DNA of 64,000 bases from Macrostomum lignano (taxonomy: Eukaryota), in contig NIVC01003335.1 in NCBI GenBank assembly GCA_002269645.1, positions 39,647 through 103,646 on the forward strand, written 5' to 3'. The position numbers were made by a program, and so were the translations under genes. Under the pieces are notes generated by a model. The model was not told where the DNA came from. It saw nothing but the letters and a program-made list of their open reading frames with translations, and made no database searches. Numbering within the stretch: position 1 is the stretch's first letter; the number at the start of each line of letters is the position of its first letter. Positions 1-64,000 of the stretch are shown in pieces.

Positions 1-1135
1 CTTTTATAAAATGAAAATATAAATCATAAATAATAAATTACATTGAACCATGTTTAGAAGCCTACTAAATAGCTTCTCTTTCATATCAATATTGCCTGAA
101 ACGAAACAAAAGAGTGCTGTAATATTTTTAGTCATTTTTCTTTTAAACAACTGTGATTGCAATGGCAACAGCATTTCTTAAATGATCTTGGGCAAGACGT
201 CTTCTGCAAGTCATCTGGAAGATGTCTTTAAGTAGATTTTAAGATGTCTTGAAGATGTCTGAAGACGTCTTTAAGTTATCTCTAAGTTGTCTACAAGTGT
301 TGCAAGGAGCCAATTTTTAGACCGAATTAAGTCAATTGTAAGATGTCTTGAAGACATCTTTCTGTCTTATGCAAGGCATCTTTAAGACATAATTAAGCCA
401 ACTTTTTTTGATCTTTCTACTTCAGTAAGCATACATATCAAGCTACATATGTACATAAATAGACATATAGACATATTTGTACTCCTTGTAATTTGAATAA
501 GACTCAAATTTAGCAAAATTTCATGAGAAAGATTTGGACAAGAGTACAATAGCATTACAGTTAAAGTACACGCGTGTATGTCAAAACGTCTGTGCCAAAA
601 AGTTAATTTAATACACGCGCCGCGGTCACGGCATGACTGCAGCAATAAGCATAGACGTTCATGTACGGAATTTTGTATTATTAGAAACTATATATAAAAG
701 AAGTTCCAAGCAGCCTAATACATGTGTCAGCTTGCGTTGCTCCCAAAAGCATATATGTATATATTACATGTACAATCTACATTTAAGCTACTATACATTT
801 GCGTACACCAAAATTTCCATATCAATTCCCCAAGCTAGACCAAACTTCTGCTGACAGTTTCTCAGTCCACCGCAGCAACTCACATTTGCTATAGGAAAGG
901 CAAGGGCCTGGCGCGTGGGCTGCATACAAGTGATCGATTTCTAACCCGCTAATGCACGCACAAGTTTGGAGCGACTAACTCTAAACTCACCACGTACAAT
1001 TTTTGGAGGTTGTCAAATTCTGGCCCGTTGTGATCAGAGTTTGCACACGATATTCCACAAAGTTAAAACCGACTTTTCTTCCAAATTTTGTCGATAGCAT
1101 TGAATAGCGCAGAGGCAAATCGAGTATTAAGCAAG

Positions 1136-2232
1136 TCAAGTTTGTGTCCTTAGCTTGAAACTTGCGTGTCCTTAGGTGTCAAGTTTGTGTCCTTAGCTTG
1201 AAACTTGCGTGTCCTTAGGTGTCAAGTTTGTGTCCTTAGCTTGAAACTTGCGTGTCCTTAGGTGTCAAGTTTGTGTCCTTAGCTTGAAACTTGCGTGTCC
1301 TTAGGTGTCAAGTTTGTGTCCTTAGCTTGAAACTTGCGTGTCCTTAGGTGTCAAGTTTGTGTCCTTAGCTTGAAACTTGCGTGTCCTTAGGTGTCAAGTT
1401 TGTGTCCTTAGCTTGAAACTTGCGTGTCCTTAGGTGACAAGTTTGTGTCCTTAGCTTGAAACTTGCGTCCTTAAGTTGTCAAGTTTGTGTCCTTAGCTTG
1501 AAACTTGCATATCCTTAGGTGTCAAGTTTGTGTCCTTAGCTTGAAACTTGCGTGTCCTTAGGTGTCAAGTTTGTGTCCTTAGCTTGAAACTTGCGTGTCC
1601 TTAGGTGTCAAGTTTGTGTCCTTAGCTTGAAACTTGTGTGTCCTTAGGTGTCAAGTTTGTGTCCTTAGCTTGAAACTTGCATATCCTTAGGTGTCAAGTT
1701 TGTGTCCTTAGCTTGAAACTTGCATGTCCTTAGGTGTCAATTTGTGTCCTTAGCTTGAAACTTGCGTGTCCTTAGGTGTCAAGTTTGTGTCCTTAGCTTG
1801 AAACTTGCGTGTCCTTAGGTGTCAAGTTTGTGTCCTTAGCTTGAAACTTGCATATCCTTAGGTGTCAAGTTTGTGTCCTTAGCTTGAAACTTGCGTGTCC
1901 TTAGGTGTCAAGTTTGTGTCCTTAGCTTGAAACTTGCGTGTCATTTGGTGTCAAGTTTGTGTCCTTAGGTCTCAAGTTTGTACCTTAGGTCTCAAGTTTG
2001 TGTCCTTAGGTGTCAAGTTTGTGTCCTTAGCTTGAAACTTGCGTGTCCTTAGGTGTCAAGTTTGTGTCCTTAGGTCTCAAGTTTGTGTCCTTAGGTGTCA
2101 AGTTTGTGTCCTTAGGCTCAAGTTTGTGTCCTTAGGTGTCAAGTTTGTGCCCTTAGGTCTCAAGTTTGTGTCCTTAGGTATCAAGTTTGTGCCCTTGGTA
2201 TGCAAGTTTGTGTCCTTAGGTCTCAAGTTTGT
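1136..2232. repeat. Satellite of ~41-bp units (gtcaagtttgtgtccttagcttgaaacttgcgtgtccttaggt) made of two related ~20-bp subunits; decays to ~20/21-bp monomers at the right end
   Basis: Direct tandem periodicity in the sequence. Confidence 0.95.
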
Positions 2233-2791
2233 GTCTCGGACTAGCTCAAACCTGCCTTTGGCCTAGTTTACACGCATAACAAAATTATGCATGAAAAATG
2301 TCAGTTATGGTCGAGAAAAGAAAAACAGTCTTAAAGACAGAAAAATATTGAATATATAATTTTTTTAATCATCATTCTTTCCACAATAACTTGCCTTGCA
2401 TCACGTCAGCTTTATATTAGTAGAGCAACCCAACAACGAAGCCTTAGAGACAAGAACAAACCATATTTGGGTGCCAAATTTGGGACAAAGATGTGCATTG
2501 CGGATTCCACAAACCCCGAAGATATTCCTCTCAAAGTTAAATATTTTTTGCAAGAGACAAAGGCCGCATCATCAAATAGTTCTAATTCTCTGTTGTTTTC
2601 TTTTCAAAAAATATTTTGTCAGATAATTTTATCACTACAAAATCATGAAGTTTACGTAGACTTATATTACGGCAGCTTTGCTCGAGCTGAATCAACTAAC
2701 AATGATTCCTTCGTGCCAAAAACCGATACACCCTCAGTTTCTGTTTTAAGTTAGCCAACGAACCCGGTTGCGCAATTGAATACGCAACTTT

Positions 2792-5700
2792 TCACAGCTT
2801 GTCCAGGAACCGGTCCAGCGGCGGGATGCCCTCCTGCAGGCCCTTGCGCTTGCGCGTGTCTATCACGATCTGGCTGGGCTTGGTGCCGGCGGTCAGCGGG
2901 TCGCCAGGCATCACCTGCCAATGGTCGAACACGCACTGGGGGAAGCCTGGCCGCCTGTGGCCTGGCGCAGATCCGAGGTGAAGCCGAAGCTCTCGTTAAC
3001 TGGCAGGTGGGCCTTCACGATAAACATCGGGGTGCCGGTCACCTGTTCACGGGATTGATTGGCGCTTGCTGTTAGTGACTGTTGCAATAATGGCATGAAT
3101 TTAGGGTCAACTCCTGTTACTATCCGCCATTAAATCCGGATATAAGGGCGATTCCCATGGAATATAAGGGCGATTCCCATGGAATATAAGGGCGATTCCC
3201 ATGGAATATAAGGGCGATTCCTATGGAATATAAGGGCGATTCCCATGGAATATAAGGGCGATTCGCATGGAATATAAGGGCGATTCCCATGGAATATAAG
3301 GGCGATTCCCATGGAATATAAGGGCGATTCCTATGGAATATAAGGGCGATTCCTGTAGGAATATAAGGGAAATTCCCATGGGATGTAAGGGCGATTCCTG
3401 TAGGAATATAAGGGAAATTCCCATGGAATATAAAGGCGATTCCTGTAGGAATATAAGGGAGATTCCCATGGGATGTAAGGGCGATTCCCATGGGATATAA
3501 GGGCGATTCCCATGAAATATAAGGGTGATTCCTGTAGGGATATAAGGGCGAATTTCATGGGAAATAAGGGCCATTGTGGCAGGTTTCCATACGAACCCTT
3601 GAAGATAGCTAACAAGAGCTGTTTTTATTAACCTGCTCCTCGGAGTACACCACACCGCGACGACGGTTCAGCACGCCGTAGATGCCGCCGACGGCGTTCT
3701 CGGGGCACTGGATCTCACACAGATACACCGGCTCCAGCAGGGCCGGCTCAGCGGTCAGCACGGCGGCGTAGAAGCAGCGCCGAGCAGTCGGGATAATCTG
3801 GCCGCCGCCGCGATGGATAGCGTCGGTGTGCAGCGTTACGTCGCAGATGTCGAAGCGACAGCCGCGCATGTTTTCGTCGCACATGACGCCCTCCTTGGTG
3901 GCCCACTGAAATGCGGCCACAACGCTGTCCTTGATCTCGGCCAGGTACTGTACACCCTTGGTGACGTCGACAACCAGGTTAGCGCCGTTGGTGTCCGGGC
4001 CAAAGCACCAGATCTTGCGAGCCTCGGTCACGTCCCAGTTGTAGGTGTCGGCAAGGATGCGGCCGCGCTCTTTGGCGTCCTGCCTAGGCGCGATTTTGCC
4101 ATCGTCGATGTCTTTGGAAAGATCCTCGTCTAGCGGACGAGCCTTCATGTACAGCCGGTTGTGCTTGTTGGGCGACTTGGACAGCACCGTCTGCAGTGTA
4201 ATATTGTAATTCAGTATCAACAACCGGATTGTGAAATTGGCCAAATAGTACTCTATGCACTGTGCCTTTCTAGGTTACTGGTCTCTGATCTCATTGTCAG
4301 ACGGTGAAGACAGGCTTCTAGTCTGAGGACTCTGGTGCTAGGGAAACTCCTATTGCTAATTAAAGGATAACACACCTGGGTCTGCTTGAGCAATTAACGT
4401 CGTTTTAAGGGCTAACCACAAAAGCACACTGAAGTGTACATGCCAAGCGATAATGGACAGTAATGCCTCTCGCCGGTTTGCCCGACAATGCCACTTAAAG
4501 TGCGCCAGGATGCACGCAGCCTCTCTGACTCTAGCAAAGTAAATAACAAACCTGGTTGCTCTCGTTGGTAACAGTCTCGCGGTACGACACCACGGGATCG
4601 CCAGTCTTAATGGGGATCTGGGCGTGATCCTCCTCCAGATCCTTCAGACAGATCTCCAGATGCAGCTCGCCGGCTCCAGCGATGATGTGCTCGCCAGACT
4701 CCTCATTGTAGATCTGCACCATGGGGTCGGACTTGGCCAGGCGCTTCAGACCCTCGACCAGCTTCGGCAGGTCGGACGGATTCTTGCAGTCAACGGCGAC
4801 GCGAACGACAGGCGACACGCTGAACTTCATGACGCGCATGTTGTGCGCAGCGGCGTAGGTGGTGATGGTGCCGGTCTTCACCAGGAACTGGTCGACGCCA
4901 ACCAGGCCGCAGATGTTGCCACACGGCACGTCCTCGATAGGCTCGGTGTAGCGGCCCATCATGAGGATGGTGCGCTGGATGCTCTTCTCAAACAGGTCGT
5001 CTTTCTTGCCCGGCGCGAAGTTGGGGCCCATGATTCGCACCTTGGTGGCGCTCACAACTCCGGAGAACACCCGACCGAAGGCGTAGAATCGACCCTTGTC
5101 GGAGGTCGGCACCATCTTCGAGATGTACATCATGAGCGGCGCTTTCGGATCGCAGGTCTTGATGCCGATGGCGGCCTCGTCATCGTGGGGTCCCTCGTAC
5201 AGCAGCTCCATGCGGTAGCGCTGGGAGGTCACGGGAGACGGCAGGTGGATGGCAATCATCTGCAGCAGAGTGTCGCCAGCTGGGAGCCACTTGCGCATCA
5301 TCACTTTAAGCAGCTGTTTGCCGGTCAGCTCGCGCTCCTCAGCGTCCAGCTTGATGTTGAGCTTTTCGGCAAGCTTCAGGCCCTCCTCGATCGGCTGGTC
5401 CATCACAACGTCAAACATCTGTAGAATGAATCGGTGAATGTACAATCGATGGTACAGTATATAGCAAGGACAATGCTGAGAAATAAATGTGACAATAAAA
5501 ACAAAAGTCTTCCACCTGCATCAGAGAACTGAATCCTCAATAAGATATTTTCAGCCTGGGGCAGTATAAGGTCATCATGTGCAGGTAAAAAATACTTTTT
5601 AGATGTTATAGATAAAAGCGCTGACTGGTTTACAGCTCTGGTCAGACAAACTGAATCATCAATTGCAGCATTTAATTGATTGCATTAGCCTGGGGCAGTA

Positions 5701-8700
5701 TAAGGTCATCACGCATGAGCTGATAAACCAACAGGCGACTAAAAAAACGCATCAATATCTTACCTGGTAGATTGGGTTCAGCACAAACTGGATGAAGCCG
5801 CGAACGCACTTGTCGCTCTCCTGAGTCTTCACCCATTTCCTCGTCTCAGTGTTGTAGAAGTTGTCGCCCCACAGACGCTTCATCAGCTTCTCCGGCTCGA
5901 TCTTGAACTTGGAGGCGTAGATCTCGGCGAACTGCTTCAGCGTGAAGGCCCAAGCGTGCAGGCCCGAGCCGAAGCCGACGGTGCCCTTCTCCGGCGACAC
6001 GAAGATGTTGCCCATCGGGCCGCCCTCCTCGCCGAACTGGGCGATGATCACGTTGATGTTCTCAACGACTCGCTGGAACTGCTGGTACAGATCCTCCTTG
6101 CCCTTCTTGAGCGTCAGCAGCGAGCAGTCCATCTTGTTCATGAACAGCACCGGCTTGATGCGCTCGGCGATGGCCTGCCGAAGCACCGTCTCCGTCTGCA
6201 CGCACACGCCAGAGTTGCAGTCCACGACGACAAGGGCGCCGTCGGTGACGCGCAGAGCGGCGGTCACCTGTTCGTCATAATTAGGCAATAATAATAGCCG
6301 ATTACTAAAACAATATTCTCTTCAAGACTACCGCAAAAAAAACAGAAAACTTCACCTGCATCAGAGAACTGAATCCTCAATAAAAATATTTTTCAGCCTG
6401 GGGCAGTATAAGGTCATCATGTGCAGGTAACAATAATAATTAATAATTTTTCAGCTGGGTGAACTGAAGCAATGCAGAGTTAAGTGTCTTGCTCAAGGAC
6501 ACAAATTGTTTCCAGTGGAAACGGGAATCGAACCCCCGACCTTTAAGTCGTGAGTCCGACGCTTTGAACACTAGGCTACAACACCTATGTGCAGGTAATT
6601 GTGTTGAACTAAGAGTTCAAATAAGGTCATTTACTTGTACAAATTAGTCGAATAGTGGCTTTGTGTACAGGAGACTCTCCTCTATTTGTTGTCCAAAAGG
6701 TCACCTGACAACAACTTACCTCAGAGCTGAAGTCCACGTGGCCAGGCGAGTCGATCAGGTTGATCAGAAAGCCGGACTCGTCCGTTCCATCGCTGCGCTT
6801 GGACACCTCCTGCAGGGTCTTGACAAACTTCACATCGGCCTCAGTCAGCTCGTAGTACATGCTAACAGCCGTAGACTTGATGGTAATGCAGCGCTCCTGC
6901 TCGTCCTTGCGCGTGTCGGTGAACCTGGTCTCGCCAGCTCTGGCCGAGGCGATAATGCCAGCCTTGGAGAGAAGAGAGTCGGTCAGGGTCGACTTGCCGT
7001 GGTCCACGTGAGCAATGACAGACATGTTGCGGATGTTCCGCTTGTTGTCCATCATGCCACGGATTTGATTAACAGTGAAGTTCACCTAAAATATTTTAGT
7101 AAAGTGATGGGGCCATGTTAATTACCAAGAACCATAATTTAAAGCGGTGCAAAATCATAGAGTTATCATAATTTTGTCAGTCCATCTAGTAGCTGAAAGC
7201 CCACATGGTTTTTAGGGCAAGATTCAAAATTATCATCATTAATGAGATTTATGAAACAGCATAAATAAAGAATTTCATTACAAACATTTTTAACAAACAT
7301 CAAAAAAGTCAAAAAGTAAGTTGCACATCCAGTGTAAATTAGGGGGTTGCATGCTTCTAAATGAAATTTTCCTGAATACCTAGAAGCAGTTTCTTATTTT
7401 AATTCTTTCTTTAATCTTTATGTAGTAGTCTGGGGCTTTGCTTTTAAATTAAACAAGTGTAAGATGTAGCATTTTTAAATGGAATCATGCTGCATATTTT
7501 ATGTGACCAAGTTAAGGTGTTCTATATAATTTAGTGAATATGCTACTATGCATTATTCCAGTTTATTAATTTTAATAACAATATAGCAATAAAAAACTAG
7601 TTTTTATGTCAAATGGTGCAATTGACTAGTTGACTAGCTTTTAATCTTTTATTGCATATGCTTTATTTCCAGTTTTAGTTTTGCCATTATTGTGGATAGC
7701 ATCTGATATGGATTGCCCTTAATACTATGTGCAATCTAGTGCACTAGTGTGGGAAAAAGGTATCTGGTATAGTTTATACATTGGCTGCAAAAATGTGGCA
7801 GTGTTCTTTCATTTAATTTCATTAGTTTACTTACTAGATTTGCTATCTTTGTTTAATATTTGTGTCTTAAAATTTGATGAATATTTCTACACTTTCCTTG
7901 ATAGGCATCTTATGAGGATCCTATATGTTTGTCTAAATATTCTGCAACAAATTCAAAATGATCTTATACAAAAACAATATGATAGTTTGAATATTTTCCA
8001 AAAATAATCACCTAAACTATATATACACCTATTAATATTTTGACAATTGTAGATCTATACGAAACATAATCTTAACAAAATAGTTAGTGTTTTGCTGTAA
8101 GGAGGGTCCATGTACCATAGCTGTAGCCATAAGCAAAACTATGGCTTATTCCAATTCTCCATATTCCATAGCCATAGGGACCCCAATATTACCATATTCC
8201 AATAGTTCCCATAGCCATAGTTTTAACAAAAAGTCTAGAAAACAAAATATTTTGAATCAATAAGATAACCTAGTGCTTAAAAAACTGCAAATTAAGTTAC
8301 AAAATAAAAGAAACACTTGATTGACTTTGTAAGATTATATTTTATCTATTTTTCAGAGCGACAATACTAAATTGTTACTGAAAGTACTAATGCTGAACTT
8401 TTTCACATAAAAAAATAGAATTTGCTAGTGTTTGTTTGTACTTTATTAGGTATATTTTAAAAGTTTCAAAGTTGATAATACAGTTTACTAAAAGTATATT
8501 TGTTTTATTCTACCTGTTTCTAATATTTTTTCAATTTTTAAACAGTAACTATGGCTATGGCAATCTACAGAATCTGACAACAACTACCATATTTCCGTAT
8601 TTGTAGCCATAAGAGCAGCTAGCTACTGTAGGCGTATCTGTAGCTGCTGTAGGCACCTATTTTACCGTAATTGCCATAGGATCCCGTAGCTATGGCTACT

Positions 8701-11700
8701 GCGGAACACTAAAAATAATTGTCTATAAATATATTCTATAAAGTAATTTTGGTCTAGGATAGAATCTTTGCATGGCTAATTTAGAACTTAAAATTGTGTA
8801 CTTTTTTAAAGAATGTTTATACATTAACATGTGCAAATATTTCTTATATTGCAATACTTAAAGACTTCTTAAAGTTGTAACAATAAAGGACCTTTTATGG
8901 TTTGTCATTTTGACAATAAAATATATTTTTGCCCAAAGCCAATTGCTTTTACATGCAATAAAATCTGTTTTACATGTTACAAGTGCCAGAGTTTAGATAG
9001 TTTATATATATGCCAGAAATTCCAACATACAAAAGACCTGGAGTACACCATTGGCATACAACTTGGTGTACAAAAGGGCCTAATGTGCCTTTTTGGTATA
9101 TAGCTTGGCATATAGAGATTGTTAAGATAGCACATTGGACCAAGTTTGATTTGTCCCAACCAATCCCAGCATTGGTACAAGTGTAATATACAACCTTTTA
9201 AAATGAAATCATACTTCAAGTTTTTAGCAATGACTCAAGTGCACAAGTTTGTCTAATATGTATACACAAGTTTATCAAAAATATGCATGCAAGTTTTTTG
9301 CAATACATACAGAATGCATCTTGGATTTTGTACAAAAATTCTTTCTTTGCCTCCTATCACATAAAAAATTATCAACTCATATAACATAGTCTAGATCATG
9401 CAAGGTGCATACCTGAACAAAAATTGAATTATAAATGCCCGCCTGGCTGTCGTAATCTGGTTTTCATCTGGCCTCGTCCGGTTTAACCCGTTTTAGGGGG
9501 GTGTTTTCGGACCAAAAAGATGTTGATCCGGTTTTGATCCAGTTTTTGTTTCTGGACCAAAAACTGGGCCAAAATCCGGAGTAAAGCCGGATGAAAGAGT
9601 TCTCTTTGTGACTCTTTTCATCCAGTTTTTGATCCGGTTGACTTGTCGATTAAACTCTAACAATCAGCCAGATTGAAAACCAGATGAAAACTGGAAGAAA
9701 GCATATCTTGGTCCGGAATTTTGTCCGGTTTTACATCCTGTCCATTGACCCACCAAAAGCCAGATAAAGACCAATGCACAAAATGGAAGAAGTCCAGATG
9801 AAATACTGAGTTCGGAAAGGGGACTTGGATTTTTTATGAGTAAGTAATTTGCAAGACTGCATTGAGTTGTTATTAGGTAAAGAAATATGTAATGAGTGAC
9901 CAATGTGACCACTGCTGTGTTATTTGTGTTTTTCTGTGCTTTTTTAAAATAGCTGTGTTATTGTGTTTTTTAAGAAGTCATCTTTTTTCTGTGTTAAACT
10001 TAAATAAACAGCCCAATTTAGCTTTTTCTTGTGTTTTTATATTTTCTACTTGGGTGGAAAGGAACTGGCAATAGCAAGGAAGGCCACTAGCCTAGACAAA
10101 TAGGGTAATACCGTCTCAATCTATCCCTACAATGTATGATTGATGATGATATTGATTTAAAATGAAAATGTGCTGCTTGAATTAGCTGGAATGAATTAAA
10201 ACAAGAATTTCTATTCAGACAATAAATAAGCATTGGCAAAATTGCTATAGTGAATGTTTTTCACTTTTTCTTCATTTAAGTAGCTACTGTGTTTTTTCTT
10301 TCTAGCTGGGTTATTTCTCACATTTTTGTTGCTGGTCACACTGTGAGTGACATAAATTGTGAAGTACTTGTAAGTATTGAATTATAGAGCTGTATCACTA
10401 AAGATGGTATAAAAGCCATACATTTTGTGGCAAAAGCCGTAGTAATTTTGTGCCATATGTTATCCTAATTTCAATTTAAATACACTGTTGTCTATGTTGC
10501 CTTTGGCCTATGTTTAATGGAATTTTCCAAAGTTTATTGCTTATGCTTTGTGATTCAATAACTAATTATGTTTAGTTGTCTATAGTGTATCTTTCTTATC
10601 AGTCCAGCAATCAGATCAAAGACACAATAATGAAAAAGAAGGGAGTATATTATATTATCAGTTGAAGGAACAAAGACATGCTGAATATGCACGATGTACC
10701 TATTGCCTGCAATCTATACACCATGGTGGGTATTTTAGAACAGTAACTTTACTTAACATTACTAACGTGTACAATAATCACTGTTCTGCAGATAGGTAAT
10801 ATCAACCTTGGGTCTACATTTCTAGTTTTCTGTTGACATTTTGTTTCACTCCTAGTATGGAAAAATGTATATGTCGCTATTTTTTCTGTTGTCCCCAATT
10901 TTATAAGTGAGTTTTTTTTCTGCGCCTATTTCTTCGTGTAGCTGGAAGTTTTTCTTCTGTGAAATTTCTAGTTTTTCTGCCTAGTACTAATTTGTAGCCG
11001 CCTAAAAGATAGTGTGTCATCTCATTCTCCATTTCTCCTGATTTGTCCACCCAATATGAGGTTTTGCCATTCTATTTTTGACTCAAGCATGTCTTGTGTA
11101 TTTGCATTTTTAGCGACATGCAACTTTAACAATTATCTTTGGTTTCATACATGCGCAACTTCCAAAATTTGGTCGGCTGTGCAACTTAGTTTTAACAAAA
11201 ATGCGACATGGTTTTTTGGCCAAAAATGCGACTTACATGTAAAAAAACCAACGCAACTTTGGGTTAACGGCAAGAGTAACTATGACTGTCTTATTAAAGA
11301 AAAATGCCTTGTCATCTACTTAGTACTACTTTTGTATTTATTTGGGTGGGCATTTTTGCGACTTACATTGGTTGGCCGCCAAATCGGTCGGCCGACTATT
11401 GCGCATGTATGTTCGGTTTCAATATTCGGTACAAAAAAACCAATGCAACTTTGGGTTAACAGCAAGAGTAACTATGACTCTCTTATTAAGGAAAAATGCC
11501 TTGTCATCTACTTAGTACTACTTTTGTATTTATTCGGGTGGGCATTTTTGCGACTTACATTGGTTGGCCGCCAAATCGGTCAGCCGACTATTGCGCATGT
11601 ATCTTCGGTTTCAATATATTCAGCTTCCACTACTCTATCTAGCAAAGTGAATTAAAGGTTGGCCACCCTCTGTGCAAGTGCAATATACCTTGCTTTCTTT

Positions 11701-14135
11701 GAGGTGTTTCCAGCAATTTGTTTTCTTACATTTTCAAAAGATTTCGTCTTGTTGTCAACCTTACTTAGTTCTTTAACATGTTATCTGCTTTCCCATCCGG
11801 TAGACTTGTGCATACATTTGATCTGGAATTTTGTCCAGTTTCTCATCCGGTAGACATGTGCATACATTTGATCTGGCATTCATCCGGAATTTCATCCAGT
11901 TTCATCTGGTGGAGGTGTGCATACATTTGATCCGGCATTCATCTGGAATTTTGTCCGGTTTCTCATCCGGTGGAGGCATGCATACATTTCGTCCAGATTT
12001 GCTCCACAATTTGCTCCGCCCTGTTCTCTGCAGCTTTCCAGATAGCTTCCTGGATGAATTTCCGGACTAATGTTGGTTGAACACCCAGATGAAAGGTCAA
12101 ATATGCATGTTTTCATCTGGTTTGTAAACTTTTCATCCGGCTCTCATCCGGTTTTTAAATGAGACATTTGTATTACATACCAGATGAAATTCGGGATGTT
12201 GCTTTGGATGAAAACCAGATTATGACAGCCAGGCGGGTGCACACAAAAAATTTTGAGTATACACTCACACTCTTAAATTTATGCTAGAATTGCAACAATA
12301 AATGACCTTTTTTGGGTTGCGTGAAGAACACTTTTGGCTAATTATTTGGTTGATTTTTTTGCTTTTTCCCCTATATTATTTATAGCAAAAAATTGATATA
12401 TGCAAATATTTGTTTAAATGCCTTAATACAAGCTTGAAAAAACTAGAAAGCTTAATATTTTTTACTTAAAATGATTTTTATTTTTTTCACTTATTCTTTT
12501 TTTACTAACTCTTTCACAAGATTCTATAAGTTGTATGCCAGGTGTGCATGCATACTAATTTCTCAGGAGTGATGCACGCCAACTGTGCATGCCTACTTTT
12601 GGCATACCTACACTCAAGGTTACATGTACACCAGAATTTTCCAACATACCATTGAAGAGTTTGGCATATTAGGGTACCACTTTGGGGCACCACCCCTATT
12701 GGAATAAGTTTCAAAAACCTGCGGACATGCAACATGGGTGCCAAAATTGTGCCTTCAAAAGCATGACGCGACACCAAATTTTGTTGACTAGGGGGGTGGC
12801 GATGCAACGTGCAACGCAACACTGACAACCGAATAACCAGGGGGAGGGGGGAGGACACCATAGCAGCCACGTTGCAATTGACAATTTCTGTTTTGCCATT
12901 CACTCCCAACACCAAGACCATGGAGTGAGAGACAAAAGTATTCCTTTCAATTTTGCAGAAAAAGAAATGAAATTTAAAAACAATAAACAGTAAAACAACA
13001 AAGGTACAACACTTAGAAAACAGTGCATGCATTGTAACTAACAAGTAACATTTCTAAAAATTATATTTGAAGTATTAGTTACTTTACCGTCAAAATAAAA
13101 AAGAACAATTCAAGAACTAGTTATTATCAAACATGTTTAAAACATTTAAATACCAAGAAACAACCATAAACATATTACAATGAAACACAGTTTATGAGGT
13201 TTTGGCTACATATCTAGGCCGCAACGCGACACATGATGCCAGACACCAAGTTGCCACACTGTTGCGTTGCATTGTGCAATGCATGACGACATCTGGTTTC
13301 CAATGTTGCGCAACATGACACACCACTTGATACCACTGTTGCACAATGCGACACCAGGAGAATCCAAAAATGTGACGGATGGTCATCCACATTTTGTCAA
13401 CTTATTCCAATAGGGGGCACCATTTTAAGCTTGAGAAACTTTTGGCACACCCACTACTATAATTTTTCTTTTACAAAACTACATGCACATTGTAGGCCTA
13501 ACATTAACAACAATGAGAGTTTAAAAAATTCCATTTTTATTTACAATAGTAATAGTACTTTTCCAAATATAAAGTTTTAAAATTTGTTAGTACCTATTAA
13601 TATTTTTGATTATTCAAAGATGTTATAGAAAGTTTTTGTTTAACTAAAGAACATTTTTGGAAAATTTAGAAAATGTGCAGTTTCTAAATGCAATTTAACT
13701 TGATGTGATAGATTTTTGCAATGTAAATTTGGCATTGTTTGGAATCTGTGCGCAACAGCAAAAGTCCTTGAATTGTCGCAACAGTTGCAAAAAAGGTCCT
13801 TTATTGTTGCAAGCGCAAATTTCAAAATGGTCCTTTCCTTAGACACTAAATCTTTGATTGATACTTCTAAATCTTCTTTAGTTAGATACCAAATCTTCGA
13901 AATAAAAGATGCATAGCCATAGGCCTAGTTAAGTAGACGAAAATTACTAGACCTAATTGCAAAAAAAATTTCTAAACATTATTTATGGGCGAAACGGTCT
14001 AAAAAGGAAAGATGTCCTTGGCAGGAATGGTTTAGTTTGGGGCGAAACAGCCAGAATTATGCATTACCAGTAAAAATACAGCAATACTGCAAAATAATTT
14101 AGCTAATAGTAGCAGAAAAAACAGGAGCTTACCAT
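2792..14135 (-). CDS. EEF2: Eukaryotic translation elongation factor 2; coding exons 14135-14133 (ATG only), 7085-6720, 6267-5764, 5418-4552, 4190-3633, 3042-2792
   Basis: Motifs [36 protein letters not shown] and the diphthamide loop [17 protein letters not shown]-terminus ...RFLDKL*. GT-AG boundaries keep phase 0. Summed coding length is 2549 nt, 1 nt short, because of a frameshift at ~2943. The ATG exon is inferred from aaaaATG|gtaag at 14135. Confidence 0.93.
3138..3562. repeat. 22-bp minisatellite (gggcgattcccatggaatataa) in the last eEF2 intron
   Basis: Tandem periodicity. Confidence 0.95.
4258..4392 (-). ncRNA. Possible box H/ACA snoRNA in eEF2 intron
   Basis: Minus strand shows hairpin, AGACTA (H box, 4324-4319), hairpin (gcct/aggc and tctga/tcaga stems), then ACA+3 nt (4263-4261). 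About 135 nt, ~70 nt from the 3' splice site. Pocket spacing is not canonical and no target was identified. Confidence 0.3.
5514..5586 (-). ncRNA. SNORD31: Box C/D snoRNA, U31/SNORD31 (snR67)-like, copy A
   Basis: Minus strand: acctgca-c-ATGATGA-ccttaTACTGCCCCAGg-CTGA(D')...TTGAGGA(C')...CTGA(D)-tgcaggt, with a 7-bp terminal stem. Guide is complementary to LSU CUGGGGCGGUA. Confidence 0.9.
5633..5722 (-). ncRNA. SNORD31: Box C/D snoRNA, U31-like, copy B (diverged)
   Basis: cagctc stem, GTGATGA, identical guide, CTAA (D'), TTGATGA (C'), CTGA (D), gagctg stem. Confidence 0.85.
6354..6428 (-). ncRNA. SNORD31: Box C/D snoRNA, U31-like, copy C
   Basis: Near-identical to copy A with the same boxes, guide and acctgca/tgcaggt stem. 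Confidence 0.9.
6431..6585 (-). mobile_element. 3'-shortened tRNA-derived SINE (family 1) with 12-bp target-site duplication
   Basis: Pol III A/B-box head and CORE-like body as in the copies at 15489, 26925 and 56645. atgtgcaggtaa is present at 6419-6430 and 6587-6598. Confidence 0.85.
7174..7244 (-). ncRNA. Box C/D snoRNA with a 14-nt guide to LSU rRNA CCAUCUAGUAGCUG
   Basis: Box C ATGATGA (7239-7233), guide CAGCTACTAGATGG (7195-7182), box D CTGA (7180-7177). Lies ~90 nt upstream of the 3' splice site at 7086. Confidence 0.85.
9438..12237. mobile_element. Non-autonomous TIR DNA element (~2.8 kb) in eEF2 intron 1
   Basis: 31-bp inverted repeats with 1 mismatch, cccgcctggctgtc(g/a)taatctggttttcatc, at 9438-9468 and 12207-12237. 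Subterminal atccgg/ccggat motifs, an internal ~190-bp tandem duplication (~11243-11620), no transposase. Confidence 0.75.
12693..13416. mobile_element. MITE-like element, 724 bp, with 18-bp TIRs and apparent 6-bp TSD
   Basis: cccctattggaataagtt (12693-12710) / aacttattccaatagggg (13399-13416), flanked on both sides by gcacca. Confidence 0.7.
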
Positions 14136-14223
14136 TTTTAGGCTGCTTCCAGGTTCCAACTGCGATACAAAATACTTTAAACACTAATAAACTCACACTA
14201 CTATCGATCTATGAAAAGTCAGT

Positions 14224-14236
14224 AAAAAGGAGAACG
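14224..14236 (-). promoter_or_regulatory. TCT/5'TOP-like start motif of eEF2
   Basis: Minus strand cgttcTCCTTTTTact matches YYC+1TTTYY just upstream of the ATG exon. Typical of translation-factor and snoRNA-host genes. Confidence 0.45.
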
Positions 14237-15203
14237 TTTTTTGAAATTGTTGTTGCATATAGAACTTTTCTAACAGTTACAGTAAAACAAAGACTATTTT
14301 TAAAAAGCTTTGCTGAAGCAGATGTTTTTGCGTTTATTGTATTTATCTATTTATTTAAATATAATTTTTTATTAAAATGTTAAATGTACTCGTGTAACGA
14401 CTAATAAAAAATGCATTTGGTAGGAGTATGGCTTTAGATTTTTTGTCTAATTATTTAAGTCAATTAAATTTCGACTTAATCCGCACTGCGGATTAGCATC
14501 ACGCGCGGTACTGTCAGCCAATACTGACTCAGTAGAGAATTGTTGTTTCAAATACTGTTACAAATATGGATGTGAGATACAAAGAATTCAGACAGTTTAT
14601 TTCTGGGTTTTTTTCTAAATCACTAATATTTTTTACTTTATTCTGCTAGCACTCATACACCAAATATGACATATTTTGAATTTCTTTGTTGTTGTATCTC
14701 AAGTTTAATCAGTCTAACTAGTTTATCGATCAAACTGCCAGTTTTTAGATAGCCATAATTTTCAGTCACCCTAAATTTCATAAAATGATATACGAGTGGT
14801 ACATAAATTATGTTCCTATTAGATTAGAGAAAGGAGTTACAATAAAAATTGCAGTATTTTATTCTATTTTTTACAGACAGCCTACTTATCACATTTACCC
14901 TAACAGCTCTATTTTTCTTCAACCAATTGGATAAATTATCAATTAGTTTTCTACTAAACGCTACGCTACCATGATAATTGAAATCACTATGGTCAAGTTA
15001 GGAAACAATTTTACTTAGTCACCGACAATATAACTATTGCACATGAGAAGAAGAAGAAGAAAAGCATAATTTCAATTTCATTTAATTCAATGATATGCAT
15101 TTTTTGAAACTTTAACTCAAAACTAATAAATAGAGTTCAACCCCCTCTTTTGATGAAGCAGTTAAAAGAAATTCATTGATAGCAGCAGTTATTACTAATT
15201 GCA

Positions 15204-18200
15204 ATGTCTGGCTTTTATCTAAAGAATCGTCTCTTAGAAGTACTTGTCGTAGTTGGCGCCGATGACAGCAGCAGTCTCCGGCCTCGGCCAGGCGGCGGCG
15301 CTGGCAGCGGTCCAAACAAGCTGCTGACCAGCATCGCCTACGAGCCTTGTTTCCTAGCAACTGTCAACGAATCTAAGGCGGTTTTTCCCAACAAGTTAGT
15401 ATTTGTGTCTTTAGCGTGCTTTTCCATAGATTATTGATCGTCAGCTTTAATAATTCTGAACTTCCTAATTGTCAATAGCTTGAAAACAGGGGGTTGTAGG
15501 TTGTAGCCTAGTGGTTAGAGCGTCGGACTCACGACTAAAAGGTCGGGGGTTCGATTCTCGACCCACTCAGAACAATTTGTGTCCTGGAGCAAGACACTTA
15601 ACTCTGCATTGCTTCAGTTCACCCAGCGGTAAAATGGGTGCCAGCACTAGCTCGGGTAATTGAGGGTGCGTGGCGACCCCCAGTCCTTGGACTGAACAGC
15701 CGTACGCAGCCTTCAGATGCGCCGCGCAATAGCTGCGGCTGAGCTGTCGGTTGCACATCTGTCTATTTGTGTAGGTATAATCAATTATTATTATTAATAT
15801 TGAAACAACAATAGCTCGGACGAAACACATAACTACAATGAAAACCGGCCATCACTTGAAATTCGCAAAATTTCCAACTGCCCTCTAACTTACATGCAGT
15901 TGTCCTATTGTCAACGAGGTTGTCTATTAAAGAAAGCAATTGTTTCTCTTTCTAATCAATTTACAGCCACCCGCCAGTGGCTCCGTTCTACCCGCTGCCA
16001 GCTTTCCACGCGGGCTCGAGGGCCTCTCGCTCCCTCGCCCAGGGTCGGCTGGTTGAGCAGCAGCATCAGCAGCCGCCTGCCCAGACTCCCACCATGATAG
16101 AGGAGGAGGATGAAGAGGAAGAAGACAGCGAGGCGCCGGTTAGATGAAAGAGAGCTTTTTCATAATTGATTTTTAGCTACTTAAACTTCAGGAAGATAAT
16201 CAGGAAGATATTGGCCTGAGGAGGGTTGGGGGGAATTAATTTGGGACTTGTTGTGCACCGAACTTGGCCCTGGGAGGTGGGGTTGTCGCACGATTTACAT
16301 CCAACCCATAAGAGCCTACACCCCAAGGCACAGAGAGTGTACATGCCTGACGATTAGCAAGTCGGGCCGCTGTACACCCCTATGCGAGTGTGTACCTGTG
16401 TACGTATCCGCTGCGTGCTCGTGGGTTCGCTCAACGGGCACGATTGCTTTCTTCCTTGCTGCCTTCGGGTCGATGTCGTCTTTGATTTCTCAGAAACTCA
16501 GCTAAGCCCTAGTTCCGTTTTTTGATAGAAGCAACGTTTATATTCATTGCGAATTTACTGCGGCTCGCTCTAATCCTTCGAGCAGCCTTATTTAGCGAGC
16601 CTTGGTGTCGGAGGCGGCAGCAGCAGCGGCGGCGGCGGTGGTGGCGGCCGTGGGGGTCGTCGCCTGGGCATCGTCCAGTCCCTGCTTCCGTCGTCTTCGC
16701 CGCGGCAGTCAATCTCGGCGGCATCTAGTAGGCAGGCTCGTCGGCCGAGCTTTGCCCGAGCGAATGCTGACGTTGTTAAGTCGCTGATGTCTGACGAGGA
16801 CCAGCAGCAGCAGACTCTGGCTCGACTGATGCGTCGACGACCAACGCTCACCGGTAGCAGCGTCGGCGGCGGCGGCATCGGCGGCGGCCTGTCTGGTGTT
16901 GGCGGAGCCGACGGTAGACGAATGTCGTCTGTGCGCAACATTGCGGTGACAAAGCACGAGAAGAAGGTGGCTGGCGAGGTGGCGGAAGGACTGCCGGATC
17001 TCTGCTACCCGGAAGGCTTGCAGGTTTGTACTTTTAAGCATAATGGTGCGTTTGTGTGTTTTGAATTCTACTGTTCTCCAATGCCCATCGATGCCGTATG
17101 TCTAGAATTATCTCGCTTTTTGTCTTGTATTTGGTCACAAAGTCTTGAATTTGTCACCCTGTCTTGAATTGGTCACCGTGTCTTGAATTGGTCACCGTGT
17201 CTTGAATTTGTCACCCTGTCTTGAATTGGTCACTGTGTCTTGAATTGGTCACCGTGTCTTGAATTGGTCACCGTGTCTTGAATTGGTCAGTGTCTTGAAT
17301 TGGTCAGTGTCTTGAATTGGTCAGTGTCTTGAATTGGTCAGTGTCTTGAATTGGTCAGTGTCTTGAATTGGTCAGTGTCTTGAATTGGTCAGTGTCTTGA
17401 ATTGGTCAGTGTCTTGAATTGGTCAGTGTCTTGAATTGGTCAGTGTCTTGAATTGGTCAGTGTCTTGAATTGGTCAGTGTCTTGAATTGGTCAGTGTCTT
17501 GAATTGGTCAGTGTCTTGAATTGGTCAGTGTCTTGAATTGGTCACTTGAATTGGTCAGTGTCTTGAATTGGTCAGTGTCTTGAATTGGTCAGTGTCTTGA
17601 ATTGGTCACTGTGTCTTGAATTGGTCAGTGTCTTGAATTGGTCAGTGTCTTGAATTGGTCAGTGTCTTGAATTGGTCAGTGTCTTGAATTGGTCACTGTC
17701 ACCCTGTCTTAAATTGGTCACCGTGTCTTGAATTGGTCACCCTGTCTTGAATTTGTCACCCTGTCTGTCTTGAATTGGTCACCCACCGTGAATCTTGAAA
17801 TTGGTCACTATGTCTTGAATTGGTCACCGTGTCTTGAATTGGTCACCGTGTCTTGAATTGGTCACCGTGCTTTAGATAACTAAGTTTTCACCTCCCATCT
17901 GCAGATCAGTGCCCGCCCCTTGGAAGCGAGGATCGATTATCATGTGTTGACGCACATATCTGGCGACCGACTCTACGCCACCCTGCTGACATTCGGTCGG
18001 CAGTACCGCGCCAGACGGCAACCCAGCCTGGCTAATGCTGGCCCCAACAGCGATGAGGACGCCGAAGAGGATGCAGACGATGACAGCTTGGTGCAGCTTC
18101 GCTTAGAGGAAGACTGTCGAGACGATGACGTGGATGGACTGAATGATGAGGTGCGCTTGTTTAACATCATTGGGTAGCCCGGATATAGGTTTTTAAGCCT

Positions 18201-18846
18201 GAATTTTGGCTCTGCCGCAAATCCCGTTGAAAACGTTACCGTGACAAGAATCGCTAAAGAGACATTGCAAATAACTCACTAGGCTACTCTTGTGACTTTT
18301 AAACGACTCAATCGACTGTAATGCGATGGAGAGGCGACTGTTGAGTCATCAGCGCATCACATGAGTTGTAGAAGCGTTCCGAAAAAGTCGTCCAGGAGTC
18401 ATTGTGTTAGCGCTTACCTTTCTACTGAATTCACTCGACTAAATAGAGTTGTAATAAATGCGAAATGCGATTCGACGAGCGTAGCGTGACAAACGAAAAA
18501 TTTTGAATAAGTGTGCGGGAAAGCGGACAGACAGGACACCATCAAAAGCAGTGCTTAAATGCGTGCACAACAAACAAAAGCGGTGCTATTTACTACTGTT
18601 AGTAGAAAGCTACGATTTAAACCACACAAAGCACTACTATAAAAGCTACTACGACCACAACGACAAAGAATGCTAGTGTTGATACACGACTATATTACTA
18701 ATACTACTACTACCACCCCGACCACGACCACTACTAGTACTAGAAGTACCACTATTACTACTACTACTACTACTACTACTACTACCAATACTACTACAAC
18801 AACTACTACTTATACTACTACCTCTACCAATATCACTACAACTACT

Positions 18847-18881
<35 letters not shown>

Positions 18882-21800
18882 ATACCACTACTACTACCAC
18901 TACTACTACCACTACTACTACCACTACACCAGGGGATTACCGGAGTCGGCTTTTTAAAAGCGGATCCGCCAGCGTGAGCTGCGGGAGTTCGCAACAGATG
19001 CGGCCGGCCGACAGACTTAGCGGCCGACGCGGCTGAATAATTGGCCGAAGCTTTGCCAATCGGGGTAATTCTAGATTCTAGATGCGCTTTTGACGCAACT
19101 CAGTGAATATACAGCGGCTCTGGCAGGCCTCAGATACGACTTTACGGCTCCAGGGTTGTTATAGAAGCGCCCCGGAACCGTTGCAGAGTCTCAGTCAATA
19201 AAGCGCCTCAAATTGACTCTTAGACCACTCTTTGCCGGCTTTTTGGCGATTTGTTTTAGAGTCGTATAGAGTCACTTCTTTCCTATTTTACCTGTTACCT
19301 GCAACGACTCTGGAGCGACGTAAGTGACTTTGGTACGTTTCTTTGCCTAGTTACCGTCTTCATGGGGTGAATCCTTCGCTCAATACCTAATCCAGGTTCT
19401 CAGGGCAGCGTCAATTTCAATTTCAGATTGTCTACGTGCCCTCCACCGTCATCCTGGTCTCCAAACTGCCCTATTTCTCCGTACTAAAAACCTCGCTGTC
19501 AGCCATTCTGTCCCGTGTCAGCCAAGAGGATCCGCACAACTTCAACTCTATCATAATGTCGGCCACCATCGCTCTGTGCAGCACCCCTGTGCCGCCTCCA
19601 TCAGACACCTGTCTGGGCATCCAGTCTGAACTATTTGGCGTCACGCTGAACCTACTGCCGCCGATGCCTCGCATAGGCCTAGTGGTTGACTTTGACGTCA
19701 CGGTACTGTTTCGCAGTCTGCCATTGGACGATATTCTACTGTTGTTGTCGGCGCTGCTCACTGATCAGCGCATCGTGGTGACAAGCTCCGACGCGTCACT
19801 GATCGCTCTGGTGATGGAGTCGCTGCTGCTGCTGCTCTATCCGATGCGCTGGAACTTGCCGTACATGTCCAACATACCGAGCGTGGAGTTCCTCGGCGCG
19901 CCTCAGCCATTCTTTTTTGGCTGTCATTCCAACTGTCGCGACGAAGTGAACGAAACTGCCGGGCTAGTGGTTGGAGACTTGGACTCTGGCAAGGTGTACC
20001 TGACAGAACCGGCCGAACTGGTGCCATCGATGCCCAGGTGCGAGTCCAGACTGTGTTTTGTATGTTTCTTTTAGTCAGCCGTCGTTCATCGCGAATCGAG
20101 ATTAGGGAATTTGTGCGATTCGCAACCACGAGGGTCAACCCCAAGGCGTAGAGAGTGTACATGCTTGACAACGAAAGTCAGGGCCGCTGTACACCCTGGG
20201 TGACGCTGGCTGTGGGACGATGTCGCCGAAGGCGTGGCACTATGGCACTATGGCCTTTTCATAATTTGTCTAAGCATCCGGTTATTACCCCCCCCCTTAA
20301 TTAACAGGGATGTGCTGCGTCGATTAAAAGATCAATTATCGCCGAGGCTGAAGAAGCTGAACTTTGACTGGGTCATTCTATCCAAGCCCGATGCTCTGTC
20401 CATCGAGGACTTCAACAAGCAGAAGACTCAATTCAACATGGAAAATCGGCACCTGCTACTGAACACTTTCCTTCAGCTTATGGTCGAGTTATTCGGCGCA
20501 GTGACCCAGTTCATCAAAGAGGAGGCTCGCTTCTTCAACAAAGACGGCTATTTGAACTCGCTGCCCAATGCCGATCGGTCATTCTACGAAATGGTTGTCA
20601 ACGGCACCATGTTTGACGCGTTCTTGCACGACCGGCTCGACAACCGGGAGGACGCCTGGGATCGGCAGGCTCGCAGCAACCGGAAGCAGAGCTACGCACA
20701 GACTAAAAAGCGTCAGTCGACCGCGCTGATGTCCATGCCACGAGTGCCGGAGCTGGAGCCGAGTCAGCGCAATCCGGACTACCTGCAGCTGCCGGAGTAC
20801 TTCCCCAAGGAGGCTGGCGGCGACGGATTCTATCAGCGCTGCATCGACATGCTGGGCAGGCAGCTGGATGGAGCCGAGAGAAGCAGGTCTGAAACACTTC
20901 TAGCTTAGCTACACCATCTCAAAAGTACACCATAGAGCTACACCATCTCAGAGCTACACCATCTCAGAGCTACACCATCTCAGAGCTACACCATCTCAGA
21001 GCTGCACCATCTCAGAGCTACACCATCTCAGAGGTACACCATCTCAGAGGTACACCATCTCAGAGCTAACCATCTCAGAGCTACACCATCTCAGAGATAC
21101 ACCATCTCAAAGCTGCACCATCTCAAAGGTAAACCATCTCAAAGCTACACCATCTCAAAGCTACACCATCTCAGAGCTACACCATCTCAGAGATACACCA
21201 TCTCAAAGCTGCACCATCTCAAAGGTAAACCATCTCACAGCTACACCATCTCAAAGCTACACCATCTCAAAGCTACACCATCTCAAAGCTACACCCCAAT
21301 CCCAAAGCTATGCACCATCTCAAAGCTGCACCTTTCTAACCTTCCAACATTTTAATTTGCACCCAGGCGCGTGGCGATTCACTACCTGCGCAGCATGTAC
21401 CACTTGGCCACTGGTCAGAATGTGCCAGCTCTGCGCGACTGTCACGAGTGCTACAGACTGGACAGTCGCCTGGTGAACCAGCCGGCAGTTCGCGAGATCA
21501 TGCGCGGCCTGTCAGATGCCGAGCGTCAGGCATTGAAAGAGGAGCTGGACCAGCTGCGCCAGTTCGTTCATTCAGCTAGCGGTGGCAACTTCGATTTGGA
21601 CGCCGAGGACAGCTTCGAGCAGCCGGCGTCGATCATGACGGCCGCTGTGGCAGCCGCAGCTGCAGCCGCCGCCGTAGCAGGCGGAGACGTCGTCGACACA
21701 ATTGATTCCGGCGACGAAGCTTTAAAAGATCGGCGAAGAATTAGTCGCCAAATTCAGCTGCCAACTCGCTGCATCAGCAAGACGAGCTTCGGCGAGTGTC

Positions 21801-24800
21801 TGGCCAATCTGGGCATCAGCTTCGACGAGGAACTCCAGCGGAGGCTGTTCAACACCCTGTTGCTGCTTTCGCTGGACCAGTCTGCCGTCACCGGCACTGC
21901 TGCCAACGTTGACATCAACATCGAAGACGAGGACGGCGACCAGCTGCTGATGCCGGAGGAGAAATTCGGCGTCGATCCGGGAGTGTTCGACGCTTTCTAC
22001 GAAATGTGGAGCAGCCGGGTGCGCGGCCTGCTGGACGTTGATGCGCCCGAGGATGGCGCGGTGAGTCTGTTGCTGACTCCACTGTAACAAGCTTAAGATC
22101 GAATATCAACCTTCCGTTTTTCCACCACCCGCAACTCAGTTCCTGTAGCATCATTCCAGATCCTCAGTTGCTGAGCCAGTCTCCCAGATGCTCAGTTGCT
22201 GGGCCAGCAGATCCTCAGTTGCTGGGCCAGCAGATCCTCAGTTGCTGGGCCAGCAGATCCTCAGTTGCTGGGCCAGCAGATCCTCAGTTGCTGGGCCAGC
22301 AGATCCTCAGTTGCTGGGCCAGCCTCTCAGATCCTCAGTTGCTGGGCCAGCCTCTCAGATCCTCAGTTGCTGGGCCAGCCTCTCAGATCCTCAGTTGCTG
22401 GGCCAGCCTCCCAGATCCTCAGTTGCTGGGCCAGCCTCTCAGATCCTCAGTTGCTGGGCCAGCCTCTCAGATCCTCAGTTGCTGGGCCAGCCTCTCAGAT
22501 CCTCGGTTGCTGGGCCAGCCTCCCACATCCCTAAGCAAAGCTAGTACAGCACTAACTAGCTCATGCCTCCACTATCCAATAATTCAGATCGTCCTCAAAG
22601 CCGGCAGTCTGGTGCACGTGGAGAAGCTGGGCGCCGGTCACCTCATCCTCACCGACAAGAGACTCTACCTGCGCAGTCCGCAAGGCCACAGCGGCTCCCC
22701 CTTTGTATGCCTGGCCAATCTGGACCAGGTGTCCAAAGTTGAACGACCAACTCGGATGCTCTGGCGGCTGGCCTCAGGGTACGCGTCGCTGAGGATAACA
22801 GTGGAGAGCTCCATGCCGGCTGGGCCTGCGGAGAGGTTTGTTTACCCCAGGTTTCTGACTCCCTACAGCTCAGCCCGAGTTGCATTAAACACCTTCCAGG
22901 CCAGTCCCAGTTGTAATAAACCCCCTTAAGGCAATTCCAGTTGCATTAAACACCTTCTAGGTCAATTCCAGTTGCATTAAACACCCACCAGGTCAGTCCC
23001 AGTTGTAATAAACACCCTCTAGGTCAATTCTAGTTGCATTAAACACCCTCTATGTCAATTTCAGTTGCAATAAGCACCCTCTAGGTCAGTCTCAGTTGCA
23101 TTAAACACCTTCCACGCCAGTCCCAGTTGCATTAAACACCCTCTGGGTCAATTCCAGTTGCAATAAACACCCTCTACGTCAGTCCCAGTTGCATTAAACA
23201 CCTTCCACGCCAGTCCCAGTTGCATTAAACACCCTCTGGGTCAATTCCAGTTGCAATAAACACCCTCTACGTCAGTCCCAGTTGCATTAAACACCTTCCA
23301 CGCCAGTCCCAGTTGCATTAAACACCCTCTAGATCAATTCCAGTTGCATTAAACACCCACCGGTCAGTCCCAGTTGTAATGAACCCCCCTCTAGGTCAAT
23401 TCTAGTTGCATTAAACACCCTCCAGGTCAGTCCTAGTTGCATTGAACACCATCCAGGTCAGTCCTGGTTGCATTAAACACCCTCTAGGTCAGTTCCAGTT
23501 GCATTAAACACCCTCTAGGTCAGTCCCAGTTGCAATAAACACCCTCTAGGTCAGTCCCAGTTGCAATAAACACCCTCCAGGTCAGTCCCAGTTGCATCAA
23601 ACACCCTCCAGATCAGTCCCAGTTGCATTAAACACCCTCTAGATCAATTCCAGTTGCATTAAACACCCACCGGTCAGTCCCAGTTGTAATGAACCCCCCT
23701 CTAGGTCAATTCTAGTTGCATTAAACACCATCCAGGTCAGTCCTAGTTGCATTAAACACCATCCAGGTCAGTCCTAGTTGCATTAAACACCCTCCAGGTC
23801 AGTCCCAGTTGCTTTAAACAACCTCCAGGCCAATTCCAGTTGCTTAAAACACCCTTTAGGCCAATTCCAGTTGCATTAAACACCCTCCAGGCCAATTCCA
23901 GTTGCATTAAACACCCTCCAGGCCAATTCCAGTTGCATTAAACACCCTCCAGGCCAATTCCAGTTGCATTAAACACCCTCCAGGCCAATTCCAGTTGCAT
24001 TAAACACCCTCCAGGCCAATTCCAGTTGCATTAAACACCCTCCAGGCCAATTCCAGTTGCATTAAGCGCCCCTGCAACCATTTTCAGCAAGTCACTGGAT
24101 CGTCACCAGTCCGCGCACCAGCACAACAGCAGCCACACCATATGGCTGAAGGGTGATCTGCCGGCATGGTACACTGTGCTAGAAGAATATCTGGCGGCCG
24201 TGAGAGCATATCGCATAGCCAAGGACAGAACCATACTGCACAAGGCTTGCGAGAATGCCCTCATTATTGACACCCTCCTGGCACTGGCTTCAGTGGAGGG
24301 TAGCCAGTTTCACCGGGCTGACAAACAGCTCATGGACTGTTTTCTGTACTTTAGCAAGGGCCGCTACGATTGCAGCCTGCCCGCTAGCACCTACGACAGT
24401 CTGGTTAGCAAGTTTAATCCGGCTTTTGGCGAATCAGAGAAGGTCACCATTGTTGGCCTGTTTCCAATGAGCAATGCTGCTCAGTACAGCTACCCAGAAC
24501 CTATCTATTGCGCATTCAACACCAGCACAATGTCCAAATTGGCTATTGTGGATGTTGAGGCTGGACAAATCGATTGTGTTGTAGCCAGTCCGCCAGGCAG
24601 GATTCACTGCGCGATGCAGGTCTGTGTCTGCTTCTGTGCCTACCGTCTCACCTACCCTGCCTACTGTCTCACCTACCCTGCCTACCGTCTCATCTACCCT
24701 GCCTACTGTCTCACCTACCCTGCCTACCGTCTCATCTACCCTGCCTACTGTCTCATCTACCCTGCCTACCGTCTCACCTACCCTGCCTACTGTCTCACCT

Positions 24801-26841
24801 ACCCTGCCTACCGTCTCATCTACCCTGCCTACTGTCTCACCTACCCTGCCTACCGTCTCATCTACCCTGCCTACTGTCTCACCTACCCTGCCTACCGTCT
24901 CATCTACCCTGCCTACTGTCTCATCTACCCTGTCTACCGTCTCACCTACCCTGCCTACTGTCTCATCTACCCTGCCTACCGTCTCACCTACCCTGCCTAC
25001 CGTCTCACCTACCCTGCCTACCGTCTCATCTACCCTGCCTACTGTCTCATCTACCCTGTCTACCGTCTCACCTACCAGCTGTCTACCGTCTCACCTACCC
25101 TGTCTACTGTCTCACCTACCAGCTTTCTACCGTCTCACCTACCCTGTCTACCGTCTTATCTACCCTGCCTACACCCTGTCTGCCGTCTCACCTACCAGCT
25201 GTCTACCGTCTTATCTACCCTGCTTACCGTCGTCACCTACCGTGTCTATCGTCTTTTCAACCCCGTCTACCGTCTCACCTACCCTGCTTACCGTCTCATC
25301 TACTATCTTATCTACAATTTTAACTTGCCTAGCATTCTGTCTACCGTTTCTTGTACTACCCTGTCTACTGTCTCATCTATTCTGTCTACCATTTCCCCTA
25401 CTACAAATGTTTACTCTAATTTCTGTCTTCTCAGGTGAGCAGCGAGCCGTCGCACTTCTGGTTGGCCACCTACCATCACCAGAGCGGCAGTCAGCTGACT
25501 GTGATCTGCACCGCCCATCGTACTCATTCAACCGAGGAGCGCTTGATAGGTCACCGACATCCGGTGCTGAGCATGGTAGAAGTTAACGATCACTGCTACT
25601 CAATCAGCAGCGGATTCAGCATCGCCGACAAGCAGCCAGCCGAAATTTTAGTCTGGCACACTGCTCAAAGAAAGCTGCTAAGACGAGTAGACTGCGGACC
25701 GGGTGTCAGGCCAGTGTGCTTGAGTCCGATCACCGCTGCCCACCAATGTGCAGGCGGATGCGATATGAGCGAAGTAGTCAAACCGTTGCTGCTGTTCTGC
25801 AGTCGCAGGTTTGGACGATTAGAATTGCTTGCCTAAATACTACTACTTACTAAGTAGATTAAAAGTCCATATATGGCCCAACTCCTAAAAATCTTTAGTC
25901 CTCCAGTCACGCGGCCCTAGACAAAATTTTCTACCCCCTCCAATGTACACCCGCTCTAGCCTAACTGCTCCAATCCTCCAGCCACGCGGCCCTAGGCAAA
26001 TATTCCCCCCCCCAATGTACACCCGCTCTAGCCTAACTGCTCCAATCCTCCAGCCACGCGGCCCTAGGCAAATATTCCCCCCCCCCAATGTACACTCGCT
26101 ATAGCCCAACTGCTCCAATCCTCCAGCCACGCGGCCCTAGACAAATATTTCTACCCCTTAAATGTACATTGCTCTAGTCAAGGCACTACTGATGTGATTC
26201 GTCTACACCTACTACCATTGATTTCCAGAGCAATCTTCAGCCTAAATGCCAGTCACAAGCCTCAACTCTTGGTCAGCTTAGAATCCGGTGGCCATTTTGA
26301 ATGCGATCGATTGTTAGCTTTAACCACTCAAGACCATCGCCTAGTGCTGGTGGCAGCCTCTGATCGAGTTGGTGAACTACGTTTCTACCCTACGGAGCTT
26401 GGCCCTAGCAACAAACCGGCTCTAACAGTTCGAGAGCCGGCTAGCCGACTAAAGCTACAGTGCCCGTCCGAGACTGGCCGCTGTCGAGGCATTGGCTCGC
26501 TGTGCCAGCTAACCGTGCCGGAAGATTCTAAAGACCCTAGCAACAAAGCTTCAGCTAAGAAATCTATGCTGCTAGTTGGCTGCAAAGAGGGCTACATCTT
26601 TCTAGTTGAATTCGGCTTTGGGAAGGCCGACAGCCAGTGTTGCGAGGCCCGACAGCTGCTTTCGCTGCACGGCCACGCCGACGTTGTGGAGTGTCTGACC
26701 GCGCCGCCATCGCCTGGTCGGTGGTTTCTGAGCGCCGCTCGCAGTCACGATGGCTACATCGCAGTGTGGGACTCGAGGACGACGGCGAGGATTGCTAGCC
26801 TAGCGGGACCGGACGAGACAAAGGGGAAGAAGAAACAATAG
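15204..26841 (+). CDS. DENND3: DENN-domain Rab GEF with C-terminal PH/GRAM-like and WD40-like regions (DENND3-like); exons 15204-15394, 15967-16138, 16586-17023, 17905-18150, 19427-20037, 20308-20886, 21367-22060, 22588-22835, 24088-24619, 25435-25808, 26229-26841
   Basis: uDENN (LLEVLVVVG, GLPDLCYPEG, HVLTHISGDRLYA), cDENN (ILVSKLPYFSVLK, LGAPQPFFFGCHS), dDENN (FLQLMVELFG) and WD-like LHGHADVVECL...IAVWD. The exons join in frame to 4698 nt (1565 aa + stop). Confidence 0.82.
15489..15797 (+). mobile_element. tRNA-derived SINE family 1, full length
   Basis: A box tagcctagtgg, B box ggttcgattc, CORE-like body, (att)n-type tail. Near-identical to other copies. Confidence 0.9.
16200..16480 (+). 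mobile_element. SINE family 2 fragment
   Basis: Shares ccccaaggc...gtgtacatgcc...ggccgctgtacac with the copy at 39151-39514. Confidence 0.65.
17145..17868. repeat. 17-19-bp minisatellite (gtcttgaattggtca[gt/ccgt]) in DENND3 intron 3
   Basis: Tandem periodicity. Confidence 0.95.
18700..18928. repeat. (ACT/ACC)n trinucleotide tract
   Basis: Direct; it produces the spurious poly-T/poly-V ORFs. Confidence 0.95.
20085..20250 (+). mobile_element. SINE family 2 fragment
   Basis: Same hairpin motif; its 3' part is shared with the copy at ~54845-54880. Confidence 0.65.
20903..21332. repeat. ~16-bp minisatellite (agctacaccatctcag) in DENND3 intron 6
   Basis: Tandem periodicity. Confidence 0.95.
22157..22525. 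repeat. Minisatellite (cagatcctcagttgctgggccag[cctc]) in DENND3 intron 7
   Basis: Tandem periodicity; same family as 61607-62110. Confidence 0.95.
22885..24065. repeat. ~31-bp minisatellite (ccagttgcattaaacaccctccaggtcagtc) in DENND3 intron 8
   Basis: Tandem periodicity. Confidence 0.95.
24636..25400. repeat. 21-bp minisatellite (ctaccgtctcacctaccctgc) in DENND3 intron 9
   Basis: Tandem periodicity. Confidence 0.95.
25905..26160. repeat. ~63-bp tandem repeat in DENND3 intron 10
   Basis: About four units containing ctcca(atcctcca)gccacgcggccctag. Confidence 0.85.
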
Positions 26842-26924
26842 GGAAGAAACAAACTTCCAACTACCATTGAACACTACAAGTTTTGAAAGCGTATTTAATG
26901 AATTTGATCCGAAATTCTAGTGAA

Positions 26925-27237
26925 GGGGATTGTAGCCTAGTGGTTAGAGCGTCGGACTCACGACTAAAAGGTCGGGGGTTCGATTCTCGACCCCACTCGG
27001 AACAATTTGTGTCCTCTGAGCAAGACGCTTGACTCTACATTGCTTCAGTTCACTCAGCTGTAAAATGGGTGCCAGCATTAGCTGGGGTAATTGAGGCTGT
27101 GTTTGTGGCAACCCCCAAGTCCTTGGACTGAACAGCCGTACGCAGCCTTCAGATGGGCCGCGCAATAGCTGCGGCTGAGCTGTCGGTTGCACATCTGCCG
27201 CAATTAGAGCAGGTGTAATCAATGATTATTATTTATT
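26925..27237 (+). mobile_element. tRNA-derived SINE family 1, full length
   Basis: Same head, body and tail as the 15489 copy. Confidence 0.9.
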
Positions 27238-27853
27238 GGTTAAAAAACACTGCGCTGTTCTACTCTACTATTTCTAATGACAAAGCGACTAGTAAGACAC
27301 TCTGTTGCCCAATGAAACCTGGGCGAGCCATTACATGTATGTTGCTTTTTTGCGCCAGATGAGTCATTCCAGAAATTTTTAAACGAACTTTTAATTTTGT
27401 GTCTATTTAGATGATTTTTTACAAAGAAACCTTCAAGTGCAATCGAATTTTTTATGGTTGTTACACTGATTTTTACTGTACTCGTAATAGTGCATAATCA
27501 GTTTTTGATTTCTTAGTTGGTTCCTGCAATTTATTGTTGATTTTTTAAGTATATGGTTTCAATCTTTTTTTAACTTCGACTTGACAAATATACAATATAT
27601 TGGTGCTAGAATTGCGCTTATGACAAAGTCAGTTTTTGATAATAAATTAAATTTGATTATTTGTGTTTAGTTTAGTTCTTAGTTTCAGCATTAACAAACT
27701 ATTTCCTTTGTTTAAATAACTTCTAGAAGGATTCAGATTCGTCTATGGCACAATCCCAATTATCGGCATGCAAAAAGTGAATCTCTCTCTCGTAACACGT
27801 TACTTAAACATGGAATGACCCAGTCAGTCATACTACTTATATGCTACGCATAG

Positions 27854-36088
<8,235 letters not shown>

Positions 36089-36453
36089 GGAAGCGCGTGC
36101 ATTTAATTATTATTCTAAATCTAAACTTATAGCTCCGGTTAATCCTGAAGTATAGACAAATGACTGCTGCGGAGACTGGTCTGCGCTCGTCTTTGATTGG
36201 TCGGCCGGGTCGCACAAGTTTGTGTCCGTTGCCCGTTCCAGCCCTGTACGTCCCAGTCGCTAACTCGCAGGATAGTCAATTGACAGTTGACCGAGGGCTT
36301 CCTTTATACTGGTGGCTTTATTCGGGAAACGGAAGCACTTGTCGTAGGCACACATGCTATTCGGTTTACTATGTACTTTATAAGAGGCCCCAATAAATCT
36401 CTAATGATGCCTGACGAGCACAGAAGTTCACGCACGGAGTCTCTGGACGACTC

Positions 36454-36663
36454 CTACTGAACTATTATTAACCAAATTATAAACCAAGCATGCATCCTGT
36501 ACAAGCCATGTATGTTGATCGACGTGCTTTTACATAACCTTGACGTTCGGCCTATGTAGAAGGTCTCTCCAACCAAATTACCATGTACAACGTCGTCCAT
36601 CGACGGTATATCGATGTCCGGATACGTCGACCGAGGTGTTTGAATCGAGATTGATTTGACCAA
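36454..36663 (-). mobile_element. Possible degenerate GIY-YIG endonuclease relic (Penelope-like retroelement)
   Basis: DDVVH...GETFYIGRTSRL followed, in a shifted frame, by HVDQH resembles the Penelope NVVY...YIGxTxRxLxxRxxEH pattern. Confidence 0.35.
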
Positions 36664-38139
36664 TAAAAATTCGGAAAGAAATTTTATGAAAATCGGTAGA
36701 ACGGACTTAAGAAAAATAAGCTCTTTGCAGATCTGGAATGGATTTTACTCGTATCATAGACAAGAGTCAGTCAAGAAAACTCTGCGCTGGAAAAGTACAC
36801 TAAAGAGATATCAGCAACTGAAATTTCCCTGAAACTTTGCTTGGTTGGTTTGTTTGCTAGGTGCTTGCACTGGGTTGCTGATGAGAAAGTCAACACTGAT
36901 GTTCACCCATATGATCTAGGAGTGTTTGTTTTATGTTCATAGCCTCCTGTGCTGTCTGAAGTCCACTGACGCCAACAGCACCCCAGCAAACTAGCTTGTA
37001 TGTAGCTCGATATGTAAATCACTCTCTTGAAATGAGCCGTTGCTCAGAAATGACATTTTCGCCTATATTTATCGATGTCTGCTAACCAGAATTCATGCCT
37101 ATTGCAGTTCTCTGAAATAGATCTAGACCCAGAAACACACGACATTCAATTCCTCTAGCCCTTACAAGAATAAGAGCTGCTTGTACTTCGTAAAAAGTTG
37201 TGTTGAACAAGGTCTCAAGAATCGTTCACTAAAGTTTCTCACTCAAGGATCGCTTGTCTAACGCTGGAAACCTGGACAGGGTCCAACAAGGACTTAACCT
37301 TATAGCCTTTGTAGCCTTATGCTGCTATTCAATATACTCTTTTCCCAAATCACTAGCTCAAATTCCCAAATTCAGACTGGGGCAACGCTTACGGAAAATC
37401 AATAAAAACAGACCCCAGTTCACAACATTCTGCCACCGAAACAAGGTTTAGCCATAGAAAAAATTTTCCCCAGTCTGAATTGACTGAGTTGAATTTCCGC
37501 TAGTTTTTTAGAACTGGACTTTGATCAAAATTGAATGTTAAAGGTGTAATACTAAGTTATAGTAACATTTATTTGAAATAGGAGTTTCATTACAGACGAT
37601 AAGGAGAAATCTTTCATCAAACGACAATATGGTCTAGCTCACGGTGTGATTCCAATGGAAATGACTCAAAAGTTACAGCTATAGTTTTAGTAAAAATATT
37701 ATTTCTTTTCTTTGCTGTTCCCCCAATGGGGGCAAAGACCGCTAGTCCAACTGACTATGAAGCAATATCATCGATAGCATCGGTTCACTCGTTTTTGAGC
37801 ATAGGAATTCTGTTATAATTAAAAATAAACACTGCAGCAAACTTTGCCTTAAGCATCAACTGTTTGCTAAGTTGGCGAGCATTCATTTCGCTACTTAATG
37901 TCCTTATAGGAGGGAGTGCATGGCAATTAAAACCATCTTCCCATTAGAAAGCGAGGCAACTATATTCACAGCAGAACTTGCATTTTGCATTGAGAATGGG
38001 TTAGAAATGCGTTGTCAACTCATTGGAAAATAAGAGGCATTCGAAATTTCCAGCAAGAAAATTTTCCTATAAAACCTCGTTGGCGTACCAGCTGTTTTTA
38101 TCCATTGTCTGCAGTTGCTGCAGCTCTGACTGCTGAATC

Positions 38140-38889
38140 ATGCGGAGCGGCATCATCAGAGTTCGCCTCCAGCTGCTCATGCTGCCACTCCTTCTGTGGC
38201 ACAGCGCGTCAGGAAGTTTTTACCATCGAAGGCACGGATTTCTCTGCATCCGGCCCGAGTACCAGACTACGGTGTCGGGCGTCACGTCCGACATCCTGTG
38301 CGCGGATTTGTGCAACAATGACCAGCGCTGTCAGGCCTTCAGCCTGGCTGACGGCCCTTGCCAGCTGTTCGTGTTCGACAAGTGCAGCAAGTCGGTGAGG
38401 GACTGCGGCTGCTCCAGGAGAGGCCGGGTGTTCGTGAAGCAGCAGCCGGGACTCGAGCCGGGCGCGCTGTGTCCGTCAGGCTTCGCCATGGACCTGTGCG
38501 GAGTGAAGTACAAGGCCTTGCTGACACGTGCACCTTGGACTACTCAGAGGCAGGCTTGCGAGTCGACCAACGGCTTGGTGATCATGGCTGACGTGACCAG
38601 CAGCGCTGAGATGTCGCATATCGGACAGCTTTACGTTAACAACTTCACTGGTGGCCAGTCGATGTGGCTTAACGGCCTTCAGGCTCCCGGGAGTGTTAAG
38701 CCCGACGGAGGCTGGAGCTGGGTCACCTGCAACATCACAATGGATGCTAGCTTCTGGGCCAGTGGCGAGCCTGACAATGGAGGCGAAAACGGAACCGAAG
38801 ACGTTATTTTTGCGAGCACGAAGTTGCGTGACAGCAAAGAGGGAGCCACCCTTGCTGGTCTGTGCGAGTGCCCGTCACCGTTTGATTGA
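38140..38889 (+). CDS. Secreted PAN/Apple + C-type lectin domain protein, single exon, 249 aa
   Basis: Signal peptide; CADLCNNDQRCQAF...CQLF (PAN); CPSGF...W...C...WLNG...WSW...FWASGEPDN...CEC (CTLD). Confidence 0.8.
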   Translation: MRSGIIRVRLQLLMLPLLLWHSASGSFYHRRHGFLCIRPEYQTTVSGVTSDILCADLCNNDQRCQAFSLADGPCQLFVFDKCSKSVRDCGCSRRGRVFVKQQPGLEPGALCPSGFAMDLCGVKYKALLTRAPWTTQRQACESTNGLVIMADVTSSAEMSHIGQLYVNNFTGGQSMWLNGLQAPGSVKPDGGWSWVTCNITMDASFWASGEPDNGGENGTEDVIFASTKLRDSKEGATLAGLCECPSPFD

Positions 38890-39150
38890 CAATGCAATGA
38901 TTAATAAGTTGCGATGTCTTGGTTTTTGGTTTACTAAAACCTACTGATAAAATTAATTAATACTTATTCGTTCCTTTATTACTTCGTCTAGACATCGTCT
39001 GACCCACTAAGTTAATAAGTTCAAGAATAAAAGTTAAAGAAAAAAGTTTAATTTTCGTTCCAACTGCAAACAAAGCATATAGGACTGGTGCTTATTTTTT
39101 CAACATTGTTTGTTGACCTGTGTGTAAATGTGAAGAAATCTTAGTATAAA

Positions 39151-39514
39151 GGGGATGTAGCCCAGTGGTCTAGCGGGGCGCTCTGATGTGCCAGTGGCCC
39201 AGGCTCGATTCCAAGTGCAGTCCCATTAATTTGGGGGGGGGGCTAAATTGGAATCTCGGCTTGGCTCTGCTCGTGCAATTAACGCCCTTGAGAGCCAACC
39301 CCTAAGGCACAGTGAAGTGTACATGCCTAACGATAAATAAAGTTAGGGCCGCTGTACACTCCTGTGTGAGTGTGTGCCTGTGCGTATGACTGCGTACGTA
39401 TCCACGCGCTTGTGTGCCTGCTCAGGGAGTCGGCAGAATGAGCAGTAATGCCTCTCGCCGGTTGTGTGACAATGTCGCTTTAAGTGCGCCGGGGTGCACG
39501 CGGCCCCCTGTCTC
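39151..39514 (+). mobile_element. tRNA-derived SINE family 2, apparently full length
   Basis: Head ggggatgtagcccagtgg...ggctcgattcc...gtccca with A/B boxes; tataaa flanks both ends (39145-39150, 39515-39520). Body segments recur at ~4405-4530, 16200-16480, 20085-20250 and 54640-54900. Confidence 0.75.
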
Positions 39515-41324
39515 TTATAAAAATGTGTGATACAGCATAAAACATTTTCCAGTCACTCGTCAGAAGCCACTAGACAATCAAACACCTCAACACCAGACAC
39601 ATCATACCTCATAACTGTATTCGTAAAGAGAGAGAGAGATACGAGTAATTGCGTGTAGTGTCTAAACGCACGAACTTCCACTTCGAGACCGTGAGTCTGG
39701 TAACAAAATCGAGTGTTCACTTACTGTCATGGGCTCCTCTGCTTGTCCTTGCAACGCGCGGGGTTCTCTTCTTGAAGTCTGAAGATTTCTTTTTTCCGGG
39801 TTGATTGGTTGTTTACGATATTCAGGGTAAACCTGGTTTATCTTTGCGTTATAAACAGTAACATAATTCAAGGTTTTATTTCTACGAGCGATTTTCCGTT
39901 TGCGTTACGAGCTACTCTACTTACAGTAGCATTTTGTAACTTAGTGATGCTCTACGAGCTAAACGCATATGCTATAGACTAAATCTACATGACAATGATC
40001 ACGAGTAATTGTAGCCCATTAATAGCGAGGCCAGTAACGTCTGTGTTAGACAGTGCCTCGAAAGCAAAAACTTATTTTAAGAAGCATACCGTAAGTTTAA
40101 GAGAATCGGTTTGTATTATTCTGGGTAGCAGAAATGTTTGTATGCAGTTGCGGAAGCGTTCGCTAAAGCACGCCGCTGCACATTCCCGTGAACCCGGGGG
40201 TATCATGCCAGTACTTTCTTCCACTGTTCAGCAGCATTCCAAATGATAGTCTTTTGTACTGGGTGGGCTTCAAGCTTTCTTCCCAAACTTTATCCCCATC
40301 GGCTGGGAACACCGGGGGCAGGGAAAGTGGCACGTGACGTGTGCTGTACTTGAACTTTTCGCTAAACGAATAGCTGAATTCGAATCTACCTTGATCGTGG
40401 CTTAGACGAGGATATTATGGGATAACTTGGGAAATCATCGAGATGACTTAAACGCTCTCATCGCGCAGCAGATATACAGGCAAAGATATTCGTCGAGCGG
40501 CTTCAGTCTCACCAGCATTCACAATGGCGTCTTTGCGTGCACCGCCGGCCAGATTCGACACAGAGTGCAACCAGCGACGTCGCAGCCAGTCCTGGAGCGG
40601 ATCGCGTCGCTGTCTGGGGCCTCTGGAGCGTGGCCTCTGCTGCGACTCCCGACGAGAGCTGTACCAGCTGAACAGGCTCGCCAGACGGCACATCATGCTG
40701 AGAATTGAGCGAGAAATTCCCTCCAATGCGGAGCAGCGACGTCGGGAAGTTGAAGCGCAGCTTGTCCAGCAACACGGTCAGTTGCTAGGCAACAGAGAAA
40801 ATGCTATAGAGACGGTTGCCAGACTGCAGCGCGAGATGGACCAGATCCGACTGCTCATGCGACTGGCTGAGTGGGCTCACGGGCCGGGGAATTGCAACCC
40901 TCTCCGCCGCGGCTGGGACTGACAGCCTATGGAATATGGAAAGCTCACTTTAAATACATGTCGATGATTACACGCAGTAAATCTCAATGGAAATGTACTA
41001 ACTAGATGCAATGCAATTCCTAAATATCATTTTCTGGCCATATTTCAAAACATGTCTATACTTCCGGGCAAATACATACGTCATTGAAATTGATTTTTAA
41101 AGATTATAATCTTAATTAAAAAGATTTAGAACTTTGTGCCCATTTTTAATAGCAAAATAATTTTCAGGCCTCGCATTGAACGACACAGGACGCTATGCAA
41201 ATGTGGAAAAATGTACATGAGCATTTTAAGAACGTTAAAAAAGTTGTTTGGCCAGTAGACTTTCTTTGATGAAATAATTATAAGAAGAATAGTAAATATA
41301 TACATAAAAGATCATTAATTTTAT

Positions 41325-41900
41325 ACACTGTTCGGCAAACGCATCTTGGACGTGCTCAAGAATCCTCCGGCAGATGAAGAATACAGCAGGTTGAAGGAGC
41401 GGCTCGTCGTAGCCTACGGCCTCACCCGACAGCAGCGGGCCAGTCGCCTTCTCAACACATGACCGGGCTCGGCGACAGACAACCGAACGAGAGCTAAATA
41501 ATGGATGAGATGCTCGCCCTGCTGGGGAATCACCGAACCTGCATGCTGTTTGGGGAGCTTCTCCACGAGCAGTTGCTACCTGACGTGCGATGCGGATTTC
41601 AGTGATCCAACAACGCGGCTGCGAAACGGGCCAAAAACCTAAGTGGTCCAGTCGACTGCCTCCGTCCATCAGTTGACGTCAGAGACGACCTAGCAACACT
41701 CGATGACAGAGCGGGTGTCGGCGGCAAACAGAGGTAGCAGCCACCCCAGCAACCAGAGCCTGTCCTAGCCTGATGAGGGCCGCTACCGTTTTCACTGCCA
41801 GTTCGGCGCGAAGGCTTACCGCTGATCGGCAACTGATTTTCTGCGGCACCGCAGCCTGCTGGTGGATCTGCCGAATCTCCTGGACGTCCACTCGCTTGCC
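41325..41900 (+). mobile_element. Degenerate LTR-retrotransposon Gag-like relic
   Basis: ILDVLKNPPADEEYSRLKERLVVAYGLTRQQRASRLL...GLGDRQP...MDEMLALLG...FGELLHEQLLPDVR matches the PP..Y..LK..L / LGD..P Gag-like pattern; broken by frameshifts and stops. Confidence 0.7.
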
Positions 41901-44900
41901 AGTGTACACCCGCTGGCTACGCTGGACTCAAAGGGGTATTGGCCTTGCATGCTGCTATTAGCTGCCGCAGCTTGAGGGCGGCACACACTAATTGAATGCC
42001 ACTTGGATTTGAGGACACGCTAGGCTTGAAAATGAAATAACTCTGCAGTGAAATTCCCCAGAAAATTAAACAATTCAATGGACTAAATCGATACCGTATT
42101 CTATTGTATTGTACGTATTGTACTAGATGCGAGATCGAACTATAAAAAAGTACTACTCTCGGAACTTCCCCTCCCTAAGTCTTGGAGTCTTCATAGCGTT
42201 AAAGAGCTTATTACGAGCATCTGTCAATTGATAGCTTAATTAATATATGAATATCAACTTCAGGTCTTTTAGTCGGAGTGTACGTCATATCGCTGTTGGA
42301 GATTCTGTAACTTGTCGTCCAGCTGCTGCAGCTGATCGCCTTCAGAGTACGACCAGCTGCTTCAAAGAATTCCGCAGATTCAGCTGCAGTGCTGTGTCAA
42401 TGGAGGACGCTGAAAGCAAGACCCAGCAAGCGTCCAAGAATTCACACTCAGCAGCTCAACTTTTAGAGGCTGCTCGGCCTTCTCAACAGATGTGCCGCCG
42501 CCGAATCCGCCTTCAATTGCGGCGAGCCGCCCGGAAGAAGCCGGTGAAAGGAACTAATTCAACCCTGGCCTTCCTCGATTACGACAGGTTTTTATTAGCG
42601 AAAGCAATAATGGCCTTGAAGTGATACATTTTGAAAGTATGGATGAACTTTATAGAGCATGGTCTATCCTGATCACATAATTAACGTAATGCAGTGTGGT
42701 GTCTGGCCTGTGGAGTGCTCTTGTACTTTTTGAGTTGTTTTGCGTGCGCCCTAGGCGGCCATCCCCAGACCAGTTCTGGCTGGATGGGGGAGGGGGCGCT
42801 CGGCCCGGCTTGAGTCTTTCCCCGCGGCGGCCACTGATTGGCTGGGCTTGTGTTTTTGTGTTTTTCTTTTCTAGCCCCCATTCAGTCAGATCTGCTCGGC
42901 GGCACGCTGATTGGCTGAGAGGTCATTTCTTTTGTTTGGCGTTTCTCTCTCTCTCACGCTGTCTGCCCCTCTACCCTGTTTAAATGGTATATAGTGCTCA
43001 AGCCTGGCCCAGCTCTTCTGAGGCCTTGCCGTAGCAGTGGTTTCATAGCTAGAGCGTCATCACGCCTGCGACTGTGACCACTGCAGCACAGCAGTGTTGT
43101 ATATTGTGTATTATTGTAGTACTGTACCGGTTACTTTATAGTGTACAACCTACAGTATCGAAACTAGAAGCACTCGAGAGTGTCACTACACCTCGAGACG
43201 CAGCGTGAACTCTGAGTGTCCCGACACCAGAGGGATCGACCCATTATCGCAGAGCGTCGTCACGCCTGCTCGTATCCATAAAAGTACCGACAGCGTCACT
43301 ACGCCTGTTATACGAGTATTTTGTATAACATGTTGTACATTGGCTTTGCACTTACCTGCCAACTAGTGTCTTTTTGCTGTCAATCTCGAAGTCATAGCCG
43401 ATGATCGGGGACACTGCTGGGACTAGATCGCATTGGCCATGTAGGTACAGAGGGGACTTGTGCAGGGGATTCTTGCAGTGGCGAGTCTATGGGGTAGCTA
43501 CATGTACTATTACATTGCTAAATACGAAGAATTGTACTTTTGTCCTTCAACGCACCAACTAGCCTCTCATAGCGCTGATGATAGACTAACTCGAACTTCA
43601 GAGACCGCATGATTCATTACCCGAGCCGCTTGGCTAACCTAAAGTGCACAGAGTACATCTCTGGAGCCGATTCTGCACTATTGGCAATTTCGCTAACTGA
43701 TTTGATAGATTGATCGACTGAGAACTGCTTTGCCATTGGTCCACTGTGACCGGCACCTACTAGCTTAGCCACTCATCTGAGCCATCGGCGAACAAAGAAA
43801 TAAAACCGATAAAATAACTGTCAGATTTAACCTTCTCCTTAAATCACTTCACACCTCAGATTGAATTGGAGTTTCAGACTACTAGCAGTATTATTGAATG
43901 ACTTCTGCCTCAGCGACAGCACTACTGAACAAAATGAGCAAAAGAGTAAATGAGCAAAAATTCAGCTACTGAAACAGGGGACAGATGGGGGATCACCCAA
44001 TCAAGCAAGTCCAGGTAGCCTCTCACCCAACCAATCAGAAACTCAACGGCCGGAGACCAGGTAATCCACAGTGACCGAATCGGCTTGATGCTCTGTAGCT
44101 CTAGACTCGGGATGATGCTGTCACAGTCTTCGCAGATAGCTAGCAGGCGATGCTCTTCGTTTGTTGTTCGCTGCTGATGACCGGGGGACTCGTCCTTGAT
44201 GATGATGGGGGGAAGTCGCAATCCGGGGATCAAGAAACGACGGTCGCGCTCCGGGAACCAGAAGTTGCGTGCTGGGCCCGAGCAAGTTGGAGTCCGAGCG
44301 GGCCGAAAACACCGGTTTAAATAGCCGCCAACTGGACCGCAGTTTGTTATAATGGAACACGTCGATTCTGATAGGCTGAGCCGATTTGTTAAAATGAGCG
44401 CCGAATTTTTTGATTGGCTAAGCTTGTTGCTACCCAGAATCACGTGATCGGGAGATCCTATCAGTTCCCACAGGGTCGTAAATAGATGACAGGTGCGGCC
44501 ATAAATCAATCAAAATCGCAACAAAATGATTTATGACTTTTCGCGTAGGATTGACAGAAATTAATGAAAAAATATACATTAGAAAGCTCTTATTAAATAG
44601 AAATTGAAGATAATGAAGAGAAATCACTAATCGCTAATCCCAAGGTACTTTTATGGGTAAAACGCATAGCTGTCAAAGCTGTCACACGCTTGAGTGAACA
44701 CGAACAATAGGCTCTGACCCCATAAATCTTGATGGCCTGTCAAAATGATGAGAAAAAAGCTACCGCCCGCATCCTCTCAGACCATCTGGCGCCCGCCTCA
44801 ACACTAAGTGAGGCGCAGGTGGCTGTCAGACCAGCTTCGAAAGCGATGATTTATGACCCAAAAAGCTGCGCCTATGTTATTATGACTACTAGTATGACCA

Positions 44901-45059
44901 AGCATTATATCTAGTATAGATCACAGATACTAAATACTGTATAGATATAGGTTTATTATCTGTTTTATTATCTGTGGTATAGATTCTATGACAATTCGCA
45001 GAAAAAGGATAAAAATGCCCATTGCCCACTGTTAGTAGGCTGGTAAGTTTAGAGCCCAT

Positions 45060-46159
45060 GTGCTAGCGCGGGGTTTGGAAAAAAGTGCGTCCTCATCATG
45101 GGCATATATCAAGGACGCCGGGAACGTGCTCATTATCGTGGACTCCTTCGGACTCCTTCTCTGGGTGGATTGAGGCATTCCCCAGTGGGTCGGGCGAAAA
45201 CTTCATCGCTTCTTTGCGCACTGTGTTCTCTCGGTTCGGCGTATCCGAAACTGTGGTGTCAGACAACGCTCCGGAATTCACAGGCGATCCTGTCGGCACC
45301 TGACTGAAAGCTAATGGCGCGACAAAACTGGAATCCCCTCCATATTATTTTCAAGCGAACGGTTCAGCGGAACGAGCAGTTCAAACCGTGAAGGCTGCAC
45401 TGCGCTCCTGGACTGAGCGCATCACCCGCCTGCCGTTCATCTCCTTTCTGCAGAAGGTACTTATGCATCACCGCAACTCCGCCATGAGTCGAGGAAAAAG
45501 CCGAGTTGGTTTTTGGACGACGCCTGCCAGTTCCCGTGGTTTCAGCATTCGACCAAGGTGAGCCTGTTCTGTACAAACCATCCGATGCTGTTGGACAGCC
45601 CGCGAAATTCCTGATGACTGCGGGACGCAACACAGCCTGGGTTTTGGCGAATGGCCGCCTACAGTTTGCTAGCACAACCAAATCGCCATACCATGGTGCT
45701 GACATCGACGATGGTGAGGCGGAAGAGGGTGATGCTACACCGGCAACGACCCCGGATGACAATGGACAGCATCCAACGTCCACGCTGAGACGGAGCTCAG
45801 CGTTCGGCAGCAACCGAACAGATTCACTCCATATAAACTCAGAACTCATACCTATAGCTAAGATCGTCACTAGTTTAAATGCGCTTAGTGTTTACTGATA
45901 TTTAAACTGTTCCACTATATGTACTTGTTTGCGGATCCCATTCGGAGGGGGACATGAAGCGCATTGTAAATGCACTTAATAGTTATAGCTCATACTCGTA
46001 TTTTGCCTATTAGCGTTTACCTCTTATTGCCCCATTCATTTATGTCTATGGCTACACCTTAATTAGAACCCTTGCTATTGCCTTCCCCTGAGCGTGTCTC
46101 CTCTCTAAGCGGCGCACGTATAAAAAGTGAAAGATTACGCGACATAGCAATCAAATACA
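45060..46159 (+). mobile_element. Ty3/Gypsy integrase remnant + polypurine tract + 3' LTR
   Basis: DSFSGWIEAFP...FSRFGVSETVVSDNAPEF...QANGSAERAVQTVK (rve D,D-E) with an in-frame stop. PPT ggagggggaca at 45944-45954; TG...CA LTR at 45955-46159 containing tataaaa. Confidence 0.8.
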
Positions 46160-48227
46160 TGTAAGCACAGGATCACAAGACATAACAGTACATGTATCCA
46201 CGGTCTGCACACTGGGTGCAGTTGAACATAGGGTCTGCCTCCTATCGAAAACAATAACAATTTTAATATGTAAAAAGTGGAAATTTCCTATCTCCATAGT
46301 GTATTTTTCGGCGAAAACAAGCCTCCTTAACATCATACATGGAGTAGTCCTTGTTAGTATAATCTGTGCTTCCGGGTGGCTTCTGCACTCAGACCGGGGC
46401 TTCTGTGTCGGGTGATTGATTCGGCCAGCCGGTTGAGCCAACGTCATTCACTATGCTTTCGCGTAATTACATAACCGTAAGACAGCCAGCCAGTCAGTCG
46501 CGACTTTGTCAGGCTGCGGGTCGGGCTGCGCGAAGGCACAGCCGTTCCTCACCTATGCCTGAATTTTTAAGGAACAGAAAATTGTTTAGTGCGAAAATTG
46601 TTTGACTAGAATTTATATTGACCTACTTTTTTCTGCAATAATTCGCCTCGCAAGGTCTTTTTATTATATTTTTGTTATGCTTTATATACTATACATTTGA
46701 GGGCTCATGCGCGTCCGTGTAAGAGGATCTGGCCCTTGCCTAGCCGGCTGTAAGGCAGCGACAACAGCGGCAGGTGATTTGATCCACCAGTAGCTAGCCT
46801 AGTTGCCCAAATGGGACTTTCACATTGCTTGTTCTGGTTCCAGAACCAGAACCAATTTGTGAAGTATAACTTTTTGTCTCCATAACTAGAGGGAGATACG
46901 TGCTATAAAGTTTTTATTATTGAATGACAATCGCCAAGAAGAAAGTGAAAAATTGTGCTAATTGAGGTTGTTAAGGCAGTCAAACATTCAACAGAATTGA
47001 ATAGTTATACTGCTGTTTTTCTTGGAAGATCCAAACCGATTCTGATTCTGGAATTGGTATTATGAAAAGCCTCATGGAGTGGAGGCCGTGGTTGGACGGA
47101 TCCTGTCTATGGCCAGCAAGCTGCACACGCGCATGTTTAAATAACCATCTTTGCTCAACAATATTACAATATTAAAATAGTAAAATATTAAGTTATACTT
47201 AATAACTTAATACAGTTATAGCATGACACATTACACATAGCCCATACGGCCATAGGCCTAACTAATTTCAAACAAAAAATTGGTGGTTCTCAAAAAATAA
47301 AAAGGCTTAGGCAAAATTGGAAAATTGCCCAAGTTACTAATAACAAGCTTAATAATAATATAATTGTTTTCTTTCTATTTAGTATTTATTTATTATCATC
47401 ATTGTAAGGCCTACACATTTAACAAATAATAATAGGCCTAGGGCCTATTAGCATTGATAGATAGAATAGGCCTAGTGTAACTATGCCTAGGCCTATTGCA
47501 ATATTTTTTCTTCTTTCTTTGAGTTTAGGCCTTATTTTACTTTTAACAGTAATTTTATTGCATTGTTAAAGTGTTAATAATAAAAAAACTACTTTTTAAA
47601 ATTTGCTTTTTCATGAATATTTAACAAGTCACAAGACCCTTGGCCTTAATGAAAAAATCTTTAGCTTAAAATGTCATTGTAAAATGCAAAGCCAAATAGA
47701 CAATATATATAGCTGATACTATAGTATAGGCCTAATCTTTTTTTAATTTAAAATTAGGCTTAAATCATAATTCATCTTTTATAAGGGCCTATTAATATAG
47801 GCCATAGGCCGAGGCCTAGTAGGTAGGCCTATATTTGTTTGTTCTACTTTGGAAAACAATCTTACTCTTAATAGTAATACCAAATTATAGTAGGCCTAGG
47901 CTAGGCGCTAGGCCTAGCGCCCAGTGGTTTGGTTTATTTTCCTTTTATAATTGTTATCTAGGTTTATTTTTATACGTAGAGTGTGCGTATGCACCTTAAA
48001 TTTAAAAATTGCACCCTGAAATTGAAACATAGATGCAGTTTAGGTAGGTGCAGTCTTATAACCTATTTATAACCTAATTTGCACTGCCTTGAAATAAGAA
48101 AAAAGAGAAATTGCACTTTAAGCCTTAAAATCGCACCATGAAAGTGAGCATAGGGTGCAATTTTGCACATTGTCTTTGGCAAAAAAGAAAACCCTGATTG
48201 TTATGCATTTTTCTTTTAAAATTTAAT

Positions 48228-48683
48228 AAATAAATGGGTCATTCTACAACAAGAGGGTCCTATCATGTTTGTGAACTTTAAGTTTAAGGGGGTAAGCACT
48301 TGTAACTTTTGAACCATAGGCCCTAATCAATATAACAAAGCTCAAAAAGCAATAGGCCCCTATGCCAAACTTCTAGTTATCTGTATTTCACATAGCTGTT
48401 TATGAATTCTAAAATAATTGAATTATAGACCTATAGTTAGAGAATATTTATAAACTATGCTGATAGTCATTTTTTATCACTAAATGACTGTCAGCATAGT
48501 TTATGCTCTGCTATGTGTTCAGTTGTTTTAGAATTCATAAGCAGCTATATGAAAAACATAGAATTAGAAGTTTGATATATATTGCTTTTTGCAACTTTGT
48601 TTTATCTAATTTAGTTCAATAGTTACAAGTGCTTAAAGTTCAAAAACACAATGGGACCCTCTTGTGGAATGACTCATTATTAT
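48228..48683. mobile_element. ~450-bp imperfect palindrome (foldback/MITE-like)
   Basis: Arms pair from atgggtcattctacaacaagagggtcc / ggaccctcttgtggaatgactcat inward to aaactatgctgatagtcattt / aaatgactgtcagcatagttt, with the centre near 48478. Confidence 0.8.
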
Positions 48684-51168
48684 ACATTTTTGATAGTTAG
48701 TCTAATCTAATATAATATAGCCTAAGTAGTTATATGTACTAGTTTTAATTCTAGGCATTAGGCCTTATCAAGATTAGAGGGTTACACTTGTCATTTCATT
48801 CTTCTTAATATCTTTGACCTTTTGCATAGGCTTTTAATTTAAACTCATCTTTAGTATATTTCTATTTCTTATCACTATTCTTAGGTTATAGGATCTCGCT
48901 CAAAAGTTAATAATAGCTTTTTTAAACTATACAGGGCCTTTATTGATTATATAATGATTATTGAACCATTAAAGATTTAGCCTTAAGAAGAAATAGGTGA
49001 ATAAGCAGTATTTGACACCCATTAATAAAATATTTTTGAAAATCTCTTTATCTTTTTAGATAGTCTCTTTTTATTATACTTAGCTTTAGTGCAAAAAGCT
49101 TTTTTATATTTTTTTCTTATTGAAAATTATATATTTTTATTTTTCCTTTTTATATATTTTTGATAATTATAAACAAGAGTTAATTTTTATATTACTTTTA
49201 ATTAGATTTTTGTATACTTGATAAGTTAAAAATGTGTTTTTGATTTAATCTTCTTAAACCATTTTATGTTATAATACTCCAATGAGAAATCAACACTAAA
49301 ATTGATTTATTATATTTATAAACTCAATTAAAACTAAATGTGACATTATTGATGCTTGTATATTTAATTTTTATTTATAATTAAGCTTTTTTGTATGCAT
49401 GCTTTGTATAGCCTTATAGGTAATGGTCTAATGCAATTTAATCAAATGAACAGCTTTCCAAAATTAAGAAAATATATTAATTTAACTAAATAAATAATGC
49501 TTTTTGGTAAGGTAAAATAAGAGTATTGTAGAGCATTTATTATTGGTATCATTTGTACTAATAAATATTTCTATTTATTAGATTTAATTTTTAATTTAAT
49601 CATCATGAATCAGGGCATTAAAAGACAAACTGGGATATCAAAATGTTTAGTAAATACAAACAAAAAGGTTGTTTCAGTAGTATTAGCAGGCATAATAGAC
49701 AGTTATAAAAATTAGGTAAGAAATCCAAGCAATACCCAGATGCAAGCAATCCCTAGATGACATTGATTTGCCTATTCTTACAAGATCTGACTTGAGCTTC
49801 CCAATAAGTTCTTACTAGAGCCCACAAGATCTATACCATTCAAATGTATAAGCAGATCTTACATTATCTGCTAAGATCTTACAAGGCAAATCTGGAAAGA
49901 TCTTGACCAAGATCTGCTAAAATATGCAAAGATCTATATGTAAGAAAACATGTTCAACTTGAATTTCTAAGCAGATCTGCAATGCCAAATTAATTAGCCT
50001 ATTTATAAGTGTATGCCTGCTTAACTTTAGATGCTTAAAAATATTTACTCATATTCAGCTCAAGCAAAAATTGATTGTCAAAGATGTGCAAAGAAGAATA
50101 TTAGCAAAATTTAGTAAGATGCAAAGAAAAAACGCATGCAAATATACAATAATTTGAACATTGAAAACTATAAGTTATCAATTATTCATGGAAAAATCTA
50201 ATGGCACTCTTATGAGGCAATAGAACTTTTATCCTTTATTTAATAATCAAAAAATTGCCCTTAATTATATCCTAGTTTATACAATTTAAACCCAATGATT
50301 ATACCTTTAAAGAGTAAAGTTGAAACTATTTTAGTTTTAGTGTTTGTCCATTGACATACATTAAGAATTTATAGTAGCAAAAAACAAATATTATATTCAA
50401 GCATAAAAAATGTTAAATGGGGCAATTAAATGTGTGGATTTCAGTTGGCATAAAACAGCAATATATTAACATAAAAATATTACTAATTCAGTACAATGAC
50501 TAATTACAGAAAGCATAAAACATAATCATGTGGGCAGCCATGCATTCAACATAAAGTTAAGAAATACTTAAAACACAAAAAACTAAAAAACAATCAGTAA
50601 CTAAAATAATAGTGTCTGCAGTGTGGACATAGCAGATTCATCTGCTGATTGATGAGACAGTTAGAATCGATGGCAAACGTTTTTCAATACATATGGCACA
50701 TGAGAGATCAATTTGGCAATTGCGAGATTGTAGTAGCGGCAGCGAAACTAGACTGAGATCAGCAAGACTAGACTGGGATTGGCAAGACTAGACTGAGATC
50801 GGCGAGACTAGACTGGGATCGGCGAGACTGGACTGGGATCGGTGAGACTGTGGCAGCGGTGTGGACGCAGAGTAATGTTTTGTTGTCATGTTGCAAGGAA
50901 AGCTAGCCAAGTAAAAAGTTTATTAGTTATAAAGATAGGTCAGCAATTTTACCCCATTAGTGTAGCAACGAAGGACGGGTAGAGCGCATCTGTTTTATCT
51001 GTTTTGACAGATAAATGTTGTATGTAAACATTGACGAATTGATTAGTTAACATACTGAACTTTTACTTGATACTTTACTACTAGTAGTTGTATGTAACTT
51101 GATTTGTATGTAGCAAAATGAATTATTGTATTTAATTTGATTCCAGTTAACACAAAAGCAAATCTATA

Positions 51169-52670
<1,502 letters not shown>

Positions 52671-53519
52671 GCTTGAGAAAAAATATTTTTGACCAGATTG
52701 ACCGCATTGGCGTCAAAAAAACGAAGTTAGTATTTTATTAAAATGTATTTGAATTTTAAATACAAACAATGATTTACTTTTATTTTATCTAATGTCATTC
52801 GTTTCTTAAACTTTTTTGCAACGACAGGTTTTATTAAAACTAAGGTAAATATCTATTTATGTACTTTTATTGCAATCAAATTTTCACACCGGTTTCGCTA
52901 GTTTTTTTGTGTATAAATCATAATTCAATTTTTCGGCATGCATTTGTTCGCAGTTGCTAAAGTAGCTTGTAAATAAATTTTTCCTCTCAAACATGTCCCA
53001 GTGCTTATTTTATTTTTATTTATCGAATTTTAAAAAAATTCAACTTTTATTATAATTTGTCTAGAAAAATACACTTGAAATGTTTATTGTTCTACTATGA
53101 GTAGACTTTTGCGAGCATGACTTGAAGCTATATATATTTTTTGTGCAACAATTTGCTATTACGATTTATTACTGTACTGCTCAATGGTATTGCTATTGCA
53201 AGTTGCTTCCTAAACTGTGTGCCGTTTCCCACACACTGTACTTTCTGCAACTAAGCGTGTTTACCTTTACTTTTTGTGTCAATGATTATCATAGTCGGGG
53301 CGAAGTTTTTCTGCTTTTTTTTCTCTTCTCGTATACAGTTGTGCAATAAAAATATATGTCGAATATTTTATAAGGCCACGCGATTGGCTTGTTTGTTAAT
53401 TTGCTCTCCTTGTTATTTAATAATTATAAACAGTTAGAATTATTCATTAAAGAAATTTTCTAAAGTTGACGTTGCAAGAGTGCAAAAGGGTTTTTAAGAT
53501 CACATAGAATCAGTTTTCA

Positions 53520-54125
53520 TAGAATCTAGTAGAAGCAGGTTTTTTAGAATCCAAGATAATCACGTTTATAATGATGCAGAGTAGAATCGAGTTTCTAAGA
53601 ATCCAGGAGAGTCAAATTTCTTATAATAGGGCAGAATCATGTTTGTTAAAATCTAAGAGTAGAACCAGCTTTCTTAGAACCCAGAGTAGAATTAGCTTTC
53701 TTAGAATCCTGTAATTATCGAGTTTTGTTAGAATCCACTAGTTATCGAGTTTTCTTTGAATCCAGTAGTTATCGGGTTTTCTTAGAATCCAGTAATTATT
53801 GGGTTTTCTTAGAATCCAGTATTATAGAGTTTCTGAGAATCCAGTAATTATCGGGTTTGCTAGAATCCAGTAATACCGGGTTTCTTAGAATCCAGCATTA
53901 TCAATTTTCTTAGAATCCAGCATTATCAATTTTCTTAGAATCCAGAATTATTAAGTTTCTTAGAATCCAGCATTATCAAGTTTCTTAGAATACAGCATCA
54001 TCGGGTTTCTTAGAATCCAGCATTATCAAGTTTCTTAGAATCCAGCATTATCGAGTTTCTTAGAATCCAGCATTATAAAGTTTCTTTAGAATTCAGTGTT
54101 ATCAGGTTTCTTAAAATGCTGAGTA
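53520..54125. repeat. ~26-bp degenerate array (ttcttagaatccagcattatcaagt) upstream of ABCB7
   Basis: Tandem periodicity. Confidence 0.85.
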
Positions 54126-54203
54126 GAATCAGGTTTATTGGAATCTAGTAGAATTCTTTTTCCTGGAAATCAGTAGAAAGCTGCGTAATAAAGTTCATAA
54201 ACA

Positions 54204-55335
54204 ATGCTGCAATCCAAATATACTACTTATTACACGACAACGCCAGTCGCTAATTGGGTGCTCTCGGGTTCTGCTGGCCAATCGCCTCCTGCTGGGCCGG
54301 TTGCCGCCGCCGCCCGCAGTCAGCCTGGTACTGCAGTATTCTCGTTGCTTAGCAACGCGTCGTCAGCTGCCGGACGCTGGCCAGCAATCGCAGCAGCAGC
54401 AACAGAAAAGTAATCAGAGCCGCAGGCTGTGCAGCTCACACGGCCATATCGACTCAAGTCTAGGCGGCACCAACATCGACGCTAAACAGTCCGTTCGATC
54501 CACAGAATGGGGCACCGTGAAGTACATGCTAAACTTTGTCTGGCCGAAAGATAAACCGGGAATCCGGGCCAGAGTGCTGCTAGCTTTGGGCCTGCTAGCC
54601 GGATCTAAGCTGGTTAATGTGCAGGTGAGCGTCTAAGTGTCTGAGCGTCCGGCTCTCGCGCCACAACTCCCCTCCCCTTGCCCCCTGGGTTTTGGGGCCT
54701 TTGGTGCGCGAAGCTTGGCCAAGGGGTTGACTTTCATGCCTGTACACCCTGTGTGAGCGTGTGCATGAGTGCGTGCCTGCGTACAGTACTGGCGCGCTTG
54801 CATGTACTCCGGGAGTCGGCAGAATGGGCAGAATTGCCGTCAGCGCTGGCTGTGGGACAAAGTCGCCAAAGGCGTTGTTCCAGTGTGCCCGCAGCCTTCC
54901 CGAATATATTTATTTTTGTAAACTGAACTTCAATTCATGCTGTCTGCCTTTCTGTCATAGTGTCTGTCTGTGCCTGTGTGTCTGTCTGTCTGTCTGTCTG
55001 CCTTTCTTGCTGTCTTAGTGTCTGTCTGTCTGTGTGTCTGTCTGTCTGTGTGTCTGTCTGTCTGTCTGTCTGTCTGCCTTTCTTTCTGTCTTTGTGTCTG
55101 TCTGTCTTTGTGTCTGTCTGTCTGTCTGTCTGTCTGCCTGTCTGTCTGCCTGTCTGTCTGTCTGTCTGCCTTTCTTTCTGTCTTTGTGTCTGTCTGTCTT
55201 TGTGTCTGTCTGTCTGTGTCTGTCTGTCTGTCTGTCTGCCTTTCTTTCTGTCTTTGTGTCTGTCTGTCTGTCTGTCTTAGTATGTCTTTCTAGATCTGTC
55301 TGCTTGCCTGTCTGTCTGTCTGTCTGTACTCTGTG

Positions 55336-55384
<49 letters not shown>

Positions 55385-55443
55385 TAGTGTGTCTTTCTAG
55401 ATCTGTTTGCTTGCCTGTCTGTCTGTCTGTCTGTCTGTGTGTA

Positions 55444-55474
<31 letters not shown>

Positions 55475-55505
55475 TAGTGTGTCTTTCTAGATCTGTCTGC
55501 TTGCC

Positions 55506-55554
<49 letters not shown>

Positions 55555-58500
55555 CCATTAGGTCTGCTGTCTAATGTCTGTGTTACAGATGTTTCTACAT
55601 ATATACGCGTAATGCCTCTCTGTCTGTGGAGGTCTGCCTACACACGAATCAAATATCGAAGTCCAATTGTTTGCAAATTCTTAAACAGCGCCGCCTCCCC
55701 TCCCAACCGCAGGTTCCCTTCCTATTCAAGTACGCAGTGGACGCAGTCAATGACGCCAACGCGGCCATAGGTTCCGCTGTAGGCGATGGTGCACCTGTTG
55801 TGGCCGCCGCGTTGTTCTCAGTTACTGGCCTTATCGCGTCCTACGGCGTTGCCAGGGCAACCGCTAGCGGTTTTAACGAACTCCGTAATGCGGTATTCGC
55901 CCGCGTTGCTCAGGACTCGATTCGCCGTGTAGCCAAAACTGTATTCCTGCACCTGCACAGCCTTGATTTGCAGTTTCATCTGAATAGGCAGACTGGGGCT
56001 CTGTCCAGGGCTATTGACCGGGGCACCAGGTGAGAATCGCTCCACACCATGAGAATCGCCCCACATCAAGAGACCCCACACCATGAGAATCGCCCCACAT
56101 CAAGCGACCCCACACCATGAGAATTGCCCCACATCAAGAGACCCCACACCATGAGAATCGCCCCACACCATGAGAATCGCCCCACACCATGAGAATCGCC
56201 CCCATTAAGAAACCCCACACCATGAGAATCGCCCCACACATCAAGAAACCCAACACCATGAGAATCCCTCCACGCATCAAGAAACCCCACACCATGAGTA
56301 TCGCCCCACACCATGAGAATCGCCCCACATCAAGAGACCCCACACCATGAGAATCGCCCCACATCAAGAGACCCCACACCATGAGAATCGCCCCACATCA
56401 AGAGACCCCACACCATGAGATTCGCCCCCCATCAAGAAACCCCACACCATGAGATTCGCCCCCCATCAAGAAACCCCACACCATGAGATTCGCCCCCATC
56501 AAGAAACCCCACACCATGAGATTCGCCCCCATCAAGAAACCCCACACCATGAGATTCGCCCCCCATCAAGAAACCCCACACCATGAGATTCGCCCCCATC
56601 AAGAAACCCCACACCATGAGAGTTGTCCCCCATTAAGAAACCCTGGGGTTGTAGCCTAGTGGTTAAAGCGTCGCACCCACGACTTGAAGGTCGGGGGTTC
56701 GATTCCCGATCCAACTGTAACAATTTGTGTCCTTGAGCAAGACACTTAACTCTGCATTGCTTCAGTTCACCCAGCTGTAAAATGGGTGCCAGCATTAGCT
56801 GGGGCAATTGAGGCTGTGTGTGGTGACCCCCCAGTCCTTGGACTGAACAGCCGTACGCAGCCTTCAGATGCGCGGTGCAATAGCTGCGGCTGAGCTGTCG
56901 GTTGCACATCTGGCCCAATTGGGGCAGGTGTAATCAATTATTAATATTATAAATAAACCCCACACCATGAGAATCGCCAATCACACAACCCCGCAGAGGC
57001 ATCAACTACATACTAAATGCAATAGTATTTAACGTGGCGCCAACCGCCCTGGAGGTGTCCCTAGTAACCGGCATTCTGTGGTACAAGTGCGGCCCAGCCT
57101 ACGCCTGGGTGGCCATCGCCAGCATCGCCTCCTACGCGGCTTTCACATTCAGCTTCACCCAATGGCGCACGAAATTTCGTCAGCAGATGAACAAGGCGGA
57201 TAATTTGGCTGGCAATCACGCTATTGATTCGTTAATTAATTATGAGACTGTTAAGTATTTTAATAATGAGCGCTTTGAGGCCGACGAATACGACCGATTG
57301 TTAAAGGTAAGTCTTTATTGGTTGGCAGCTAGTTCTACCTGGGGAGATAGACTTGCAGCCATATCTACTCAGGTAGACAGACTCACAGCCATATCTACTC
57401 AGGTAGACAGACTCACAGCCATATCTACTCAGGTAGATAGATAGACTCGCAGCCATATCTACTCAGGTAGACAGACTCACAGCCATATCTACTCAGGTAG
57501 ACAGACTCACAGCCATATCTACTCAGGTAGACAGACTCACAGCCATATCTACTCAGGTAGACAGACTCACAGCCATATCTACTCAGGTAGATAGACAGAC
57601 TCACAGCCATATCTACTCAGGTAGATAGACAGACTCACAGCCATATCTACTCAGGTAGACAGACTCACAGCCATATCTACTCAGGTAGACAGACTCACAG
57701 CCATATCTACTCATGTAGACAGACTCACAGCCATATCTACTCAGGTAGATAGATAGACTCGCAGCCATATCTACTCAGGTAGACAGACTCACAGCCATAT
57801 CTACTCAGGTAGACAGACTCACAGCCATATCTACTACAGCCATATCTACTCAGGTAGACAGACTCACAGCCATATCTACTCATGTAGACAGACTCACAGC
57901 CATATCTACTCATGTAGACAGACTCACAGCCATATCTACCCAGTCCCGTCATGGATCACCAATCCAAATGCCATATCCGCAGGACTACGAACGCGCATCG
58001 CTCCGCATTCAGACCAGCCTAGCGGCGCTGAACTGGGGCCAGAGCGCCATATTCAGCGCCGGATTAACAGCTGTAATGCTACTAGCGGCCAACGACATAG
58101 CAGCCGGCAGTCTGACAATAGGCGATCTGGTTATGGTTAACGGCCTATTGTTTCAATTAACAATACCATTGAACTTTCTTGGCTCAGTTTATCGGGATAT
58201 GCGCCAAGCTTTAGTTGATATGCACGCCATGTTCAGCCTGTTGCAATTGCGCGGCCAGTCTGATTATGATGCTGCAGATGAGGCTAAGCCGAAACTGAAT
58301 GCCAGGCCAGATCGAGCCGAAGTGGAATTTCGCGATGTTAACTTTGGCTACGTTCCGGGTAGTGACATTTTATCCGGCTTGAGCTTCACTGTGCCCTCCG
58401 GCAAGAAGGTGGCTTTAGTTGGCGGCAGTGGTAGCGGCAAGTCAACTATAGTGCGACTATTGTACCGCTTCTTTGAGGCCCAATCGGGTTCTATTCTCAT

Positions 58501-58682
58501 TAATGGTGTGGACATTCGGCAGGCTAGTTTGGGCGAGCTGCGCAAAGCTGTTTCTATTATACCGCAGGTAAAATATTCTAGGGGTATTCGGAATTGCAGT
58601 AGTAGTAGTTAGAAGTAGTAGTAGTTACTAGTAGTAGTAGTAGTAGTTAGTAGTAGTAGTAGTTACTAGTAGTAGTAGTAGT

Positions 58683-58728
<46 letters not shown>

Positions 58729-58852
58729 TAGAAGTAGTAGTAGTTACTAGTAGTAGTAGTAGTTAGTAGTTACTATTAGTAGTAGTAGTAGTAGTAGTTA
58801 CTAGTAGTAGTAGTAGTAGTTAGTAGTAGTAGTAGTTAGTAGTAGTAGTAGT

Positions 58853-58907
<55 letters not shown>

Positions 58908-60192
58908 TAGAAGTAGTAGTAGTTACTAGTAGTAGTAGTAGTTAGTAGTTACTAGTAGTAGTAGTAGTAGTAGTTAGTGGTAGTAGTAGTAGTAGTAGTA
59001 GTGTTAGTAGTTGTAGTACTACTCGTAGTAGTAAGTAGTAGTAGTAAGTAGTTTAACACAATTTCCTAACACCCTTCACCTGACCTATCGACAACCCACC
59101 ACAGGACTGCGTGCTCTTTAACAACACCATTCGTCACAATATACACTACGGCGACCTCTCAGCCACACCCGAACAGGTGGAGGCCGCTGCCCGCCTAGCC
59201 GATCTTCACGATTCAATTATGCGAATGCCGAGACAGTACGATACTGTTGTTGGCGAGCGGGGACTCAAGCTTAGCGGTGGAGAGAAACAACGAGTAGCAA
59301 TTGCTAGAGCCGTGCTCAAACAGGCGCCTATCCTTATCTACGATGAGGCCACTTCGAGTCTGGATTCTATTACAGAGAAGAATATTCTTAGTAAGTCTGG
59401 TTTTTCTACTAGCTAAGTCTGTACTTCTCTCCAGTGTCTAAAAAGTTTCCTGGGGTGCCGACACACCTGAAGATGCTATGAGTAGCGGCACCCACTCCTA
59501 AAAAAGTGGCACCAACCCTGAAGAATCGGAGGGTAGCGACACCCACCACCCCTGAAGAATCGGAGGGTAGCGACACCCACCACCCCTGAAGAATCGTAGG
59601 GTAGCGACACCCACCACCCCTGAAGAATCGGAGGGTAGCGACACCCACCACCCCTGAAGAATCGGAGGGTAGCGACACCCACCCCTGTAGAATCGGGGGT
59701 AGCGACACCCACCCCTGTAGAATCGGGGGTAGCGACACCCACCACCCCTGTAGAATCGGGGGTAGCGACACCCACCACCCCTGTAGAATCGGGGTGGCGA
59801 CACCCATCCCTGAAGAATCGGAGGGTAGCGACACCCATCCCTGAAGAATCGGAGGGTAGCGACACCCATCCCTGAAGAATCGGAGGGTAGCGACACCCAT
59901 CCCTGAAGAATCGGTGACTGCAGTACAGTGCTGGCACTCAATCGCTTCAAGTTCGCTTCCAATGCCGCTAACTACATGCTAATTTTCAGACTCCCTAAAA
60001 GCCGCCTCCAGCGGTCGAACCTCAATCGTGATTGCGCACCGCCTGGCAACAGTGGTTGACAGCGATCTAATCCTGGTACTGCAGGGCGGTCGAGTTGTTG
60101 AGCAGGGCAACCACTACGAGCTCATAGCCCAGCCAGACAGCTTGTACAGTCATCTGTGGCGAGAGCAAAATAAAGGCGCTCAGGGATTTTGA
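54204..60192 (+). CDS. ABCB7: Mitochondrial ABC half-transporter ABCB7/ATM1; exons ~54204-54624, 55713-56029, 56997-57306, 57983-58567, 59105-59390, 59990-60192
   Basis: [46 protein letters not shown], Walker [10 protein letters not shown], signature [22 protein letters not shown]. The start requires a 1-nt frameshift at ~54216. Confidence 0.92.
54640..55560. repeat. SINE family 2 fragment (54640-54900) followed by (GTCT)n (54950-55550) in ABCB7 intron 1
   Basis: Shared motifs and direct periodicity. Confidence 0.8.
56030..56980. repeat. ~39-bp minisatellite (catgagaatcgccccacatcaagagaccccacac) interrupted by a family-1 SINE
   Basis: Tandem periodicity that begins at the splice donor. Confidence 0.9.
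56645..56950 (+). mobile_element. tRNA-derived SINE family 1, full length
   Basis: Same as the 15489 and 26925 copies. Confidence 0.9.
57350..57945. repeat. 30-bp minisatellite (cagccatatctactcaggtagacagactca) in ABCB7 intron 3
   Basis: Tandem periodicity. Confidence 0.95.
58598..59053. repeat. (AGT)n microsatellite
   Basis: Direct. Confidence 0.95.
59505..59915. repeat. ~31-34-bp minisatellite (cctgaagaatcggagggtagcgacacccaccacc)
   Basis: Tandem periodicity. Confidence 0.95.
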
Positions 60193-60595
60193 ACTACTAC
60201 TGTGTGCTAAACGCGATCAGTGCTACTTAATAGTAGCATAAATAGGGGAGCATTTTTAATTACGAAGTTGCCTTCCTTGACTGCCTTGCTTACATACTCA
60301 TTTGGCATCAAGTAGATTGTTAGTGCGCGATATAGATATATGATAACAAATCAATTTATTGTAGCCCTGGATATTCTTAATAAGTACGTAGTAGAATGTG
60401 TTCTGCATAAGCTAACTTGAATGCTTATTTTAGTAAATACATGTAGATGTTGTTTAAATTAACGTACGAAAAGTTATTGAATTGTTGAATTAGATTATGT
60501 AATGGCGTGTCTATTATTCTTATTAGTAAATAGTAAATGAGCCAAAAATGTTTTTGAAGTTTTTGTTTTCCAAATTTCTTTTATAATTTAGTGCA

Positions 60596-61012
60596 TAGGG
60601 CGATTCCCCAGGGGGGTAATTAGGGCAATTAATTGGGAAGTGGAGGCGATTCCCCAGGTGGGTAATTAAGGAGGGGGCTGATTCCCCAGATGGGTAATTA
60701 AGGAGGGGGGCGATTCCCCAGGTGGGTAATTAAGGAGGGGGGCGATTCCACTGGTGGGTAATTAAGGAGAGGGCGATTCCACTGGTGGGTAATTAAGGAG
60801 AGGGCGATTCCACTGGTGGGTAATTAAGGAGAGGGCGATTCCACTGGTGGGTAATTAAGGAGAGGGCGATTCCACTGGTGGGTAATTAAGGAGAGGGCGA
60901 TTCCCCAGGTGGGTAATTAAGGAGGGGGGCGATTCCCCAGGTGGGTAATTAAGGAGGGGGGCGATTCCACTGGAGGGTAATTAAGGAGAGGGCGATTCCA
61001 CTGGTGGGTAGT
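60596..61012. repeat. 31-bp minisatellite (gggcgattccactggtgggtaattaaggaga) upstream of CCDC43
   Basis: Tandem periodicity. Confidence 0.95.
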
Positions 61013-61100
61013 TGGAGGCGACAGAGGGGCACTAAAAATCTCAAATCTTCACAAATTTGTTTCCAGCGAGTTCCAACACCTTCAAGCAGCAGGAGCAGCA

Positions 61101-62424
61101 ATGTCGACAGCGGCGGTCGATGCCGACTCAGCTTCATCATCAACGGCGACATCATTCGCCGACTGGCTGGCTGACACCATCGCCCAGCTGGCTCCGACGG
61201 CCGCCGCCGCGCCGGATATTGACGCCGCCAGTTTAGTGGACTATTTGACCGGCGTCCTTGAAGCCGACGCCGCCAGCGGCGAAGATGCCGACGCTCAGCG
61301 CGACTCGGTCCGCGACATCGTCCAGGAGTTCGGCCTGCTGCCGCCCGCTGCCAGCGAGGCCGACGCCGAAGCTCTGGCTGGCCGGATTGTCCAGGCCTTC
61401 AATCGGGACGCTTCGGCATCTGCCGGCGCCGCTGCTGCCGCGTCTTCAGCTTCGGCCGAGCTGACCGCGGCTGAGGCGGAAGCGCTGGCTAAGGTTCGCG
61501 AGATGACCGTCAAGCAGCAGCCGCCGCCGCCGCTGCAGCAGCAGCAGGTCAAACAGTCGGATGAGAAGCAGATTATTTTGCAGGTGAGGCTGCGGCTGTC
61601 CCAACCTCGCAGATCCTCAGTTGCTGGGTCAGTCTCCCAGATCCTCAGTTGCTGGGCCAGCCTCCCAAATCCTCAGTTCCTCAGTTGCTGGACCAGCCTC
61701 CCAGATCCTCAGTTCCTCAGTTGCTGGGCCAGCCTCCCAGATCCTCAGTTCCTCAGTTGCTGGGCCAGCCTCCTAGATCCTTAGTTGCTGGGCCAGCCTC
61801 CTAGATCCTCAGTTGCTGGGTCAGTCTCCCAGATCCTCAGTTGCTGGGCCAGCCTCCCAAATCCTCAGTTCCTCAGTTGCTGGACCAGCCTCCCAGATCC
61901 TCAGTTCCTCAGTTGCTGGGCCAGCCTCCCAGATCCTCAGTTCCTCAGTTGCTGGGCCAGCCTCCCAGATCCTCAGTTCCTCAGTTGCTGGGCCAGCCTC
62001 CTAGATCCTTAGTTGCTGGGCCAGCCTCCTAGATCCTCAGTTGCTGGGCCAGCCTCCCTGATCCTCAGCTGCTGGGCCAGCCTCCCAGATCCCCAGGTGC
62101 TGACCCAGCCTCCTGGATATTTGACACTAGAAAATTCCCAAGTCATGCCCAACAAAGCGCCTTGAATCCGCTAATCCCCAGGCCTACGCTAACGTGTCGG
62201 ACAGTGACGGCGAGGTGGAGCTAGCGGCAGGCGACAAAGGCCCGGCCATCAACAATCGGGCGTCAAAGGAGAGCGAGGAGCGACTGAAACGGGAGCGAAT
62301 GAAGCTGGAGCATGCCAGCAAGGTGGAGAAAGACAAGGCCGACAGGGAGAAGCAGCGCGTCGCTAAAGAGACCAGAAAGGAGGCCGAGAAACGGCGAACG
62401 CAGAAGCAGGAGAGGCGAAAATGA
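61101..62424 (+). CDS. CCDC43: Coiled-coil domain-containing protein 43; exons 61101-61583 and 62182-62424
   Basis: N-terminal FADWL...DYLTGVL helical domain, ILQAYANVSD, and basic C-terminus EKDKADREKQRVAKETRKEAEKRRTQKQERRK resemble CCDC43; phase-0 GT-AG intron. Confidence 0.82.
61607..62110. repeat. Minisatellite (cagatcctcagttgctgggccagcctcc) in the CCDC43 intron
   Basis: Tandem periodicity; same family as 22157-22525. Confidence 0.95.
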
Positions 62425-62544
62425 TCATGGATCAATGCTGTACTTTCTAAGAATATATTTGGTTAAACATTTGCAGTATTTAGTCTTTCAAAGGGTTTTA
62501 AGTGGTTTATTTATTGTCGATTAAAAAAATTGAAGCTTGAGCTT

Positions 62545-62890
62545 TAAAACCGGAAGGGAATCGGTAATTAAAGTAATCGAAACCGGAAGTGAATCGATAA
62601 TTAAAGTAATCGAAACCGGAAGTGAATCGGTAATTAAAGTAATCGAAACCGGAAGTGAATCGATAATTAAAGTAATCGAAACCGGAAGTGAATCGATAAT
62701 TAAAGTAATCGAAACCGGAAGTGAATCGGTAATTAAAGTAATCGAAACCGGAAGTGAATCGGTAATTAAAGTAATCGAAACCGGAAGTGAATCGGTAAAT
62801 AAAGTAATCCAAACCAGAAGTGAATCGGTACTCAACTAATCTAAACCGGAAGTGAATCGGTACTCAACTAATCGAAACCGGAAGTGTATC
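62545..62890. repeat. 33-bp tandem array, each unit containing ACCGGAAGT
   Basis: Tandem periodicity. Confidence 0.95.
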
Positions 62891-63334
62891 GCCTTTGTTG
62901 TATTAATGTTACTGAAAAAGAACCAGAAAAATTAAAGTTACGATTGTAAAAGCGCTGCCAAGAATTTGCTTTTAACCAGCTTCGTGTCCCTCAATTATTT
63001 ACTTGAGTTCGCGCCGCCATAGTGAGCCTTATCTCTAAATTGGGTGACAGCTCATTATCTCAGTAACTCTAATTTGATATATTAATCAATTTAAATAATT
63101 TGGATTTTATCGATTCCTAAATTTGTGTCCGTTTATAACTTTAAGCCACTTTCAAGCATTTTTAGTGGCTCAGCTTTTTTTGTTTTCCTTTGTCTTCTGA
63201 TCTATTTGTAGCTTTCTTCCAGACCTGCTTGGCTCTTCAGATACCTGATCTGCGTGCTTAATCAATTGATTCATTTTGCTATTTCTATTTCATTTATTAC
63301 CTATATTCTGCTTCCAAAAGGTGTGCTTTGGTTT

Positions 63335-63900
63335 GCACATTGATAGTAATGTACACCACCTGCAGTAATGTACACCACATGTTTTGTACATTGGTAGTTA
63401 TGTACATTGTACATCAACTGCAGTAATGTACATCACCTGCTTTGTACATTGATAGTAATGTACATCACATGCTTTGTACATTGATAGTAATGTACATCAA
63501 ATGCTTTGTACATTGATAGTAATGTACATCACATGCTTTGTACATTGATAGTAATGTACATCACATGCTTTGTACATTGATAGTAATGTACATCACATGC
63601 TTTGTACATTGATAGTAATGTACATCACATGCTTTGTACATTGATAGTAATGTACATCACATGCTTTGTACATTGATAGTAATGTACATCTAATGCTTTG
63701 TACATTGATAGTAATGTACACCACATGTTTTGTACATTGGTAGTTATGTACATTGTACATCAACATCAACTGCAGTAATGTACACCATATGGTTTGTACA
63801 TTGATAGTAATGTACACCACGTGCAGTAATGTACATCACATGCTTTGTACATTGATAGTTTTGTGCATCGCATGCTTAATTGTACATTGATGGTTGTGTA
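63335..63900. repeat. 32-bp satellite (tgtacattgatagtaatgtacatcacatgctt)
   Basis: Tandem periodicity; two TGTACA palindromes per unit. Confidence 0.95.
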
Positions 63901-64000
63901 CACCAATGTGTACACTAAAAGTGCGAAACTTTCTAGCAGGCCAATCGCAAAGAATACGCAGATTTCCTAGGCTTCTATTGAAAAGTGAATTTCTCTATTT

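Follow-up and report, generated by a model that had tools for sequence, protein, structure and literature searches.

The window, that is, the whole stretch of 64,000 nucleotides of Macrostomum lignano DNA analysed here, carries on its minus strand a gene for eEF2, two of whose introns contain three elements with the layout of box C/D snoRNAs, called copies A, B and C. An earlier note on this DNA had proposed three minus-strand copies at 5514–5586, 5633–5722 and 6354–6428, and our analysis confirms these coordinates and upholds each part of the interpretation that it could put to the test. The features are listed below, in the order in which the gene is read.

2792–7085, minus strand: eEF2 host gene, defined by splice junctions and translation
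7085–6720, 6267–5764, 5418–4552, 4190–3633 and 3042–2792, minus strand: eEF2 coding exons
6268–6719, minus strand: intron 2 of eEF2, 452 nt, GT-AG, with copy C and a fragment of a tRNA-derived SINE
6354–6428, minus strand: copy C, putative box C/D snoRNA of 75 nt, near-identical to A
6420–6414, minus strand: copy C box C, AUGAUGA
6413–6397, minus strand: copy C guide, identical to the guide of A
6396–6393, minus strand: copy C D', CUGA
6379–6374, minus strand: copy C C', UGAGGA, imperfect
6364–6361, minus strand: copy C box D, CUGA
5419–5763, minus strand: intron 3 of eEF2, 345 nt, GT-AG, hosting copies B and A
5633–5722, minus strand: copy B, putative box C/D snoRNA of 90 nt
Copy B closing stem, minus strand: CAGCUC/GAGCUG, 6 bp, unrelated in sequence to the A/C stem
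5712–5706, minus strand: copy B box C, GUGAUGA
5705–5689, minus strand: copy B guide, identical to the guide of A
5688–5685, minus strand: copy B D', CUAA, degenerate
Copy B D'–C' spacer, minus strand: longer, with an internal hairpin, AUCAAUU/AAUUGAU
5661–5656, minus strand: copy B C', UGAUGA, canonical
5645–5642, minus strand: copy B box D, CUGA
5514–5586, minus strand: copy A, putative box C/D snoRNA of 73 nt
Copy A closing stem, minus strand: ACCUGCA/UGCAGGU, 7 bp
5578–5572, minus strand: copy A box C, AUGAUGA
5571–5555, minus strand: copy A guide, CCUUAUACUGCCCCAGG
5554–5551, minus strand: copy A D', CUGA
5539–5534, minus strand: copy A C', UGAGGA, imperfect
5524–5521, minus strand: copy A box D, CUGA

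The structure of the host gene was rebuilt from the sequence. Exons 1–4 as listed (7085–3633) are in phase 0, each with a length divisible by 3; the encoded protein is 98% identical to M. lignano eEF2 (PAA78828.1), and the locus is 100% identical to NIVC01003335.1. The host had previously been proposed to be eEF2, which is borne out, and all three copies are intronic and in sense orientation to it. The last exon (3042–2792) carries an apparent 1-bp deletion around position 2945, and similarity to paralogue exon 1 revealed no ATG exon in cis upstream of 7085. In the 452-nt intron, a fragment of a tRNA-derived SINE adjoins copy C. A candidate tRNA gene at 6585–6513 was rejected, the tRNA-like stretch being the head of the SINE, and ARAGORN called no tRNA in the window. 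Copies A and C end 95 nt and 86 nt, respectively, from the 3' splice site, matching the ~85–95 nt claimed before and falling within the ~100 nt taken as the position of intronic snoRNAs. As had been proposed, B and A share the 345-nt intron (5763–5419), where 46 nt separate them; B, the upstream one of the two, is 214 nt away from the 3' splice site.

The box anatomy described in the earlier note, namely box C, a D'/C' pair, a terminal CTGA and a 6–7-bp closing stem, is present in the copies, except that D' of B is CUAA and C' of A and C is an imperfect UGAGGA. Such degeneracy of D' and C' is inside the usual box C/D range. Copy C has the same parts as A, including a 7-bp closing stem, and differs from it solely in the D'–C' spacer. 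The closing stem was found in every centroid fold; in the copy from the paralogous loci described below it has 8 bp and a bulge. An identical guide in all copies had been claimed, and indeed an exact 25-mer, TGATGACCTTATACTGCCCCAGGCT, is shared by A, B and C; it occurs exactly three times in the window, and 100 dinucleotide-preserving shuffles contained no match to it, even with three mismatches allowed. Copy B has a different stem and spacer yet carries the same 25-mer, as had also been observed. Both the anatomy and the host gene are directly established. As for a second guide before box D, only 9–10 nt lie between C' and D, in a register that varies among the copies, and this stretch has no rRNA target common to the three rDNA units. 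A box D guide was rejected on these grounds; pairing to the A-loop GAGCUGGGUUUAGA is weak, consists mostly of G-U and takes in nucleotides of the C' box. A, B and C are putative single-guide snoRNAs.

The guide is complementary to the eukaryotic LSU P-loop ACUGGGGCGGUA over 11 bp, of which 10 are Watson-Crick and one is G-U. When rDNA of other eukaryotes was scanned for duplexes, the P-loop was the top match in all three complete environmental eukaryotic rDNA units and the sole one common to them; the specificity of this complementarity is a direct observation. The fifth-nucleotide rule points to the second G of CUGGGGCGG, G2251 in E. coli 23S, and the earlier prediction of the second P-loop G as target agrees with this, the only conserved rRNA match. 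The guide U faces a G in 124 of 124 environmental LSU matches. On the same count, an A in the flatworm rRNA opposite this U is the less likely reading and a G-U pair the likelier. The guide had been called close to SNORD31, and the Rfam consensus of that family, UACCGCCCCAGUCUGA, aligns to the flatworm UACUGCCCCAGGCUGA with an unchanged register to D'. In yeast, snR67 guides Gm2619, which is E. coli Gm2251 (PMC11121408), and SNORD31 guides Gm4166 in human 28S (PMC13507652). These data support the snR67/SNORD31 site, the second G of the P-loop, as the predicted target of A, B and C.

Searches with Rfam at gathering scores yielded no matches in the whole window or in six orthologous eEF2 loci. 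The lack of an Rfam hit was among the refuting conditions named in the earlier note; SNORD31 and snoU31b were matched, but below their gathering cut-offs of 40 bits (RF00089) and 37 bits (RF01285), respectively. Below threshold, copy A matched snoZ17 (29.7 bits) and snoR38 (29.6 bits), copy B snoU31b (23.0 bits, its best) and SNORD31 (19.6 bits), and copy C SNORD31 (23.8 bits, E=0.016) and snoR38 (32.3 bits). We rejected snoR38 and snoZ17 as families although they scored best, because only the boxes and the stem match and the guide is gapped or mismatched. In the alignments to SNORD31 and snoU31b, the match is confined to boxes, guide and stem, outside which snoRNAs diverge fast. Since no match reaches the gathering level, the family assignment rests on guide and architecture. 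In E-value mode, Rfam found nothing in the rest of the gene (2500–5450) or in 8.5 kb of the paralogous locus L001, where the larger search space put its snoRNA above E=1. A sequence-only covariance model built from six versions of the element and run on the window and 11 loci (~200 kb) detected no further copies; the sole extras were relics of B, with E ~2–3.

The history of these elements can be read from diverged paralogous eEF2 loci (L001, L008 and L011). Three other loci (L009, L010 and L012) are near-identical and represent alleles or assembly duplicates, not independent evidence. The paralogous exons are 88–96% identical to those of the window, 23.6% of 368 four-fold degenerate sites differ, and the flanking intron is no more similar to that of the window than shuffled sequence is. 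The paralogous loci keep one intact 84-nt copy, the counterpart of A, with 70 of 73 aligned positions identical; unchanged in it are a 28-nt stretch spanning box C through D', C' with a further 6 nt, and box D. At the rate of four-fold sites, 28 unchanged sites would have a probability of ~5e-4. That the snoRNA was kept while the flanking intron diverged beyond detection argues for purifying selection and puts the earlier suggestion that the guide is selected on firmer ground than the note had; conservation under selection is, in this respect, directly established. Across the copies and the paralogous loci, boxes, guide and closing stem are kept and the spacers vary. At the same relative place as B, the paralogous loci contain a relic with damage in box C, guide and box D alike, a picture of unconstrained decay. 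Copy C is absent from the paralogous loci, where intron 2 is just 58 nt. Owing to indels, the stems of A and C, of B and of the paralogous copy are in different registers; they count as separate stems of independent sequence rather than as compensatory change column by column. Over 101 nt, flank included, copies C and A are 91% identical, and C is accordingly young. It is likely that the ancestral intron 3 had both B and A, and that B decayed in one paralogous eEF2 lineage. In the lineage of the window, A together with ~21–25 nt of its 3' flank was probably copied into intron 2, giving rise to C, and the SINE probably inserted later at the 5' edge of C.

Taken with the anatomy, these observations make it very likely that A, B and C are intron-encoded box C/D snoRNAs of M. 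lignano. It is extremely improbable that they are instead fragments of an intronic repeat or mobile element resembling box C/D by chance, or a cis splicing element of eEF2. The elements are repeated, a SINE adjoins copy C and Rfam gives no gathering-score match, all of which such a reading would accommodate; however, no copies lie outside eEF2 introns in the window or the compared loci, conservation tracks the functional parts of box C/D RNAs exactly while spacers vary, and for the guide there is a single rRNA target, universal across phylogeny and correctly in register. A fairly unlikely alternative is that only A works, with B and/or C being redundant young duplicates or decaying, so that the common guide reflects recent duplication in the case of C and chance survival in that of B. 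In its favour, A alone has a counterpart conserved in the paralogous locus, C has the marks of youth described above, and B combines a degenerate D' with a remote position from the 3' splice site and has decayed in the paralogous locus, and was hence dispensable there; moreover, a guide present in three copies is by definition redundant. The relic, however, makes B older than the split of the two locus types, with its 24% four-fold-site divergence, and in B itself box C, guide, C', box D and closing stem remain perfect and an internal hairpin is present, while a degenerate D' (CUUA) is also found in the plant U31b consensus.

The pairing of two box C/D units 46 nt apart inside a single 345-nt intron raises another possibility, that B and A are released as one ~209-nt sno-lncRNA-like RNA with a snoRNA at each end, exonucleases halting at the outer borders of the snoRNPs and the spacer being protected. 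We consider this very unlikely, as intronic snoRNA clusters in rice and Drosophila give separate snoRNAs (PMC2780460) and the sequence between B and A has no sign of spacer retention; in any case, a single ~209-nt species would be compatible with the main explanation and would not replace it. The usual exonuclease-only pathway would turn this intron into one ~209-nt RNA with a snoRNP at both ends, derived from a housekeeping gene of translation, an outcome that we rate as quite unlikely; two separate snoRNAs would instead require an endonucleolytic pathway for intronic clusters, like that of plants or Drosophila.

For A, B and C as box C/D snoRNAs, we infer expression, snoRNP assembly and methylation from the established box C/D pathway. 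The RNAs would be transcribed within the eEF2 pre-mRNA, and boxes C and D would form, with the closing stem, the kink-turn to which the core proteins Snu13/15.5K, Nop56, Nop58 and fibrillarin bind. Once the intron has been spliced out and debranched, exonucleases would digest it as far as these proteins, leaving RNAs of ~73–90 nt. The 11 nt directly upstream of D', UACUGCCCCAG, would then pair with LSU CUGGGGCGGUA in helix 80 (P-loop). Counting from D', the fifth guide position would face the second G, and fibrillarin would 2'-O-methylate it. This P-loop G, which pairs with C75 of the P-site tRNA, corresponds to G2251 in E. coli, G2619 in yeast and G4166 in human.

Human SNORD31 (U31, RF00089) is, like the putative flatworm RNAs, a box C/D snoRNA encoded in an intron. 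Its guide also lies upstream of D' and shares with the flatworm guide the core GCCCCAG, one unpaired nucleotide and CUGA in the same register, and its target is the one predicted in the flatworm, the second G of CUGGGGCGGUA. A C of SNORD31 is replaced by U in the flatworm guide, hence the G-U pair, and outside boxes and guide no similarity between the two is detectable. SNORD31 is found as one copy per intron of the non-coding human host SNHG1/UHG (PMC13507652), whereas the flatworm host is eEF2 and its intron at 5419–5763 holds two. Yeast snR67 addresses the same conserved P-loop G (Gm2619), again as predicted in the flatworm, but it has a second guide, for Um2724, where the flatworm copies have no conserved target before box D, and its genomic setting differs from the eEF2 introns. 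Plant U31b (snoU31b, RF01285) resembles copy B in its guide core CGCCCCAG, in the degenerate D' that comes after it and in its longer D'–C' spacer, although it is a plant family with another host context. The same universally conserved P-loop G is methylated by the protein-only methyltransferases RlmB of E. coli and Pet56/MRM1 of mitochondria, which, unlike the flatworm snoRNAs, are stand-alone enzymes without a guide RNA. Vertebrate eEF2 is already established as a host of snoRNAs, human EEF2 carrying SNORD37 (PMC3766210). The host gene family is thus the same, but SNORD37 targets 28S A3697 rather than the P-loop, and no SNORD37-like match was found in the eEF2 gene of the window. None of the six other invertebrates compared, namely two trematodes, a leech, a snail, a polychaete and a coral, has a U31-type guide in its eEF2 locus, so the eEF2 host arrangement looks local to this lineage, in keeping with the lineage-specific host that the earlier note had proposed.

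We are confident that this locus is, on the evidence of guide and architecture, the predicted functional counterpart of U31/snR67 in a flatworm. As a gene annotation it is sound but ordinary, from a phylum in which annotation is poor, and it leaves the known workings of box C/D RNAs unchanged. Hardly any flatworm snoRNAs have been annotated: in Schistosoma, a survey by homology found U3 to be the only unambiguous counterpart of known snoRNAs (PMC2770079), and the literature we searched contained no snoRNA annotation in Macrostomum. The locus can serve as a seed to find other flatworm snoRNAs, and predicts a specific, testable methylation of the P-loop G. In addition, the two paralogous loci offer a compact case of snoRNA turnover within one host gene, including duplication within an intron, copying into a second intron, the decay of a copy and a SINE insertion that was survived. 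If true, either a ~209-nt species or endonucleolytic release would be described for the first time in the snoRNA biogenesis of flatworms. Moreover, a guide for the site of P-site tRNA contact would be co-transcribed with the translocation factor, and the two would be co-regulated.

Read on the minus strand, three elements of like construction lie within 5300-6700, all carrying one guide:

Box C/D snoRNA candidates
5586-5514, minus: copy A, box C/D layout read from the sequence
6428-6354, minus: copy C, parts in the same order as in copy A
5722-5633, minus: copy B, with its own closing stem and box C GUGAUGA

Copies A and C run from ACCUGCA, a single C, box C AUGAUGA, CCUUAUACUGCCCCAGG and D' CUGA through a 12-13-nt A/U spacer to C' UGAGGA, UUCAGUUCU, box D CUGA and UGCAGGU. 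Copy B has a closing stem unlike theirs (CAGCUC/GAGCUG), a 23-nt spacer in which a 7-bp hairpin is possible (AUCAAUU/AAUUGAU) and a canonical C' (UGAUGA), after which come UUCAGUUUGU and box D CUGA, and the 17 nt after its box C are the same as in A and C. The 64 kb contain the 25-mer TGATGACCTTATACTGCCCCAGGCT exactly three times, and none of 100 dinucleotide-preserving shuffles contains it, even with up to 3 mismatches allowed. The closing stem is kept in the centroid fold of each copy; folding-energy z-scores are unremarkable, as is expected of box C/D RNAs. The earlier note's reading of three copies with these boxes, guide and stems is confirmed, with only two corrections: B has a degenerate D' (CUAA), and A and C have an imperfect C'. 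In each copy C' is followed by UUCAGU (5533-5528, 5655-5650 and 6373-6368, minus strand), as it is in the paralogous eEF2 locus L001 (about 10109-10116), and this stretch (GAUUCAGU with the last two C' bases) is invariant in 4/4 distinct versions. UUCAG complements CUGAA at the D' of A and C but not CUAAU of B, and a scan of three rDNA units found no conserved rRNA target for UUCAGU.

Spliced together, the GC-rich blocks around the copies form an eEF2 reading frame with a product 98% identical to an eEF2 of Macrostomum lignano; the window matches NIVC01003335.1 (assembly GCA_002269645.1) at 100% identity over 7 kb.

Host gene structure
7085-6720, 6267-5764, 5418-4552, 4190-3633 and 3042-2792, minus: eEF2 exons, by splice reconstruction
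6719-6268, minus: intron 2, 452 nt, carrying copy C 86 nt from the 3' splice site
5763-5419, minus: intron 3, 345 nt, carrying copies B and A

The first four exons are phase 0, all four introns separating the five exons are GT-AG, and B is spaced 46 nt from A, whose end lies 95 nt short of the 3' splice site. The last exon has a 1-bp deletion at about 2945 (minus strand; CAGGC-TTCCCCCAG, against CAGGCCTTCCCCCAG in L009 and L012, two near-identical loci), which shifts the frame, removes the conserved C-terminal sequence and probably accounts for the 806-aa 'partial' gene model; it is either an error of the PacBio-based assembly or the mark of a dead allele. Upstream of the exon starting GTG AAC (V-N-F-T-V; 7085-7091, minus strand), no ATG exon was identified. 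The spliced leader of M. lignano has ...TTGCATG at its 3' end (PMC8629364); if joined by trans-splicing to the acceptor ttttag/GTGAAC, it would provide an in-frame AUG. The paralogous loci L008 and L001 have a cis exon ending AAAGATG/GTGAGT about 2.5-2.9 kb upstream. A 22-bp tandem repeat (about 20 copies, 3140-3575) occupies most of the last intron and generates long spurious ORFs, and a 43-bp satellite (about 25 copies, 1135-2235) lies just downstream of eEF2; both arrays vary in length among near-identical loci.

At gathering scores, no Rfam family matched in the window. In E-value mode, hits aligning the guide were obtained, all below cut-off: SNORD31 on copy C (23.8 bits, E=0.016) and on copy B (19.6 bits; cut-off 40 for both), and plant snoU31b on copy B (23.0 bits, cut-off 37). 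The SNORD31 consensus UACCGCCCCAGUCUGA faces UACUGCCCCAGGCUGA of the flatworm RNA in an identical register. Two other families, snoR38 and snoZ17, score higher, yet match boxes and stem only.

Targets were sought in environmental DNA containing the P-loop sequence, with eukaryotic LSU rRNA confirmed by Rfam in four contigs, three of them complete rDNA units (SSU, 5.8S, LSU). A scan of these three units for uninterrupted pairing covering the fifth guide position gave the same best duplex in all (3/3), ACUGGGGCGGUA, of 11 bp (10 Watson-Crick and one G-U), and no second hit common to all three. The nucleotide selected is the second G of this P-loop sequence, as had been predicted; since CUGGGGCGG begins at 2248 in E. 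coli 23S, this is G2251, the site of snR67 (yeast Gm2619 = E. coli Gm2251; PMC11121408) and of SNORD31 (human Gm4166; PMC13507652). The rRNA base opposite the guide U was G in 124/124 environmental matches, so the G-U pair is probably real, as judged on these environmental sequences. The 9-10 nt before box D vary in register among versions and have no conserved target in the three units. The copies are single-guide RNAs, whereas snR67 has an additional guide for Um2724.

The M. lignano assembly holds six eEF2 loci in two groups. The window locus, L012 and L009 are 99.3-100% identical, with C, B and A unchanged in all three; being alleles or assembly duplicates, they give no independent evidence. 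The other three (L001, L008, L011) form a diverged paralogous type, in a species known to be a hidden polyploid (PMC10468722). Their exons are 88-96% identical to those of the window, and 87/368 four-fold degenerate sites differ (23.6%; Jukes-Cantor distance 0.28). Their intron 2 is 58 nt without a snoRNA, and their intron 3 has one intact copy (e.g. L001 10053-10136) and a GC donor (CAG/GCAAGT; L001 9895-9900) where the window has GT. Beyond this copy, blastn found no intronic similarity to the window, and its flanks in global alignment match no more than shuffled sequence does. The copy itself is identical at 70/73 aligned positions: box C through D' (28 nt), C' with the six bases that follow it, and box D are unchanged. 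What differs lies in the D'-C' spacer, in a few nucleotides just ahead of box D and in the stem's 3' half. The probability of 28 unchanged sites at the four-fold-site rate is about 5e-4; the snoRNA elements have been under selection. At the position of B, the paralogue has a relic with box C AUGAUCA, a guide ending after UAUACUG, an intact C' and box D CUGG; such relics give weak hits to a covariance model of the Macrostomum copies. The pair B/A is therefore older than the split of the two locus types, and B decayed where it was not maintained, so that its intact boxes and guide in the window lineage are best explained by selection.

Copy C is younger. It is 91% identical to A over 101 nt, from about 2 nt ahead of the closing stem (the TT in the shared TTACCTGCACAT) to about 21 nt into the 3' flank, which indicates a recent copy of A with its flank. 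A SINE lies beside it:

tRNA-derived SINE
6446-6585, minus: element in eEF2 intron 2
56645-56783, 15500-15635 and 26930-27066, plus: further copies, 88-91% identity

The element scores 24.9 bits against the Rfam tRNA model (sub-threshold) and receives no tRNA call from ARAGORN. The fragment in intron 2 lacks the 3' part that the three longer copies have, and its A/T-rich tail stops 17 nt short of copy C. An exact 12-nt direct repeat, TTACCTGCACAT, flanks the fragment and tail (6598-6587 and 6430-6419, minus strand), its downstream unit being the 5' stem and start of box C of copy C. It looks like a target-site duplication, by which the SINE would have inserted at the 5' edge of copy C and left the snoRNA intact.

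The host differs from that in human, where SNORD31 lies in the non-coding SNHG1 (PMC13507652) and EEF2 carries a different snoRNA, SNORD37, targeting A3697 (PMC3766210). No guide core (CGCCCCAG or TGCCCCAG) was present within the eEF2 gene in six further invertebrates (Fasciolopsis, Calicophoron, Helobdella, Pomacea, Paralvinella and Acropora), whose eEF2 loci also gave neither a gathering-score Rfam hit nor a match to the Macrostomum-copy model. Within this sample, hosting by eEF2 is Macrostomum-specific, in line with the suggested lineage-specific host.

The standard box C/D pathway is the best explanation of how these copies would act: core proteins would bind the RNA co-transcriptionally, the spliced intron would be debranched and trimmed by exonucleases to free the snoRNA, and the guide would direct fibrillarin to methylate the P-loop G. 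Animal introns usually hold one snoRNA each (PMC11028025), whereas intron 3 holds two units; rice and Drosophila also have intronic clusters (PMC2780460). B and A would either be split by an endonuclease or stay joined as a species of ~209 nt with a snoRNA at each end.

The copies are well-supported additions to a known kind of snoRNA, no part of which would surprise a specialist. Their value lies in annotation, in a phylum where snoRNA homologues are hard to find (PMC2770079), and the locus neatly illustrates how snoRNAs arise and are lost inside one host gene.
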